Shown piece after piece: positions 1 to 64,000 of a DNA stretch of 64,000 nucleotides. The notes beneath the pieces were generated by a model. The model searched no databases, was not told the origin of the DNA, and saw only the letters and a list, made by a program, of their open reading frames with translations. Source of the stretch: an uncultured Desulfospira sp. (GTDB lineage Bacteria > Desulfobacterota > Desulfobacteria > Desulfobacterales > Desulfobacteraceae). The stretch spans positions 4,288,001-4,352,000 of the forward strand of contig OY760175.1 in assembly GCA_963663165.1 (NCBI GenBank), read 5' to 3'. A program made the position numbers and the translations under genes. The stretch's first letter is position 1, and each line of letters opens with the position of its first letter.

Positions 1-1147
1 TTTCTACAATGGATAAAATTTTTTCTAACAAGCTTTGAATATCGTTTGGATGATTAGAATCTTCTGGTAATATTCCGCAATGCTCCCAAAACGGCTTGCT
101 GTTGTATGGCACCATCCCTGGACTAAGAAATGGCAATGAATCAAAAGGTTCAGGCTCTTTGGGTATAGAGCGTTTGCCAATAGCAAGACTAATATCGAAA
201 CGCCCAAAGGCGACTCCAAAAGCCCAACTGATCAATTCTAAAATCTGATCTTCGTCTAAAGAGGACTCGTTTTTATCCTTTTTCTCGTTTTGATCATTTA
301 AAACAACATTTTTGTTTTTCAGCAAAAGTTTTAAATCTGTTTCGGGGAAATTATATAATTCAATAGCTAATTCATCGATTTCTTTTTGTATGGTATCTAT
401 TTCAAGCTCAATTTCATCGAAATTATACGTAGTGTACTTCAAAAAAAGATAGCGAGGGAGGGTAAAAGCGTGCGATGTCTCAGAAATAGAGTCAAGTCGA
501 TATTTTAATAACCAAATTCGACTTGACATACTAGCTAATTTAAATTTTATATCATCTTTAATTGGAGGCCATGGCATTCGCTGTAAGACCCCAACGATGA
601 ATTCTGGGAATTCAAACCGCCCAAGAGCAACTTTAAAAATATAGTCAAAAACTTTGCTATTAAATATAGATAACGTTGATAATTCCTCCCCTTCAGGAAG
701 AAAAGCACAATATCCGCGGGCAGAAAAACTACCTCCTTTTGACAAAATGTGAGGAGAAAAAGAACGAGCCCTAAGTGGCCATGTTAAACCTACCTTCCCA
801 AAAAACTGATTTCCATCAAGCCTTGTCCCTGGAATAATTTTCGTTTCATAGCCAGCTCTTAATTCTTTACCATTATTTAACCAATTTAAAAGCAGTTGTT
901 GGTCAGAATAATAAGGAGAGTGGCTTCCTCCTTTAGCAAATGGAAGCCATCCGTCATCCAGCTTTATCTCCCACCAAGTGCGTAAAAATCTTTCATCGTT
1001 TCCTGTCGTTAATCCATGTTTTACAAAGCGGCCATTCAATTCAAATTTTTCATTTTTTTTAAAAATGTTATGCAAAAGTTTGCTTGTCCAATACGCAAAT
1101 GGTATTCCAGGGATACATGAAAACGAATTTGGCTCTACCAAAAAGAC
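1..1147 (-). pseudogene. pglX: pglX fragment 3 (target-recognition and C-terminal region, runs off window)
   Basis: Manual translation is open from 1147 to the edge: VFLVEPNSFSCIPGIPFAYW...TGNDERFLR.WWE...WLPFAKGG...SWAFGVAFGRFD...SPGM; absent from the ORF track, presumably because no stop lies in the window. Confidence 0.88.
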
Positions 1148-1181
1148 CTATGACCACAAAATTCAGTTGGATTTTGTAGAA

Positions 1182-3005
1182 TCATGAACATTTCTCCAAA
1201 GCCAGTTGAATTTTTTCCGGCAGATTATCCATTATTATCAATTTCCTAAAGCCCGGCAGTACCCGGTCGGTATGAGAAATTGAAGAAATAGGTTCATATC
1301 CGTCGATTTCGAGGTCCGCGAACAGTTCTTCAAGATTTTTCTTCCCATTCAGAAGCAAGTGCATATACTCAGGATTTCCCAAATTTTTTATCAGGGGCGT
1401 GTCAGCCAGCATTGCATGCAAAATCCGCCGCATTGAGTTGTTACCGGTTTTTCTTCGATGATCACGGCGCAGCCCCCGAAAAAATTGTTCCAACAGGTTG
1501 TTGGTGCGCTGAGGATAGATGGTTATTTTTCCGGACGGAGTGTCGACCTCAATGGGATCTGCAAACAGTCGTTCATCGTATTTATCGATCTGTTTAGCCA
1601 ACTTTTGACAAAGCAGATCTCTTTTGTACTTGGTGTTTTTATCAAGTCTCGAACGGAATCGGCCTACGGCTTTTTGGATACTGTTCATGGATTTGTTCGA
1701 TCCATCATCATTCAAGCCGTTCCGTCCGGAAGGATCTGCAATACGCATTTTTCTCCGGAGGTCATCAAAAAGCAGGGTCCGCCATTCAAGATCATCAATA
1801 GATCGAATGAAATCGGGATCATTACAGATATTTTTGGCCAGGTTATTGAGCTTGCCAAATAACCGTTCTCCAACTTTGTCCCGGGGGACCTTTTTTTGAA
1901 TGGAGGGTAGAGAATCTTTCAATTGCGCAATTCTGCGGGCAAAGGCCAGAAGTGGTCGATCAAACGGGAACCCATATCCGTTTCCTTCTTTTTTACCCTG
2001 TAGGCACCACAGGCACAGAGAATAGATCGAAGCCGAAGATGTCTGATCCATAGTTTCTAACGTATGTCCTTCTGTAATGGCAGCTGTCAGGTGCTCCGCA
2101 TCAAGAGCATGGTTATCAATCCGTTGGTGAAGATCGCGGATAATTTCACCCAGCCTGGTGGTGGCGGCATGTTTTTGCAGGGTTTTTCTTAATTGACCGT
2201 AAGAGGGTTCGAGCAGATCCTTTCCAGCATCCCGCAGAAAATGAAAATGGCAGACAAAGTCTCGGGTACCAGGAAAAACCAGGGACACTGCTTTACAGAT
2301 ACCAGTCCCCATGTCATGGACACAGGCAATGGGGGGGCCGTAGTTTCTTTGCAGTTGCTCAAGGAAAGGTACGATATGGTCGGTATGTTCGCTGGGGATT
2401 TTTACATTGCCCAGTACAATCTGCTTCAGACCGTCCATCCCGGTCATCAGAACTGGAGCATCTCCTTCATGGGTGGCATCCAGGTGCAATATGTATCCGC
2501 CGCTGCGGTTCATGGCCTGTTCAATGCGAGGGGTGGCCTGCTGGTGCGCCAATGCGAGGTAGAGAATGAATTTGCGTCCAAGGTATTCGACTTCTGAAGG
2601 GCTCAAATCAATATTTTTGAGCATAAGTTCAAGGCAGACCTCATCAGTTGTCAGACAGCGATGGTAAAGACTTTTACCGACAAAGACAAGGACATCCCAT
2701 GCCACATTACAATATCTGGCAACGATGTTCCGCAAATCTTTCGAACGGTAAACTTTTCGGCATGTCCGGCAGTGGTACAGGGTCTCATGGGCTTTAAAAG
2801 GACCGCTCATGGTAAACACGGTTTTTCGTCTGGTTTTCTGGACAAAAAGAGTCCTGCCGCAAGAACAACGATTCTCTTTGGGCCGAAACCTGACGTCCGG
2901 GGGATTCGGGAACAATGCCCCCGGCAGTGTATCGTGGTAAAGCCGGGTTAAATTCCGGCTGAGCGCGAGCCAGGCCTTGGCTCCGGAATTCAGGCCTTTT
3001 TTTTT
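1182..3005 (-). CDS. IS OrfB transposase (DDE), probably expressed by -1 recoding from OrfA
   Basis: CSCG..CRTC zinc ribbon, LHLDATHE, VHDMG, CHFHFLRD (CxxH), NNLLEQFF; in the -1 frame relative to OrfA. Confidence 0.8.
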   Translation of the reverse strand, partial: KKKGLNSGAKAWLALSRNLTRLYHDTLPGALFPNPPDVRFRPKENRCSCGRTLFVQKTRRKTVFTMSGPFKAHETLYHCRTCRKVYRSKDLRNIVARYCNVAWDVLVFVGKSLYHRCLTTDEVCLELMLKNIDLSPSEVEYLGRKFILYLALAHQQATPRIEQAMNRSGGYILHLDATHEGDAPVLMTGMDGLKQIVLGNVKIPSEHTDHIVPFLEQLQRNYGPPIACVHDMGTGICKAVSLVFPGTRDFVCHFHFLRDAGKDLLEPSYGQLRKTLQKHAATTRLGEIIRDLHQRIDNHALDAEHLTAAITEGHTLETMDQTSSASIYSLCLWCLQGKKEGNGYGFPFDRPLLAFARRIAQLKDSLPSIQKKVPRDKVGERLFGKLNNLAKNICNDPDFIRSIDDLEWRTLLFDDLRRKMRIADPSGRNGLNDDGSNKSMNSIQKAVGRFRSRLDKNTKYKRDLLCQKLAKQIDKYDERLFADPIEVDTPSGKITIYPQRTNNLLEQFFRGLRRDHRRKTGNNSMRRILHAMLADTPLIKNLGNPEYMHLLLNGKKNLEELFADLEIDGYEPISSISHTDRVLPGFRKLIIMDNLPEKIQLALEKCS

Positions 3006-3631
3006 ATCCCGTGTGTATCGAAAAGCGTTTGAATCTGATCTGTGTTGATCCGCACTCCTGTTTTTTGAAAAACAGATTTGGCCAACTGTTTCAAATCCAA
3101 ACCGGGTTTCTGGATAAATACCACGAGGATCTGTACAGCCAACTCCGCCGGCAGGGGTGTATATTCCGTTTGAAGGGCTTTTTCCTGAACATCGGCTTTG
3201 ACAGGATCGATGGCCAGGTACACATAGGAACTGCCGTGCTTTTGTCTTTGCAGCTGCCCCTTGCGGTATAATTGAACCAGAACGGCATGGCAGCGGCACC
3301 GAAGCAACTGCCCCAGTTGATCGGCTGTCATCCCCGATGTGCTTTTCTCGACCAGATTCACCAGCGTATGGGTAAGCGGGCCATGTCTTGAAAAACCGAT
3401 ATCCCGGTAAAACCAAAGACCCTTGCTGCTGAAACGGGGTATCGAGGCCAGGGTGTACCATTTCCCATTGTGGGAAAAACTGCTGAAGTAACCGGTTTTG
3501 GCCAGGAATCGCCGAACTGAAGGGATGGAGTAGTTCATTCGCTCGGCCAGTGGTTGGATCATCCAGCATTTGTTTTCCTGAAAGGCTGAAATCAGCTTCA
3601 GGTCTGGTGTTTTGTCCATATGTACCAGCAC
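2990..3631 (-). CDS. IS OrfA, putative HTH DNA-binding protein
   Basis: 213 aa with AGGAGG RBS and HTH-like segments (LAERMNYSIPSVRRFL; ADQLGQLL); ends at an A9G run. Confidence 0.75.
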   Translation of the reverse strand: MLVHMDKTPDLKLISAFQENKCWMIQPLAERMNYSIPSVRRFLAKTGYFSSFSHNGKWYTLASIPRFSSKGLWFYRDIGFSRHGPLTHTLVNLVEKSTSGMTADQLGQLLRCRCHAVLVQLYRKGQLQRQKHGSSYVYLAIDPVKADVQEKALQTEYTPLPAELAVQILVVFIQKPGLDLKQLAKSVFQKTGVRINTDQIQTLFDTHGIKKKA

Positions 3632-3903
3632 CTCCTGATAAAGTATTGCAAATATACTCAGAACTAACCAAATATATGCAATACTTTATCAAAAGCGGGC
3701 TGACATTACAAGCCTTGATTTGAATTTTTACTAGCAAGTAATATAACCCAGGATCCTTTATTTTCGGGTCTTTTACAATTTTTTGTTTTTTATGGGTCAA
3801 ATTAAGAATGAGAAAAAATGTCATAAAAAAATGATCAAGTATGGCATTTTTTGGCTTGTAACCGATTGACATTATTGAATCCAACCGTTATTTGTGATCA
3901 TAG

Positions 3904-5724
3904 AAAAAGACATTATTATTTTTATTACCTTCGCAAAACGCATCACAAAATTTTTGTAACTTACTCTCTTTATTTTTATTTTCTAACAATCTAAAAAAAA
4001 TAGATTCTTCAATATTTTTTATAATAACGCGTTGTTTGCTTATTACATACGCAGCAGCTTCCACCATGGCATCATCCATTACACCATACCCCAAGTCCGC
4101 CATAACTTCGGGCTTCCCGATTCCCAACACAACCGCTTCGCGCCATTTCTGAAAACTGGAGAGAAAAAAGCAAGTTCGCGAGGTGATAGCTCCGATACGG
4201 CCGCAAGGATAAAGCAGAGCCAAACCGCGCTCCACAAAAAGCGCCAATAAATCATTTTTGCTGTTGGGATATGCCTTTGTCATTTGCTGTTTGCTTTTTA
4301 AGGCCATTGCTCCAAAGGGAGGATTCATCAACACAACATCAAACCGTTTCCGGCAAAGATCAATAAAAGCAAAACCCTTGGCGGCATCTTGAACAAAAAG
4401 CCGCTTTTGTCCATTGTCAGACTCGGCCTGGTCTGCATATTTTTTTAGCGTATCAAGGATTTGTTTTTCAGCAGTATCCCAGAAGTTGGAGTGGTCAGTG
4501 GTCAGTGGCCGGTGGCCAGTGGGTTCAAATCCCGGGAGGTTTAATTGCAGGGATTTTTGGTATTCTTTTTTTGCTTTTTTAATAGCGGTTTGAATTTCTT
4601 CCTCTATCTTTAGAAGGGTCCCGGCCTCCCCGGCCAGTTCCATTTTATCGAAAATGGTTTCAACCAGTTGCCCCAACACCGGAGGATGCAGCGTTGATGT
4701 GAACTCTTTAAGTATTTCCCTATCCCCTGGCATGGGTTCGGCGCAGACAATGTTGGACTTTTTAATCCCGGGGCGCTCATTGGGTTTCACACCCATCTGA
4801 TGCCAGGCCCGGTGTGCCCGCTGCCAGAGGGAAAGCCCTGCAATTTGAACGGCTCTTGGGTCAATATCCACGCCGTGGATGTTATGCTCAATGATCAGTT
4901 TGGGGATGGCTTTCTGGAATTCCTCAAAATCTGCAAACGAATCCTGCAACGGCTTGAGTTCTTTTGACCGTTCCAATTCATCGGATCCCAGCTCCGTTTC
5001 AAGTTGCCATGCTTCGTCATAAATCTTTTCAAAAAGGTCAAAGGCATAGAGCCCGAAGTGCATAGACCCGCAGGCAGGATCAAGCATTCGGATATTCCTG
5101 GGATCTTTGAGCGCCCTGAATGGAATGTATACTTCCTGCTTGAGCAGCTCTTCCTGGGACAGGCTTTCACTCTCTTCTGGGTTCGTATCCGGAGCTTGTT
5201 CTCCCTTTGCCAAAAAAATTTCATTGGGCCTGCGGACCAGGTATTGGCAGGAGTCCACAAGGCCAGTTTTCCCCTGGGTCATTTCATACCAGATCCGGCC
5301 CAGGGTGTTGTCCGTGAGGAACTCCACCACATAGCGGGGGGTAAAAAACTGGTTGCGCACCGCCAATTCCCGGCTGTTTCGCGGGGCCTGGGATTCGGCC
5401 CGCATTTTTTTACGTTCTTCCTGGGAGTTGAAATACTGATAGATCCAGCCAATGGTCTCATCTTCGGCCCAGAGGTGCTCAATCTCAAAATGGTTGATTT
5501 GGTCCAGCAGGGCCAGCAATGCGGATTCCCGGGGAAAGAGCCGTCCCTGGACGCTGTACCGGTCAAAGAGTACGGAAAGATCCAGGCTGAATTCATCAAA
5601 CAGGCTGAACAGATACTGGCGGTAGGTATCTCCGGTAACGGTTTGCTCGGTCTTGCCCAGGGCAGTGCCGGCCAGGTTTTTATACAGCTGAAATCCTTTT
5701 GAACTATACCCTTTGGATATGGAT
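3904..5724 (-). pseudogene. pglX: pglX fragment 2 (adenine methyltransferase core)
   Basis: Frame continues SISKGYSSKGFQLY...; contains QFFTPRYVV, SAM-binding DPACGSMHF and catalytic NPPF motifs; bounded by the two IS elements. Confidence 0.92.
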
Positions 5725-5813
5725 TATAATGGACCCCAGAATTCGAACCAGTTGCTAAGCTACACGTGAAGTGATAAAAGCCCGGTTCGAATTTGTACCG
5801 AAAAAGGAGGTCT

Positions 5814-6095
5814 ATGAGAAAAAATTACACTGGAAAATTCAAAGCGAAAGTTGTTGTAGATGTGATTCGTGAAAATGAAACGGTTTCTGAGCTGGCGACC
5901 AAGTACGAAATTCACAGAACCTTATTAACCAGGTGGAAAAATGAGGCACTGGAAGGACTACCGGATCTTTTTTCATCAGCCAAACAGAAAAAGGAAAATG
6001 ACAATCAGAATTTGATAGACGAGTTATATAAGAAAATCGGTCAGCTCGAAATCGAGAATGACTGGTTAAAAAAAAAGGTTGACACAATCGGTTGA
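5814..6095 (+). CDS. IS3 OrfA (HTH)
   Basis: AAGGAGG RBS; MRKNYTGKFKAKVV...ELATKYEIH..LLTRWK; LYKKIGQL.IENDWLKKK. Confidence 0.9.
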   Translation: MRKNYTGKFKAKVVVDVIRENETVSELATKYEIHRTLLTRWKNEALEGLPDLFSSAKQKKENDNQNLIDELYKKIGQLEIENDWLKKKVDTIG

Positions 6096-6915
6096 TGACC
6101 GAAAAAGCCTGATAGAGCAAAATCACCCAAGCATAAGTATTAACAGGCAATGTGAGCTGCTTCAAGTTTCGAAAGGGGCACTGTATTACAGGCCGAGACC
6201 GATAGATCCATACACTCTTATCCTGATGGATCTGATTGATAAACAGCACACGCAGATACCTTTTTATGGAAGTCGAAGGCTGACAGCCTTTTTGAACAGT
6301 AGCGGTCATCTGGTCAACAGAAAGCGGGTGCAGCGCCTAATGCGGCTTATGCGGATCGAGGCCCTTTATCCCAAACCCAAAATAACCAGGAGGAATGAAA
6401 ATCATAAGATTTATCCATATCTGTTGAAAGGGGTCGCAATCATGAAGCCTGACCAGGTATGGAGTACCGACATTACGTATATCCGAATCGGCAATGGATT
6501 TATGTACTTATCAGCGGTGATAGATTGGTTTAGCAGGTATGTCCTTTCGTGGCGGCTCAGCAATACCCTTGAAAATACCTTTTGTATTGAAGCGCTTGAG
6601 GAAGCATTGATTGTATCAACGCCTGAAATTTTCAACACTGATCAGGGCAGTCAGTTCACTTCATTGAAATTTTTGAAAATACTGCAAGCCAGGAATATCA
6701 AAATCAGTATGGATTCAAGGGGTAGAGCCCTGGACAATGTCTTTGTGGAACGACTGTGGAGAACCATCAAATATGAGGAAGTATATTTAAAGGATTACCG
6801 AACAGTAAAGGAGGCCCAGGAGTCGTTGAAAGCATTTATTAAATTTTATAATCAGGAGAGACTTCATCAGGCCCTGGGATATAGGGTGCCGCTGTCAGTC
6901 TATCGAGCAGCTTAA
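6070..6915 (+). CDS. IS3 OrfB (rve integrase-like DDE domain)
   Basis: WSTDITY, FNTDQGSQF, DNVFVERLWRTIKYE motifs; in the +1 frame relative to OrfA across the A9 run. Confidence 0.92.
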   Translation, partial: KKRLTQSVDDRKSLIEQNHPSISINRQCELLQVSKGALYYRPRPIDPYTLILMDLIDKQHTQIPFYGSRRLTAFLNSSGHLVNRKRVQRLMRLMRIEALYPKPKITRRNENHKIYPYLLKGVAIMKPDQVWSTDITYIRIGNGFMYLSAVIDWFSRYVLSWRLSNTLENTFCIEALEEALIVSTPEIFNTDQGSQFTSLKFLKILQARNIKISMDSRGRALDNVFVERLWRTIKYEEVYLKDYRTVKEAQESLKAFIKFYNQERLHQALGYRVPLSVYRAA

Positions 6916-7225
6916 ATCTTGCCTCCGGCGGCCCTACGGGGTTATTTATTCCGCGCTAAGGCGCGGGGATTTAACGCTTTAAGGACAAAAACATGGGAAA
7001 AGGGCAGCATACAGTTGATTGCATACTGCCCCCATGTCTTCGTCACCAGCCACGGCGCTCGGGTTGCTTCCCAGCATTGCCCTATCCTCCGGACCGGCGG
7101 CGGGATAGTAACATGATCGTATGAAATGGCAAGAACAATCTGGCAAGGATGGGTACCGGGAAGATATCCCAGAAAAATGTAGCTTAAAAAATATCAAAAT
7201 CGGTCTTGACATAGGGTCCACTTCA

Positions 7226-7575
7226 GATTCAATGAGAAAGCCCCGGGATTCGGCCATGCGAAGGGCACCCAGGCGGTTGAGGACCGTGAATGCCTGTTCC
7301 CGGATAATGCGGTTCAGGGCCTGGCAGGTCCGCTCCTTCTGGGATTTACCCTGGATGGTTGTAAGATAATGGGCCAGGGTTTCCCGCAGCAGCAGGGCGG
7401 TCTGTTTGCCCTGGTTATCCAGGAAGGTCAGGGTTTCAAGATCAGCAATGGTCCCGGTTTTGGGGTCCATGCCATAGGTGGACTGCAGTTGGCGGGTAAA
7501 CTCCTCGGTTAAAACGGCCCGGGATTCAGACACAAATTTCTGCAGACGGGTGCGGGTGGTTTGATCAAAGGCCAT
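7226..7575 (-). pseudogene. pglX: pglX fragment 1 (N-terminus, cut by IS3-family element)
   Basis: ATG at 7575 right after the brxC stop; MAFDQTTR...REQAFTVLNRLGALRMAESRGFLIE; joins fragment 2 in frame when the IS and one GAT copy are removed. Confidence 0.88.
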
Positions 7576-7576
7576 G

Positions 7577-10500
7577 TCAGATGTCCTTGTTCGCTTCAAG
7601 ATTCAGGGTCAGTTCAAATTCATGGGCGTATTGCAGCTCACCGCGAATCTGTTGCAGCCTTTGTATCAGCTCATCCAGGTCGTTTAAGTCTGTGATTTTA
7701 GCTTTGGGTTGCAGGCTGCGGGAGATCTTCTTTTTACCCTCTTTTTTTGCTTTGTCCTGCTCTTGTTTAAGCTTTTCCTGCAGGCGCTCCCGGCCTTTTT
7801 TCTCCACCCGGTTTTTACAATCCTGAAGTTTGCCTTGAATGGTATATTCCTGGCTGACCAGGTTTCTAAGACCCACAACGTCCTCACAGACTTCGGTACT
7901 CAGGGATTCAAGATCGGCCAGCATATAATCCTGTTCCTGCCCGGTCAGTTCTTTCCACTCCGGGATACGGTTCAGATCCTTTTCAGCCTCTTTGATGCGG
8001 TTTTTCTGTTCATCCCCCATGGCGATCACTGCATCCCGGACCCGGGCCTTAAGACGGGTCAGGGTTGTGGCGTATTCAGTGCTGTGTTTAAAAAAATCAG
8101 GGGTTTCCAGGCGCTCCTTGAGCTGTCCCAACTCATCGGTAAGCTCGGTTTTTAAAACCCCTGGCGTACCGCTGTCAGGCAGGGCATTAATTTCTCTCCT
8201 GTGCTGCTGCAACGCTTTAAGTGTATCTTCCAGACCATGATCCAGGGCCTGCTTTAATTCAGAAGCCCATTTGAGATTGGCGTAAAGCTGTGAATCCTCC
8301 CCGCCCAGGCGCTGGGGCGCGTCCGAGGCGTCGGTAAACAGCACATCCTTGATGTCCTGGCTTAGGCTTAAAAGCTTGTCTGATCCCGGAAGATCAAGGG
8401 ATTTTAATTTTTCAGCCAAGGGACCGTAAGCATGCTGCAGTTGTGGGAACAGTTTTATGGTGGCCTTGCTGATATCATCTTCTAAGGGCACCACCATGTC
8501 CCCGCTAAGCTCTGTCAGGCGCTTGGCCGCCTTTGCCAGGATTTCCATGCTCGGGCGTTCATCCCGCAAAGAGATTCCCACGGATTTAAAGCTGTTATTG
8601 GTTTTCAGGGCATCAATGGCATGCTGCCCCTTTACCGTTACTTCCCGTCCCGCCACTTTGAGTTTGATCTCTCCTGCCACCAGCATGGCCGCCACAAGAT
8701 AGCGTAAAGTGTCCTGGGACCAGCCAAAGGGCGCGCCGGTGAAAATTTCAATGAGCCGTTTTCCTTCTATGGCTCCCTGGCGTTCAATCATGTCCCGGAT
8801 GCTTGTCACAGCCTTATGGGCGGTATTGATGGAGGGTCGCCCGCCCTGGGTCTGCACCAGCCCCAAGGGATCGGTCTGGGTGGTGACCCCGGTGAGGTTG
8901 CTTAGGCGCAGGAATTTTTCGGCCAGATCAGTTCCACTTCTGTAAGGGGCTTCGGCATACCGGTCAAACACCTGCTCTGCCACCCCGGATAAGTGTTTGC
9001 GGCAGGCCTCGATCAGCTCGCTGTGAATGCTTTCCACCGCAGAAAGCTCTCCTTTAAAGATAAAAGAGCCCTGGAGCAGACTGCGCTTAATGATCCGTTC
9101 CAGATCCAGCATCAGTCGGTTGGCCCGGTCAGCCTGGCCGTTGCAGTACTCTTTGACCTCCTGGTCCGGTTCGCTGCGGTATTTGCTGACAATTTCCCGG
9201 CTGCGGTGGATCTCGTTGATCAGTTCTTCCATTTCAGGAGTGGATTTGCCCACAAGAAAGATATGGTGTTTGGCTGAGTTGTGCCGGCTTTCATCGGTCA
9301 GGCGGATTTTGGTGGTATCATACGCGTTGGGTTCCACAATCTCGATAAAGGTCTGGATGGTATTCCTGTCTCCTGCAATGGATACGGGCAAACCGGATGA
9401 TGCAAGGGCTTTAAGCCCGGTTTGCACGGACAGACTGCCGGCCAGCTGTGTGCTGGGAAGCGGAGAAAAGATCTCTTTTAATGCCTCGTTTTGAATCCGT
9501 CTAAGCTCAACCGGCCGTAAGGGGATGGTGGCACGTTCCTGTTCGATATCATTGAGTCGTTCACTGAAAAAGCAAAGCTGCCCGTCCTGTTCACCAAACG
9601 GTACAATGGGATCTTTGATGAGATCCTCGATGGCGGCCTTGACCTGTTCCAGGGACGAGGTGTCACTGACCTCCGGATGCATCAGGCCTGTGACGTTTTC
9701 AACTAAGACAGGTAAATTGCCCAGGATCTGGAGTACACAAACGGTTTTGGCAATGTTCTGGTGAATGACGGAGTCGTGGAACCGGTTATTGACCACCTTG
9801 CCCACAGATTGATGGTATGAAGGGAAAGCTCTTCGGATATCCTTTTCAAGGGTGTCGTAGATGGTTACTGTCGTGGCGATCCAGCCCACCGGTTGATCGG
9901 CAACGGGCGGGTGGCCGTCAGCTCCCTCCACAAGTATATCCTGGATTACTTTAATGGCTGAACGAAGCCCGATGCCTCCGGTGCTTTTTGCCAGCGCCCC
10001 TAAAAGGTGCAGCAGGATATCAAAATGGGCCGGTAAAAAGGGATAAAGATCTATAAAGGTTTTCCTGTCAAAATCAGCGCCGTATACCCTGGCATCCACA
10101 AGCTTGGTATTATGGCGCAGCATCTGCCCGTGTTTGTCAAACAGCTCTCCTAACTCTTTTTCACCGGCCGGAGATTTGCCTAACAGGCGGCTGTAGCAGA
10201 TCTCTTTGATGTCATTGGCCTCCAGGTCAATCTGAATGGGAAACCGGTCTTTGAGTTTATACAGCTCCGATGAATTCAAAGAGGCGTTGGGGTCATCCTC
10301 GGTTAATGTCTGCTGGGCGGTTCCAATAATCCATACCTTGCCGTTACCGATATTTTTTAAGTTTTTGGCAAGACCGTCCAGATTGAGGATCAGGTTCTTT
10401 CTTGAGCCGACATACTGGCCGACTTCATCAATGATAAAAATGATGTGTTCTTTGCCGGTGGCCTGCCTGGCAATTTCAAGCATTTCGTCCACACGGTCAT

Positions 10501-11245
10501 TTTCAAAGCGGATCACTTGGCTTGTTTCCGTTGAAAATGAGGCAGGTGTTTTAAAAAGAGCGGGGTACATCTGGTGGGCAATTTCCGGGATCAGGCTGTC
10601 CACCACCAGGTCGTCATTGCGATAGTCGGCCCATTGTTGGTCATCGGTGTACGTTTTAAACAGGTCTAAAAATTCATTGTAGCGATCCTCTTTTTTAAGC
10701 TTTCGCTCAAATGCAGCAACCTTTAAATTGCGAGAATAGCCGGCCCACTGAAGAACTTTATAATAAAGGACAGTGGAGACCTCTTCCATGGTGGAACCGG
10801 CCACCTGTTCACTGGCAAGATCAAGCATCAGGACGGCTGCAGGAAATCGTTTGGCAACCGTATTGAGTAATGCCCGGGTGGTTGATTTTTTCAGACGGTC
10901 CTGGAGATGCTGGATAAAAGGAATGCCGTCAATGGTTATATTCTCGTCAAAGGCCAGCCCCAGATATTTGGTAAAGGAACTTTTACCGGACCCGTAAAAA
11001 CCGGATACCCAGACACCGACTTCATTTTCTCCACCTGCTTCCATGGCGGCTTGCATTTTTCCAAGCAGCTTTTCAAACTGCTCTTCAATACTTTCCGTGA
11101 CCACGTATTCCGAAATTTCTGCTTTGAGACGCTCTTGCTGGGAAGCACCATAGGTGATTACTTTTTCAATGGTGCGGTAAATGTTTTTATTTGCATCGAA
11201 TAAATTTTTAATTTCCATAGCAGGTTCCTGTTTTTTTAGTATCAA
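7577..11245 (-). CDS. brxC: BREX P-loop ATPase BrxC
   Basis: 1222 aa; Walker A WVSGFYGSGKS, Walker B IIDEVGQY, YPFLP motif, coiled-coil C-terminus. Confidence 0.93.
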   Translation of the reverse strand: MILKKQEPAMEIKNLFDANKNIYRTIEKVITYGASQQERLKAEISEYVVTESIEEQFEKLLGKMQAAMEAGGENEVGVWVSGFYGSGKSSFTKYLGLAFDENITIDGIPFIQHLQDRLKKSTTRALLNTVAKRFPAAVLMLDLASEQVAGSTMEEVSTVLYYKVLQWAGYSRNLKVAAFERKLKKEDRYNEFLDLFKTYTDDQQWADYRNDDLVVDSLIPEIAHQMYPALFKTPASFSTETSQVIRFENDRVDEMLEIARQATGKEHIIFIIDEVGQYVGSRKNLILNLDGLAKNLKNIGNGKVWIIGTAQQTLTEDDPNASLNSSELYKLKDRFPIQIDLEANDIKEICYSRLLGKSPAGEKELGELFDKHGQMLRHNTKLVDARVYGADFDRKTFIDLYPFLPAHFDILLHLLGALAKSTGGIGLRSAIKVIQDILVEGADGHPPVADQPVGWIATTVTIYDTLEKDIRRAFPSYHQSVGKVVNNRFHDSVIHQNIAKTVCVLQILGNLPVLVENVTGLMHPEVSDTSSLEQVKAAIEDLIKDPIVPFGEQDGQLCFFSERLNDIEQERATIPLRPVELRRIQNEALKEIFSPLPSTQLAGSLSVQTGLKALASSGLPVSIAGDRNTIQTFIEIVEPNAYDTTKIRLTDESRHNSAKHHIFLVGKSTPEMEELINEIHRSREIVSKYRSEPDQEVKEYCNGQADRANRLMLDLERIIKRSLLQGSFIFKGELSAVESIHSELIEACRKHLSGVAEQVFDRYAEAPYRSGTDLAEKFLRLSNLTGVTTQTDPLGLVQTQGGRPSINTAHKAVTSIRDMIERQGAIEGKRLIEIFTGAPFGWSQDTLRYLVAAMLVAGEIKLKVAGREVTVKGQHAIDALKTNNSFKSVGISLRDERPSMEILAKAAKRLTELSGDMVVPLEDDISKATIKLFPQLQHAYGPLAEKLKSLDLPGSDKLLSLSQDIKDVLFTDASDAPQRLGGEDSQLYANLKWASELKQALDHGLEDTLKALQQHRREINALPDSGTPGVLKTELTDELGQLKERLETPDFFKHSTEYATTLTRLKARVRDAVIAMGDEQKNRIKEAEKDLNRIPEWKELTGQEQDYMLADLESLSTEVCEDVVGLRNLVSQEYTIQGKLQDCKNRVEKKGRERLQEKLKQEQDKAKKEGKKKISRSLQPKAKITDLNDLDELIQRLQQIRGELQYAHEFELTLNLEANKDI

Positions 11246-11817
11246 CCACCAACGTGAACAGATCTGTAATTGCCGTCCTCTGGATAGAACCCTAAAAATT
11301 TGAGCCGGGTGTCACCGGTTCGTGTTCCCGGATAAAAGAATATTGTCGGAATCGAGAATCTACCCTGGAGTTGGCTTTCAATGGCACCAATTCTCATATA
11401 TGGATGCAATGCTTCAATGTCGGTAACCAGCAGGATATTCCGGGGGTCTGATTCCAGGCCATCCAGCATAGTTTCCAGTTTTTTCTGCAACGCGCCGTTG
11501 GTCAGGGCGTTGGCCAGGGCTTTGTTGGTTTTATCCCACTGCAAAGGGGCCTTGGCGTCTGCTGCCAGCCAGATTTTACGCAAAGGTGCAGACTCAAGGA
11601 TCTTGTTAATTTCAACGGCCACGGAAAAGATGTTCACCTTCCATCCTTCATTTTTGAGCTTGGCCGTCCAGGCAGGCATTTGACGTTTAACGTCAAGGAT
11701 CTGCTTTGGGGCGAAAACCAGGTAGAATATGGGCTCGAAACTGGCATGGCCAAGCTCCCGCCCGGTTTTGATCCGTTTGATCAATTCATTAAAATCAGCT
11801 TTCAGTGATGACATCAA
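11242..11817 (-). CDS. brxB: BREX protein BrxB (DUF1788-like)
   Basis: 191 aa with EALHPYMR, FFYPG and C-terminal LGFYPEDGNYRS motifs; overlaps the brxC start. Confidence 0.85.
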   Translation of the reverse strand: MMSSLKADFNELIKRIKTGRELGHASFEPIFYLVFAPKQILDVKRQMPAWTAKLKNEGWKVNIFSVAVEINKILESAPLRKIWLAADAKAPLQWDKTNKALANALTNGALQKKLETMLDGLESDPRNILLVTDIEALHPYMRIGAIESQLQGRFSIPTIFFYPGTRTGDTRLKFLGFYPEDGNYRSVHVGG

Positions 11818-12589
11818 CGACCTCCTCCAAGCTGTTAAAGCGCCAGCTGATTCTTGTTACATCTGCGGCAGACTGAACAATCAACCAGTCTTTTTTTGAA
11901 ATTCGTTTCAGCTCTTCCCTGATATCACCTGGTGTCATTCCAAACAGCCGCCATATATCGTGCTTGATGATGCTGTTATCACCCATCTGTTGAAAATGAA
12001 GCCAGTATGAAAAAAAGAGCAGGGTGTATTCCTCAAGACGTATGGATTGGATTTGCCTGACAGGGGATCTTCTGGATGACAACAAGCCATAATCTGCACA
12101 GCATCCGATTAAATAGGATGAAACCCTGCGTATGGTTGATTCAGCCCATGGCTTCTGGGTTTTTCCTTCACTGACGGCCTGGCTGACAAAATCTTTGGCA
12201 TCATCGCTTGAAATGGTGTCCCGTCCTGCGGCATACCGGTTCCAGTAAACCTCGGTTATAAAGTTAAAAAGAATCTGATTGGCCAGGGCAGTAAAAACTA
12301 ATAAATGCTGGTTGAGGACATGTGCCGGCGCATTTTGGCTTATGGGTTTTAAAAATCTTGCTGTATCTGTTTTCAGGTATCGGGGTGAAAAACATTCGAC
12401 AATGATATTCCTTAAACGCCTGGCAGAAACCATGGGAAACCGCCCGGAGTCAAGTGCCGTGTCATAGAGCTGTGCCACTGTCATCCCGGGGTTGTAAATC
12501 GACAATAAAGATTTTGTCTCTTCAATAAGGCCCAAGCCGGCCTGAAGCTGTGTCGTATATTTTATTTTTGTACCACCGGTCATATGCAT
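11795..12589 (-). CDS. brxA: BREX protein BrxA (DUF1819-like)
   Basis: 264 aa beginning YTTQLQAGLG, with W(A)EST..RV motif; position upstream of brxB/brxC. Confidence 0.8.
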   Translation of the reverse strand: MHMTGGTKIKYTTQLQAGLGLIEETKSLLSIYNPGMTVAQLYDTALDSGRFPMVSARRLRNIIVECFSPRYLKTDTARFLKPISQNAPAHVLNQHLLVFTALANQILFNFITEVYWNRYAAGRDTISSDDAKDFVSQAVSEGKTQKPWAESTIRRVSSYLIGCCADYGLLSSRRSPVRQIQSIRLEEYTLLFFSYWLHFQQMGDNSIIKHDIWRLFGMTPGDIREELKRISKKDWLIVQSAADVTRISWRFNSLEEVVDVITES

Positions 12590-13086
12590 GTCATATATGG
12601 AAAAGTTTTGTAAATACCTTCAAAGGCAGAAATGTAGTGAGACCTGGATATTTGAATCAATGCATCCAGTTTATTATCCGAATATTGGCCTGCGGAAACT
12701 GGGCCATCTGATCTTTTAACAGCATCCGCTCCCAATTCTTTGAGTCTTTTAACGGCTGCATCCGTGCTTTTAAGAAAATCAGCCATTTTATCAAACACAC
12801 TATGTTCCTGTATACACTTAAAAAGTACCCGTTCAATGGCATCCGGAAGCCGGTAAAGATGATAGTGTTTACTTATTCCTATATGTTCGTCGTGCACGAT
12901 TGAAGCCGCCTGACAAACGCCGCTATATTGGGCGATATCAATGGAATTTGGATAAATTGGCCCAAGAAACACTCTGCTTGATGATGACAAAAAAGAGGAC
13001 TCCCACCAGGATGCCTGCTGTTTTTCACCTATAAATCCGACCAGTATCCTGGTTTCACATATACACTGCATTGAGTCCGGCTTCAT
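12580..13086 (-). CDS. brxE: BrxE family BREX protein
   Basis: 168 aa with LVGFIGEK..WW.S.F and HDEHIG..YHLYRLP motifs; first gene of the overlapping brxA-brxB-brxC-pglX run. Confidence 0.8.
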   Translation of the reverse strand: MKPDSMQCICETRILVGFIGEKQQASWWESSFLSSSSRVFLGPIYPNSIDIAQYSGVCQAASIVHDEHIGISKHYHLYRLPDAIERVLFKCIQEHSVFDKMADFLKSTDAAVKRLKELGADAVKRSDGPVSAGQYSDNKLDALIQISRSHYISAFEGIYKTFPYMTCI

Positions 13087-13728
13087 TAATCATCCCTTGT
13101 TAAATTTTTCCATACTTTAGATGACTCAAAAAAACACCTACCCCAAAGGGCTTCTCAGTTATCTAATCAACCAATTGGATTGGTTAAAATAATTCTTTTT
13201 TGAGAACAACAAAAAAAATAGGAAAGCTCGAAGTTCAGATTCCACTTGTTCCTATTTTTAAAGACTCCTGCATTCGAATACCGCTTAAGCAAAACAAAAT
13301 CAATAAATATAAAGGCAAATAACATGAATTTGAGATTGTCTTGACCTTTCAGATGTTGAACTTTATCAGACTAAATTTATTATGATGGTGAGGACTATTC
13401 ATTTAACAAGCTCCGATTTTTAACTTAATCCTACCCCGGACTTTTCCTGTACGTCCACACTTTTTAAATCCTCAAACCGGCGAGCAATGTTGCGTGTATC
13501 CCGGGATTTCCGATTTCTGTAAATTTAAATTTTTTAGCAGACCGCAATAAATGGCATTTAAGAACTCCAAAACCAATTCTGAAACGGCGTTGGCGTCTTT
13601 TGTTATTGGTTACATGGATCGAAAATCTGGAAGATCAAATTAAGGGACTGAGGAGAAAACCACTTGCTTTACCGTGAAGCTTCGGAATGAACGGCTTGGG
13701 GGATTAGAACAGGGCGGGGGCGGGGAGC

Positions 13729-13770
13729 AAACAAACCCCCCGGCGGCCTGCTGATGCCGGCAGCCGGGGG
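13729..13770 (-). terminator. Intrinsic terminator after pyc
   Basis: GC-rich stem CCCCCGGC...GCCGGGGG followed by a T-rich tract on the minus strand. Confidence 0.6.
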
Positions 13771-13793
13771 AAATGAAAGCACGGTGGTTTTTT

Positions 13794-16700
13794 TTATTTC
13801 AACGCTGCCCCGCATTTGGGACAGAAGCAAAAGTCCGGGTCCTTGACCGGGGCGCCGCAGGCCTTGCAGGCATCGCTTGCCGGGGCCAGCACCACCAGAA
13901 GCTCGCCTTCCTGGACCGGGACCATTTTTTTGTCATACTTGTAATCCGCCACCTTGAGGACCCGGGAAACCACGCCGTCCATGGGGGACAGCACGGCTTT
14001 TTCCTGCTTCATGATGGTGATGTTGAACAGTTCTTCTCCCTTTTTCACCACATCCCCGGGCTTGACGTACATGATCCACAGATCCCCCCGGCTCGGAGAG
14101 GCCACCTGGCAGGGATCGGCTTTGTCGGCCATCTCAATGACGGCGGCGCCGGTGCCGGTGGGCTCGGCCACCTTGACCGAATAGAAGAACAGTTCGCCGT
14201 TAAGGGTGTACCGCACATCGGCCATGCCCGAGGCATCGGGCCGTCCTACCTCCAGGATGGTCATGGCGTGCAGCTTGCCGGCCCCGTCCCGGAACTCCAG
14301 TTCCTGTCCGGTTTCAAGCCCTTCAAACCAGACATCCAGGGGCAGTTTGTTGGGATTGCCGAATTCTTCCCTGAAAATAATGGTTTTCAGGGCATCCCCG
14401 GGATGGTTCAGGTACATGACCACCTCGTCCGGGGTGGGCTGCCGGCTGATCTGGTCGGTGAGGCTTCTGGTTTCGGCTTCAATGTCTACGGCGGGCAGTC
14501 CGTCCAGGGGTGAGGCTGATGTTCTGGATGCAATGGCCTGCTGCCATTCCCCCCCAAAGGCGCTTTCATACACCCAGTCCGGCGGAAAGCCCAGGGGAAG
14601 GCGGCCAAATTTGCCCAGCAGCAGGTCTCTGAAGGCATCGTTGCTGTCCTGATAGAGCATGAGCCGTTCAGCTTTCAGGGAATCGCCGATATGGCCTTCA
14701 CTGTGGACCATGGCGTCAAGTACCCAGAGCAAATGGCGCACCTCATCTTCACCGCCCCTTTTAAAGGCGCTGGTCACGGCCAGGAACGCCGTGTTCCAGG
14801 TGATCTGGGAGCCCGGGGTCACGTCGTGGTACCGGACGATCTGCCGGGTGCCTTCCAGGAACTTGAGCATATAAGGAAGCAGTCTGATATACCCCTGCTT
14901 CATGGCCCCTTCCTGGGAGGACGAGGTGGCCCCGCCGGGCATGGCATGCCGGACCGCATCGTAGTCCACGCCCTGGAAATGGGGAGAGGTGTACCGGTCG
15001 TAATAGGGCATAATCTGCTTGAGGACAAAGTTGCAGGTCCTTATGGCATCCTTGTTTAAATTGGTTTTAAGGCCCAGTTCATTTTCAAAATAGGCGGCCG
15101 TGGACAAGACTTCGCCCTGGCCGTACCACCGGACCGCCGCCCCTAAGGCCGTGTCAATGATCTGGGCGCCGGCTTTGGCCGCTGCCCCCACGGACGGGAC
15201 AAAAAGCCCGTCCGTGCAGTGGCGGTGGTAATGAAGGACCATATCGGGATAGGCTTTGCGGATGCTTTTTACCAGTTTGGCGATAAACCGGGGCGGGCAG
15301 ACCCCGGCCATATCCTTCAGGCCCAGGATGAACTGTGCCGACGCCTTTTCAGGGGAGAGCCCTGTCACATCAGCCACCAGGGCCACGATCTCGTCCACCA
15401 CCCCAAGGTAATGGGGCACGTCAAACCCTTTGGCCCAGGAAAGGGACACGGCCGGTTCAAACACGTTGCCCTTTGCGTTCATTACTGTTTCGGCAAAGGG
15501 GCGCATGTTTTCAATGTGGTTGAGAAAGTCAAAGCAGCGCACAATATCGTGGTGTTCACAGATCATTTCGCTGGTCAGCCGCATGAGGTTTGGGGGCTGG
15601 GGCTTGTACCCTAAAAGGTTGGTGGAGCGCACCAGGATCTGCTTGGGGGTCAGGGGAGCGAACTGGTTCCAGACCCGGGCCTCGTTGAACGGGTAGGTCA
15701 TGTTGGCCATCATGGCCACATGGAAATGGGCACCGCCCCCGTTTTCAATGGAGAAAAACCCGCACTGGTCAAGGTAGGGGCCGATGAGCCGGTCTTCGGC
15801 CAGGCGGAACCGGTTGCCGGTGTTGGACTGGGTGGTGTCCCTGGGCGTGGTGTCGGAAAAATGGACATGGTCCGTATCCCGGATAAAATCCAGCAGGGCC
15901 TGGCGGTCGTTTCTGGGGTATGCGCCCTTGAGCGCCCCATGGGATATTTCCGGCAGGACCGGGTTGAACCGGCCCACCCGTTTGTCGCCGACCCCCCGGT
16001 ATTCGGACAGCTGGACATGGGGGTTGTAACCCAGGGCGGAGATCTCCGCCACCAGCCGGCTTAAGCGCAGGCCTTCAGGTTCGCTGTCCCGGTAAAGCAT
16101 CAGCTCCGGTGTGGTCTCCACAAACCGGGTGGAATATTCCCCGGACTGAAACACGGGATGGTCCACAATTTTCTGATGAAAAGGGATGGTGGTTTTCAAT
16201 CCGCCAATGATGTACTCTTTCAGTGCCCGGCCCAAAACCGCCAGGCTCTTTTCCCAGGATTCTCCAAAGGCAATCAACAGGGCTGCAGCCGAATCATAGT
16301 TGGAGGGGAAATCATACCCGCCGGCAATACAGGAGTCGATGCGGATGCCCGGGCCGCCCGGGGAGATATACCGGGAAATGGGGCCGGCATTGGGGGCAAA
16401 CCCGTGCCGGGGATCTTCACAGTTAAGGCGCACCTGGATGACATGGGCATCGGGTTTGGTGTTCTCCTCGGTAAACCTTAAGGTGGCGCCAAAGGCAATG
16501 GCAATCTGCTCTTCCACCAGGTCAATGCCGTACCGGCACTCGGTGATGCCGTGTTCCACCTGAAGTCTTGTGTTGACCTCGATCAGGTAGGGGTTGCCCT
16601 CCCGGTCCACTAAAAATTCCACCGTGGCCAGGGAATAATACCCCACTTCGGATACCAGTTTCCTGGCATAGTCTTTGAGCCGGTCCCGCAGTTCCTGGGT

Positions 16701-17483
16701 CATGCCCGGCCAGGGGGAGGGGGTGATCTCCACCAGTTTCTGGTGGTTTCTCTGGACCGTGCAGTCCCGCTCGTCAAAGGCAAACACGTTGCCGTACCGG
16801 TCGGCAATGACCTGAATCTCAATGTGGCGGACATCGGTGAGCAGCTTTTCCACATAGATCCTGGGATTGCCGAAAGAGGCCTGGGCCAGCACCGAGGCCT
16901 TGGAGAAGGCGGTTTCAAGATCGTCCATGTTATAAACTTCGTAAATGCCCCGGCCGCCGCCGCCGCCCTCGGCCTTGAGCATCACCGGCAGCCCGATTTC
17001 CTTTGCGATCTTCCGGGCTTCGGCCACCTCAACGGAGTCCGGGGAGCCCGGCACCACGGGAACCCCTATCTTGATGGCCAGTTCCCGGACCCGGACCTTG
17101 TTGCCCAGCAGCCGCATGGGTTCGGTGGGCGGCCCCACAAACAGGATACCGGCATCCTCGCATTTTTTGGGGAAGGACGCATCTTCCGAGGCAAAGCCCC
17201 AGCCCGGATGAATGGCGGCAATGCCGTGGGCCTTGGCCCGGTCTAAAATTTTATCGATGTTCAGGTAGGCCCTGGGGTTTTCCCCCAGGAAAATCAGCTC
17301 CTGGGCACCGGAGGTAAAGGGCGCGGTTTTATCCACGTCGGTCACGGTGAGCACCGGGATGCCCTGGAGAACCTCACGGATGGAGCGGACGATCCGGCGG
17401 GCGGGGATGCCCCGGTTGGCAACCAGAATTTTCTTGTTGCGGATCTCTTCTTTTACTTGGTCAAATGTTTTCATGTGTAACAT
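13794..17483 (-). CDS. pyc: Pyruvate carboxylase (BC-CT-BCCP) with C-terminal zinc ribbon
   Basis: ANRG, HPGWGFASE, GGGGRG, RLQVEH biotin-carboxylase motifs; RDTTQS and KDMAG carboxyltransferase motifs; IMKQ biotinylation site. Confidence 0.93.
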   Translation of the reverse strand: MLHMKTFDQVKEEIRNKKILVANRGIPARRIVRSIREVLQGIPVLTVTDVDKTAPFTSGAQELIFLGENPRAYLNIDKILDRAKAHGIAAIHPGWGFASEDASFPKKCEDAGILFVGPPTEPMRLLGNKVRVRELAIKIGVPVVPGSPDSVEVAEARKIAKEIGLPVMLKAEGGGGGRGIYEVYNMDDLETAFSKASVLAQASFGNPRIYVEKLLTDVRHIEIQVIADRYGNVFAFDERDCTVQRNHQKLVEITPSPWPGMTQELRDRLKDYARKLVSEVGYYSLATVEFLVDREGNPYLIEVNTRLQVEHGITECRYGIDLVEEQIAIAFGATLRFTEENTKPDAHVIQVRLNCEDPRHGFAPNAGPISRYISPGGPGIRIDSCIAGGYDFPSNYDSAAALLIAFGESWEKSLAVLGRALKEYIIGGLKTTIPFHQKIVDHPVFQSGEYSTRFVETTPELMLYRDSEPEGLRLSRLVAEISALGYNPHVQLSEYRGVGDKRVGRFNPVLPEISHGALKGAYPRNDRQALLDFIRDTDHVHFSDTTPRDTTQSNTGNRFRLAEDRLIGPYLDQCGFFSIENGGGAHFHVAMMANMTYPFNEARVWNQFAPLTPKQILVRSTNLLGYKPQPPNLMRLTSEMICEHHDIVRCFDFLNHIENMRPFAETVMNAKGNVFEPAVSLSWAKGFDVPHYLGVVDEIVALVADVTGLSPEKASAQFILGLKDMAGVCPPRFIAKLVKSIRKAYPDMVLHYHRHCTDGLFVPSVGAAAKAGAQIIDTALGAAVRWYGQGEVLSTAAYFENELGLKTNLNKDAIRTCNFVLKQIMPYYDRYTSPHFQGVDYDAVRHAMPGGATSSSQEGAMKQGYIRLLPYMLKFLEGTRQIVRYHDVTPGSQITWNTAFLAVTSAFKRGGEDEVRHLLWVLDAMVHSEGHIGDSLKAERLMLYQDSNDAFRDLLLGKFGRLPLGFPPDWVYESAFGGEWQQAIASRTSASPLDGLPAVDIEAETRSLTDQISRQPTPDEVVMYLNHPGDALKTIIFREEFGNPNKLPLDVWFEGLETGQELEFRDGAGKLHAMTILEVGRPDASGMADVRYTLNGELFFYSVKVAEPTGTGAAVIEMADKADPCQVASPSRGDLWIMYVKPGDVVKKGEELFNITIMKQEKAVLSPMDGVVSRVLKVADYKYDKKMVPVQEGELLVVLAPASDACKACGAPVKDPDFCFCPKCGAALK

Positions 17484-17549
17484 CTCTCCTGTATGAGCTG
17501 TTAGCTGTTAGCCGGGGGTTGGAAGCTTATAAAGGCTAACAACTGATGA

Positions 17550-18392
17550 CTATCCCCCGGTTCGGGGAAAAATTCGTCCGGACCGGATCTGTCTTTCACC
17601 ATGGGCACTGTCGGCCCTGAGGGTACCGTCCGGATCAAAGGCCCGTATGCGGACAATTTCGGATCGGCCCCGGGCGTTTTCCCAGACCACCCACTCCTCT
17701 TTAAAGGCCAGAAACCGGTTGAGCTCTTCGGCCAGGGTATGGGGATGTGCGGTTAAATTTATAAAACGATTCCGAATATCTGCCCAAAGGGTCTTCCACA
17801 GGGCCGGTGCGCTGATATCCGCACCGTATTCGGCCAGACAGGCGGCGGGTATAGACGCCCCGTCCGATTCCGGAAAGCCGGCCACGTTGACGCCCATGCC
17901 GGCCATGAATTGTCCCTGCCGTTCTTCCACCAGAATGCCGCCCACTTTCCGGCCGCCGGCCAGGACATCATTGGGCCATTTGACCTGTGCTGAAAGACCG
18001 GCGGCGGCCAGAACGTTGGCCAGAACAAGGGCCAGGGCCAACGGGAAAAGATGGTCTGAACCAGCCCCTGAAGGCAGGCGCAGCGTTGCATACAGGTTGC
18101 CCGGGCATGACTGCCACTCCCGCCCGGCCTGGCCCCGGCCCCGGGTCTGGGCCATGGCGGCAATCCAGGACATTTCGGGAAACCGGCCCCGGGCTGAAAG
18201 GTCCCAGGCCAGGTCCATGGTGGACGGGCATGAACGGGCCAGGTAAATTTCTGACGGAGGCGGCTTGGCATTAAACAGGTCCGCCCCGTTAAAGGAACAG
18301 CGTGTCCATCCGGTATCAGGACAAAAACATGCCTGCCACCGGGACAGCGCCTGGTTCTGTTCCATTTTTTTTAGTCGACCTTCCTGGGTCAC
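17550..18392 (-). CDS. birA: Biotin--protein ligase (no HTH)
   Basis: QTRGRGQAGREW.S, KWPNDV, KVGGILVE motifs; adjacent to pyc. Confidence 0.9.
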   Translation of the reverse strand: MTQEGRLKKMEQNQALSRWQACFCPDTGWTRCSFNGADLFNAKPPPSEIYLARSCPSTMDLAWDLSARGRFPEMSWIAAMAQTRGRGQAGREWQSCPGNLYATLRLPSGAGSDHLFPLALALVLANVLAAAGLSAQVKWPNDVLAGGRKVGGILVEERQGQFMAGMGVNVAGFPESDGASIPAACLAEYGADISAPALWKTLWADIRNRFINLTAHPHTLAEELNRFLAFKEEWVVWENARGRSEIVRIRAFDPDGTLRADSAHGERQIRSGRIFPRTGG

Positions 18393-18641
18393 TGGCCTTT
18401 TGGGGGAATTTTTATCCTGTTTTGCCCCGAAAGCCGTGACAATTAAAAACCTGCATATTACGCTTGATGATCAGGCCTGTCTATAAAAAAAATAAAGTCC
18501 TGTAAAAATGTAGCTATTCAGCTAATGCTGAAAACTAAGCAAAACCAGGGTCCGTAACGGTTCATCCCGGAACAGAAAATACAGATACCGTTGAATCAGA
18601 AATTAAAGGGCAAGAAAAATCATCGGTGAAGGGATTCAGGA

Positions 18642-19622
18642 TTACGGGGTGATATGTTCCAGAAAAACCAGGGACGCGTCCTTGGCCGGCAGCCAGAGGC
18701 GATGGCCGCGAACCATGATTTCAACACTGCCCGGCGATGGTCCCCCGTTAACAATCTGGACAACAACTCCCGGGTTCAGCCCCAGCTTTTTCAAACGCCG
18801 CCGGGAAAAATGCCCCCCGTTGATCCGGGCGATGCATCCTTGTTTTCCCGGTGAAAGCCCCGCCAGGGGAATGGCTTCTCAGGAAAAAGGCCGATGGTCC
18901 GGCAGGGACTTGGTCTCCTTGCCGGCCGCCGTCCCTGTGGCCGGCCTCACCCAGATTTTGGCAGCCATGCCCGCACACAGGACCAGCCGGTTGCAGTCAG
19001 AGGCAATCACCACCTGTCCGCCGACACTGCTGGAGATCATCTCAACAATAATGCCCACCCGAAGTCCCATGGAGGCGAACCGCATCTGCATTTTTCTGCC
19101 GGCGCTGACGCTGACAATTTCTACCTTTTCCCCGGTTCGGGCCTTGGACAGGGGAATCTGGTCATCCCGCAGGGCCATGCACTGGCCGCAAAGGCCGTAG
19201 ATTTCCATTTTGTGCTGGAGCATGAAAAAGCCGTATTCCCGGGACAGCTTTTCCTGAAGGCTCTCCAGGGCGTCATCCTGAAATTCAATAATCGCCCCGC
19301 ATTTGGTGCAGATCATGTGGTCATGGTGGACCCCTAAATGCCGGTGTTCATATAAAATGGTGTCCCCCTGGTCAAACACCACCTGGCTGGCAAATCCATA
19401 CCGGCACAGCAGATCCATGCACTCTTCAAGAAAGTCATTGTCGGTATCAAGGCCGTCCTGTTTGACCTGGGCCGCAATATGAGAAAGGCTGACATGATCT
19501 TCAAGCTTTAAGAAGGATTCAAGGACCTGAAACCGCTGTTCAAACCGGCCCAGCCTCTCGTTGCCGAAAAGGCGTCGGAATTGTTCTTTTCCTGCTGATG
19601 CCGTTCCGGCATATGGGGTCAT
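18642..19622 (-). CDS. Fur-family regulator fused to FeoA, with in-frame UGA (18879-18881) followed by a second FeoA domain
   Basis: Fur motifs HHDHMICTKCG and YGLCGQC; FeoA1 (IPLSKARTGE..RFASMGL); after the TGA the frame stays open for 78 codons (EAIPLAGLSPGKQGCIARINGG..RRRLKKLGLNPGVVVQIV..) to TAA at 18642-18644. Confidence 0.85.
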
Positions 19623-19742
19623 CCTCCTTTGGATTTAATACGGCCCTGGCCTTTGGCCTGTCTGTGCTGACCTACCAGATCGGCTCGCTGTTGTTCTAAG
19701 AGGGATTCAGGCTGAAGGGGGTTAGGGTTGCGCATCCCTTCA

Positions 19743-19770
19743 GTAGGGGCAATTCATGAATCGCCCCTAC
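19743..19770. repeat. GTAG-type REP palindrome
   Basis: GTAGGGGCAATTCATGAATCGCCCCTAC, a near-perfect palindrome starting with GTAG. Confidence 0.7.
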
Positions 19771-19880
19771 GGCCGCCCCGGAAACACTGCACAACCAGTT
19801 TCCATAGATCAATCATTGACTCAATCAATTAAAATGTTAAGATAATCCATCTCATTGAATTCCCTTTTTTAGGAGATGGA

Positions 19881-21761
19881 TTGAAAAATAATCTTGCCAA
19901 AGAAAAAAAATCATCCCGTTTTCTTAGAATCCTCATTCCTTTATATACTTCTTATATTATTCTTCTTTTGAGTTTTTTCTTTGTGTTCATTTCTCAGCCG
20001 GACAAACCGCTGTTGAAGCCGCTTTTTGCCGGTATGCTTGGCGTTATCATCGGTGTTTCTTTTTATATTACCCGCCAGGTGTTGAGGGCTGAACGGCAGG
20101 GCAAGTTGGATGAAGTCCAGGGCAGGGAAAGCCAAACTGAGTTAAAAAAAATTCAGGAACGATATTGGCTGCTGGCCAAGGAGGCGACCAATACCATTGA
20201 AATTTTACAGCGGACCACGGAACTGATGCGGGAGGCCGGGCGAATCGCAAAAGTCGGGGGCTGGAGTGTTGATGTAAAAAGCGAGGCCATCATATGGTCC
20301 GATGAATTGAATACCATCCATGAAAGGGAGTCTGATTTTCCCCCGACCTTTGACGAAGTTAATCATTTTTTCGCCCCCGGGTGGCAGGAAAAAATTCACA
20401 ACGCCTACGAACTGTGTATTGCCGGGGGAAAAAGCCTTGATGAGGAATTTGAGATCATCACCACCACAGGAAAGCGCCGCTGGGTCCATGTCACCGGGGA
20501 GGCCGTAAGGGATGATTCAGGGAATATTATCCGTGTCATCGGGGCGCTTCAGGATATTTCAGAGCGGGTACAGGCGGATGAAGAAAGAAAAAAACTGGAG
20601 GAACACCTGGCCCAGGCAAGGAAAATGGAGGCCATTGGGATTCTGGCCGGCGGTATTGCCCATGATTTTAACAATATTCTTTCGGGCCTGATGGGGTTTA
20701 CGGATCTGGCAATGCTTGAGGCCCAAGACAATGAAGAGTTGAAAGAATACTTAACCCAGGTGTCTTCGTCCAGTTTAAGGGCCAGAGATCTGGTCCGGCA
20801 GATCCTGACCTTCAGCAGAGAGTCTGATACCAAAAAGCAGCCCATCATTATGAATCCCATGATCAAAGAATCTTTAAAATTCATCCGCGCCTCCCTGCCG
20901 GCCAGCATCGAAATTCAACGGGATTTAAGGATTGAACAGGCACAGGTCTTTGGGGATGCCACCCAGATATATCAAATTCTGATGAGCCTTTACACCAATG
21001 CCGGCCATGCCATGAAAGAAAAGGGCGGGGTGCTCAGGGTTACCCTGGACAGGGTTGAACCTGATGCGTCCCGGACCGGATATTTAGATGAAATCCCGGC
21101 GGAAAAGTTCATTGAACTGGTGATCTCTGATACCGGGTGCGGTATTCATGAAAAATATCTGGACCGGATTTTCGAACCTTTTTTTACGACCAAAGGGCGG
21201 CGGGAAGGAACGGGGATGGGACTGGCCACGGCATATGGGATCATCAAAGAGATGGGCGGCACCATATCCGTTGACAGTGACCTGGGCCTTGGCACCACCT
21301 TTAGAATTTTGCTGCCCGAGTACCATGAGGTCAGACCCTTGACCAAAGATGCAGACGCCATACTGGTCAGGGGCCGGGGCAATATTCTGGTGGTTGATGA
21401 TGAATCGCCAATTGCCGAAAGTGCCTGCGGGCTTTTAATCCGGCTGGGGTATTCAGCGGTGATGGAGACGGACAGCATGGCAGCCATTGAGAATGTAAAA
21501 AACAACCCCAACGGGTACGACCTGGTATTGACTGACATGACCATGCCCCGCCTGGATGGCTTTGAGGTGGCAAAACAGATCCATGGCATCAACCCGGATA
21601 TTCCCATTGTGCTGAGCACCGGGTTCAGCCATGAGATAAGCAAAGAAAAATGCACGTCAGCCGGTATTACCGATATGGTGATGAAGCCCATGACCGCCAG
21701 TGAACTCTCTGTGGCCATTGAAAAAGCAATGAACAAAAAACAAGAACAGGGGTCTGTATGA
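19881..21761 (+). CDS. Hybrid sensor histidine kinase (2 TM, PAS, HisKA, HATPase, REC)
   Basis: LAGGIAHDFNNIL H-box; DTGCGI, FEPFFTTK, GTGMGL boxes; C-terminal receiver (VDDE, TDMTMP, KP). Confidence 0.92.
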   Translation: MKNNLAKEKKSSRFLRILIPLYTSYIILLLSFFFVFISQPDKPLLKPLFAGMLGVIIGVSFYITRQVLRAERQGKLDEVQGRESQTELKKIQERYWLLAKEATNTIEILQRTTELMREAGRIAKVGGWSVDVKSEAIIWSDELNTIHERESDFPPTFDEVNHFFAPGWQEKIHNAYELCIAGGKSLDEEFEIITTTGKRRWVHVTGEAVRDDSGNIIRVIGALQDISERVQADEERKKLEEHLAQARKMEAIGILAGGIAHDFNNILSGLMGFTDLAMLEAQDNEELKEYLTQVSSSSLRARDLVRQILTFSRESDTKKQPIIMNPMIKESLKFIRASLPASIEIQRDLRIEQAQVFGDATQIYQILMSLYTNAGHAMKEKGGVLRVTLDRVEPDASRTGYLDEIPAEKFIELVISDTGCGIHEKYLDRIFEPFFTTKGRREGTGMGLATAYGIIKEMGGTISVDSDLGLGTTFRILLPEYHEVRPLTKDADAILVRGRGNILVVDDESPIAESACGLLIRLGYSAVMETDSMAAIENVKNNPNGYDLVLTDMTMPRLDGFEVAKQIHGINPDIPIVLSTGFSHEISKEKCTSAGITDMVMKPMTASELSVAIEKAMNKKQEQGSV

Positions 21762-23167
21762 TTCGTGTGCTGATTGTTGATGACGACACTAAAATTTGTC
21801 TGTTTTTTGAGACCGTTCTTAAAAAAATGGGGTGTGACACATTTACCGCCAATAAGATAGCCGAAGCCACGGCGTTGAGCCAAAGCAACGATTTTGACAT
21901 TATCTTGCTTGATCTTGAACTGCCCGACGGCAATGGGCTGGATATCATGCCGGATCTGGTAAACCTGCCGTCATCCCCGGAAATCATTATCATTACCGGA
22001 ACCGGTGATGCCCGGGGCGCAGAGATCGCATTCAAGAACGGGGCATGGGATTTTGTGCAAAAGCCATTTCGCCTGGATGATGTGAGCCTTCCCATCCAAA
22101 GGGCCCTGCAGTATCGAAAGGAGAAGCTGGCGTCCCGTGAGCGGATCCTCTTGAAACGGTCCAAAATTATCGGGGAATCCGCTGCCCTTAAAAAATGCCT
22201 GGACGAAGTGGGCAAGGTCGCCTCCACCGATGCCAGTGTTTTGGTCACCGGCGAAACCGGAACCGGCAAGGAATTGTTTGCCAAGGCCATTCATGAGAAC
22301 AGCAACCGGGCATCCAAACCCTTTGTTGCCGTTGACTGCGGCTCTCTTACCGAAACCCTCATTGAAAGCACCCTTTTCGGGCATGAAAAAGGCGCATTTA
22401 CCGGGGCCGCATACAAACAGGAAGGCCTAATTCTACAGGCCGACGGCGGCACCTTAATGCTTGATGAAGTCGGTGACCTGCCCTTGTCCATTCAAAAGGC
22501 CTTGTTGAGAACCCTCCAGGAAAGGTCTGTCCGCCGTATTGGGGGGAAAAAAGAAATCAAAGTGGATATCCGCCTGATATCGGCGACCAATCTGAGTCTG
22601 GATCAACTGGTCAAAGAAAAAAAATTCAGGGAGGATTTCCTTTACCGGATACGGGCCATGGAAATTCGCCTGCCGCCGCTTCGGGACAGGGGAAAGGATG
22701 TTGAAGAGATTGTTATAAAAAAGATCCATGAGCTTTCAAACCGGTACAAGCTTGGTGCCAAGGCCGTATCCACGGAGCTTCTTGAAACGTTGATGTCAAA
22801 TCCCTGGCCCGGCAATATCCGGGAACTGCTCAATGTTCTGGAGTATATATTGGCGTCGGCCGGAAATGATCCCACCCTGGTTTCCAAGCATCTTCCGCCC
22901 AGCTACCGGCTTTCAAAATTAACTTTTGAAACCCCGGCGGTTCAGGAGAATGCCCGGCCCATGGTCGACAATGCCCTGGAGAGCGACCAGGGCTTTCCTT
23001 CGTTAAATGCCTGCCGGGAACAGCTTGAAAAAGATTACCTCAACCAGTTGATGGCCAAAGCCGGCGGCGACCGGAAAGAAGCCTGCCGGCTATCCGGCGT
23101 CTCTCAGGCCCGGCTGTATGCCCTGCTCAACAAGTATAACCTTCCCGGATTTGGGTCTTATCAATAG
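21758..23167 (+). CDS. Sigma54-dependent response regulator (NtrC family)
   Basis: REC domain, GETGTGKE, GAFTGA, LDEVGD, WPGNIREL, C-terminal HTH. Confidence 0.95.
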   Translation: MIRVLIVDDDTKICLFFETVLKKMGCDTFTANKIAEATALSQSNDFDIILLDLELPDGNGLDIMPDLVNLPSSPEIIIITGTGDARGAEIAFKNGAWDFVQKPFRLDDVSLPIQRALQYRKEKLASRERILLKRSKIIGESAALKKCLDEVGKVASTDASVLVTGETGTGKELFAKAIHENSNRASKPFVAVDCGSLTETLIESTLFGHEKGAFTGAAYKQEGLILQADGGTLMLDEVGDLPLSIQKALLRTLQERSVRRIGGKKEIKVDIRLISATNLSLDQLVKEKKFREDFLYRIRAMEIRLPPLRDRGKDVEEIVIKKIHELSNRYKLGAKAVSTELLETLMSNPWPGNIRELLNVLEYILASAGNDPTLVSKHLPPSYRLSKLTFETPAVQENARPMVDNALESDQGFPSLNACREQLEKDYLNQLMAKAGGDRKEACRLSGVSQARLYALLNKYNLPGFGSYQ

Positions 23168-23316
23168 CGTTCAGGTGGTTAGGCTGAAGGCTGAAGATAT
23201 TTAGGGCGGAAAGCCCCTTCAGCCTAACCCCCTTCAGTCTAAATCCCTGCATTATTACCTCACCCCTCTTTCCCAGCACCATCTTCACCCCTTTTAAACG
23301 CCCTGGCCCCATGGCT

Positions 23317-23332
23317 TGGCATGCTTTCTGCT
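23317..23332 (+). promoter_or_regulatory. Sigma54 -24/-12 promoter
   Basis: TGGCATGCTTTCTGCT: GG-N10-GC spacing, upstream of the gene at 23409. Confidence 0.65.
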
Positions 23333-23408
23333 AATTTGTCTACTATCGTTATCCAACATTGGAACGGCTGCAAGGTATGAATCAACACGAAAAAAGGAGT
23401 ATCCAGCA

Positions 23409-23807
23409 ATGAAAATAATTTTGCATGACCCGGAAGACAGTGAGTTCCAAAGCCGGTTACAGGCACGAATAGAAGAGGAATTCCCTGATGTACAGATTGT
23501 TCTAACCAACACCATACAGCATTTGTCAGAATCCTTATGCAGGCCGCTGCACAACGTTTCTGCGCTGATTGCATTTGTGACCGATTCAAACAGTATAACC
23601 CTTTTGTCTTCCCTGGTGCCGTTGTTCGAGAACACAAAGCTGATTTTGATATTCTGTAAGAAAATGGACGGGTTGGAAAAGTTCACATTCCTTTTAGAGC
23701 CGTTGTATGTCAGCTATCCTGAGAATAATTTTGAAGATATTATCTGGGTTCTTCAGCGCATAGAAGAAAAGCAGATGCGCTCAGGCAACCGGTTTAAAAT
23801 CAATTAA
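23409..23807 (+). CDS. Hypothetical protein, possible degenerate receiver-like fold
   Basis: AAGGAG RBS before ATG 23409; 132 aa with an alternating beta/alpha pattern but no recognisable phosphoacceptor motif. Confidence 0.6.
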   Translation: MKIILHDPEDSEFQSRLQARIEEEFPDVQIVLTNTIQHLSESLCRPLHNVSALIAFVTDSNSITLLSSLVPLFENTKLILIFCKKMDGLEKFTFLLEPLYVSYPENNFEDIIWVLQRIEEKQMRSGNRFKIN

Positions 23808-23963
23808 GGGGCATTTTTAAATGAAACCGATTTTTATTTCTTGGAAACGAGAAAGCAAATCGTTCTTGTTTTCAAGAAAGCAAATCGAATTAAACCGGCA
23901 TGAAAATGACTCAAATAAATATAACACGCTGTTTTTTAACGAAAATAAAAAATTTTCATCTGT

Positions 23964-23979
23964 TGGCATATCTCTTGCC
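23964..23979 (+). promoter_or_regulatory. Sigma54 -24/-12 promoter for the MCP
   Basis: TGGCATATCTCTTGCC: GG-N10-GC, about 60 bp upstream of the MCP start. Confidence 0.75.
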
Positions 23980-24038
23980 ATAATATGAAATGCATGCAGC
24001 CGAAAGTTTGAAAATAAACCCACAAGGGAGAAAACAAA

Positions 24039-26036
24039 ATGAAAAAAATGACTTTAAAAACAAAACTGATTATTGGTGGTGTTGTGGCCGCAATGCTTCC
24101 GCTGATTGTGGTCGGCCTTTTTGCCATATACGAATCATCATCCGCACTGGTCAGCAGTGCACAGGGGCAGGCAATGCTCGCCGCTCAAAATCTTTCCACC
24201 ATGGTCAACCTTTCCATGGCCCAGGAAATCGAAAAAGCCCAGACCATTGCAGCGGCCCCTGTTGTCCAGCAGGTGGCTGCAGGCACCGGGGCGGAAGATA
24301 CCGGCAACGCATCTTCTAAGGTGCGGGCTGCGGACTCGTATCTTTCCAATGTTTTCCAGAAGATTAAGAAAAATTACGAGGATATTATTATTGCAGATAT
24401 CTCCGGCGCGGTTGTCTCTGACGGCAATGGCGGCATCGCCAGGAAAAAAAATATAAATGTGGCGAACAGGCAATATTTTAAGTCGGCCAGATCAGGCAGC
24501 ATCTCTATCGGTGAGCCGGTTATTTCTAAAAAAACTGGTGAGCCGGTGTTTGTAGTGGCCGTTCCTTTACAAAACAGTTCGGGTTCTTTTGGTGGTATGT
24601 TGGGGCTGGTGGTCAAGTTCACGGCCCTGTCTGAAAAGATTACCCAGGTAAAAATCGGTGAGACCGGTTATCCTTTTATGGTGGGCAAAGACGGGCTGTT
24701 TATCGCTCATCCGGTAAAAGAGAACATATTTGAGATGAATATGGCGACCCTTAAGGGAATGGAGCGTATTGCGGACAAAGCCCTTGCCGGCAAATCCGAT
24801 GTTGAAAAATATCGGTTTAAAGGAATTGATAAAATTGCCGCTTTCGCACCGGTTACGGCCACGGGCTGGAGCCTTGTCGTCACCCAGAATGAATCGGAAT
24901 TCATGGCCCCTGTGGTCTCTATCCGGAATATTGTTCTTGTCGCCGCCGGCATCTTTCTGGTCCTTACCGTTTTGGCGGTCCTCTGGTTTGTCAAAGGAAT
25001 CATGGCACTGTTGGGCCATGACCCGTCTGAAATCGCCAAAGTGGCCAACCTGATTGCGGCAGGGGATTTGACATACGAATTCACAGAAGGCAAAAAACCC
25101 ATCACCGGTGTCTATGCCAGCATGAAGCAGATGACCGACAACTTAAAACAGATGTTTAAAGATATTTCTCAAGGGATTCAGACGCTGACATCCTCTTCCA
25201 CTGAGCTGTCCGCCGTGTCCCAGCAGATGACGGCCAATGCCGAACAGTCATCTGAAAAGGCCAACAGCGTGTCCTCTGCGGCAGAAGAGATGGCCACAGC
25301 CATGAACAGTGTGGCCGCCGCCACAGAGCAGACCAGCGCCAACCTGCAAATGATTGTGGCCGCAGCAGAAGAGATGTCTGCCACGATCAATGAGATTGCA
25401 TCCAATACCGCCAAGGGCAGCCAGACCACCGCCCAGGCCGTTGAAAAGGCCGAACATATTTCTCAGCGGGTAGATGCCCTGGGCCGGGCCGCCATGGAGA
25501 TCAGCAAGGTGACCGAAGCCATCGCCGATATTTCTGAGCAGACCAACCTCCTGGCATTGAACGCGACCATTGAAGCCGCAAGGGCCGGAGAAGCCGGTAA
25601 GGGGTTTGCGGTTGTGGCCGGTGAAATAAAAGCACTGGCAAAGCAGACCGCTCAGGCCACGGATGAAATCGGTATGAGAATCGGAGAGGTTCAGGCCACC
25701 ACCAGCGAATCTGTAGAAGCCATCAAATCCATCGTTGAAATTATTGGCGAAATCAATTCCATCGTTACCTCGGTTGCCGCAGCCATTGAAGAACAGTCCG
25801 CCACCACCGAAGAGATCTCCAATAATGTCAGCCAGGCGGCCATCGGTGTTCAGGAAGTCAATGAAAATGTGAACCAGACCTCTGCTGTGGCCGGTGAGGT
25901 GACAGAGGATGTCCACAATGTCAGCCGGTCCGCAGATGAAATCACCGGCGGCACCCTGCAGATCAACGAGAGCGCTTTAGAATTGTCCCGGTTGGCGGAA
26001 AGCCTTAACGAGATGGTCGGCCGGTTTCAATTGTAG
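24039..26036 (+). CDS. Methyl-accepting chemotaxis protein (dCache sensor)
   Basis: Two TM helices, Cache motifs, [33 protein letters not shown] signalling tip. Confidence 0.96.
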
Positions 26037-26043
26037 ACAGGGC

Positions 26044-26077
26044 AAAGGCCTGCCGGCCAAAGGGTTGGCAGGCCTTT
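26044..26077 (+). terminator. Hairpin/terminator between MCP and cheA-like gene
   Basis: AAAGGCCTGCC...GGCAGGCCTTT inverted repeat followed by GTT. Confidence 0.55.
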
Positions 26078-26124
26078 GTTGAAAAAACCGGGACTTAACG
26101 TGCCAACCGGTTCAGGAGAAAAAA

Positions 26125-27765
26125 ATGGAAAAATCGTCCAAGAAAGACAACTCGCCTGTCCAGGTCAACCGCAGCCTTCTGGAAAGTTTGATCTCCCTTG
26201 CAGGAGAACTGGTGCTGGGCCGAAACCAGCTGCTCCAGGGACTCAATGATTCCGATATGGAAACCATCACCCTGTCCGGGCAGAACATTGACCTGATCAC
26301 GTCCGAGATTCAGGATGTCATTATGCAGACCCGGATGCAGACCGTTGACAGCCTTTTTGAAAAGGTTTGCCGCAAATTTAGGGATCTGATGGCGTTTGAT
26401 CAAAAAAGCAAAGGGGTCTCCCTGGACAGAACCATCCTTGAGTCTGTTCATGAGCCATTGGATGCCCTGGTTGAAATTTTTATTAAGGCCCTTCAAACCG
26501 GCCAGGAAATCGAACCCCCAGGTGACCAGCGCATATGGCTCGGGGCGTTTCAGGATGCCGGCCAGGTCAATGTGGTCATCTCCTCGGATGCGGTTTCCAT
26601 TGAACCCGCTGATATTCCTGAAGCCATAACCGCTGCCGTAGAAGGGCTCGGGGGGGGGCTTGAAGTGGGCGCCATAAAGGATCACGGGGGGATGGTTTCC
26701 ATAAAACTGCCGTTGACCCTGGCCATTATCCCCAGCCAGATTATTTCCATTGGAGAAGAAAAATTTGTCATCCCCCAGACCAACCTGAGTGAACTGTTAA
26801 GGGTTCCGGCAGGCCAGGTTAAAGATAAAATTGAAAAAGTCGGGGACGCTGATGTCATAAGGCTTCGCGGAGAGTTGTTGCCGCTGCTCAACCTTTCCAG
26901 CCTGCTGGGTATTGAGAAAAAGTACATCAGCCCGGAAAATAAAACGGTCATGCCTGACCGGAGAAAAAATCTGGCGGACCGCCGTTCCAGAAAATATACC
27001 CCGGACGGTCATGTGATCGGTTCTGAAGAAACCAGTGATAAACCGGATATGCTCAACCGGGATCAGGCAGACCGGCGGCTGCAGGGATCAGGGGCAACCC
27101 ATATAGCGATTGTTTCTTCAGGCAATTATAAGTACGGGCTTGTGGTTGACCGGTTTCATGATTCTGAAGAAATTGTTGTCAAACCGGTGGGGCGCCATCT
27201 GCAGCCTTATAAGGCATATGCCGGGGCAACCATTATGGGCGATGGAAAGGTTTGCCTGATTCTTGATATCTTGAACCTGGCCCAGATGGCCGGGCTGTCT
27301 ACGGTGTCGGAATCAAAAGCGCTTTCCACCAGCCTGGTTCAAGAAGATGTACAGGAAGGACATAAAGAATCCATTGCATTGTTTAAAAATATGGAAACCG
27401 AATATTTTGCCGCGTCTTTCGACCATGTCCAGAGAATTGAACGATTCCCCACCACTGATATTGAAAAAATAGAAAACCAGAAGGTGATTCAATACCGGGG
27501 AAAATCCCTCCGGCTTTATGAAATTTCCCAGATAGCCGATGTCCTGCCCCTGCCTGAAAAAGAGCTTCAGGAGGTCATTGTGTTTCAAGTCAATGACAGG
27601 GAGTTTGGATTGATGGTGTCCGGGCCTGTGGACATTCTTGAACTTCACTTAAATGTTGATGAACAGCATTTTCAGCAACGCGGGATTAAAGGAACCATGA
27701 GCATTAACGGCCACACCACCCTGGTAATGGATGTTCTGGAAGCGGCCCAGGTTTTTTTTGGATAA
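26125..27765 (+). CDS. CheA-like protein lacking Hpt, with degenerate kinase domain and two CheW domains
   Basis: Dimerisation segment (LAGELVLGRNQL..MQTRMQ), LPLTLAII junction and EEIVVKP P5 motif present; N, G1, F and G2 boxes absent or eroded. Confidence 0.8.
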   Translation: MEKSSKKDNSPVQVNRSLLESLISLAGELVLGRNQLLQGLNDSDMETITLSGQNIDLITSEIQDVIMQTRMQTVDSLFEKVCRKFRDLMAFDQKSKGVSLDRTILESVHEPLDALVEIFIKALQTGQEIEPPGDQRIWLGAFQDAGQVNVVISSDAVSIEPADIPEAITAAVEGLGGGLEVGAIKDHGGMVSIKLPLTLAIIPSQIISIGEEKFVIPQTNLSELLRVPAGQVKDKIEKVGDADVIRLRGELLPLLNLSSLLGIEKKYISPENKTVMPDRRKNLADRRSRKYTPDGHVIGSEETSDKPDMLNRDQADRRLQGSGATHIAIVSSGNYKYGLVVDRFHDSEEIVVKPVGRHLQPYKAYAGATIMGDGKVCLILDILNLAQMAGLSTVSESKALSTSLVQEDVQEGHKESIALFKNMETEYFAASFDHVQRIERFPTTDIEKIENQKVIQYRGKSLRLYEISQIADVLPLPEKELQEVIVFQVNDREFGLMVSGPVDILELHLNVDEQHFQQRGIKGTMSINGHTTLVMDVLEAAQVFFG

Positions 27766-27874
27766 CGGATAGGGCCGCCTTGGTTGTCCGGCCAAGAACC
27801 GCCAGCAACGAATGATGAAAGTCTCTTCAATATGTCAGTGAGGCTTTCATGCAAAAAGATAAAGAGGAGTCATC

Positions 27875-28327
27875 ATGCTTGACAATCAAAACCAGACCTT
27901 TTCCGGGACGGCTGAGATCTCTACCTTTTATATCGGTGACGCCGTATTGGGGATCAATATTTTAAACATCCAGGAAATCAACAAACCCTTTGAAATCACA
28001 GACGTTCCCCTGTCTTCTGACCATATTGAGGGGGTCATGAATTTAAGGGGAAACATTGTCACGGTATTGAACACCGGCCGGATCCTCGGGCTGCCCTGCG
28101 CAGACAGCAAGACAAATACCCGCATCATCATTGTTGAATCAAAGGGGGAATATATCGGCCTGATTGTGGATGCCATTGGAGATGTGGTGCCGGCCGATCA
28201 AAAGGATATAAAACCCACCCCCTCAAACATGGACCACATTAAGGAAGAATACTTTAGCGGGGTTTTGGAAAACAAAGACCAGCTCATCGGCATTCTGGAT
28301 GCTGAAAAGGTGATGGTGTATCAGTAA
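27875..28327 (+). CDS. cheW: Chemotaxis coupling protein CheW
   Basis: IQEINK..ITDVP...GVMNLRGNIVTV, GLIVD motifs. Confidence 0.93.
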   Translation: MLDNQNQTFSGTAEISTFYIGDAVLGINILNIQEINKPFEITDVPLSSDHIEGVMNLRGNIVTVLNTGRILGLPCADSKTNTRIIIVESKGEYIGLIVDAIGDVVPADQKDIKPTPSNMDHIKEEYFSGVLENKDQLIGILDAEKVMVYQ

Positions 28328-28432
28328 ACCCGGGAGATCGAAAACGGGAGACCGGAGACCGGATATTACAAAACCTTCAGGTCTGAGCATCCGGTCTCCG
28401 CTACACTGGAGATGAACTTCTAACTTGACTTC

Positions 28433-29707
28433 ATGGGTGGGTATGGCTTAAAGGCTTTTTGTATGTTACTGGACAAAAATACCTTATCTTACCCTGGTTT
28501 TTATCAACTGGTGTTGTACGCGGTGGTGCTTGGGGCTGTGGTGGGGCTGGCAACGGCGGCGTTCCTGCTGGCCGAGCATTGGCTCACAGGGTTGGTCTGG
28601 GAAGAGATTCCCCGCCGGCTTGGGCCGTTTGGTCTGTATGCCCTTGTTGTCTGTACCGTTGGCGGTCTGTTGGTCGGGCTTTGCCAGCAATTTTTGGGGG
28701 ATTACCCCAAACCCATGAAAGAGGCCTTAGAAGATGTGCGCACAAAGGGCGGATTTGACGTGGCCCATGTGCCCCACGGGGTGGCAACTTCCCTGGTGTC
28801 TCTTGGCTTTGGGGCAGCCCTGGGACCGGAAGCGGCGTTGATCGGGCTCTCCGGGGGACTGGGCACCTGGGTGGCCCGCCGCATCAAAATGGGGGCACGC
28901 CAGGCCCATGCCCTGGCTTATTTCAGTGTAAGCGCAAGCCTGGGGGCATTTTTTTATTCCCCCTTCGGCAGTGCGGCCCTGCCCTTAGAATCCCCGGACG
29001 GGGATGAAATCCCCTCGGCCTGGGTGATGATTCCAGGCGTGTTTGCCGGGGTTGCGGGGCTTGCTGTGGCGTTGTTTCTGGCAGGGGAGGTCCTTAGGGG
29101 AACCTATGATTATCTGCCGTATAAAAGCCCCCGCAACGGCACGGACCTGCTCATGGCGGTTCCCCTGGGGCTGCTGGGGGCCATGGTGGGAAGGCTTTAC
29201 CTGAATTTTCACCATTATCTTACACTTTGGCTCAAGCCCCTGCACCGGCACAAAATTCTTCGCGGCCTGATGGGCGGCCTTGTGCTGGGCCTTTTGGCAA
29301 CGGCTTGCCCCCTTGTGTTGTTCTCTGGCCAGGCCGGCTTGAATGATCTTTTAATCCATGGCCAGCAAATGGGTGGGGGCCTGCTGGTTTTAACTGGCCT
29401 TGCCAAGGTGCTGGCATTGGGGGTGTGCGTGTCCACGGGCTGGAAAGGCGGGGAATTTTTCCCCATCATGTTTGCAGGGGCAGCCATCGGCCTGGGAACG
29501 GCCTGCCTGATTCCGGCTATCCATCCCATGGTGGGGCTGGCAACGGTGATGACAGCCGCTACCGCCGCACTGCTGAAAAAGCCCCTGGCCACCATTTTGA
29601 TTGTGGTGCTTTACATGCCCTCAGCCCTTATTGTTCCGATTACGGTGGGCGCTTTTATGGGCGCTGCCGTGTCCTTCCCCATTTCTTTTAAAAAGTCATT
29701 GGACTGA
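28433..29707 (+). CDS. ClC-family chloride channel/transporter
   Basis: LGPEAAL and GWKGGEFFP signature motifs; many TM helices; start uncertain. Confidence 0.85.
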   Translation: MGGYGLKAFCMLLDKNTLSYPGFYQLVLYAVVLGAVVGLATAAFLLAEHWLTGLVWEEIPRRLGPFGLYALVVCTVGGLLVGLCQQFLGDYPKPMKEALEDVRTKGGFDVAHVPHGVATSLVSLGFGAALGPEAALIGLSGGLGTWVARRIKMGARQAHALAYFSVSASLGAFFYSPFGSAALPLESPDGDEIPSAWVMIPGVFAGVAGLAVALFLAGEVLRGTYDYLPYKSPRNGTDLLMAVPLGLLGAMVGRLYLNFHHYLTLWLKPLHRHKILRGLMGGLVLGLLATACPLVLFSGQAGLNDLLIHGQQMGGGLLVLTGLAKVLALGVCVSTGWKGGEFFPIMFAGAAIGLGTACLIPAIHPMVGLATVMTAATAALLKKPLATILIVVLYMPSALIVPITVGAFMGAAVSFPISFKKSLD

Positions 29708-29776
29708 AATCAGGGCTGCACAGACCGGAAGTTTTTTCAACCCCCGGTCTCCTGTTTTCGGTCTTCGGCCGCCATT

Positions 29777-30832
29777 TTATACGTTATACTTTATTTCATA
29801 AACTGGCAGCGCCTGTCCTGATTCTGTCAGGGCAAGGGAGGTTTCACTCACCTGCCCCAGCAGCGTGTTGTCCGCTGTGGTCAGGCCGAACTGGGACGAA
29901 ACGCTGTTAAGATAAATGGCCCCGATATCCGCGTCTTTGAGCCGGGTGAGGGTTCCTGAATTGTCTCCCGGGGTCCAGAGTACAAACTGGTCAAACATCT
30001 CATCGTTTTCGTCGATCCACAGGTTGTTGTCCTGGTCATATGCGGACAGTTCCCCAAATCCGTCCCCGGTGGCCGGGCCGAAAAGCTCACTGCCGTCATT
30101 GATGGTTCCGTCCCGGTTCAGGTCCAGTGCCAGGAAGGCGCAGCCGCTGTTGAGCTGCGGCAGATTTTCCGTTTCACCATCCAGGTCCAGGTCAAAGGAA
30201 AATTGGGCGGCCTCAACAAGCATAGGGGTTTCAACATTGGTCTGGATCACCAGAGGGTCCACCAGGGTGTAGCCTGATTCCGTGTACTGGACAAATGATT
30301 CCTGGAAAAATTGCCGCTCCATTAACAGGTCCATGGAAAAATCAATGGCCTGGTTATCGGCGGTCATTACCGTGCCCTGGCCTGAGACCGTGACGATTTC
30401 TTCTTCGCTGTGGGTATAAATTTCAGTTCTTGTGGTCTCCCATTGCCTAACCAGAGACCCCCCGAATTCAAAATTGAATCCCGCATAAATGTCATCTAAG
30501 CTGATCAATTGAAAGCTGGCGGACACCGACAGCTGTTCCTGGAATTTGTTGAGGATTTCCTGGGCGATCTGCTTTAAGATTTCCAGTTGGGCCATGAAAC
30601 TCTCCGTTAAGGACACGGTTTGAACAGTTTCTCCGGATACGGGATTAAAATGGGAACCGCCGGTGGACACCGCCGGCCCCCACAGCCCCCGGGGCAGGGC
30701 CGTGGGGGGGGTGTTCCGGGCCCCGGCCGCCATGACCTCATTGAATGAAACGGTCTCGCGGGTTTGGATGGTCTGGGTTTTTGAATAACTTCTGTCTGAT
30801 GAAAGGTTAAGGGAATAGGCATTGATTTTCAT
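29777..30832 (-). CDS. Hypothetical acidic protein with DxDxDG (calcium-binding-like) repeats
   Basis: DPLVI, FDLDLDGE, FLALDLNRDGTINDGSELFG, YDQDNNLWIDEND; GGAGG RBS. Confidence 0.75.
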   Translation of the reverse strand: MKINAYSLNLSSDRSYSKTQTIQTRETVSFNEVMAAGARNTPPTALPRGLWGPAVSTGGSHFNPVSGETVQTVSLTESFMAQLEILKQIAQEILNKFQEQLSVSASFQLISLDDIYAGFNFEFGGSLVRQWETTRTEIYTHSEEEIVTVSGQGTVMTADNQAIDFSMDLLMERQFFQESFVQYTESGYTLVDPLVIQTNVETPMLVEAAQFSFDLDLDGETENLPQLNSGCAFLALDLNRDGTINDGSELFGPATGDGFGELSAYDQDNNLWIDENDEMFDQFVLWTPGDNSGTLTRLKDADIGAIYLNSVSSQFGLTTADNTLLGQVSETSLALTESGQALPVYEIKYNV

Positions 30833-30932
30833 GCAGCCTCCTTCAGATTTGCCGGTGTCTTCCTCTTCTTGAGGCTGGACCGGGAAAAAAGATCACCGAC
30901 ATCGTCCTGGCTGCCGGACAACCTTACATCAA

Positions 30933-30948
30933 TGCAAGTTTCATGCCT
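30933..30948 (-). promoter_or_regulatory. Sigma54 -24/-12 promoter
   Basis: Minus strand AGGCATGAAACTTGCA, GG-N10-GC, about 100 bp upstream of 30832. Confidence 0.6.
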
Positions 30949-31102
30949 TTTTGATATCCACCTGAAATCCTATCAGATCCAAAACCCAGCCATTTTGAAG
31001 GGCGGCTGAAATGCGGTAAATTCTTCCTAGTTATCTGTTCAGGCATGACATAAAAAGATTGTAAAAAAGGTTTAGCGGCTAAACAATTTGCGGGGGCGAT
31101 AT

Positions 31103-31291
31103 ATGGAAATTAGATCAAACAAAATTCGTCCTTATGCCGTTCTGGTTGCGGGTGCCGCACTGATGTATTATTCAATCTGGACATGGGCCTTCCCGGCGGC
31201 CACCTGGTTTTTTCCCATTTTTTTGCTCCGGTTCAGCCGCACCCAAAAAAAACGTACCGGGTTACCGGATGTGTGGCTTTTCGTTCAAACC
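31103..31291 (+). pseudogene. Truncated N-terminal membrane segment, possibly of an apolipoprotein N-acyltransferase/nitrilase-like gene
   Basis: MEIRSNK..LVAGAALM..WAFPAATWFFPIFLLRFSRTQK resembles the first TM region of such proteins; it then runs into the convergent RND gene end. Confidence 0.4.
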
Positions 31292-34200
31292 CTAATTATC
31301 GGTTGCCGTTACCCGGTACCAGGCCGCCACCATACAGGGCAGCACAAAAAGGGTTAAGATGGTGGCCCCCAGAAGCCCGCCGCCGATGCTCACGGCCATG
31401 GGCCCCCAGAATTTGTCCCGGGCCAGGGGCAGCATGCCCAGAATGGCCGCCGCAGCCGTGAGCATGATGGGCCTGAACCTGAAAACCGTGGCCTTGATAA
31501 TGGCATGGTACCGGCTTTCCCCGGCAGCCACCTGGCGGTCGATCTGGTCCATGAGGATTACCGAGTTCCTAATGATAATGCCGGACAGGGCCAGAATCCC
31601 CAGCTGAGCCAGAAAGCCCATAGGCATATTAAACAGCAGCAGCGAGGCAATGACGCCCATTAATCCTAAGGGCGCGGTCAGCAGGGTCAAGATCATGTTG
31701 GAAATGTTCTGGAGCTGGATCATGAGGATAATGACAATGATCATGAACATGGCCGGCACCATTTCCAGGATAAACCCGGTGGCCTTCCGGCTTTGTTCGG
31801 CCAGTCCGCCGATGTCAATGGCATACCCCGGTGGCAAATTTTCCCGGACGGGTTTAAGGGCGGTGTACAGTTTATTGGTAGCGTCGTTACCGGTGATGCC
31901 CGGGATAGTATCGGCCTGGACCGTGATGGTGGGTAAAAGGCTGCGCCGCTGGATCACCCCTTCTTCCATGCCAAACCCAATATCGGCAATCTGCTCTAAA
32001 GGAATGGTTTTGCCTTTGCCCACATGAATGGGCAGGGCCCGGATATCTGAAAGGGATTGCCGGTCGTCTTTAGAAAGCCGCAGCACGATGTCCACGGTCT
32101 TGTCTTCTTCCCGAAACTGGCTGACCGGGATGCCTGAAATCTGGGACTGGATGGCAAGGGCCAGGTCGGAACTGGCAACGCCCAGCATTCGGGCCTTGTC
32201 CTGGTCTATGGTTAACTCAAGTTTTTTGGTTTTCTCATACCAGTCAAAATTTATTTTTCTTAAGGCCGGATCTGTTGCCATGGCATCCTTGACCTTGCCG
32301 GCTATGTCCCGGACCTTGGCGTAATCTGGACCGGAAACCCGCAGCATCACCGGGTAAGGCTCCGGCGGCCCCAGTTGCAGGGTCTGGATATGGCCCCTTA
32401 CATGGGGAAACGAGTTGTCCAAAAGGTCCTGGATGTCTTTTTCAAGGGCTTTTCTCTGGTCAAGGCCTTTGGCCACAATGATAAACTGGGCAAAGTTGGA
32501 CTGGGGCATGACCGGGTCAAAGGCCAGGACAAACCGCGGCGCACCAGAGCCCACATAAAAGGCAAAATGGTCAATATGGGGATTGTCGGCAATGACCTTA
32601 GCAAAGACCCGGGCCTGGTCATCGCAGTTTTCTATGGAAGATCCTTCGGGCAGGGTGAGATCCACCACCAGTTCCGGTCTGACCGAGGCCGGAAAGAACT
32701 CGTCCTTAACGTACTTAAAGCCGTGCAGGGCTGCAACAAACCCTGCCAGAGTAATCAACAGCACTACTATCCGGAATTTGAGGCACCAGACCAGGATCCG
32801 CCGGAACACCCGGTAGAAGGCTTTGTCATAGATATCTTTATCCTGTTCCGTTGCTTTTACAGGTTTAGCCTTGATCAGGTAGGTCCCGAAAAGGGGCGTG
32901 ACCATCACGGAAACCACCCAGGAAATTAAAAGGGACAGGGTGATGACCGGAAAAATGGTATTGCAGAACTCAGCGGAATCCCCCAGGGAAAATCCAATAG
33001 GGATAAACCCGGCACAGGTGATCAGGGTGCCGGTGAGCATGGGAAAGGCTGTGGCCGTGTAGGCAAAGGCGGCGGCTTTTGTTTTTTCCCAGCCCTGTTC
33101 CAGCTTTACCGACATCATTTCCACGGCAATCATGGCATCGTCCACCAAAAGCCCCAGGGAGATGATCAGGGCCCCCAAAGAAACCCGCTGTAAGTCAATG
33201 CCGGATATTTTCATGGAAAGAAAGGTAGCCGCCACCACTAAGGGAATGCACAGGGCCACCACCATGCCGGATCTGAGCCCCAGGCTTAAAAAGCTGACGA
33301 TGAGGATAATGGTAATGGCCTCGCCCAGGGTTTTGATAAATTCGTCAATGGAATCCTTGACCACCCGGGGCTGGTTGGCCACCTGGTGAAGGCTTAACCC
33401 TAAAGGCATGTTTTTTTTTATGCGGGACAGCACGGCGTTAAGTTCCTGGCCAAGCTTCAGGATATTATCCCCCTTTTCCATGGACACGGCAATGCCGATA
33501 GCCGGTTCCCCGTTATAGTACATCATGGGTTCGGGCGGATCAGCATAGGCCCTTTTGATGGTGGCAATATCCGCCAGCCGGAAGGTCCGGCCCAAAACCC
33601 GGATGGGCAGGTTGCGCAAATCGTTGATGTTGTCGAACAGGCCTGTGACCCGGACAAAGACGTTATCTTGGGAGGTTTGAACCATGCCCGACGGGGTGAC
33701 GGTGTTCTGCTTTTTGATAATGGCCGCCACCAGCAGGGGGTCAATCCCTAAGCGCGCAAGCTTCTGGCTGTCCATTTCAATATAGATTTTTTCAGGCTGG
33801 ACCCCTAAAAGGGTCACCTTTTTAACACTTTTTATTCCCAACAGCTCCTGGCGGATGCCTTCGGCCTTAAGGCGCATGTCTTCATAGGAAAACCCGTCGG
33901 ATGTCAGGGCGTAGATATTGCCGTAGACATCGTCAAACCGGTCGTTGAAATAGGGTCCCATAATTCCTGAAGGCAGTTCGTCTTTGATGCCTTGAACCAT
34001 GTTCCGGACTTCAAGCCAGGTGGGCCTGATGTTTTCGGGGGAGACGGTTTCCTTAAGATTGACAAGGATGACGGCCTGCTGGGGCCTTGAAGTGCTTTCA
34101 AGGTAGTCCAGGCCCGGGGTGTCCTGAAGTTCTTTCTCGATTTTATCGGTGACCTGCTGTTCCACTTCCACGGCCGATGCTCCGGGCCAGCCCACGGCCA

Positions 34201-34348
34201 CAATCATTTTTCTGATGGTGAAGTTGGGGTCTTCCATCCGCCCCATGCCCTGGTAGGCATAGGCCCCGGCCAGGGCGGTCATGAAGATGATAAACCAGAT
34301 GAGCTGCCGGTGGTTTAAGGACCATTCCGTGAGATTGAAGTGTTTCAT
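31292..34348 (-). CDS. RND efflux permease (AcrB/MexK-like)
   Basis: 1018 aa; EDP.FT, GLLVDDAMI, RFRPIMLTA motifs. Confidence 0.95.
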   Translation of the reverse strand: MKHFNLTEWSLNHRQLIWFIIFMTALAGAYAYQGMGRMEDPNFTIRKMIVAVGWPGASAVEVEQQVTDKIEKELQDTPGLDYLESTSRPQQAVILVNLKETVSPENIRPTWLEVRNMVQGIKDELPSGIMGPYFNDRFDDVYGNIYALTSDGFSYEDMRLKAEGIRQELLGIKSVKKVTLLGVQPEKIYIEMDSQKLARLGIDPLLVAAIIKKQNTVTPSGMVQTSQDNVFVRVTGLFDNINDLRNLPIRVLGRTFRLADIATIKRAYADPPEPMMYYNGEPAIGIAVSMEKGDNILKLGQELNAVLSRIKKNMPLGLSLHQVANQPRVVKDSIDEFIKTLGEAITIILIVSFLSLGLRSGMVVALCIPLVVAATFLSMKISGIDLQRVSLGALIISLGLLVDDAMIAVEMMSVKLEQGWEKTKAAAFAYTATAFPMLTGTLITCAGFIPIGFSLGDSAEFCNTIFPVITLSLLISWVVSVMVTPLFGTYLIKAKPVKATEQDKDIYDKAFYRVFRRILVWCLKFRIVVLLITLAGFVAALHGFKYVKDEFFPASVRPELVVDLTLPEGSSIENCDDQARVFAKVIADNPHIDHFAFYVGSGAPRFVLAFDPVMPQSNFAQFIIVAKGLDQRKALEKDIQDLLDNSFPHVRGHIQTLQLGPPEPYPVMLRVSGPDYAKVRDIAGKVKDAMATDPALRKINFDWYEKTKKLELTIDQDKARMLGVASSDLALAIQSQISGIPVSQFREEDKTVDIVLRLSKDDRQSLSDIRALPIHVGKGKTIPLEQIADIGFGMEEGVIQRRSLLPTITVQADTIPGITGNDATNKLYTALKPVRENLPPGYAIDIGGLAEQSRKATGFILEMVPAMFMIIVIILMIQLQNISNMILTLLTAPLGLMGVIASLLLFNMPMGFLAQLGILALSGIIIRNSVILMDQIDRQVAAGESRYHAIIKATVFRFRPIMLTAAAAILGMLPLARDKFWGPMAVSIGGGLLGATILTLFVLPCMVAAWYRVTATDN

Positions 34349-35457
34349 TTTTCCGCCCCTTGGATTCTGACGGCCTGGCCCTCCAATAGCTTGTGAACCC
34401 CGGCAACAGCAATGACATCCCCGGCGGACAGGCCGTCCAAGACCTGGATGGTATCATCCCTGCCAACAGGCCCGAGACGGATTTTGCGCAGGTGGGCGGC
34501 CTGGTTTTCAATTGCCCAGACCATGGGGGTACCGCCGGTCTGGTATACGGCGCAAAGGGGGATGAAGATCCGGCTGACGGCAAGGTCATTGTGGGCCAGG
34601 CTGACGGCTGAAGCGGTCATGCCCAGGCGGACTGAGTCCGGGGGATCAATCAGGGTGACCCGGGCCTTGTAGGTCCGGGTGACGGGATCGGCCACCGGGG
34701 AAATATACCGGACCTGTCCCGTAACGGTTATTCCGGGAAGTGCCCAGAACGTGGCGTTAAACGGAGCCCCGGGATGGAATTCTTCCACCTGGTTTTCCGG
34801 CACAAACATCTCAATTTCCCGTTCGGTCCCGGTGGCCATGATGACCACTGGCTGGCCCGCTCCCACCACCTGGCCGGTTTCCGCCCTGACATCCAGGACC
34901 ACACCGCTGCTGTCAGCCGTAAGGGCGCAATAGCTTAGCTGGTTGGCGGCCTGGGTGAGCTGGGCCCGGGCCTGTTTTAACACGGCCGCTGCCGAATCCG
35001 CCCCATTCTGGTAGCGGTCTAATTCGGCCTTGCTCATGAAATCCTGGTCATAAAGGGCCTTGAACCGTTTGAGCAGGTCAGAGGCCAGCTTGGACTGGCT
35101 GGCCGCGGCCTCCACCTGGGCCCGGGCTGCGGTGACCGCTTCTTTGATATCTTTGGGATCAAGTGCCATGAGAACATCTCCCGTATTGACCCGGGTGCCG
35201 GTTTCCACATGCCGGGCGATGACCTTGCCCGGGACCCTGAAGCCTAAGGCCGTTTCGGTCCGGCCCCGGACCTCGCCGGAAAACACATGGGCCAAATGGC
35301 TTTGGGAAGGTGAAATGGTCATGGCGGCCACAAGGACAGGGGCCTCAGGTTCCGGCTGTTTTTCGTCACGGGCCAGGGGATTTTTACAGCCCGAGACAGA
35401 AAGTACGGCCATACAGATCAGTGCAAGGGCAAAACGGCGGGTTATGGCTTGGTTCAT
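34345..35457 (-). CDS. RND membrane fusion (periplasmic adaptor) lipoprotein
   Basis: Lipobox LSVSGC; FRVPGKV, ADPVTRTY motifs. Confidence 0.92.
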   Translation of the reverse strand: MNQAITRRFALALICMAVLSVSGCKNPLARDEKQPEPEAPVLVAAMTISPSQSHLAHVFSGEVRGRTETALGFRVPGKVIARHVETGTRVNTGDVLMALDPKDIKEAVTAARAQVEAAASQSKLASDLLKRFKALYDQDFMSKAELDRYQNGADSAAAVLKQARAQLTQAANQLSYCALTADSSGVVLDVRAETGQVVGAGQPVVIMATGTEREIEMFVPENQVEEFHPGAPFNATFWALPGITVTGQVRYISPVADPVTRTYKARVTLIDPPDSVRLGMTASAVSLAHNDLAVSRIFIPLCAVYQTGGTPMVWAIENQAAHLRKIRLGPVGRDDTIQVLDGLSAGDVIAVAGVHKLLEGQAVRIQGAEK

Positions 35458-35464
35458 GGCAGGT

Positions 35465-36874
35465 CTACTCCTTTCCCATGGCGCGTTCCAGTTCGGATAC
35501 CGCAATGTTGTACATGCTCAGGGCATGGATATGATTGGTTTTGGCCCGGGTAAACGAAACTTCGGCATCCAGGCGTTCCAGGGAGGTGCTCAGGCCCACC
35601 CGGTACCGGGTTCGGGCGGCGTCTAAGGCTTCCCGGGCCGTGGCAAGGGATTTTTGGGCCACCCCGATGGAGGCCATTGCGGCCTGGGCGTTGTGGAAGG
35701 CCTTTTCCACTTCAAGGCGGATACCCCGGCCCAGCTCCTTTGTGGCGGTCTGGGCCTTTTCAAGCTGGATCCGGGCCTGGGCTGTCTCATGCTTCACCCG
35801 GCCGTGATCATACAGATCCATGCTGGCCACAAGGCCGATCTGGGCGGACGGGTCTTCGTTTTCCGGTTCATAATGGTGGACTTCTCCCACCAGGGCCAGC
35901 AGGGGCAGCCGTTTGCTGTTGGCAATGGTGATCTGCTCCTTGGCCATTTTAATTCTGGCCTGAAATGCGTCCAGTTCCGGCCGGCTTTCAAGGGCGGTTT
36001 TAATGCAGGTATCCAGATCGTGGATCAGGGGCACACACCCGGGGTCGTCCCCAAAGGCAAATATCGTGTTCATGTCCACCCCGAGAACATAATTAAGGGA
36101 TGACCTTGCCAGGTTAACATTATTGTGGGCGTATAGCTGCTGCTGTTTTAAATCGGCCAGCTTTTCCTCAGCCCTGAGCAGGTCAAGTTTGGGCACGATT
36201 TTCTGGTCATGGGCAGCCGTTGCCTCTTTGACGTGTTCTTTCATGCTGATAACAGCTTCGTCCATGGCCCGGGCCATCTGCCGGGCCAGAATCACCGTAT
36301 AAAAGGCTTTTTTGGCGGACAGGGCCAGGTCGTTGTCTGAAGCGGCCATATTTTTTTGGGCATTTTCAAGGTTGGCCTGGGCCAGGCGGCGGGTGGCACT
36401 GAGTTTGTCGCCCGTATACAGGGGCTGGGTCACCTTGATTCCGGCGCCATAGTAAGTCCGGCTGTCATCGGGCATGGAAAGTTCCGGCACCTGGCCGTAG
36501 GTCATGGCGGACAGGGCGTTGTTGAGCTGAACAAGCCCCTGGTTGGTCTGAAGAATGCTGGGCGGATCATCGTACCGGTAAAGGCCGGCCTCCAGGGTCA
36601 GGGTCGGCCCGAATGCCGATTTTGCCCGGGCCAGGCCCTCATGGGCCATATCAATGTCCTGTCCTGACATGCGCCGTTTCAGGCTGTTTTCAAGGGCGAT
36701 CTCAACGGCCCGGTCCTTGGTAAGGGCCTCCTGAGGCCCCTCCCAAGGAACCTCCTGGGCCCGGCAAATCCCCGGTCCGGATCCGGGAACTGAAACCAGA
36801 CATATGGCCCCGGCCATAAAGAAGAAAACAAACCGGTTGAAAATTCTAAGATTCTTCATAAAAAAGCCTTTCAT
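35465..36874 (-). CDS. TolC-family outer membrane efflux protein
   Basis: Signal peptide, QPLYTG and RYRVGLST..E.LDAE motifs. Confidence 0.9.
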   Translation of the reverse strand: MKGFFMKNLRIFNRFVFFFMAGAICLVSVPGSGPGICRAQEVPWEGPQEALTKDRAVEIALENSLKRRMSGQDIDMAHEGLARAKSAFGPTLTLEAGLYRYDDPPSILQTNQGLVQLNNALSAMTYGQVPELSMPDDSRTYYGAGIKVTQPLYTGDKLSATRRLAQANLENAQKNMAASDNDLALSAKKAFYTVILARQMARAMDEAVISMKEHVKEATAAHDQKIVPKLDLLRAEEKLADLKQQQLYAHNNVNLARSSLNYVLGVDMNTIFAFGDDPGCVPLIHDLDTCIKTALESRPELDAFQARIKMAKEQITIANSKRLPLLALVGEVHHYEPENEDPSAQIGLVASMDLYDHGRVKHETAQARIQLEKAQTATKELGRGIRLEVEKAFHNAQAAMASIGVAQKSLATAREALDAARTRYRVGLSTSLERLDAEVSFTRAKTNHIHALSMYNIAVSELERAMGKE

Positions 36875-36898
36875 TAATCAAAAGCAGGTTTTGTTGTT

Positions 36899-37555
36899 TT
36901 ATGCTTTTGAAAAGGGTTCGGTCGTTTGGGGCCTGAGGGCTGCAAGAATCAGTTGCCTGACCTTGGGAAACAAATGGGCAAAGCCGCTGGTGTCCGACGG
37001 CGGTCTGTCCAGGGCTGCCTGAAGTTCGCTTTCCACGGGCAGGGCCAGATGATGCAAAATCAGGGTGCCAATGATCATGGTGTGAACGGCCAGGGGGTCT
37101 GTCGGGGCAAACACCCCTTTTTGTATCCCATCGTTTATGACGGATTGAAGCATTTTAAAGGTAACGCCGACCTCCTCAAATACCATCTGGTCAAAATGGG
37201 TCCACCCGGAAACCATTTCCCGGACCATGATTCTTGTAAAATGAGGGTGGGCTTCCATGATGTCGGCCACCGTAGCCATGTACACGGAAAGTTTTTCCTG
37301 GGGGGTCGATTGGGTCTCAATTTCCCGGCTCAGCTGCTGCGCCTTGTCGCTGTATGCGTCCTTGACCACGGCCTGGTACAGGGCAAGTTTATTGCCGATC
37401 CGATAGTAAATCATGGCTTTGTTCACCCCGGCCTTTTCGGCAATGTCGTCCATGCGGGCACTGTTAAACCCCCGGGCGGCAAAAATCAGCAGCGCCGCAT
37501 CCAGTATGTTGCGGATGGTCTTGTCTTTTTTATCCTGTCTCAGGGTTGCGGCCAT
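36899..37555 (-). CDS. TetR/AcrR-family regulator
   Basis: ILDAALLIFAARGF...DIAEKAGVNKAMIYY HTH. Confidence 0.93.
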   Translation of the reverse strand: MAATLRQDKKDKTIRNILDAALLIFAARGFNSARMDDIAEKAGVNKAMIYYRIGNKLALYQAVVKDAYSDKAQQLSREIETQSTPQEKLSVYMATVADIMEAHPHFTRIMVREMVSGWTHFDQMVFEEVGVTFKMLQSVINDGIQKGVFAPTDPLAVHTMIIGTLILHHLALPVESELQAALDRPPSDTSGFAHLFPKVRQLILAALRPQTTEPFSKA

Positions 37556-37608
37556 GGTTTGATTCCTTCCCTCCCGAACATGCGGTTACCGTTCGGGTTG
37601 TATAAAAG

Positions 37609-37626
37609 TTTAACTCAACAGTTAAA
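37609..37626. promoter_or_regulatory. Probable TetR operator palindrome
   Basis: TTTAACT-CAAC-AGTTAAA, about 55 bp upstream of the tetR start. Confidence 0.55.
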
Positions 37627-37663
37627 ATAATCAGTTGATTTTTGTTGTCCAGAAAAATTTTTT

Positions 37664-39095
37664 CTGATTATATCGGATTTTGGGGAGGGCTTCGGTACCC
37701 ACCCAAAGAAGCCGAAATGTAAAGGTTATGCAACCAGTTGTCGTGATATCTAAATTGATTCAGCCTTTCAGCTGGGCTTTTGAATCCGTTATGCCTTTTG
37801 ACGGTTTCCGGGTTGTAAGGAGCAAAATTATGAATGAGTGTCCATCCTCGAATGCTCAGTTGCGCTGCATCCATTACTCCATGAAAATATTGAGTGCTGA
37901 ACAGATGGCGATCCATTCTTTGCATCAATCTGTCAACCATGTTGCTCGTTCTGTGTGCCTTGGGATGATCATAGGCGTTTCTGTATGAAACAATATTTTT
38001 CCGTAATTTGTTTATGGGGTCTGATATAACATTCGGAGCATCTTGCTTTTTGCACCATTCGATCAACCTCCTGATTCGCTGTGAAAATGATATTTTGCTT
38101 TCAGCCCGATAACAATCCCATAGTTTTGATGCTGTTTCATCAAAAATGTCTCTGTATTTCTTCTTTGCCCTATCACGAATTTTTATGAATACATGCAAAA
38201 AACAACAAACGATGGCTACCGATGGAAAAAGGCTTTTCCATGCCTGCCGGGTAGCTTTCCATCCGTCTATATTGACGGTCTCCGGAGAATATTCAGGCCG
38301 AAGGCATTGGGCTTCATCCCGGTAAAATTGATAAGCTCCAGTCAAGGCTTGTTTTCCAGCATTTTGAGCAACAGACGCTCCAAGAATGCAGCCATTTCCA
38401 ACAGTTGTTGCCACATAAGTTTTTTCTCCCAGAATCCGGGTATGCTTCTCATCCGCCGCAAGATGTTGCGGGATGTCTTCCGGTTGTCGGATGGTTGTTC
38501 CAACGATACTATTGCGACCAAGTGACTGCTCAATCCGGTACCAATACATTGGATCCTTACCGAAAATGTGGCTCAGTGCCCAGAAGGGCACATTAAATTT
38601 TCGCATAAAAAGAGCTTTTTCAACCTCATCGACCAAGCCGGTGAGATAGGGTGTCACAAAGGAAGGGCGGACTGTGTAAGCAATGCCGGACATCTCGATT
38701 CGCCGAATAGGGATCAACATTTTTTTTGAGTGATAGATATCTTTCATTCGATATCCTTCTCTGGAAATTTCAGCTGGAAATAGTTCCGGGAAAAGCTCAA
38801 TCCTTTCATTGAGACAGTTCCGAAATTTGTCAGGATTTTGAATGTTGTCATTATAATCATCTTGAGAAAAAGGCACACATATGGTTCTATGGTTTCGGAT
38901 TGCGGATTCTGTATCTGTTTCCCACATATAGTTAGAGACCTCCTTGGCGGGTTTGGTCTCTAACTATATGAAATTATTGACAAAAAGTCTAGTCGGAATT
39001 CCCTTTGATTTCAATGGGTTACGAAAAAGTTTTTTACCCCCTTCCAATGATTAGAGCGGTTTTGGCCTCTGTTCCCCTAAATCCGTTATAATCAG
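37664..39095 (-). mobile_element. 1432-bp insertion sequence
   Basis: 22-bp inverted repeats CTGATTATA(T/A)CGGATTT(T/A)GGGG; 8-bp duplication AATTTTTT at 37656-37663 and 39096-39103. Confidence 0.92.
37668..38927 (-). CDS. DDE transposase (Mutator/IS256-like CxxH type)
   Basis: 419 aa; ADEKH, NIDGW, CCFLH, TSNMVDR motifs; fills the IS. Confidence 0.82.
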   Translation of the reverse strand: MWETDTESAIRNHRTICVPFSQDDYNDNIQNPDKFRNCLNERIELFPELFPAEISREGYRMKDIYHSKKMLIPIRRIEMSGIAYTVRPSFVTPYLTGLVDEVEKALFMRKFNVPFWALSHIFGKDPMYWYRIEQSLGRNSIVGTTIRQPEDIPQHLAADEKHTRILGEKTYVATTVGNGCILGASVAQNAGKQALTGAYQFYRDEAQCLRPEYSPETVNIDGWKATRQAWKSLFPSVAIVCCFLHVFIKIRDRAKKKYRDIFDETASKLWDCYRAESKISFSQRIRRLIEWCKKQDAPNVISDPINKLRKNIVSYRNAYDHPKAHRTSNMVDRLMQRMDRHLFSTQYFHGVMDAAQLSIRGWTLIHNFAPYNPETVKRHNGFKSPAERLNQFRYHDNWLHNLYISASLGGYRSPPQNPI

Positions 39096-39160
39096 AATTT
39101 TTTAAATTGGGGTCTTGTAACTATTCAGCTAACGCTGAAAATAAGCAAAAATCAGGGTCC

Positions 39161-39268
39161 GTAACTGTTCATCAGTGCCTCATATTTGTTTAGTCAGGAC
39201 TTCGTAGCATACTTTTGCTCTGTGAGAAGGCCTGAATGAGCGAAGATGGGGCACTGCTGAACAGTTAC
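39161..39268. repeat. MITE-like element with 23-bp terminal inverted repeats
   Basis: GTAACTGTTCATCAGTGCCTCAT ... ATGGGGCACTGCTGAACAGTTAC. Confidence 0.65.
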
Positions 39269-39403
39269 GGGGGCTTGTAAGAAAATTTCTGACACAACAA
39301 TCAGAAAACTTCCAATTGTTGCATTGGTTTTCCCTTGGTAGGTTGCCATGTTAGAGAGAAAGAGGGGTTTCGTTTTTTTTAAATCATTTAAAGGAGGATC
39401 GCA

Positions 39404-40366
39404 ATGAGAGGGAAAAGTTTATTGGTTGCCGGATTGATTGCCGTGTTAGCGTTTGGATTAAGCCAGTCTGCTTTTGCTAAAACCCGTGTGGTTTTCGGTG
39501 GGGGGCCGGCCGGTGGAACGTTTCAGGTGGTTGCCAACAGCATTCAGGTTTATAAACCCATAAAAGAGGTTGCCGAATTCAAGGTCCAGGCCCAGTCTTC
39601 GGGCGGATCCACTGAAAACTTAAGAAAGACCGATGCCGGACGGCAGCAGATGAGCGTGGTCTATTCCGGCCATGTCTACTTAGGACGTAACGGCCGGCTG
39701 GCAAACGACACCAAAAAGTATGAAAACGTTCTGGCCGTTGCCTGGCTTTATGGCGCACCGGCTCAGCTGATCATCCGCAAAGATTCGGGCATCAAGTCTG
39801 TCAAAGACCTGGTGGGGAAAAAAGTGGGCGTGGGCAATGCCGGCTCCGGCGCATTTGCCAACTGTGAACTGTTTTTCAAACACATGGGCGTCTGGGACAA
39901 GATTGAAAGAAACGCCATGGGGTATAATGATGCGGCCCAGGCCTTTGGAAACAATCAGCTGGATGCCTTCTGGCTGTTTACCGCCTTTCCTTCAGGCGCC
40001 GTTATCATGGCGGCCCAGACCAATGACATTGCCATGGTGGACCTGGATGCCGATGCTGTAAATTCCAAATTCTATGACCAATATCCTTATTTTGCCAAAC
40101 TTTCGGTTCCGGCCAACACTTACAAGGGTGTTGATCACGATGTGCCGTCTTTTCAGGATTCCGCCCTCTGGGTGGCCAACTCAAAGGTTCCTGATGACGT
40201 GGTTTATCAAATGCTGTCCATCATCTACACAGACGAGGGACTGGCCCACATGAAAGCCCAGAAAAAAACATTTAAGAATATGTCTGTTAAAACCGGTGCC
40301 GACGGTGTTGTCACACCGTTTCATCCCGGAGCCGAAAAGTTCTGGAAAGAAAAAGGCATCTTATAA
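39404..40366 (+). CDS. TAXI-family TRAP solute-binding protein
   Basis: Signal peptide; GGGPAGGTF, SSGGSTEN, GNAGSG, PFHPGA motifs. Confidence 0.92.
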   Translation: MRGKSLLVAGLIAVLAFGLSQSAFAKTRVVFGGGPAGGTFQVVANSIQVYKPIKEVAEFKVQAQSSGGSTENLRKTDAGRQQMSVVYSGHVYLGRNGRLANDTKKYENVLAVAWLYGAPAQLIIRKDSGIKSVKDLVGKKVGVGNAGSGAFANCELFFKHMGVWDKIERNAMGYNDAAQAFGNNQLDAFWLFTAFPSGAVIMAAQTNDIAMVDLDADAVNSKFYDQYPYFAKLSVPANTYKGVDHDVPSFQDSALWVANSKVPDDVVYQMLSIIYTDEGLAHMKAQKKTFKNMSVKTGADGVVTPFHPGAEKFWKEKGIL

Positions 40367-40529
40367 AGTTAATTAAAAATGGTTATTTTCCGTACCCGGG
40401 ACACCCCTTTCCCGGTACGGAATCCCCTTTTTTAAGCCGCCTGGTTATTTAAACCAGGCCCATCCTTAACAAGAACAAAAGCTAACCGCTAATGGCTAAA
40501 AGCTAACAGCTAAAAACGAAAGGCAAACC

Positions 40530-42419
40530 GTGTACGAAAAACTTAATCGAATCGAACAGATTATCTTTGACATCTGTTCGGTCACTCTGGTCGTTTTTTA
40601 TTCCTGGGCCGCTGTGGTTCAGCCCATGGCAACCCAGTACCACAGGGGGATTTATGTGATCATCACCTATATCCTTGTCTTCCTTCTCTACCAATCCAAA
40701 ACCAGAATCGGGCGGGTGATAGACTATCTTCTCATTGTTATGTCTGTTGCGTCTGTGGGGTACTGGATTGTGCTGTTTGAGGCCATCAATTACCGGACCG
40801 GTGCTGAAACCAATGTGGATATGGTTTTTGCCATTGTTGGGGTTCTGGTCGGCATTGAGCTTGCCCGCCGGGTGGTGGGAAATGTTTTTGTTATCCTTGG
40901 GGCTGCAATGCTGATTTACGGGGTATACGGGTATCTGGCACCGGCCCTTTTTTCCCACGCCGGCGCGCCCTTTACCGAACTGTGTATTTCTATTTTCTAT
41001 AAAAGTGACGGGGTGTTCGGCATCATGGCCAATGTGCTGGCCACCTATGTGATTTTGTTTGTCCTGTTCGGTGCTTACCTGGAAAAATGCGGGGCACAGA
41101 AGTTTTTTATTGACTGGCCCCTGGCTGCTGTGGGCCATAAAACCGGGGGGCCGGCCAAGGTCTCTGTCATCGCCTCAGGCCTTTTCGGATCCATTTCAGG
41201 GTCTGCCATTGCCAATACCGTGTCCACGGGGATGTTCACCATCCCCATGATGAAAAAGGCCGGGTTCAAGCCCCATATTGCCGGCGGCATTGAGCCGGCG
41301 GCCTCCATTGGCGGCATGTTCATGCCCCCGATCATGGGAGCCGGCGGGTTTATCATGGCGGAACTGACCGGCGTGCCCTATTCACGGATCATGCTGGTGG
41401 CCATTTTTCCGGCCCTGATGTATTTTTTCTCGGTATTCTGCATGGTCCATTATGAGGCCAAAAAAGATGGTATTGTGGGTGAAAAATCTGAGTATTCCGC
41501 ATCCCACATTTTTAAAACCCAGTGGTTTTATACCATCCCGCTGATTTCCATTACCATTTTAATGCTTACCGGTTATTCTCCCGGGTATTCGGCCATTATC
41601 GGTCTTGTCACCTGTGTGTATATCAGCTGGATCGGGGGAAATGATCGCATGGACTTGACCATGGCCTTAATTGTTACGGCGGTGTTTTTAATTTCCATGA
41701 TTAATCTGGCCTTTGGGGGCGAAAAAGGAGAGGCAGTTGTTCCCCAGTGGGCCGGGCTGATTATCGGACTTGCTGCGGCCATTTTCGTTTACGTGAAATT
41801 CCCCAAACAGATTAAACCCGGTTTGAGCAGTTTTATGGATGCGGCCCGGTCCGGTACGGAAAACAGCCTGAAAATCGGTGCCACGGTGGGGGTCATCGGC
41901 ATCATCATCGGGGTGCTCACCTTCTCAGGCCTGGTCTTAACCTTTGCCGACATCATGATTGAACTGGCCGGCGGGTCTTTGCTGTTGACCATTTTACTGG
42001 TTGCCCTGGCATCCCTGGTGCTGGGGATGGGGGTGCCGGTTACGGCAGCCTACCTGATCACGGCCGTGGTGGCGGTGCCGGCCCTGACCCATTTGGGGGT
42101 CAACGAAATTGCCGCCCACATGATCGTCTACTGGCTGTCCCAGGATTCCAATATCACGCCGCCGGTCTGTATTGCCGCCTTTGCCGGGGCCACCATTGCC
42201 AAGGCCAACATGTGGAAAACCGCATTTTCATCTTTTAAATTTGCCAAGTTCCTTTATCTGGGACCGATTCTGTTCGGATATGTGCCGGGGTTCTCCCTGG
42301 ACGGGTCTTCCATGGATATTGCCAAGGCATTTGTTGCCATTATTTTTGCCACCTGGGCCTATTCCTGGTTTTTGAGCGGTATTTGGATTAAGTATCTGAA
42401 ACCGAAAAAAAGCAGTTAG
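40530..42419 (+). CDS. TRAP transporter fused permease (4TM/12TM)
   Basis: GGPAKVSV, GSISGSAIAN, MPPIMGAG, ITPPVC motifs. Confidence 0.92.
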   Translation: MYEKLNRIEQIIFDICSVTLVVFYSWAAVVQPMATQYHRGIYVIITYILVFLLYQSKTRIGRVIDYLLIVMSVASVGYWIVLFEAINYRTGAETNVDMVFAIVGVLVGIELARRVVGNVFVILGAAMLIYGVYGYLAPALFSHAGAPFTELCISIFYKSDGVFGIMANVLATYVILFVLFGAYLEKCGAQKFFIDWPLAAVGHKTGGPAKVSVIASGLFGSISGSAIANTVSTGMFTIPMMKKAGFKPHIAGGIEPAASIGGMFMPPIMGAGGFIMAELTGVPYSRIMLVAIFPALMYFFSVFCMVHYEAKKDGIVGEKSEYSASHIFKTQWFYTIPLISITILMLTGYSPGYSAIIGLVTCVYISWIGGNDRMDLTMALIVTAVFLISMINLAFGGEKGEAVVPQWAGLIIGLAAAIFVYVKFPKQIKPGLSSFMDAARSGTENSLKIGATVGVIGIIIGVLTFSGLVLTFADIMIELAGGSLLLTILLVALASLVLGMGVPVTAAYLITAVVAVPALTHLGVNEIAAHMIVYWLSQDSNITPPVCIAAFAGATIAKANMWKTAFSSFKFAKFLYLGPILFGYVPGFSLDGSSMDIAKAFVAIIFATWAYSWFLSGIWIKYLKPKKSS

Positions 42420-42422
42420 CAG

Positions 42423-42566
42423 GTGTTTGAACGAAAAGTCACCCACCTGCTGCGTTGCAGGAAAATCTGCAATCCTCACAACCCCAAAGGTTGCTCCGGT
42501 TGCAAATTTTCCTGGTTTCTGACCTTTGGTTACGCCTTGCATCTGGGCAACTTTTTGCCCAAACAC
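42423..42566. repeat. Palindromic MITE-like intergenic element
   Basis: GTGTTTGAACGAAAAGTCACCCA...TGGGCAACTTTTTGCCCAAACAC with internal CAGGAAAATCTGCAA/TTGCAAATTTTCCTG arms. Confidence 0.6.
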
Positions 42567-42617
42567 GGATTCTCGTTCAGGCAATATCTGTCTTGGCTAA
42601 CAGCTGACAGCTAAAAC

Positions 42618-43256
42618 TCATAAATCCACGATCTTGTTTTGAATGGCAAACCGGGACAGTTCTGCATTGTTCCTCAAGCTGAGTTTTTTGAGTATCCTGG
42701 CCCGGTAAGTATCCACCGTTTTGATGCTGATATTGTAGGATATGGCAATTTCCCGGTTGGTACTGCCAAGGGCGAGTTTTCTTAACACCTGAAGTTCCCG
42801 CATGGACAGGGATTCGGCAAGATTTTTGTTCTGGTCTCCCCGGATCACCCGCAAGGCCAGTGCTTCACTGGCCTTTTCCGTTAAATACCGTCCCCCGGCG
42901 TGGATTTTTTTGACGGCTTCCACCAGTTGTTCCGGGGCGCTTTGTTTGGTCAAAAACCCCATGGCTCCTGCCTCAATGGCCCGAATCACATACTGGTCTT
43001 CTTCATGCATGGTCAAAATCAGGACCGGGATCTGGGGGCAATAAGAAGTCATCCGGGCCACCACCTCCAACCCGTCCATGCCCGGCATGGAAATATCAAT
43101 GACAGCGGCATCCGGGTTTTTGTTCATGGCCTGGTCAAAGGCTTCCTCACCGTCGGAAGCCTCGGCAATCACCTGGATTTCATTGGAATCTTCAAGTACC
43201 CGTCTTAAGCCTTCCCGGACAATACTGTGGTCATCGGCCAGAAGCACTTTAATCAT
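42618..43256 (-). CDS. NarL/LuxR-family response regulator
   Basis: LADDH, DISMP receiver; LSMRELQVL..ISIKTVDTYR HTH. Confidence 0.93.
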   Translation of the reverse strand: MIKVLLADDHSIVREGLRRVLEDSNEIQVIAEASDGEEAFDQAMNKNPDAAVIDISMPGMDGLEVVARMTSYCPQIPVLILTMHEEDQYVIRAIEAGAMGFLTKQSAPEQLVEAVKKIHAGGRYLTEKASEALALRVIRGDQNKNLAESLSMRELQVLRKLALGSTNREIAISYNISIKTVDTYRARILKKLSLRNNAELSRFAIQNKIVDL

Positions 43257-43259
43257 AGT

Positions 43260-45374
43260 TTACCCTTTCGCGGTTACGGCAATCTGGGTTCCATTAAATG
43301 CCGAGGAAGAGATCGTTAAGATTCCCCCCACCAGATTGGCCCGTTCTCTCATCCCTTCCAGGCCAAACCCCTGGTTTTCGGTCTGTTTGTCAGGGTTGAA
43401 GCCGCGTCCGTCATCCTTGACAATCAGAACAAGATTTTCATCCTGGCACCGAAGCTCCACGAGAATGGTGGTTGCCCCGGAGTGGCGGATGGCGTTGGTG
43501 ACGGCTTCCTGGCCGATCCGGTAAAATGCGGTGGCCAGGGTGTTGGATATTCTGGGGATAGGGTCATGCTGGAATATGCAGGACACGTTGGACCGGTTTT
43601 CAAAGTCCGATACCAATGCGTCCAATGCGTCCACCAGCCCTAAGTCATCCAAAACCCTGGGCCTTAAGCGGTGGGCCATATTCCGGACATCCTGAATGGT
43701 TTCGTCTATTAATGCCTTCATTCTCGCGGCCCGTTCTGCGGCGGTTTTATCGGTTTTTACCAGGTGCTTTTCTATCCAGACCGTATCCATTCTCAAGGCC
43801 GTCAGGACCTGCCCCAGATGATCGTGAAGCTCCCTTGCCACCAGTTCTTTTTCCCTTTCCTGGGATGCGATGATTTTTGTGGACAGTTTTTTTAAGCTGT
43901 CCTGGGCCTTTTCCAGCTGGGCGGTCCGGTTTTGGACCTGCTGCTCTAAATCCTGGGAGTATTGGGACAGCTTTTCTTTGGCGGCCTGGAGGTCTTTCTG
44001 GGTTTTGTTCTTTTCGGTGACATCCACACTTACGGCCAAAGACCGGACAACCTTTCCGGTCAGCTCGTCCCTTACCCCGTAGCAGGACAGCATGACATCC
44101 ATTGTTTCCTTGTTTTTTTTGACCATGGTATAGGGAATATCTTTGCACATTCCCGTGCTGAAAAACCGGGGAAAGATGACATTTTCAGCAAACTTGCGTG
44201 ACTCCGGGGAAAAAAAGTCTATCAGGTCTTTGCCAATGGCTTCCTGCCTTGAAAAGCCCATGCGCTCCACCCAGTGGTCTGATACCCGGATAATTCGTCC
44301 TTCCGTGTCAATGGAATGCAGCATAACCGGGGTTTTGTGATAAATATGCCGGTACCGCTCCTCACTGATCCGAAGCTGTTCTTCCACCTGTTTCCTCTGG
44401 GATATTTCCCTGGACGCCAGCTGGTACAGAATAAAAACCAGGGTACCGGCCAGGAAGGTGACCAGAAACACCACCGGCCCGATTACCCGGATAAAGGGTT
44501 CTGTGGCCAGCTTTTCGATCTGCTTCCGGTTTCTTAAAGAGATGAGCCGCCAGCCCTCATAACGGGGGACCTCAAGGCCGGACATTAAAAACTCCACCCC
44601 TTTGGCATCGACGACCCGTTCACGGCTTACTTGCGTAAACCCGGTCCATTCCCAGGGGCCGTTTCCAAACTGCCGGGAATCGAGAATATGGTTGATAAAT
44701 TGTTCATCAAGCTTCCACAGCAGCTTGAACCGGAATTCATCCTTGTTGGTGATAAAAACCACCCCGACTGGATCTATAAACAACAACGTATCGTCGCTAG
44801 TTTCAAACAGGCTGGTTTCAACAAACTCCACAGATGATTTGATGACCGCTACACCGGTAATGGTGGTGTTGTCCTTTGCATAGACCGGATGGCTGTAATA
44901 GACCCCCCGCTTCAGTGAGGTGGTGCCAAGGGCCAGATAGGTAGAAGGCTCACCTTTTATGGCTGAGTGGTAATAGGGCCTGAAGGAAAAATCTTTCCCC
45001 ACAAAGCTGTCGTGATGGTTCCTGTTGGAAGAACACAACGTTATGCCATGGATATCCATCAGGTAGCAGACATCAATTTTTAAGGATGATTTAAAGATAT
45101 CCAGGACCTGGTTGGCCTGGTAAATGGTCTCCAGGTTGGTATTTTCAACCGCTGTCCTGAGCTCCCTGATCATGGAAAGGGTCTCAACGGTGTTCACATG
45201 GCCGGACAAATAGGCGGACAGCTGCCCGCTTAACAGCTTGAGGCGGGTCTGGGCCTCCGCCTGGGTTCTTTGAAATCCCGCCTCCCGGTAGGAGTGATAA
45301 TACAGCCAGCCCCCAAGAGAGGCGGAAGAAAACGCAATCAGCGCCAGGATAAATATGATCAGTCTTAACCGCAT
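43260..45374 (-). CDS. Sensor histidine kinase (Cache, PAS, HisKA_3)
   Basis: FSFRPYY Cache motif, PAS, ARELHDHLGQ, EAVTNAIRHS, DDGRGF. Confidence 0.93.
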   Translation of the reverse strand: MRLRLIIFILALIAFSSASLGGWLYYHSYREAGFQRTQAEAQTRLKLLSGQLSAYLSGHVNTVETLSMIRELRTAVENTNLETIYQANQVLDIFKSSLKIDVCYLMDIHGITLCSSNRNHHDSFVGKDFSFRPYYHSAIKGEPSTYLALGTTSLKRGVYYSHPVYAKDNTTITGVAVIKSSVEFVETSLFETSDDTLLFIDPVGVVFITNKDEFRFKLLWKLDEQFINHILDSRQFGNGPWEWTGFTQVSRERVVDAKGVEFLMSGLEVPRYEGWRLISLRNRKQIEKLATEPFIRVIGPVVFLVTFLAGTLVFILYQLASREISQRKQVEEQLRISEERYRHIYHKTPVMLHSIDTEGRIIRVSDHWVERMGFSRQEAIGKDLIDFFSPESRKFAENVIFPRFFSTGMCKDIPYTMVKKNKETMDVMLSCYGVRDELTGKVVRSLAVSVDVTEKNKTQKDLQAAKEKLSQYSQDLEQQVQNRTAQLEKAQDSLKKLSTKIIASQEREKELVARELHDHLGQVLTALRMDTVWIEKHLVKTDKTAAERAARMKALIDETIQDVRNMAHRLRPRVLDDLGLVDALDALVSDFENRSNVSCIFQHDPIPRISNTLATAFYRIGQEAVTNAIRHSGATTILVELRCQDENLVLIVKDDGRGFNPDKQTENQGFGLEGMRERANLVGGILTISSSAFNGTQIAVTAKG

Positions 45375-45551
45375 GGGTCACAGTATGATATAAGGTGTGA
45401 AATGTCCAGGGCCAAGAGCGGCAGCTGGTTGACATTAACGGTCGTAGTACATGGGACATAGGGGGAGGGGAGACCGGAAACCGGAGACTGGAGTCCGGAC
45501 GTCGCGTATTCTCTGGGTGGCGTGGGCATCCGGTCTCTAATTTAAGCTAAA

Positions 45552-46133
45552 ATGAATCAAAAATCAGACCATATTCGTGCGTTTATCGCCATCTCACCCC
45601 CCGGGCATGTGAAAAAGGTGCTCAAGGACCTTCAGGCCATGCTTAAAAAGGCGGGGATTCATGGCGCTTATCCCCGGCTGGACACCCTTCACCTTACCCT
45701 GAAATTCCTGGGCGACGTTCCGGTTGGTTCGGTTGGTTTAATTCAGAAGAGCATGGAAACGGCGGCCCGGGATCTTTCCGGATTTGAACTGACCGCCGGC
45801 GGCATCGGCGTCTTTCCCACAGTCAAGAATGCCCGGGTGATCTGGGGCGGGACAGGGGGGCGGACTGACCTGCTGGAGCTGCTTTTTTCCAGGCTTGATA
45901 ATGCGCTTTCTTCGGCAATGGGATTACAAAAAGAAACCCGGCGGTTCGCTGCCCATTTTACCCTGGCCAGGGTCAAGCAAAGGGTTGACCCTAAAATTCT
46001 GGTTCAGTTGATGCAGGATGGCAGAGGTATCCGGTCCGAACCTTTCAAAGTTAATAAATTGTCTCTTTATCAAAGCCGGCTGACCCGGTCCGGTGCGGTT
46101 TACACAGAGTTGTTTAAGGTGAATTTAGAATAG
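45552..46133 (+). CDS. thpR: RNA 2',3'-cyclic phosphodiesterase
   Basis: Two HxT motifs (LHLTLKFLG, AHFTLAR) and S.LT..GAVY. Confidence 0.92.
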   Translation: MNQKSDHIRAFIAISPPGHVKKVLKDLQAMLKKAGIHGAYPRLDTLHLTLKFLGDVPVGSVGLIQKSMETAARDLSGFELTAGGIGVFPTVKNARVIWGGTGGRTDLLELLFSRLDNALSSAMGLQKETRRFAAHFTLARVKQRVDPKILVQLMQDGRGIRSEPFKVNKLSLYQSRLTRSGAVYTELFKVNLE

Positions 46134-46170
46134 TCTATTCCGGGGTGGTAAGGATAATAATGTATAAAAT

Positions 46171-46254
46171 TGGGACTTGGGATATGGGATATGGGACTTG
46201 GGTAGGCCGTGGATACTGCAATCCCCAAGTCCCATATCCCAAGTCCCAAGTCCA
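46171..46254. repeat. Inverted pair of heptamer tandem arrays (TGGGACT/TGGGATA)n
   Basis: About 4.5 units at 46171-46202 and their reverse complement at 46224-46254. Confidence 0.8.
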
Positions 46255-46448
46255 TTATTTTGGAGTTATGTTGCGAGCGGTCCTGAAGCCTTGATTGACG
46301 GTGGTTTGGGCGCCGTAATGCCGTAAGTCAAAATCGTTCAAATAAACAGTGGGTTATCAAGGGTATGACAAATTTGCAACAAATCACTAAACATAATAAA
46401 CAGCTACAGTTTGCCCTGAGGAGTGCTGGTGATGAAGTCTGTAAGGAT

Positions 46449-47468
46449 CTATAGACTATCCAGCCACTCAAGAACGTTTTGCTTGTTTTCCCACTGGATC
46501 AACTCCTCAATCTTCGGATCAGATTTCAGGTGCTGTTTGGTGAACTGGATGAAGTTCTCTTGTAAATGTCGCTTCTGGCCTAGATCAAGCTTTAAGTAAA
46601 CCATTGTGGATTTGACATTAGAATGCCCCAAGCGATTCTTAATTTCAGATAAAGGCCGATCCTCTGAGAGCATTCGAACGGCACACGAATGACGGAAGCT
46701 ATGGACGGGGTGCATGGTCGCTGTCCGCTTTGCCGGTAAAGCCTGTTCAAGGTAGTTTTTACAGATCCGGTTGATACCGTGGCGGGTCAAGCTTGTTCCT
46801 CTTTGGTTGATGAACAGCCTTTTTTTAAACGGATGGATTGGCGTATTGCGATGTTCTTCAATATACTGATGCATAAGCTCTACTGTTTTCCCAAGCAACT
46901 GAACTTGTCGATATCGGTTACCCTTCCCAAGAATCGCCAGAGTTTGATTTTCATAATCAAAATAATCCATCTCAAGGGTAGCGATTTCCGTTGCCCTGGC
47001 ACCGGTATCATATAATAGATACAGAAGGGTATAATCTCGGAACCCGTCCTTTCTTTTAAGTTGGACCGCATTAAGGATTTGATTGATCTCCTGGGGATAC
47101 AAAAATCCGATCAACTTGTGTTGGCTTCGTTTCCGGGGAATATCAAGGATCGCATTGGTCAGTTTTTGTTGCTCGGGATAAATAAAACGGATCATTTTGG
47201 CAAAAGACTTTAAAACGGCCAGGCGCTGGTTCCGGGTTTTAGCCGTGTTGGACCGTTTGGATTCAAGCTCATTGAGAAACTGCAAAATTAATTCTACCGT
47301 GATATGTTCCAGATTGAGCGAACTGACCTTTACGCTGTGGTACTCGGCAGCAAACGGTAAAAAAAAGCGCATGGTATCCCGGTAACTTTTGATCGTATTG
47401 GGGCGGCACCCTTTGACATAAGGCAGGTATTGGTCAAAAAATTGAACAACGCAACGGGTCAGGTTCAT
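46449..47468 (-). CDS. Tyrosine recombinase RitC
   Basis: TIKSYRD, TRNQRLA, TGARATE, GKG, HSFRHS, LGH, TMVY. Confidence 0.9.
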   Translation of the reverse strand: MNLTRCVVQFFDQYLPYVKGCRPNTIKSYRDTMRFFLPFAAEYHSVKVSSLNLEHITVELILQFLNELESKRSNTAKTRNQRLAVLKSFAKMIRFIYPEQQKLTNAILDIPRKRSQHKLIGFLYPQEINQILNAVQLKRKDGFRDYTLLYLLYDTGARATEIATLEMDYFDYENQTLAILGKGNRYRQVQLLGKTVELMHQYIEEHRNTPIHPFKKRLFINQRGTSLTRHGINRICKNYLEQALPAKRTATMHPVHSFRHSCAVRMLSEDRPLSEIKNRLGHSNVKSTMVYLKLDLGQKRHLQENFIQFTKQHLKSDPKIEELIQWENKQNVLEWLDSL

Positions 47469-48439
47469 GATTCATCCCTTCTGCCGGTGGTAAATTTGAA
47501 CAGGCTGTCGCGGCTTTCAGCATCAACTGCTTTCAAATATTCCATGGTGTATTTATACTCAACATGACCCATATAGCCGGCAAGCACCGGCAGCACATTC
47601 CGGGGTGATTGTTTCCGGGCAATGGCTGCCTTCAAGGTGTTAATGGCAAAAGAGTGCCGTAAACAGTGCGGAGTGGGCTTCCCAAAGGTCGTGTCGCCGA
47701 TAATTTTCCTTGGGCGGCGGATCCCGATTTGACGCACAGCATCGTGAAAAACAGAGCGAATACGGTTATCGTTCAAGCCGTTTTCCCCTATCCCCATGAA
47801 CAGGTAGGGATTCATATCGTTTTCAATTAAAGCGGCCCTGGTTAAAAGATAGTTGTCAATCTGCATGGCAGTTGATTTTGGAATAGGGATAAGACGGTCC
47901 TTTTTGAACTTGGTTTTCTCTATGTAAATCGTCTTTTCATCCGGCCGGTAATTTTTCAATCTCAGGCGCAAGGGTTCATTCATCCTCAGCCCACAGCGGG
48001 CAAGCAGAAGGATCACCAGATATTCACTGTAATCTTTAAGGAACCGCATAGGGGTTTGCCGGATCCGTCCGCATACCACCCCCAGTAACATTTCTACCTG
48101 CTCCGGTGAGAATATAAAGGGGATGAAGGTGCGTCGGGCCGGAGCGGTCACATCTTTCAAAGGGTTATCAAGATTTATCCGCTGCCGTTTCAGATAATCA
48201 AAAAAGCCTCGAACTACATTTAGAATGCTGGCTACGCCGGAGGGCTCAAGGCCAATCTCATTTTTAAAGGTGATATAAAAATGGGGCATCCAAATGTCTG
48301 AGAGATCCGGCTGCCTCATTAAAAAATCGTCAAAGGTAAGCAAGGCCCACCGGAGCATATGGCAACTGTATCCCAGTCCTTGCCGGTAAACAATAAAGTT
48401 TTCCATCTCTGTGGCCAAAAAGCTTTTAAACGGTTTCAT
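47465..48439 (-). CDS. Tyrosine recombinase RitB
   Basis: PFIFS, CGLRMNE, KTKF.K.R, HCLRHSFA, LPVLAGYMGH..Y. Confidence 0.9.
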   Translation of the reverse strand: MKPFKSFLATEMENFIVYRQGLGYSCHMLRWALLTFDDFLMRQPDLSDIWMPHFYITFKNEIGLEPSGVASILNVVRGFFDYLKRQRINLDNPLKDVTAPARRTFIPFIFSPEQVEMLLGVVCGRIRQTPMRFLKDYSEYLVILLLARCGLRMNEPLRLRLKNYRPDEKTIYIEKTKFKKDRLIPIPKSTAMQIDNYLLTRAALIENDMNPYLFMGIGENGLNDNRIRSVFHDAVRQIGIRRPRKIIGDTTFGKPTPHCLRHSFAINTLKAAIARKQSPRNVLPVLAGYMGHVEYKYTMEYLKAVDAESRDSLFKFTTGRRDES

Positions 48440-49343
48440 CGAACAACACCCGGCGCATCAATTCCTTGTGGATACTTAGATATACTTTTGTGGAATCAAT
48501 GATGGAATGCCCCATCATTTCTTTGATTTCAAAAATGCCGGCACCTGCTTCCAGCATGTTTTGTGCAAAGGTGTGGCGCAGCCAATATCCTGTACCGGGA
48601 AGACCGGCAGCCCGCAACGCCTTTGTTAAATCGTGCCTGGTGAGCCAGGCACTTACAGCTCTGTAAGGTGGGCAATGGCTGGTTAAAAAAAGAGAGCGAG
48701 ACTGACTTTTAGGCCTGCCTCCAACGATATAAGCGGTGATTGCTTTGATAACTTCATCGGGAATGGGCAATTGAAGGGGCTTTGCATTTTTTGTGTTTTC
48801 CAGGTTTAGCAGTCCTTTGGCAAAACAGATATCGTCCAGAGTAAGGCGGCTGATTTCAATGGGGCGCAATCCAAGATAATAAGCCAGGTGAACCTGTGCA
48901 TAGACACGAAGCTCTTTGGATGTTGCACAGGGCAAATGATCAAATAACTGACGGACTTCACCGGGTCTTAAAAATTTAGGAGGCTTGACTTGAGCAAACA
49001 TTGGCGGACCGGTCACAAGCGGGGCTAAATTCTGTTGGATCAAATGCCGTTCATTATACAGGTAGTGCAAAAAGCCTCGAAAACAGGAACGGTATACCCC
49101 CTGGGTACTCTTTGCATATGGGGCATTGAACCTTGCCAGAAAATCATCAACATGCCCTATGTTTATATTGACCAGTGAGACTCCCGATGTTTGCAGATAA
49201 CTGTCAAACGCTTTGATAATTTTGGTCCTGCAACAGGTTTGAGAAGGAGAGCTTTCCTTGATTTTAAGCATATGGTCCAGATAATCCCGGCGGATCTGAT
49301 CCAGATCATAACCGGGCGGACTTTTGGGTGTCTGCTCAACCAT
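48426..49343 (-). CDS. Tyrosine recombinase RitA (short, 305 aa)
   Basis: LGLRPIEI, K, YWLRHTFA (first His replaced), MGH, TKVY. Confidence 0.87.
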   Translation of the reverse strand: MVEQTPKSPPGYDLDQIRRDYLDHMLKIKESSPSQTCCRTKIIKAFDSYLQTSGVSLVNINIGHVDDFLARFNAPYAKSTQGVYRSCFRGFLHYLYNERHLIQQNLAPLVTGPPMFAQVKPPKFLRPGEVRQLFDHLPCATSKELRVYAQVHLAYYLGLRPIEISRLTLDDICFAKGLLNLENTKNAKPLQLPIPDEVIKAITAYIVGGRPKSQSRSLFLTSHCPPYRAVSAWLTRHDLTKALRAAGLPGTGYWLRHTFAQNMLEAGAGIFEIKEMMGHSIIDSTKVYLSIHKELMRRVLFDETV

Positions 49344-49776
49344 GATCGGCCTCCATAACCAGTTTGCTCAAAATTTTTCCAACTGATTCAGGTTGACGGC
49401 TGTTCAGGGAAGATTTTTTTTGTACAGCAGATTGTATAAGGTTGGCCGGTAAGGAAAGCACCTGGTAAATGGTGCCGTCAAAGGCAATCAGATCATTTTC
49501 CATCAATCCATCCCGAGCTTCAATGTACTGGTCCAGTTGCATTTTTAGCAGGGTGCATATTTTATCATAACTGTAAAAACTTAATCCGTTGCGGTCACCG
49601 GCCAGAACCAGGAAAAAATACAATAACAACTCGTCCCGGCTTAATGCTCGCAAAAATCCACCCGTAAGAAACCGATGGGGGATAAAACTAAATCCTCCTT
49701 TGATACAACGCACCCTTGAAGGGTTCAGGATTTCTTTTTTTACCATGCCGCGCCTCCAGTTTTTACGTTTATCCAT
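49336..49776 (-). CDS. Small putative winged-helix/HTH protein
   Basis: 146 aa; GFSFIPHRFL..GFL..LS..ELLLYFFLVLAGDRNGLSFYSYDKIC; overlaps both neighbours by 8 nt. Confidence 0.7.
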   Translation of the reverse strand: MDKRKNWRRGMVKKEILNPSRVRCIKGGFSFIPHRFLTGGFLRALSRDELLLYFFLVLAGDRNGLSFYSYDKICTLLKMQLDQYIEARDGLMENDLIAFDGTIYQVLSLPANLIQSAVQKKSSLNSRQPESVGKILSKLVMEADHG

Positions 49777-50155
49777 ATCCCCGCCGGGGAAATTGTGTGA
49801 CGACTTGACCTGAAGAGCCGCAGAACTGACAATATGGTTTGATTGGAAGGCCCTGAATCTGAAACAAAATCCACAATATTATTGTCCTACACCAAGCAGG
49901 CAGCACTGTGGAAGCTGTATCATCCATGTTTTTTGTCTCTTGAATTTTTTTTCGATGCCGACGCCGGTTCTCGGCTTCCCGATGCCGTCTTTTCCCCTTC
50001 TCGGTCTGGCGGTATCGTCGCTGTGCTTCTCTTTTGTTTCTGAGGATTCCGGCCTTACGGCAGTCCCTGCAACAATAGGCCTGCCCTCTCCAGCAGAACC
50101 TGCAAACAAAAAATACGAAATGGCACCATCGGCATGTATTTGGAATTAAAAGCAT
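49769..50155 (-). CDS. Cys-rich basic protein (putative zinc-binding nucleic-acid-binding)
   Basis: CRWC..F..CRFC.RGQAYCCRDC, Arg-rich helix, C-terminal CQFCG. Confidence 0.7.
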   Translation of the reverse strand: MLLIPNTCRWCHFVFFVCRFCWRGQAYCCRDCRKAGILRNKREAQRRYRQTEKGKRRHREAENRRRHRKKIQETKNMDDTASTVLPAWCRTIILWILFQIQGLPIKPYCQFCGSSGQVVTQFPRRGYG

Positions 50156-50433
50156 TTTAGATTTTTCCGGTATTGCAGATAACCGGAAAATGATATAGAA
50201 ATATAACTGTGTGTGTGGGCTTCTCCGGCTATCGACGGGAGTTCACAATCAAAGCCCGGAGGGGCTACTCCGGGCTTTTTCTATGCATATGATTTGGAAT
50301 TATACGAATAAAATGAAAGATTTGAAAAATCTTTTTGAATAAAAATGAATAAAACTCACAACATAATCAAACACGCTACATAATTGGAGATAATCCTTCC
50401 CCACGCAGCCGGAAATTTTTGTGAGCAGATTTT

Positions 50434-52698
50434 TCAGGAGGGCGTGATTTTTATCTGGGCAGCCCCTTTATCACGCACTTCAGTGGCGCAGAATTTTTCA
50501 ATATCGGTTTTGGTTTTTTTCTCAGCATAAGTGCTTTTCAAAACCGTCCCCTGAAATATTTTTTTCAAAATTTTTATCTCGCAGTTGCTTTTCTGGGATC
50601 TGGCCCACTCATAAAAAGAATAGATGTCCTGTTCCAGGGTTAAAATTTTCTTTTCATTATTTTTCTTTAGCAGGGCGATCTGGCTTTCCAGTTTTTTGAT
50701 TTCCAAGTCACATTTTTTTTTCTCAAGGTTATACTCTTTAATAGACTTAACCGATTCTCCCATTCTTTTTTCAAAATTTTTTATCAGTGAGATTAAATTT
50801 TTTTTATTTTCTTTGTTTATTTGTTCTTTCTTTGCATTAAACTCTTTGACCAGCAGTTGTTGTTTTTCTTTAGCGTGATCATGAAACATTTTTAACTCTA
50901 TCATTTTCTGAAAAATTTTCTTGGAACCAAATGTCAGGTCCTCTTTTTGTTTTTCCAGCTCATTGACTTCCTGCATGAGTTCATCAATTTCTCCGGATCT
51001 TATCCTGTTATACGCCAGAAGCGCGTGTTCTGACCCGGCACAAAGGGTACATGCCCCCGTGGTCTGACTTCCGGCACCGGCCAGCACAATTCCCTGCTTG
51101 GCATAAACCTTTGAAGAAATCACCCGGCATTGGTCTGAATCAACCTTCCCGGCACTGTATATGGTTGAGTCATAAATTTCATTTTGGACATGAATATTGC
51201 CGAAGGTCTGGATGTTGCAGTTGTGGATATACCTGGCGCGGATGTTGCCATGGCTTTCGATGGTGCTGTCGGTAATGCCCACATCCACATGGATATCCCC
51301 CAATACTTTGATGGTGGCCCCCCGGATTTCAATGGCCTTGATCATGCCAGCCGTCACCGGAAAAGCCCCGGTCAGAATCCCTGAAATATGCAGCTGGGCG
51401 TATGGTTCCGGAGATGCCCCGTATCGAAAGTCCATATCTTCAAGAACATGGACGGTGGGATTGATGTACAGCTTTCTGGCAATGGACACAAACAATGCCC
51501 CGCTTTTGACGGCAACGATTTTTGCGCCTTTCTCCGTAATTTTGGTCCCTGGGCCGCTCCTGAAGGTAAAGTCTTTGCCCGGGTCTTGGGTTGAGCGGGT
51601 TTTTCCAAAAATATCGGTTTTATCGTATGCCGGCGTTGTTACTTCCTCCTCAACGATAATGTCCCCTTTCTTTGCCTGGGTTGTTTTGCCCTGTTTTGTC
51701 CCCCCTATAAAAGCGGTATGTTTTGCCTTTATCAGCTCTTCCGAGCCATCCTGGTAAGCCACGGTGAATTCTTTGTCGCCTTCCTGCAAATGAACTTCAA
51801 TAATGGCATCCGGATAAATCCCTGAGGTCACTTTTTGGTCCTCAAGGCTTTGTTTAATCATGGCCAGGGTGATGGGTTCAGTGGGTTTTTCGGCTATTTT
51901 TACCCGGGCCTCCATGTTGTCCTCACTGATGGATAAGACCAGGTTTTGTTCTTTGAAAAGCGCCTTTGCGGCGGCGGCCTCTTCGTGCCGCTCCTGCTCT
52001 TCTAAAACAATGTTCATCTGATCTACGCTCAGGGTGTTCATCTTAACCATAATGGTCCCAAGGTTGTTGATGACATTGTTTTTTTCAAACGATTCGGCCT
52101 GGGCGTCCTGAGCAGATTTAACATCTTTTTGGACGGCAAATTTTTTCTCTACAACCGCTGCCGCAAACTCAAGATCCAAGGCTTTTATTTTTAAGAACTG
52201 CTCTTCGTATTCTGAAAGTTGGACCTCTTTTTTGGGCGGCTTTTCCGGGGGCTCTTTCTTGCTGATAATTTCCTCTGCCTGCTGCTCGATAAACGATTGT
52301 TCTTTTAAGATGCTGTTTTTTTGCTTTTCGGTGATGACCTCGGTTTCAACCAGGATGTCACCGATGAGTTTTTTAACTTTGGCCCGCTGGAACTCCTTTC
52401 TTTGAAACTCCAAGGCCTTATCCACCTCCTCCTGGGTGGCAAACCCTTTTTCGATGACAATTTTACCGAATGTCTCCCCTTTTTTCCGGATAATATAAAA
52501 TTCCCGGATTAAGGTAAGAAGTCCGATCTGATACCCGGTGGCAAGGCCCTGGTTGATTAGAATGGTCTCGTAGTCCTGGGGACTGTTCTTTTTAGCATTT
52601 GAAGCGTGAAGGGCCGTAATTTTTTGATATTGGCCCTTATCAATGGTTCCATATTGTAATGCCAGGTCGGCCAGGCTTGGGACAGTGGTTTCAGTCAC
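50434..52698 (-). CDS. FapA/DUF342-like protein with N-terminal GspE_N/MshEN-like repeats
   Basis: ISEDNMEA, beta-helix region (GNIRARYIHNCNI) and coiled coil; N-terminal FGKIVIEKGF / IGDILVETEVIT repeats. Confidence 0.7.
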   Translation of the reverse strand: MTETTVPSLADLALQYGTIDKGQYQKITALHASNAKKNSPQDYETILINQGLATGYQIGLLTLIREFYIIRKKGETFGKIVIEKGFATQEEVDKALEFQRKEFQRAKVKKLIGDILVETEVITEKQKNSILKEQSFIEQQAEEIISKKEPPEKPPKKEVQLSEYEEQFLKIKALDLEFAAAVVEKKFAVQKDVKSAQDAQAESFEKNNVINNLGTIMVKMNTLSVDQMNIVLEEQERHEEAAAAKALFKEQNLVLSISEDNMEARVKIAEKPTEPITLAMIKQSLEDQKVTSGIYPDAIIEVHLQEGDKEFTVAYQDGSEELIKAKHTAFIGGTKQGKTTQAKKGDIIVEEEVTTPAYDKTDIFGKTRSTQDPGKDFTFRSGPGTKITEKGAKIVAVKSGALFVSIARKLYINPTVHVLEDMDFRYGASPEPYAQLHISGILTGAFPVTAGMIKAIEIRGATIKVLGDIHVDVGITDSTIESHGNIRARYIHNCNIQTFGNIHVQNEIYDSTIYSAGKVDSDQCRVISSKVYAKQGIVLAGAGSQTTGACTLCAGSEHALLAYNRIRSGEIDELMQEVNELEKQKEDLTFGSKKIFQKMIELKMFHDHAKEKQQLLVKEFNAKKEQINKENKKNLISLIKNFEKRMGESVKSIKEYNLEKKKCDLEIKKLESQIALLKKNNEKKILTLEQDIYSFYEWARSQKSNCEIKILKKIFQGTVLKSTYAEKKTKTDIEKFCATEVRDKGAAQIKITPS

Positions 52699-52864
52699 TT
52701 TTCACAGTTCCGGGCATGGACGTTATCATATCCAGCCAGAGAGGGGTTAATTATTAGTCACCAATCTTTTCTTTAGCTTTTACACTATATTCGGGCCAAG
52801 AACTCTTGGAGAGAAGCAAAAAGCTGTAAGAATACCATAAAAAATTTATAATATAATGTAAACC

Positions 52865-54334
52865 TTATCCCTGAAAAATGGGCCCAAGGTCCACATGGGT
52901 TTCAAAATGGGTTTTAAGCAGGTCATAGTTTTTTTCTTTGATGGCGGCCATGTCATGGATTTCAAAGTTATGACTTTCAAGGCCAATCAGGGAAAACCAT
53001 TTGGATACCACGGCTGCGGAATCAAAAAATCCGTGAATATAGGTACCGGCCACGGTTCCGTCGCTGCTGATGCACCCGTCATTCTCGTCACAGGGCAAAT
53101 GATTTCTGGCGCTGATGTTAAGAAAAGGAGCCCCTGAAGTTACCCGGGTCAGGCCCATGTGGATCTCATATCCTTTTCCAGAGGCCCCTTCCCAGGAATA
53201 ATCACTTAAGGTGGTGGTTTTCGGGTCTTTGAGTTCGGTTTCCACGGGTAGAAGCCCTAAGCCTTTGGTCCGGCCCGGGCTGCCCTCAACCCCGTAAGGG
53301 TCATCCACAAATTGCCCTAAAATCTGATATCCCCCGCATATCCCGAGGATATGGCCGCCCTGACGGTGGTAGGCCTTAAGGGCCGGCCCAAAGGTTTTTT
53401 TGATCCACCCAAGATCTGCCCGGGTATTTTTGGAGCCGGGGATAATGACGGCATTAAAACCGGACAGATCTATGGGCCGGTCAATGAACAGGGTCTGGAG
53501 CCCCTTGATTTCAGACAGGGCGTGAAAATCTGTAAAATTGGAAATATGGGGCAGCCGGATAATGGCAATGGCCGGCATTTCTTTATTTAACTCTTTGGTA
53601 TTATTCGGTTTTTCAATTTCAACCGAATCTTCTGCGTCAATTCTGAAATGGGAATACCAGGGGAGTACCCCAAATACTTTTTTGCCGGTAGTCTTCTCAA
53701 TCCAGTCCACGCCGTCCTTGAACAGGGCAATGTCCCCTCTGAAACGGTTGATGATAAATCCTTTGATCATGTTTCTATAGGTCTCCGGCAGGCAGGCCAG
53801 GGTGCCCACAATCTGGGCAAACACCCCGCCCCTGTGAATATCAGCCGTCAGCACCACATGGGCATTGGCATGGGCGGCCATGGGAAAATTGACAACATCA
53901 CTGTCCATAAGGTTCACTTCAGCACAGGAACCCGCCCCTTCCAGGATAATCCGGTCATATTTTTCTGATAACCGGTCAAACCCCTCCCAGGCCTTTTCAC
54001 AGTAAAATCCTTTGTTTTTATGGTAATCCATTGCCGTATGGTTTCCAAAAGCTTTTCCAAACAGCACCACCTGGGACTGCTTTTCTCCGGTGGGCTTTAA
54101 CAGGATCGGGTTCATGTCCACATGGGGAATAACCCTGGCCGCTTCTGCCTGAACAATCTGGGCCCGCCCCATTTCAAGGCCCTCAGGGGTGATCCCTGAA
54201 TTATTGGACATGTTCTGGGCTTTAAAGGGGGCTATCTTCTCTTTTTTATCGGCCAGGCTGCGGCAGATGGCGGCCGCCACAATGCTTTTGCCCACATCTG
54301 ATCCGGTTCCCATTACAGCAATGTTGGTTCTCAT
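52865..54334 (-). CDS. cobQ: Cobyric acid synthase
   Basis: GTGSDVGKS, PFKAQNMSNN, MNPILLKP, EGAGS, GICGGYQ, GTYIHG. Confidence 0.96.
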   Translation of the reverse strand: MRTNIAVMGTGSDVGKSIVAAAICRSLADKKEKIAPFKAQNMSNNSGITPEGLEMGRAQIVQAEAARVIPHVDMNPILLKPTGEKQSQVVLFGKAFGNHTAMDYHKNKGFYCEKAWEGFDRLSEKYDRIILEGAGSCAEVNLMDSDVVNFPMAAHANAHVVLTADIHRGGVFAQIVGTLACLPETYRNMIKGFIINRFRGDIALFKDGVDWIEKTTGKKVFGVLPWYSHFRIDAEDSVEIEKPNNTKELNKEMPAIAIIRLPHISNFTDFHALSEIKGLQTLFIDRPIDLSGFNAVIIPGSKNTRADLGWIKKTFGPALKAYHRQGGHILGICGGYQILGQFVDDPYGVEGSPGRTKGLGLLPVETELKDPKTTTLSDYSWEGASGKGYEIHMGLTRVTSGAPFLNISARNHLPCDENDGCISSDGTVAGTYIHGFFDSAAVVSKWFSLIGLESHNFEIHDMAAIKEKNYDLLKTHFETHVDLGPIFQG

Positions 54335-54843
54335 TTTTCGATTCCCACCCGGGCCATCACCCCTTGCTGATAATAATGTTTGATTTCTTTCATCTCGGTT
54401 ACCAGGTCCGCTCTGTTTATCACGGACTCCAACGCCCCCCGGCCCGTTATGACCAGTTCCACGTTTTCAGGTTTCATATCCAGAAGGGCCAGCAGTTCTT
54501 CTTCTGAAAAAAGGTTACAGGTTACCGCCACATTGCCCTCTTCTGCGATGACCAGGTCATAGCGCCCGCTTTTTAATGCGTCGCATAATTTTAAATACCC
54601 GGTCCGGGCCGAAGCCTGTTCTTCTTCAGACGGATTTCCCATAACGAATTTACCCGCCCCGAACTGCTCAATGGTAATGGTATCAAACTTGGACAATGCC
54701 TTTATTTCCGAATAATCCCCGTGCTTGAGGAACTGGGCAATATACACCTTTAAACCGGCCCCGGCAGCCCTCATGGCAAGCCCTAAACTCGCCGTTGTTT
54801 TTCCTTTCCCGTTTCCGGTGTAGACCTGGATATATCCTTTCAT
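54331..54843 (-). CDS. cobO: Cob(I)yrinic acid a,c-diamide adenosyltransferase
   Basis: VYTGNGKGKTTA, QFLK, VITGR, ADLVTEM..IKH. Confidence 0.95.
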   Translation of the reverse strand: MKGYIQVYTGNGKGKTTASLGLAMRAAGAGLKVYIAQFLKHGDYSEIKALSKFDTITIEQFGAGKFVMGNPSEEEQASARTGYLKLCDALKSGRYDLVIAEEGNVAVTCNLFSEEELLALLDMKPENVELVITGRGALESVINRADLVTEMKEIKHYYQQGVMARVGIEK

Positions 54844-54855
54844 ATAAAAGTCTCC

Positions 54856-55641
54856 TTATGCGCTGATATTGTATTTTTTCGTGTACCCCCTTGGTGTAAA
54901 CATAAAATCCATGTACTGCATGGAGGTTGATGAGCCGATAAACACCACGGTCTGCATGCCCACCTGTTCACAATCCATCTCTTTAATGGTGGTCAGATAA
55001 ATTTGCTGGTTTTCTCTCATTGCCCCGGTCACCACGGCCACAGGGGTATCGGGAGACCGGTGTTCCATGATCAGGTCCCTGGCGCGGGCCAGCTGCCAGT
55101 CCCGTTTTTTGCTTTTAGGGTTGTAAAGCACCATAACAAAATCCGCCATGGCGGCACAGGTCAGCCGTTTTTCGATTTTGTCCCAGGCCGTTAACAGATC
55201 ACTTAGAGATATAGCGGCAAAATCATGGGTCAGGGGTGCACCGGCCAGGGCCGCACCAGCGGCCAGGGCTGGAATCCCCGGAACCACTTCCAGTACAAGG
55301 CAGTTCCCAGAGGCCCCCTCCGGTGGTGTCCTGTAAATTGGAATTTTCTTTTGGGCGCAGATTTCAAACACCAGGCCGGCCATAGCGTATATTCCGGGAT
55401 CTCCCCCAGAAACCAGGGCGCATGATTTTCCGGCCAATGCCTGCTCAATGGCCTGTTCCACCCGGTCCATTTCCTTCATCATGCCCGTGGATATGAGGGG
55501 TTTGTCTTTTATTAAATGGGCAATTAAGTCCAGATACGTGGTATAACCGGCAATACAGTCTGCCTGTTCAATGGCCTCCTGGGCCCGTTTTGACATATGG
55601 TCCGGACTTCCCGGACCTGTTCCGACAATAAATAATTTCAT
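54856..55641 (-). CDS. cbiH: Precorrin-3B C17-methyltransferase
   Basis: GY.TYL, SGGDPGIYAMAG, HDFAAISLSDLLT.W, YNPKS, TPRGY. Confidence 0.93.
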   Translation of the reverse strand: MKLFIVGTGPGSPDHMSKRAQEAIEQADCIAGYTTYLDLIAHLIKDKPLISTGMMKEMDRVEQAIEQALAGKSCALVSGGDPGIYAMAGLVFEICAQKKIPIYRTPPEGASGNCLVLEVVPGIPALAAGAALAGAPLTHDFAAISLSDLLTAWDKIEKRLTCAAMADFVMVLYNPKSKKRDWQLARARDLIMEHRSPDTPVAVVTGAMRENQQIYLTTIKEMDCEQVGMQTVVFIGSSTSMQYMDFMFTPRGYTKKYNISA

Positions 55642-56705
55642 GGTTTCACCGCCACCGCCAGGGTAATATCTTTGTTTTTCTTTTTGGGTAAAATAAGTTT
55701 TCCATTAACTGCTGCCAGAATGGCCGCGGCCTCGCAAACGCTTTTAACCCCCATATGCTTTTCAACCATTAGGGATGGGGTTTTTATGTCATCCACACCG
55801 TTTAATTCATCCCGGCTGTAAAACCGGATGGGGATGTCCAGGGCCCGGGACAATGCCAGCAACCCCGATTCATCTTTTTTTGCATCAATGGTGGCAAGGG
55901 TATAGAGGCTGTTGAGGCTCAGGCCTTCATTTGCCATAATATCTTTAAAAAATTGATGGATGTCCTCGAAGGGCGTGTTCCGGTTACACCCCATGCCAAC
56001 GCACAACACCCGGGGCCGGAGGATCATTGTTTCACATGAAACTTTTTGGGCCTTCCAGGAGCATAGCAGATCAATCTGAACTTGATCCGGTCCTGCCGGC
56101 TCCCTGTATGATTCGGGCAAAGCGTCCGTTAAGCGCTGTTCCGGATCATGAATAATTATTTTTTTATTCTCCAAAAAGGCCATGTTGATCCGCTTGATAT
56201 GTTCCGGGGTTTCAATGAAAAGCCCCTTTTTTTTTGCCACCAAGTCAATGGATGGCAACTGATTCACATCGGTTGCTGTTGTGATAACCGGCACGGCGCC
56301 GGTCAGTTCCGCCATTTTCTGGGCCAGCTCATTGGCCCCACCAAGGTGGCCGGACAAAAGACTGATGGCGTGACAGCCCTGGTCATCCATGACCACCACG
56401 GCCGGGTCCACCAGTTTGGATTCAATAAGCGAAGCAATCATGCGAACAGCGATCCCCGTTGAAAAAATAAAAACATGGCCCCTGAAATCTTTAAACCGGT
56501 TTTTGATTTCCCTTCCCAGGTTGTCAAAAACAGTCCAGCCTTCAATATGGCAGCCCTGGCTGATGTTTCGGCTTACAAACAACGAACCATCAGGTATTCT
56601 GGAACAGATTTTTTCGCCGAGGGCAAGCCCGTTAGGGGTTATGGCCCAAACCGCCAGTCGGCCGTTACCGGTTGATACCGGCTTGTTAAGAGGTGCGGTA
56701 TCCAT
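55638..56705 (-). CDS. cbiG: Cobalt-precorrin-5A hydrolase
   Basis: GIAVR, DPAVVV, SLLSGHLGGAN, ITTATD, GMGC.R, VCEAAA. Confidence 0.93.
   Translation of the reverse strand: MDTAPLNKPVSTGNGRLAVWAITPNGLALGEKICSRIPDGSLFVSRNISQGCHIEGWTVFDNLGREIKNRFKDFRGHVFIFSTGIAVRMIASLIESKLVDPAVVVMDDQGCHAISLLSGHLGGANELAQKMAELTGAVPVITTATDVNQLPSIDLVAKKKGLFIETPEHIKRINMAFLENKKIIIHDPEQRLTDALPESYREPAGPDQVQIDLLCSWKAQKVSCETMILRPRVLCVGMGCNRNTPFEDIHQFFKDIMANEGLSLNSLYTLATIDAKKDESGLLALSRALDIPIRFYSRDELNGVDDIKTPSLMVEKHMGVKSVCEAAAILAAVNGKLILPKKKNKDITLAVAVKP
56028..56043. other. parS-like site 1 (inside cbiG)
   Basis: TGTTTCACATGAAACT, 14/16 match to TGTTTCACGTGAAACA. Confidence 0.6.
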
Positions 56706-57465
56706 GATAAAAGCCCGGGTCATATAACTTTGATTTGGCCGGCTCGTTTCCGGCGCTGCCTGCTTCAACCCCTGGACCAACGATAATCAGGGCATGCCGG
56801 TCTATGTGGTTTTGCCTGCAGGTCTGATCAAGGCTGCTGATTTTGCAGGGAAGTATTTTCTCCTCGGGATGGGAGACTTTGTAGGCAATGATGCAATGGC
56901 TTTCGGGCCCATAATGGGTTTCAAGGATTCTTTGAACCGTTGCCGTGTGGGACATGCTCAGGTAAATGGCCATGGAGGATCTGTGAGCCGCCAGTTTTTC
57001 AAGGTCCTCGGTTTCCGGGACCGGCGTCCGCCCGGCAATGCGGGTGAGAATCAGTGTCTGGGTGGCTTCTGGAATGGTATATTCCATTTTAAGCCGGGCA
57101 GAAGCGGCAAAGGCCGCTGTCACGCCAGGGATAACCTGGCACGGGATACTGTTTTTTTCAAGTTCAAGGATCTGCTCAAAGATGGCGCCGTATAATGCCG
57201 GATCTCCGGTATGAAGGCGAACCACGCGCTCTCCTTTCTTATAGGCGGTTAAGATTAATTCAACAATCTGGTTTAAATTGAGATCAGCGCTGGATATGGT
57301 CCGGGTATGGTCACCTTTCCAGCAGAGTACCGCCTCGGGAACCAGGGAGCCTGCGTAAATGATTAGATCGGCCGCTTGCAAGGCCTTCATGGCTTTAACG
57401 GTTATCAGCTCCGGGTCACCCGGTCCGGCTCCTGCAAAAATGACTTCTTTTTTATTTTTCTCCAC
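56686..57465 (-). CDS. cbiF: Precorrin-4 C11-methyltransferase
   Basis: GAGPGDPELIT, YAGSLV, RLHTGDPALYGAI.EQ, SKLYDP.F.HGYR; GTG start. Confidence 0.93.
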   Translation of the reverse strand: MEKNKKEVIFAGAGPGDPELITVKAMKALQAADLIIYAGSLVPEAVLCWKGDHTRTISSADLNLNQIVELILTAYKKGERVVRLHTGDPALYGAIFEQILELEKNSIPCQVIPGVTAAFAASARLKMEYTIPEATQTLILTRIAGRTPVPETEDLEKLAAHRSSMAIYLSMSHTATVQRILETHYGPESHCIIAYKVSHPEEKILPCKISSLDQTCRQNHIDRHALIIVGPGVEAGSAGNEPAKSKLYDPGFYHGYRTS

Positions 57466-57476
57466 TGGTTGTTCCT

Positions 57477-58748
57477 TTATTGTTCCTGGGCCTGCGCTGG
57501 TTTTGGTTTTTTCCCCTGGATGAGCCATACGGGGTTTAAGGCTTCAAGACGGTCGCCAAAGGGCATGGCTTTAGACCGTGAAATTAAAATCTGGACCATG
57601 GATGGATGAAATCCCCGGGTCTTTAAGGTCGCCAGGGCCATGTTGGTATTTTGAACCAGTACGGTACTCACCACTATGATCCCGCCATCTTGAAGATGTT
57701 CGCAGGAGGCGTTTAAAATATTTCCCAGGTCCCTGCCGCCGCCGCCAATGAAAATCCGGTCCGGGCATGGCAATTCCTGGGCCTGTTCCGGAAATTTAAG
57801 ATTGTGTACCGAAATATTGGCACAGTTAAACCGGGTTATGTTGTTGTTAATATCAGATATCCGGTTCGGGTTTTTTTCCAGGGCAACCACTTTTCCCCGG
57901 GGGATCATGGCCGACGCCTCAATGGAAACAGACCCGGATCCTGCCCCCACATCCCATAATGTATGATCTTTTCGGTTCAAGCACAATTTGGCCAGGCAAA
58001 CGGCCCGTATCTCTGATTTTGTGATTAACCCCTTGGTATGGGAAAACAGGTGGTCGTCCATTCCAAAGGTTGTTTCATGTGAAACATTGGCAGCCTCATT
58101 CTCTTTTGATGAAATGCCCTGGGACTTAATCAAAATCACAATGTTGGGATGGCTAAATTTTTGTGCCGTAACCTGTGCATAATCATCAAACCAGCGTATG
58201 GACTGCCGGTCGGTGTCCCCGAGATTTTCAAGAACGCAGATTTGAAATCCAGTGACATTGTGCTGGATGAGTTGCCCGGCGATAAATTCCGGCCCTTTGC
58301 CTGGCGAGGTTAAGAACGCCACCTTAGATTTAAAGTTCAAGTTTGAAAATGAGAAATCCACCCGCCCCTTGGCGTGCAGGCTGACCAGATGGGCATCATG
58401 CCAGGGCACTTTAATGGCGGCAAATGCCGCTGATATGGAACTGATGTTGGGGTGGATAACGATCTGATTCCGGTCAAAATGGTTCAGCAAAGCAGACCCA
58501 ATCCCGTGAAAAAGGGGATCGCCAGAGGCCAGGACAACGATTCGTTTAGTGGTGAAAAGGTCTTTGACTTCCCGGATGACCTGTCCAATGTCCCTTTTAA
58601 TAAGGATGCAATGGGCGCTGTGGCCGGCAAACAGATCAAGGTGCCTTTGGCCGCCCACCAGCACCTGGGCTTGGCCAATCAGTTCCAGGTGGGTCTGGGT
58701 TAAATCCTGCCGGCAAAGGCCAATACCGATAACGTGAATAGGCTCCAT
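57477..58748 (-). CDS. cbiET: Bifunctional precorrin-6Y methyltransferase/decarboxylase CbiET
   Basis: LASGDPLFHGIG; ITKSEIR, WDVGAGSGSVSIE, PDRIFIGG, ALNPV. Confidence 0.93.
   Translation of the reverse strand: MEPIHVIGIGLCRQDLTQTHLELIGQAQVLVGGQRHLDLFAGHSAHCILIKRDIGQVIREVKDLFTTKRIVVLASGDPLFHGIGSALLNHFDRNQIVIHPNISSISAAFAAIKVPWHDAHLVSLHAKGRVDFSFSNLNFKSKVAFLTSPGKGPEFIAGQLIQHNVTGFQICVLENLGDTDRQSIRWFDDYAQVTAQKFSHPNIVILIKSQGISSKENEAANVSHETTFGMDDHLFSHTKGLITKSEIRAVCLAKLCLNRKDHTLWDVGAGSGSVSIEASAMIPRGKVVALEKNPNRISDINNNITRFNCANISVHNLKFPEQAQELPCPDRIFIGGGGRDLGNILNASCEHLQDGGIIVVSTVLVQNTNMALATLKTRGFHPSMVQILISRSKAMPFGDRLEALNPVWLIQGKKPKPAQAQEQ
58071..58086. other. parS-like site 2 (inside cbiET)
   Basis: TGTTTCATGTGAAACA, 15/16 match to consensus parS. 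Confidence 0.7.
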
Positions 58749-58749
58749 T

Positions 58750-59805
58750 TTATGCCACCCAATAATATAAGATGCCAATAAAAATCAGGCTCAATATCCT
58801 GAACATTTGCCCTGACAACAGCAGTTCCAGCCCCATCTTGGGGGAGAAAATGCCGACATACCGGGGGATCTGGTGTCTTAACGCCCGAATGGGAAAGGCC
58901 AGAATATTGCCCAGCAACAAGGCAATAACCGTTTGTTTAATGGTCAGTACCCCGGCATCCATAAGGGCTCCGGCAGCTGCAAAACCGGAGGTAAATTCTG
59001 CGGCAAAGCTTAATACCACCACAGATAAGGACTGCACCGGAATTAAATGAAAAGAGACATAGGCCGTAAACACCCGGTTCAGATAATCAAAAAATCCATT
59101 GGAATTCAAGATAAATACCAGGGTGTAGATGGGCAGCACCCAAACGGCAATGTTAACCATTCGGGCTGGCAGGTGTATTTTAATGTTGGGAATCAGGTCA
59201 ATAAACCGGGGCTTATCCGGATTGGCATCAGGCTCAAGGACAGCTGATTCCAGAAACAGCGCCTCAGGCTGTTTCAGATAAACCTTTCCAAACATGAAAA
59301 AAAGGACGGTTCGGCAAAGGGTAGCGGTAAAGGTCAGCAGAAAATATAAAGCCCCGGCAGCCCCGGTCAGGGGGAGCACCACAAACATGGTGGTGGGAAG
59401 GTGAAGAAAAAAGGCCGGGAACTGGTTGACATAATTGGTTAAAAATAATTGAAGCTTTGAAATTTTTTTTTGCTCATAAAATTCGAGCAGCATGGCATTG
59501 GCGGCGGTCCCTGAAATAAAAGCCGTGGTAAAGGCGGCACTGCAATGAACCCCTAAATTGGAAAAGTTGAAAAAAGGGCGTGCCACCACAGCCAGCTGAC
59601 GGGTCCAGCCAAAGGTTTCAATAACCTGGCCCGCAAACAGCCCTAAACAGATGATTCCCAAAAGCCTGAGCAGGGGAAAGCCGAGCCTGGCGGCAAGATC
59701 TTGAGGCGAGGTCCCGGAGGTCCAGGCAAGATCAATGCAGAGAATTGTCAGGGTTAGGGCCAGGGAAATCCCAAGGTGTTTCAAATTCGGTTTTTGCCGT
59801 TTCAT
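58750..59805 (-). CDS. Polytopic membrane protein, nucleoside-recognition (Gate)-like, in cob operon
   Basis: 351 aa, many TM segments, AFISGTAANAML and RHQIPRY motifs; translationally coupled to cbiL. Confidence 0.65.
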   Translation of the reverse strand: MKRQKPNLKHLGISLALTLTILCIDLAWTSGTSPQDLAARLGFPLLRLLGIICLGLFAGQVIETFGWTRQLAVVARPFFNFSNLGVHCSAAFTTAFISGTAANAMLLEFYEQKKISKLQLFLTNYVNQFPAFFLHLPTTMFVVLPLTGAAGALYFLLTFTATLCRTVLFFMFGKVYLKQPEALFLESAVLEPDANPDKPRFIDLIPNIKIHLPARMVNIAVWVLPIYTLVFILNSNGFFDYLNRVFTAYVSFHLIPVQSLSVVVLSFAAEFTSGFAAAGALMDAGVLTIKQTVIALLLGNILAFPIRALRHQIPRYVGIFSPKMGLELLLSGQMFRILSLIFIGILYYWVA

Positions 59806-60506
59806 TTTGATGCCAGAATCAGGGTCCAGTAATCGGCGTCGCGTTTTGAAAGATCATCAATATTATCAATAACTTCTTCGTTTTCCCGGCCGCATTTTGA
59901 AACGGCCACGGCCCTGTCAAAAAGTCCGGCCTCTTTGAGGGCATCGTTGATATCGTCTATATTTTTATACGCCTTGACAATGGCCACATTCTCAATGGAC
60001 ATGAATTTTCTGATCCGGCTTCCCCCAAAGGCACCGGAGGTGACCAGCAAAGAATCTTCCCCTTCAACAAGAATCCGGTTCAGCCGGGCTGAGGCGGCAT
60101 GAAAGGAGGTAATCCCGGGAATGGTTTCAATGTCCGCCTCAGGCATGATAATGTTCATTTTTTTGAGGACATAGCCAAAGGTGGAATAGGTCATGGGATC
60201 ACCAAGGGTAAGGAAAACGGCCGTTTTCCCCTTTTCAAGTTCCGCTGCAATCTGTTTTGCGTTGTCGGTCCAGGCCTGATCCGTGGTATTTTCATCTTTA
60301 GTCATAGGGAATTTTAAGGTCTCAATCCGGGCGGCAGGAGAGATATACGGGGAGGCAATCTCCACTGCCAGGCTGTATGGATTTTTGCTTGAGGCCGCCG
60401 TAAAGATAATGTCTGCTTTTTCAATGGCCTTGACTGCCTTTACTGTTATCAGTTCCGGGTCTCCGGGACCAACCCCGATACCGTATAATTTTCCGTGTTC
60501 CGCCAT
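59802..60506 (-). CDS. cbiL: Precorrin-2 C20-methyltransferase
   Basis: LYGIGVGPGDPELITVKA, FPMT, TLGDP.TYSTF, IPGITSF. Confidence 0.93.
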   Translation of the reverse strand: MAEHGKLYGIGVGPGDPELITVKAVKAIEKADIIFTAASSKNPYSLAVEIASPYISPAARIETLKFPMTKDENTTDQAWTDNAKQIAAELEKGKTAVFLTLGDPMTYSTFGYVLKKMNIIMPEADIETIPGITSFHAASARLNRILVEGEDSLLVTSGAFGGSRIRKFMSIENVAIVKAYKNIDDINDALKEAGLFDRAVAVSKCGRENEEVIDNIDDLSKRDADYWTLILASK

Positions 60507-61073
60507 TAATTTTCCTTTTGCTGATGGACCAGGGCAAATTCATTTGCCGTTTAAATTATCAGGCCGGTGTTCATTTTTTACTTAAATCCTTTAAAAATAA
60601 CAAACGCCTGGTCTGCCGTTCCTGTAGGGCCAAGGTACAGCATAAAAACTTCAGCGTGGAAAGTAAAGTGCAAATCCCGATCCGCCAGGGTCAATCCTAT
60701 ACGGCACCTTTGGGTTTTGTGAGGGGTTAGGCTGAAGGTGGTTAGGCTAAAGGGGTGCACGATCCTAAACCCCTTCAGCCTAGATCCCTGAAAAAAAGAA
60801 AAAGGGGAAACAGGACCACCAGATATCCTGTTTCCCCCCTACAAATATGGCAACCGGTATACGCATTTATGCCATACTCCCAGGCGATAGCCTGAACCCC
60901 GGTCCGGTGTCTGGGTGACAGCCATTCCGGGAAATTAAGGTCCCCCAACCTTAACCATTTAAAAATGTTCGGCATAGCCGATACGGCAGAAAAAATATTT
61001 GCTTAACCATTGAATGCTTAAAAGGATCAGGAAGGAACCGCCTTAAGTTTCAGACGGTTTTTTGGATACGATT

Positions 61074-61089
61074 GGTTTCATGTGAAACT
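61074..61089. other. parS-like site 3 (intergenic)
   Basis: GGTTTCATGTGAAACT, same 14-bp core GTTTCATGTGAAAC. Confidence 0.6.
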
Positions 61090-61169
61090 TTCATCAGGGG
61101 GTTACGGCCGGGCCGTAAAATGTACTGCACTGCAACTGCTTTCAACCCTGATTTCATGGAAAAAGACGT

Positions 61170-61198
61170 AAAAAAACCCATACCTGTAGAGGTATGGG
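61170..61198 (-). terminator. Attenuator terminator downstream of the B12 riboswitch
   Basis: Minus strand CCCATACCT-CTAC-AGGTATGGG followed by T7. Confidence 0.75.
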
Positions 61199-61257
61199 AA
61201 CCGTATTTTTCCACAATCATATTGATCTACCTAAATCCTCGCAAGCATCTCGATCAA

Positions 61258-61425
61258 TGGTCCAGGCAGGTCTTCTGGCTTCCGGATCACTTTACTTCTC
61301 ACGCCTTCCCCTAAGTAATTCCAGTGAAGAGTGGCTAATGTGAGTGTCATTCCCGGTTACAGCGGCGGGTCCGCTCCTGAGTTTCACAGGATTCCCTTTT
61401 AACTGCCGTACAGCACCTGAACATT
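61258..61425 (-). promoter_or_regulatory. Cobalamin riboswitch
   Basis: Minus strand AGGTG..AAAAGGGAATCCTGTGAAACTCAGGAGCGGACCCGCCGCTGTAA..GCCACT..GGGAAGG..AAGCCAGAAGACCTGCC (B12 box); TTGACA promoter just upstream. Confidence 0.93.
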
Positions 61426-61480
61426 GTGACATTACCTTTTTGATAAAGCTGTGTCAACAATAAAAAAAAGTCTTTCCCTG

Positions 61481-62152
61481 CTATTCGGGCCGGGTGCTGA
61501 TCAGGCCGGTTTTTTCAAAGTGGACCGCACACCGGACCAGCTCGTTGGCGTGCTTTAAGTGAAGCTTGTCTTTTATCCGTTCCCGGTAGGTGCCAATGGT
61601 TTTGATACTTAAAAATAACCGCTCTGCAATTTCCCGGGTGGAAAAGCCCCTGCCGATCATTTTAAAGACCTGGAGTTCCCGGTCCGTCAGCCGGTCAATG
61701 GGAGATTTTTCCCGGGTTTCCTGGGGTTGGGAAATGTTTGAAAGGATATGCTCTTTAACCTTTTCATTGAGATAAACTTTGCCTTCCAGAACTTTGTGGA
61801 TGGCGGTAACCACGGATTCCATGGCCTCCTGTTTCATGATATATCCCCTGGCCCCGGCCGCAAGGGAGCGCTGGGCATACAGGTATTCATCGTGCATGGA
61901 GAGAACCAGAACCGGGATCTGGCTGTGATGCTGCTTGACATATTTGACCAGATCAATGCCGTCTGACGATTTTAAGGTGATATCGGCAATGATCAGGTCC
62001 GGCCCCATGGTTTCGATTTCTTTGATGGCCGGCGTGACGTCTTTGGCGCTGCCAAAGGCCTCCAGATCGTCTTCCTGGTTGATCAGTTCGGCAAGGCCGA
62101 GCCGGAAAATCGGATGATCTTCCACCAGCAGTATTTTCTTTTTAGCGAGCAT
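61481..62152 (-). CDS. NarL/LuxR-family response regulator
   Basis: VEDHP receiver; LTDRELQVF..LSIKTIGTYR HTH. Confidence 0.93.
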   Translation of the reverse strand: MLAKKKILLVEDHPIFRLGLAELINQEDDLEAFGSAKDVTPAIKEIETMGPDLIIADITLKSSDGIDLVKYVKQHHSQIPVLVLSMHDEYLYAQRSLAAGARGYIMKQEAMESVVTAIHKVLEGKVYLNEKVKEHILSNISQPQETREKSPIDRLTDRELQVFKMIGRGFSTREIAERLFLSIKTIGTYRERIKDKLHLKHANELVRCAVHFEKTGLISTRPE

Positions 62153-62187
62153 AAGGCAAAGGTACCATTTTTAAAGGATAAATGCCA

Positions 62188-64000
62188 TTAGGAAATGTCC
62201 GGAGATGCCGGCATCGTAAGTTTAACCATGGTGCCGGTCTCTTTTCCCGCGGAAATCATAATGGCTGCGCCTATGATTTTGGCCCTGTAATTCATGATTC
62301 TCAGTCCCATGCCGGTTGTTTTCTTGGCATGGTCTATACCGATTCCGTTATCGGTCACGCTCAGGCCTAACTGGTCGTTTTCGGTTTCAACCAGGATGCT
62401 GACCCGGTCGGCTTTGCCGTGCCGGATGGCGTTCCTGACCGCTTCTCCGGCGATATGGTAAAGGTTGATGATCACCATGTGGTTGTCCATTTTAACACCG
62501 TTTTTCACCTCAAGGGTGCAGTTAATCCGGTGGATGGAGCGGGTCTGTTCGGCCAGTTCCTCCAGGGAAGGGGCCAGCCCCTGGTAGCAATAAACCGGAC
62601 ACAGCCCCCTGGCCAGTCTTCGGGTTTTAGAGATGGCCTCTTTGATCAGTTCCGATATCCGGTCGGAAAACAGGGCCGCATCCGGGAAATCCGTTTCAAT
62701 CTTTTTTTTCATGACCTTGACCAGCCCTTCAATGCCGATGAGGTGGGGGCAAAGGTCATCGTGAAGGTCGTTGCCAATGGCCTGGCGCTCCCGTTCTCCG
62801 GTTTCCATGATGGCCTTTTCAAGGCGCTTTACTTCAGAGACATCCCGGTGAATAATGACAGTTCCCAGAGGCTTTCCGTCCTTATCCCGGTATACGGATC
62901 CCCGGGTTATCACATCAATGAGGCGGCCGTCCTTTGCCTTCCGTTTGGTCTCAAGCAAATGGCCCGTATTCCCTTCTAAGATGGCGGCAATGCCGTCCAT
63001 GCTTTCTTTCCAGTGGGCCCGGGGAACAAAATGGTCCATTTTTTTGCCCAGGCTTTGCATCAGGGTAAACCCGAAAACCTGGGTAAAGGCCGGATTCAAA
63101 TAGGTTACTTTTCCGTCCATATCATATACAATAATGGGATCGGGAACTGCCCCCATGACGGAGCGGTACTTTTCTTCACTTTCTTTAAGGGCTTCCTGGG
63201 TTTGGTGCCGTTCTTTAATTTCCGATTGAAGCTTTTTATCATAGGCTTGGAGCCGGTCCATAAAGGAGTTGTAATAATGGGTCAGCTGCCCGATTTCATC
63301 CTTGGAATCCATCTGGATTTCCCGGTTGGAGAATCCGGCGGCTATGTCCTGGCTGAACCGTTTCATCAAGGTTTGCAAGGGGCTGGTAATGGTGGAACTT
63401 AACAAGGTGCTGACCGGCAAAAACACGGCAATGGCCGCAAGCCCGACAATCACAATAAGGTCTTTTATGGTCTGAAGCGGCGCATAAAATTCATCTAAAT
63501 AAGAAGAACAGGCCACAAACCACTCATATTCAGGAATAAAGTTAAAGGCGACCAGTTTTTTACGATGAAGTTTTTCTCCGGGATTTTTCCACGAATAGAT
63601 AAGCTTGCCGTTTTTTATTTTCATCATTTCCAGAAAAAAATCATTGGAAAACCGGTTGTCCTCAAGCACGTTGACCCCGGTAAGTTCGGGATGAATAATC
63701 ACATTGCCCTTTGTATCCATCACATAGCTGTAACCGGTTTTTCCAAACTTCAAACTTAAGATGCTTTCTTTAAAATCATTGATATCCACCAGTTTAGAAA
63801 ATTCTTTTCGATAAGAGGATACCGTGATCATCCAGTCCCAGGGTTCAAAATAAAACAGATAAAGGGCTTTGGGCCGGGGCACTTTGTCATCGGGGTTCTT
63901 CCACTGGTATTCGATATATCCGGTTTTTTTGGCAATCATCTCCTGGACAAAATTATGGTCTGATATATCGAGCCCCTCCAATTGCTTTTTGGGGTGTTTG
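62188..64000 (-). CDS. Sensor histidine kinase (Cache, HAMP, PAS, HisKA_3), 5' end outside window
   Basis: DEIGQL HAMP, PAS, DLHDDLC, EAVRNAIRHG, DNGIG; frame open to the window edge. Confidence 0.9.
   Translation of the reverse strand, partial: KHPKKQLEGLDISDHNFVQEMIAKKTGYIEYQWKNPDDKVPRPKALYLFYFEPWDWMITVSSYRKEFSKLVDINDFKESILSLKFGKTGYSYVMDTKGNVIIHPELTGVNVLEDNRFSNDFFLEMMKIKNGKLIYSWKNPGEKLHRKKLVAFNFIPEYEWFVACSSYLDEFYAPLQTIKDLIVIVGLAAIAVFLPVSTLLSSTITSPLQTLMKRFSQDIAAGFSNREIQMDSKDEIGQLTHYYNSFMDRLQAYDKKLQSEIKERHQTQEALKESEEKYRSVMGAVPDPIIVYDMDGKVTYLNPAFTQVFGFTLMQSLGKKMDHFVPRAHWKESMDGIAAILEGNTGHLLETKRKAKDGRLIDVITRGSVYRDKDGKPLGTVIIHRDVSEVKRLEKAIMETGERERQAIGNDLHDDLCPHLIGIEGLVKVMKKKIETDFPDAALFSDRISELIKEAISKTRRLARGLCPVYCYQGLAPSLEELAEQTRSIHRINCTLEVKNGVKMDNHMVIINLYHIAGEAVRNAIRHGKADRVSILVETENDQLGLSVTDNGIGIDHAKKTTGMGLRIMNYRAKIIGAAIMISAGKETGTMVKLTMPASPDIS

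Follow-up and report, generated by a model that had tools for sequence, protein, structure and literature searches.

The window, a 64,000-nucleotide stretch of DNA from an uncultured Desulfospira sp., carries three tyrosine recombinase genes of the RIT type preceded by two small genes, and the question raised by this locus is what the small pair does for the element. Canonical RITs, as described for C. metallidurans CH34 and pHG1 in the covered parts of PMC3414803, PMC8138268, PMC10214605 and PMC5737581, have three adjacent, overlapping tyrosine recombinase genes in the order A-B-C, each with a catalytic set, together with terminal inverted repeats and several copies per genome. The window element shares these properties. 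Unlike the three-gene RITs of about 3.5 kb in those accounts, however, it measures 4118 bp (4.0 to 5.0 kb in relatives), contains two extra genes, and bears repeats and a leader inside its left end. We propose, at a probability of roughly 0.45, that the small genes and their signals may form a portable cassette for feedback control, a brake on the element's own transposition.

Extent, ends and relatives of the element

46266..50383, minus strand: whole five-gene RIT-type element, 4118 bp, with the same ends in 8 copies
49769..50155, minus strand: orf128 (slot 1, type ZnA), zinc-finger protein that has eight Cys and a long basic helix
49336..49746, minus strand: orf146 (slot 2), a winged helix by itself; likely length 136 aa, with the frame open as far as 49776
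48426..49343, minus strand: ritA, 305 aa; R160, YWLRH, H279, Y288
47465..48439, minus strand: ritB, 324 aa; R152, H258-x-x-R261, H292, Y301
46449..47468, minus strand: ritC, 339 aa; full R-H-R-H-Y set
50357..50383, minus strand: left end, with the recombinase site TTATGT(A/T)G(C/T)G twice in direct orientation, at 50374-50383 and 50357-50366
46266..46275, plus strand: right end, TTATGTTGCG
46389..46396, plus strand: end motif repeated in inverted orientation (AACATAA), some 124 bp inward of the right end
50384..50389, plus strand: crossover hexamer TTGGAG on the cassette side, apparently element-borne
46260..46265, plus strand: crossover hexamer TTGGAG on the ritC side, apparently target-derived
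46172..46253, no strand assigned: REP-like host hairpin repeat, the preferred landing place, beside 6 of 8 copies

Eight genomic copies aligned over the same 4118 bp with 0 to 6 differences, and the element is read as recently multiplied. The first-pass annotation had placed the ends at 46266 and 50383 and both small genes inside them; the ends were the same in all eight copies, each of which was complete, and none stopped between the small genes and ritA. The five co-oriented minus-strand ORFs (128, 146, 305, 324 and 339 aa) overlap successively by 8, 8, 14 and 4 bp as annotated, and no gene lies beyond ritC within the ends. The description of five consecutively overlapping genes holds for these frames but probably not for the first pair. 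Homologues of orf146 are 136 aa long and GGAGG stands just upstream of its second Met, which is probably the start; the first two genes would then not overlap and would be separated by a 22-bp gap. Overlaps between RIT genes are given as 4 to 8 bp in the covered part of PMC3414803, and those between the window recombinases are 14 and 4 bp.

Each end begins TTATGT(A/T)GCG and is flanked by TTGGAG. Whereas terminal inverted repeats of 28 to 34 bp are described for RITs in the parts of those sources consulted, the exact repeat here is a motif of about 10 bp, doubled at the left and with an inner copy at the right, and none of the repeats listed was longer. The doubled left-end site recurred in RIT2, RIT3 and relatives, and the inner copy lay at 123 to 128 bp in all 46 distinct segments that passed the scan filter, a count that leaves out misses. 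Relatives measured 3991 to 5043 bp, the exception being a form of 3326 bp in which a recombinase frame is fused. In the run X1 assembly, the element with both hexamers (46260-50389) formed a separate contig.

TTGGAG occupied the cassette side in seven of the eight copies, including the one with the variant TTGAAG on its ritC side; the eighth copy lies directly against a different multicopy element. At REP sites without an insertion, the terminal bases are TTG(G/A)AG. The unequal hexamers of two copies fit target bases on one side and element bases on the other, while 29 of 39 flank pairs were identical and hence uninformative as to which side is target-derived. A CCCTAC flank, considered as the true core, was ruled out as part of another element in seven copies. 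Of 39 REP-adjacent hexamers 6 were filled, against 1946 TTGGAG sites genome-wide, and the same locus in G600 lacked both the RIT and the REP-like hairpin.

In having several tyrosine recombinases, a target preference, and a 6-bp core that, judging by its two informative copies, may keep target bases on one side and its own on the other, the element resembles SE, GInts and Tn554 (PMC10214605, in part). It differs from them in that no large recombinase and no Tfp/GinC or Srap/GinD/TnpC gene was recognized within its ends, and in that its small genes lie upstream and are common to DDE elements. For that group the covered text describes a strand-biased circle with no empty donor site. The RitABC trio would join both ends into a circle with one hexamer, which would integrate at a matching hexamer; as in SE/Tn554 elements, the six target bases would then remain on the ritC side. 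Read depth in run X4 (about 1900 to 2000 on the element, 240 to 260 on its flanks) is what eight copies in the chromosome would give, without excess. A circle joint was not found in contigs from 4 of 7 runs, which is uninformative either way since contigs drop rare forms. As of 2023, according to the covered part of PMC10214605, no laboratory had reproduced RIT transposition; with an intact multicopy RIT that has exact ends, a core, a preferred target and dozens of unfilled sites, the design of mobility assays can begin directly.

All three recombinases matched Phage_integrase above the cut-off, and catalytic sets are predicted in each, with the first His of RitA replaced by Tyr throughout the clade. 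The first-pass annotation had singled out a short RitA with YWLRH. The substitution does mark the class, since YxLRH occurred in 99 of 99 clade RitA proteins (93 of them YWLRH), compared with 12 of 13 RitA-like proteins outside the clade that have His. Short length does not and was rejected as a class mark, since RitA ORFs in the clade range from about 295 to 463 aa, most at 380 to 420 aa, and only the window subgroup is some 100 residues shorter, window RitA lacking roughly 90 to 110 N-terminal residues present in most relatives. RITs have a RitA with two core-binding domains (PMC8138268, in part), whereas these were not recognized in the 305-aa window RitA, which gave one weak SAM-like match.

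Window RitB, about 24% identical to that of canonical RITs, falls in a deep clade of 97 rows, none cassette-free, and 16 cassette-free RITs fall outside it. The clade sits on a separate branch (stem of 1.6 to 2.4 changes per column, support 100, in quick and FastTree trees rooted at the midpoint). Among 47 trios with sufficient DNA upstream, a search independent of the small genes recovered both slots in 42 and at least one in all, down to about 41% RitB identity. One trio, L184, had slot 1 without slot 2. A phylum-wide RitB profile search returned mainly Xer-like proteins, and its strong matches alone were used (13 regions). The proposals that the small genes are linked to RIT trios elsewhere and that the element represents a distinct RIT subclass are both supported by these comparisons. 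L129, examined as a further cassette RIT, proved to be an ordinary RIT sitting inside istA.

A two-gene cassette on unrelated elements

Eight cysteines of orf128 (C8, C11, C18, C21, C28, C32, C109 and C112) were invariant among 48 sequences. Its structure model had a pLDDT of 82, and a fold search returned nothing above Z 3.1 (YacG, FCS finger), too weak to name. The orf146 model (pLDDT 60) matched winged-helix (wHTH) folds at Z 7 to 9. Its best Foldseek row was the RepA_N initiator domain 4pt7 (E 0.027), and 82 residues aligned with 4pta at Z 8.2, but RepA_N rows tied with many transcription-factor winged helices. The match of orf146 to HTH_36 was below the cut-off (E 0.007), NCBIfam gave no match for either small gene, Pfam and PHROG gave sub-threshold rows alone, the wHTH profile had no solved-structure match, and there was no phage match. 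Both genes showed a third-codon-position excess.

Across relatives, slot 1 holds a zinc-finger protein of one of four types and slot 2 either a wHTH or a primase-type CHC2 zinc ribbon, which matches Zn_ribbon_DnaG above the cut-off. ZnA and ZnB aligned weakly (probability 52%); ZnC was unrelated by the same test and had no DUF6431 match, and the fourth type matched DUF6431 below the cut-off. We also found in-frame wHTH-RitA fusions (L196; P0405, 11 members) and a tandem double wHTH (P0355).

The cassette also heads IS21 elements and a Mu-like DDE family, which bears out and extends a suggestion in the first-pass annotation that similar gene pairs accompany IS21-like transposases. As in IS21 (PMC11208146, in part), small-gene relatives stand directly before istA in many elements, one of them in Caballeronia, and the sister element L001 has both an IstA DDE transposase and an IstB ATPase; unlike these, the window element has neither gene inside its ends. 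The IS21 element with the same pair had varied flanks and short target duplications. On the tree, the wHTH changed core at least three times. The covered parts of PMC11208146 describe no accessory genes, and the titles and abstract openings listed in literature searches had nothing on RIT accessory genes or the cassette.

50297..50353, minus strand: four same-strand HWWATTC repeats (50347-53, 50337-43, 50306-12, 50297-303) in a 19% GC stretch
50299..50326, minus strand: predicted operon promoter TTCAAA-16-TATAAT, a consensus match whose -10 overlaps repeat 4

The HWWATTC repeats are predicted binding sites for orf146. Four copies were matched in 9 of 2000 shuffles. They start 3 bp inward from the doubled left site, a position shared by RIT2 and RIT3, and are spaced by 10, 31 and 9 bp, near helical phase. 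As sites for the recombinase or transposase they were ruled out, because they occur at the left end alone, are absent from the right end, and are independent of the core. The promoter scan totaled 10, not clearly above shuffles (7.7 ± 2.5), and TATAATTC was kept in close relatives.

The direct-repeat sequence instead tracked the slot-2 protein, with TAATTC or TTCTTC accompanying two wHTH groups and ACCCCGC accompanying CHC2. In CHC2 carriers, WYCCCGC averaged 3.25 copies in Mu-like elements (n = 4) and 3.4 in RITs (n = 5), against 0 to 0.9 in wHTH carriers. HWWATTC averaged 3.6 (RIT, n = 65) and 4.25 (IS21, n = 8) in a 72-row wHTH clade; outside this clade it stayed below 1 and TTYCTTY averaged 2.2 (RIT, n = 6) and 3.6 (IS21, n = 11). 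The first motifs were chosen by eye, and unguided 6-mer counts recovered the same ones on one strand only: ACCCCG, 24 versus 1.3 expected (reverse, 0); TAATTC, 145 versus 21 (reverse, 9); and TTCTTC, 46 versus 6, all counts that, like those for the leader below, overstate independence because the loci are related. Among new CHC2 loci with at least 800 bp upstream, 14 of 16 had 3 to 6 copies, across ZnA, ZnB and DUF6431-like slot 1. In L263 the match held with CHC2 3.1 kb away, behind istB; a full cluster accompanied CHC2 behind an ATPase gene in 1 of 16 loci. Since the rule spans an intervening slot-1 gene and, in L263, 3.1 kb, plain linkage is unlikely. It is evident from this comparison that a module of two proteins, along with what appear to be matched DNA signals, passes between unrelated mobile elements. 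With the three repeat-protein pairs, a specificity-swap experiment is available both for a protein family that has no name and comprises more than 7000 clusters and for a free-standing primase zinc ribbon, which would bind DNA in a sequence-specific manner.

A leader with a predicted antisense RNA

50207..50285, plus strand: predicted antisense RNA of about 75 nt with two stem-loops, of which the second (about 50250-50282) is an intrinsic terminator
50173..50201, plus strand: predicted antisense promoter TTGCAG (50173-78), 17 bp, TAGAAA (50196-201)
50163..50233, minus strand: predicted mRNA ribosome-site switch, in which segment B (50178-90) pairs with A (50221-33) or C (50163-73)

The predicted antisense RNA folded with a z of -4.6. 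Across 25 leaders its terminator stem was 98.5% paired, with 5 of 11 pairs compensatory and 4 mismatches that read as G-U on the antisense strand only; TTGC and TA at 17-bp spacing were present in 22 of 25, and GCAA was invariant in alignment A6. Segment C holds the ribosome site in most relatives (GGAGG in most, GGAAAA here). Both switch folds lay within a few kcal/mol in most of the 25 leaders, and the B-C stem had 29 G-U versus 10 A-C cells. The leader preceded 15 of 17 held-out ZnA genes and 0 of 76 ZnB genes. Rfam gave no family at gathering score, making the leader a candidate small-RNA family outside Rfam. We did not find this rule, or that linking repeats to slot 2, described in the literature covered.

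Possible roles of the cassette

Of the roles suggested at first pass, regulation is favored by the repeats and the leader, replication and directionality remain, and targeting gained no support. Under feedback control, one promoter would drive all five genes, the orf146 winged helix would bind its matching left-end repeats over that promoter and repress it, and the antisense RNA would shut off translation of orf128. With a single promoter, both controls would become stronger as copies accumulate and, via translational coupling, hold back the recombinases. The zinc-finger protein would cooperate with the slot-2 protein or counteract it, a guess and the weakest step. A brake of this kind would account for the fit of one cassette to any core.

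The layout resembles pSK41 RepA_N control and pPR9, where in the covered part of PMC5703833 a winged helix meets several direct boxes and, in pSK41, a short two-stem antisense RNA induces a stem hiding the ribosome site. Unlike in pSK41, the repeats here lie upstream of the operon rather than within the gene, and the leader precedes a zinc-finger gene. In the accounts of IS10, IS200 and ISPpu9, as far as covered, a cis antisense RNA and 5' leader structure likewise limit transposase output, and ISPpu9, like the window element, sits in REP sequences; there the RNA acts on the transposase gene, whereas the RNA predicted here accompanies a replaceable accessory gene on elements with three different kinds of core. 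Several observations run against feedback control: a primase-type zinc ribbon is an odd repressor, repeats confined to one strand and adjoining AT-rich DNA would suit an origin or Xis-like sites equally, ZnB carriers, the majority, lack the leader, the ribosome site of the window copy is weak, the operon promoter is a consensus match from a scan barely above chance, L184 lacks slot 2, and loci with CHC2 behind the ATPase gene mostly lack the full repeat cluster.

A less probable but credible reading makes the cassette a portable copy-out starter. The slot-2 protein would be half an initiator on its own iteron-like repeats beside the AT-rich left-end stretch, with a zinc-finger partner, the host primosome recruited after single-strand exchange, and the antisense RNA as plasmid-style copy control. 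Both slot-2 options resemble parts of replication proteins (Zn_ribbon_DnaG; RepA_N), the stretch is AT-rich, and ParB-like genes join the cassette in IS21 forms. In the parts of these sources consulted, a PF13730 domain works in the pPR9 initiator (PMC5703833), SEs are modeled as moving by replicative copy-out (PMC10214605), and the same has been proposed for IS21 (PMC11208146). RIT trios, IS21 and Mu-like transposons would then all recruit host replication at the left end, the first element-encoded replication step common to unrelated transposition chemistries and a testable mechanism for RIT movement. However, RepA_N/PF13730 initiators of about 320 aa have a C-terminal primase-binding domain (PMC5703833, in part) that the 136- to 146-aa orf146 lacks, only 15 longer forms were found against 7342 clusters of normal length, and the fold matches tie with transcription factors. 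Moreover, cassette-free RITs reach several copies per genome (PMC3414803, in part), and the X4 depth has no surplus.

Rather unlikely is an Xis-like architectural or directionality factor, whose winged helix would bend left-end DNA for end pairing or excision. Phage Xis is a winged helix on direct repeats, and the position and near-helical spacing of the repeats, conserved in start in RIT2 and RIT3, fit such a role, as do the tandem wHTH and the wHTH-RitA fusions, although the latter are rare and may be frameshift accidents at the overlap. Against it, IstA and a Mu-like transposase, whose chemistry is unrelated, use the same proteins, the wHTH changed core at least three times, and the antisense leader is left unexplained.

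It is very improbable that the pair is a hitch-hiking remnant without a role, the left part of an IS21 that once received a RIT. Ordinary RITs do insert in istA of cassette-bearing IS21 (L129), and the deepest wHTH rows are IS21-linked on a midpoint-drawn tree, but the cassette's retention in the trios, the third-position excess in both genes and the re-matching of repeat sequence at each slot-2 replacement argue otherwise. Equally improbable is a targeting module guiding the element to REP-like hairpins: six of the eight copies lie beside one, but near relatives with the same cassette use other hexamers, the IS21 element with the same pair has varied flanks, and two copies lie away from REPs.

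Structure and copies of the five-gene element

ORF calling placed five genes of 128, 146, 305, 324, and 339 amino acids (orf128, orf146, ritA, ritB, and ritC) on the minus strand of the window, with successive overlaps of 8, 8, 14, and 4 bp, in agreement with the first-pass annotation. The start codon of orf146 is probably its second Met, and variation in both small genes is greatest at third codon positions. A search of the whole host genome, a single contig of 6.74 Mb, returned eight complete copies of this element, here RIT1. All eight are 4,118 bp long with 0 to 6 differing positions, and their alignment bore out the ends that had been proposed from the sequence. Both small genes are present in every full copy, and thus none ends between them and ritA. 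The features of the locus, including the converging host genes that flank the insertion, are as follows.

45552-46133, gene for a LigT-like 2',3'-phosphoesterase, converging with the FapA-domain gene
46136-46265, REP-like repeat of ~110 bp with GGGACTTGGGATAT arms, also found at about 60 further places
46266-50383, minus strand, RIT1
46449-50155, minus strand, span of the five RIT1 genes
50434-52698, gene for a FapA-domain protein

Both ends of RIT1 begin with TTATGT(A/T)GCG. The site is doubled at the left end, on the side of the small genes; at the right end, on the ritC side, it recurs in inverted form ~124 bp further in. RIT1 is RIT-like in its working but departs from described RIT elements in size, gene number, and RitA length, and for this reason we do not file it as a plain member of that group.

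A two-slot cassette ahead of three kinds of core

Every homologue of the two small proteins in the host genome lies inside a multicopy element. The line-up of these elements shows a cassette of two slots, with alternatives in each (zinc-finger types such as ZnA, ZnB, and ZnC in slot 1; wHTH or CHC2 in slot 2), ahead of three kinds of core.

Cassette-bearing multicopy elements of the host genome (element; copies; gene order)
RIT1; 8; ZnA, wHTH, recombinase trio
RIT2; 4; ZnC, wHTH, recombinase trio
RIT3; 4; ZnB, CHC2, recombinase trio
IS21 element; 5; ZnA, wHTH, ParB-like, IstA, IstB
Mu-like element; 6; ZnA, CHC2, 184-aa gene, DDE-like protein, AAA ATPase

The Mu-like element also has a second family, with ZnB; the DDE label comes from motifs read by eye and TG..CA ends, Pfam having given no name. 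In RIT2 (locus L003, G000:C1:6731797-6736511), an opposite-strand gene of 141 aa, presumably SEC-C-like and TPR-like, sits between the left end and ZnC, and sequence resembling this region also occurs upstream of other ZnC genes.

The orf146 product (wHTH) is modeled as a winged helix (pLDDT 60) with Z scores of 7 to 9 to many winged-helix domains, RepA_N being among the tied best matches. Its family nearly always stands alone (7,342 clusters of normal length, 15 longer). Eight cysteines are invariant in the orf128 product (ZnA), which also has a long basic helix; a fold search with it found no nameable fold. For CHC2, the DnaG zinc ribbon scored above the cut-off.

A wHTH profile search of genome contigs yielded 366 relatives. 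Among the best 80, which we analyzed, 78 have a slot-1 gene upstream and the remaining two begin near a contig edge; the following gene is ritA in 68 and istA in 10, with single cases of parB and of a fused recombinase. Together with the five-copy IS21 element of the host, the istA cases substantiate the IS21 link raised in the first-pass annotation. Among 301 genomes of the phylum, 21 have more distant wHTH genes, linked for the most part to IS21, and one IS21-linked gene lies on a Caballeronia plasmid. At the Caballeronia locus L127:423-5373, a cassette-bearing IS21 directly follows a four-gene integrase cluster that is GInt/SE-like in look.

Of 401 genomes of the class, 36 matched in the reverse test, in which RitB alone was the query; 57 regions were fetched, excluding the window's own genome and repeated copies. 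Ten of the 57 RitA rows, with less than 900 bp upstream, were set aside, including L184, which has slot 1 but lacks slot 2. Both slots precede 42 of the remaining 47, slot 2 alone precedes 4, one has slot 1 and a wHTH-RitA fusion, and none has neither. In a FastTree phylogeny of 117 RitB proteins, 97 fall on one branch (support, 100; stem, 1.6), comprising 91 with the cassette, 6 too short to judge, and none cassette-free. All 16 cassette-free RITs lie outside it, and an earlier IQ-TREE quick tree was concordant. The distinct RIT subclass postulated in the first-pass annotation is supported by this branch, and YxLRH is present in 99 of 99 RitA proteins of the cassette clade.

Because the core label switches six times on the wHTH tree, three of these forced by starred branches, we infer that the cassette has been exchanged between cores repeatedly. 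At L129, L152, L158, and L162, ordinary RITs sit in istA or istB of IS21 elements, one of which bears the cassette; RIT insertion into a cassette-bearing IS21 is a possible route of capture. Rare in-frame fusions link wHTH with RitA, the beginning of IstA, or another tyrosine recombinase (L196:1970-3562; protein clusters P0405, P0395, and P0402). Internal deletions fused recombinase genes in L031 and L211 (RitA-RitC, 682 aa; RitA-RitB, 636 aa), and L031 retains both element ends. L019, L169, and L195 each hold two neighboring cassette RITs, head to head.

Left-end repeats, the slot-1 leader, and their possible roles

Among the titles and abstracts listed by literature searches, none described the cassette. 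New here are left-end repeats that follow slot 2 and a leader that follows slot-1 type ZnA.

Short same-strand repeats occupy the stretch from the left end to slot 1. Unguided counts against shuffles gave ACCCCG/CCCCGC, two or more, in 8 of 8 CHC2 loci (excluding L006, whose left end is replaced by another element), TAATTC in 47 of 69 wHTH-RITs, and TTCTTC in 12 of 24 wHTH-IS21 loci. Mean copy numbers were 3.6 in RIT hosts and 4.25 in IS21 hosts for HWWATTC in a starred 72-row wHTH clade, 2.2 and 3.6 for TTYCTTY in the other wHTH rows, and 3.4 in RIT and 3.25 in Mu-like hosts for WYCCCGC in CHC2 carriers; flank and opposite-strand controls averaged <1 in most groups. A new sample of 30 CHC2 loci was reduced to 16 by setting aside 5 duplicates, 4 with short upstream DNA, and 5 in which CHC2 lies behind istB; 14 of the 16 have 3 to 6 copies, across three slot-1 types, and four further loci of that kind have 3 to 4. 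The five with CHC2 behind istB have 0 to 1 copies within 1.3 kb. Where CHC2 follows an ATPase gene, 1 locus of 16 (L263) has a full left-end cluster, 3.1 kb from the CHC2 gene. Loci L250 to L265 are IS21-like (Zn finger, ParB, IstA, and IstB, with CHC2 at the far end) and encode longer CHC2 proteins, mostly without an ACCCCGC cluster. RIT1 has four repeats, at element positions 31, 41, 72, and 81 (9 of 2,000 shuffles reach four); they are confined to the left end, where the fourth runs into a predicted -10 box. By sequence comparison, the repeat goes with the slot-2 protein type in differing hosts, and for this reason slot 2 is likely a sequence-specific binder of the left-end repeats, a role common to all three readings below.

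A conserved 130-nt leader precedes ZnA in RIT, IS21, and Mu-like hosts. Of 17 held-out ZnA genes, 15 were preceded by a match to its profile (three of these genes are the copy in the window or nearly identical to rows used in training); of 76 ZnB genes, none was. The two ZnA misses are degenerate genes of a single genome. Pairing in the first hairpin reaches 98.5%, and 5 of its 11 pairs show compensatory changes; these counts, which relatedness of the sequences inflates, lie above every one of 500 shuffles and every slid control. The four mismatches read as A-C on the gene strand and hence as G-U on the opposite strand. There a U run comes after the hairpin, and TTGC, 17 bp, and TA lie ahead in 22 of 25 leaders, from which we predict a ~75-nt antisense RNA of two stems with its own promoter and terminator (fold z, -4.6). 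In RIT1 this RNA would span roughly 50208 to 50282 on the plus strand. In predicted folds of the mRNA leader, one segment has two alternative partners, an upstream stretch and the ribosome site, and in most leaders the two pairings are close in energy. This layout matches the antisense and ribosome-site arrangement described for pSK41 Rep (PMC5703833).

We place the probability that the cassette provides feedback control of transposition at roughly 45%. A single promoter would drive the operon, the slot-2 protein on its repeats would repress it, the antisense RNA would control the first gene, and coupling would carry this control over to the recombinases. Feedback of this kind needs nothing from the core, which would account for cassette swapping. 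That the cassette is instead a replication helper seems unlikely: the initiator-like and primase-like folds of slot-2 proteins and an AT-rich stretch would suit it, but the C-terminal domain is missing and the fold scores are tied. Antisense RNA alone does not imply replication, since IS transposases are also under antisense control. Copy-out models for SEs and IS21 (PMC11208146) would likewise fit a replication helper. About as unlikely is an Xis-like slot-2 protein, for which the indications are where the repeats lie, how they are phased, and the rare wHTH fusions.

Putative crossover hexamer and target sites

TTGGAG lies on both sides of six RIT1 copies. In a seventh, the ritC-side hexamer reads TTGAAG and the opposite one TTGGAG; TTGAAG also occurs at empty REP sites. 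The eighth adjoins a different multicopy element. One copy of the sister element RIT2 likewise has unequal hexamers. In SE and Tn554 elements, the target's bases stay on one side of the crossover core (PMC10214605); by analogy, the unequal hexamers suggest that the flanking hexamer is the crossover core, with target bases retained on the ritC side. Among 39 flank pairs of related elements, 29 are identical, 5 are one base apart, contig ends truncate 2, and 3 are further apart (one a copy beside another element, one apparently mis-anchored by the script). The hexamer sequence varies from lineage to lineage.

The REP-like hairpin adjoins six of the eight RIT1 copies, and 6 of 39 REP-adjacent hexamer sites are filled, versus 1,946 TTGGAG genome-wide. 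In another genome (G600), the same locus has neither REP nor RIT1; because it is missing there, the REP-like repeat may be mobile in its own right. No circle junction was seen in assembled contigs, which drop rare forms, and read depth on RIT1 is consistent with about eight copies. At L007 (G000:C1:5572659-5573300), a RIT1 copy breaks the start of what we take to be a PIN-type toxin gene, behind a presumed antitoxin-like gene, and its other side adjoins a 7-copy element.
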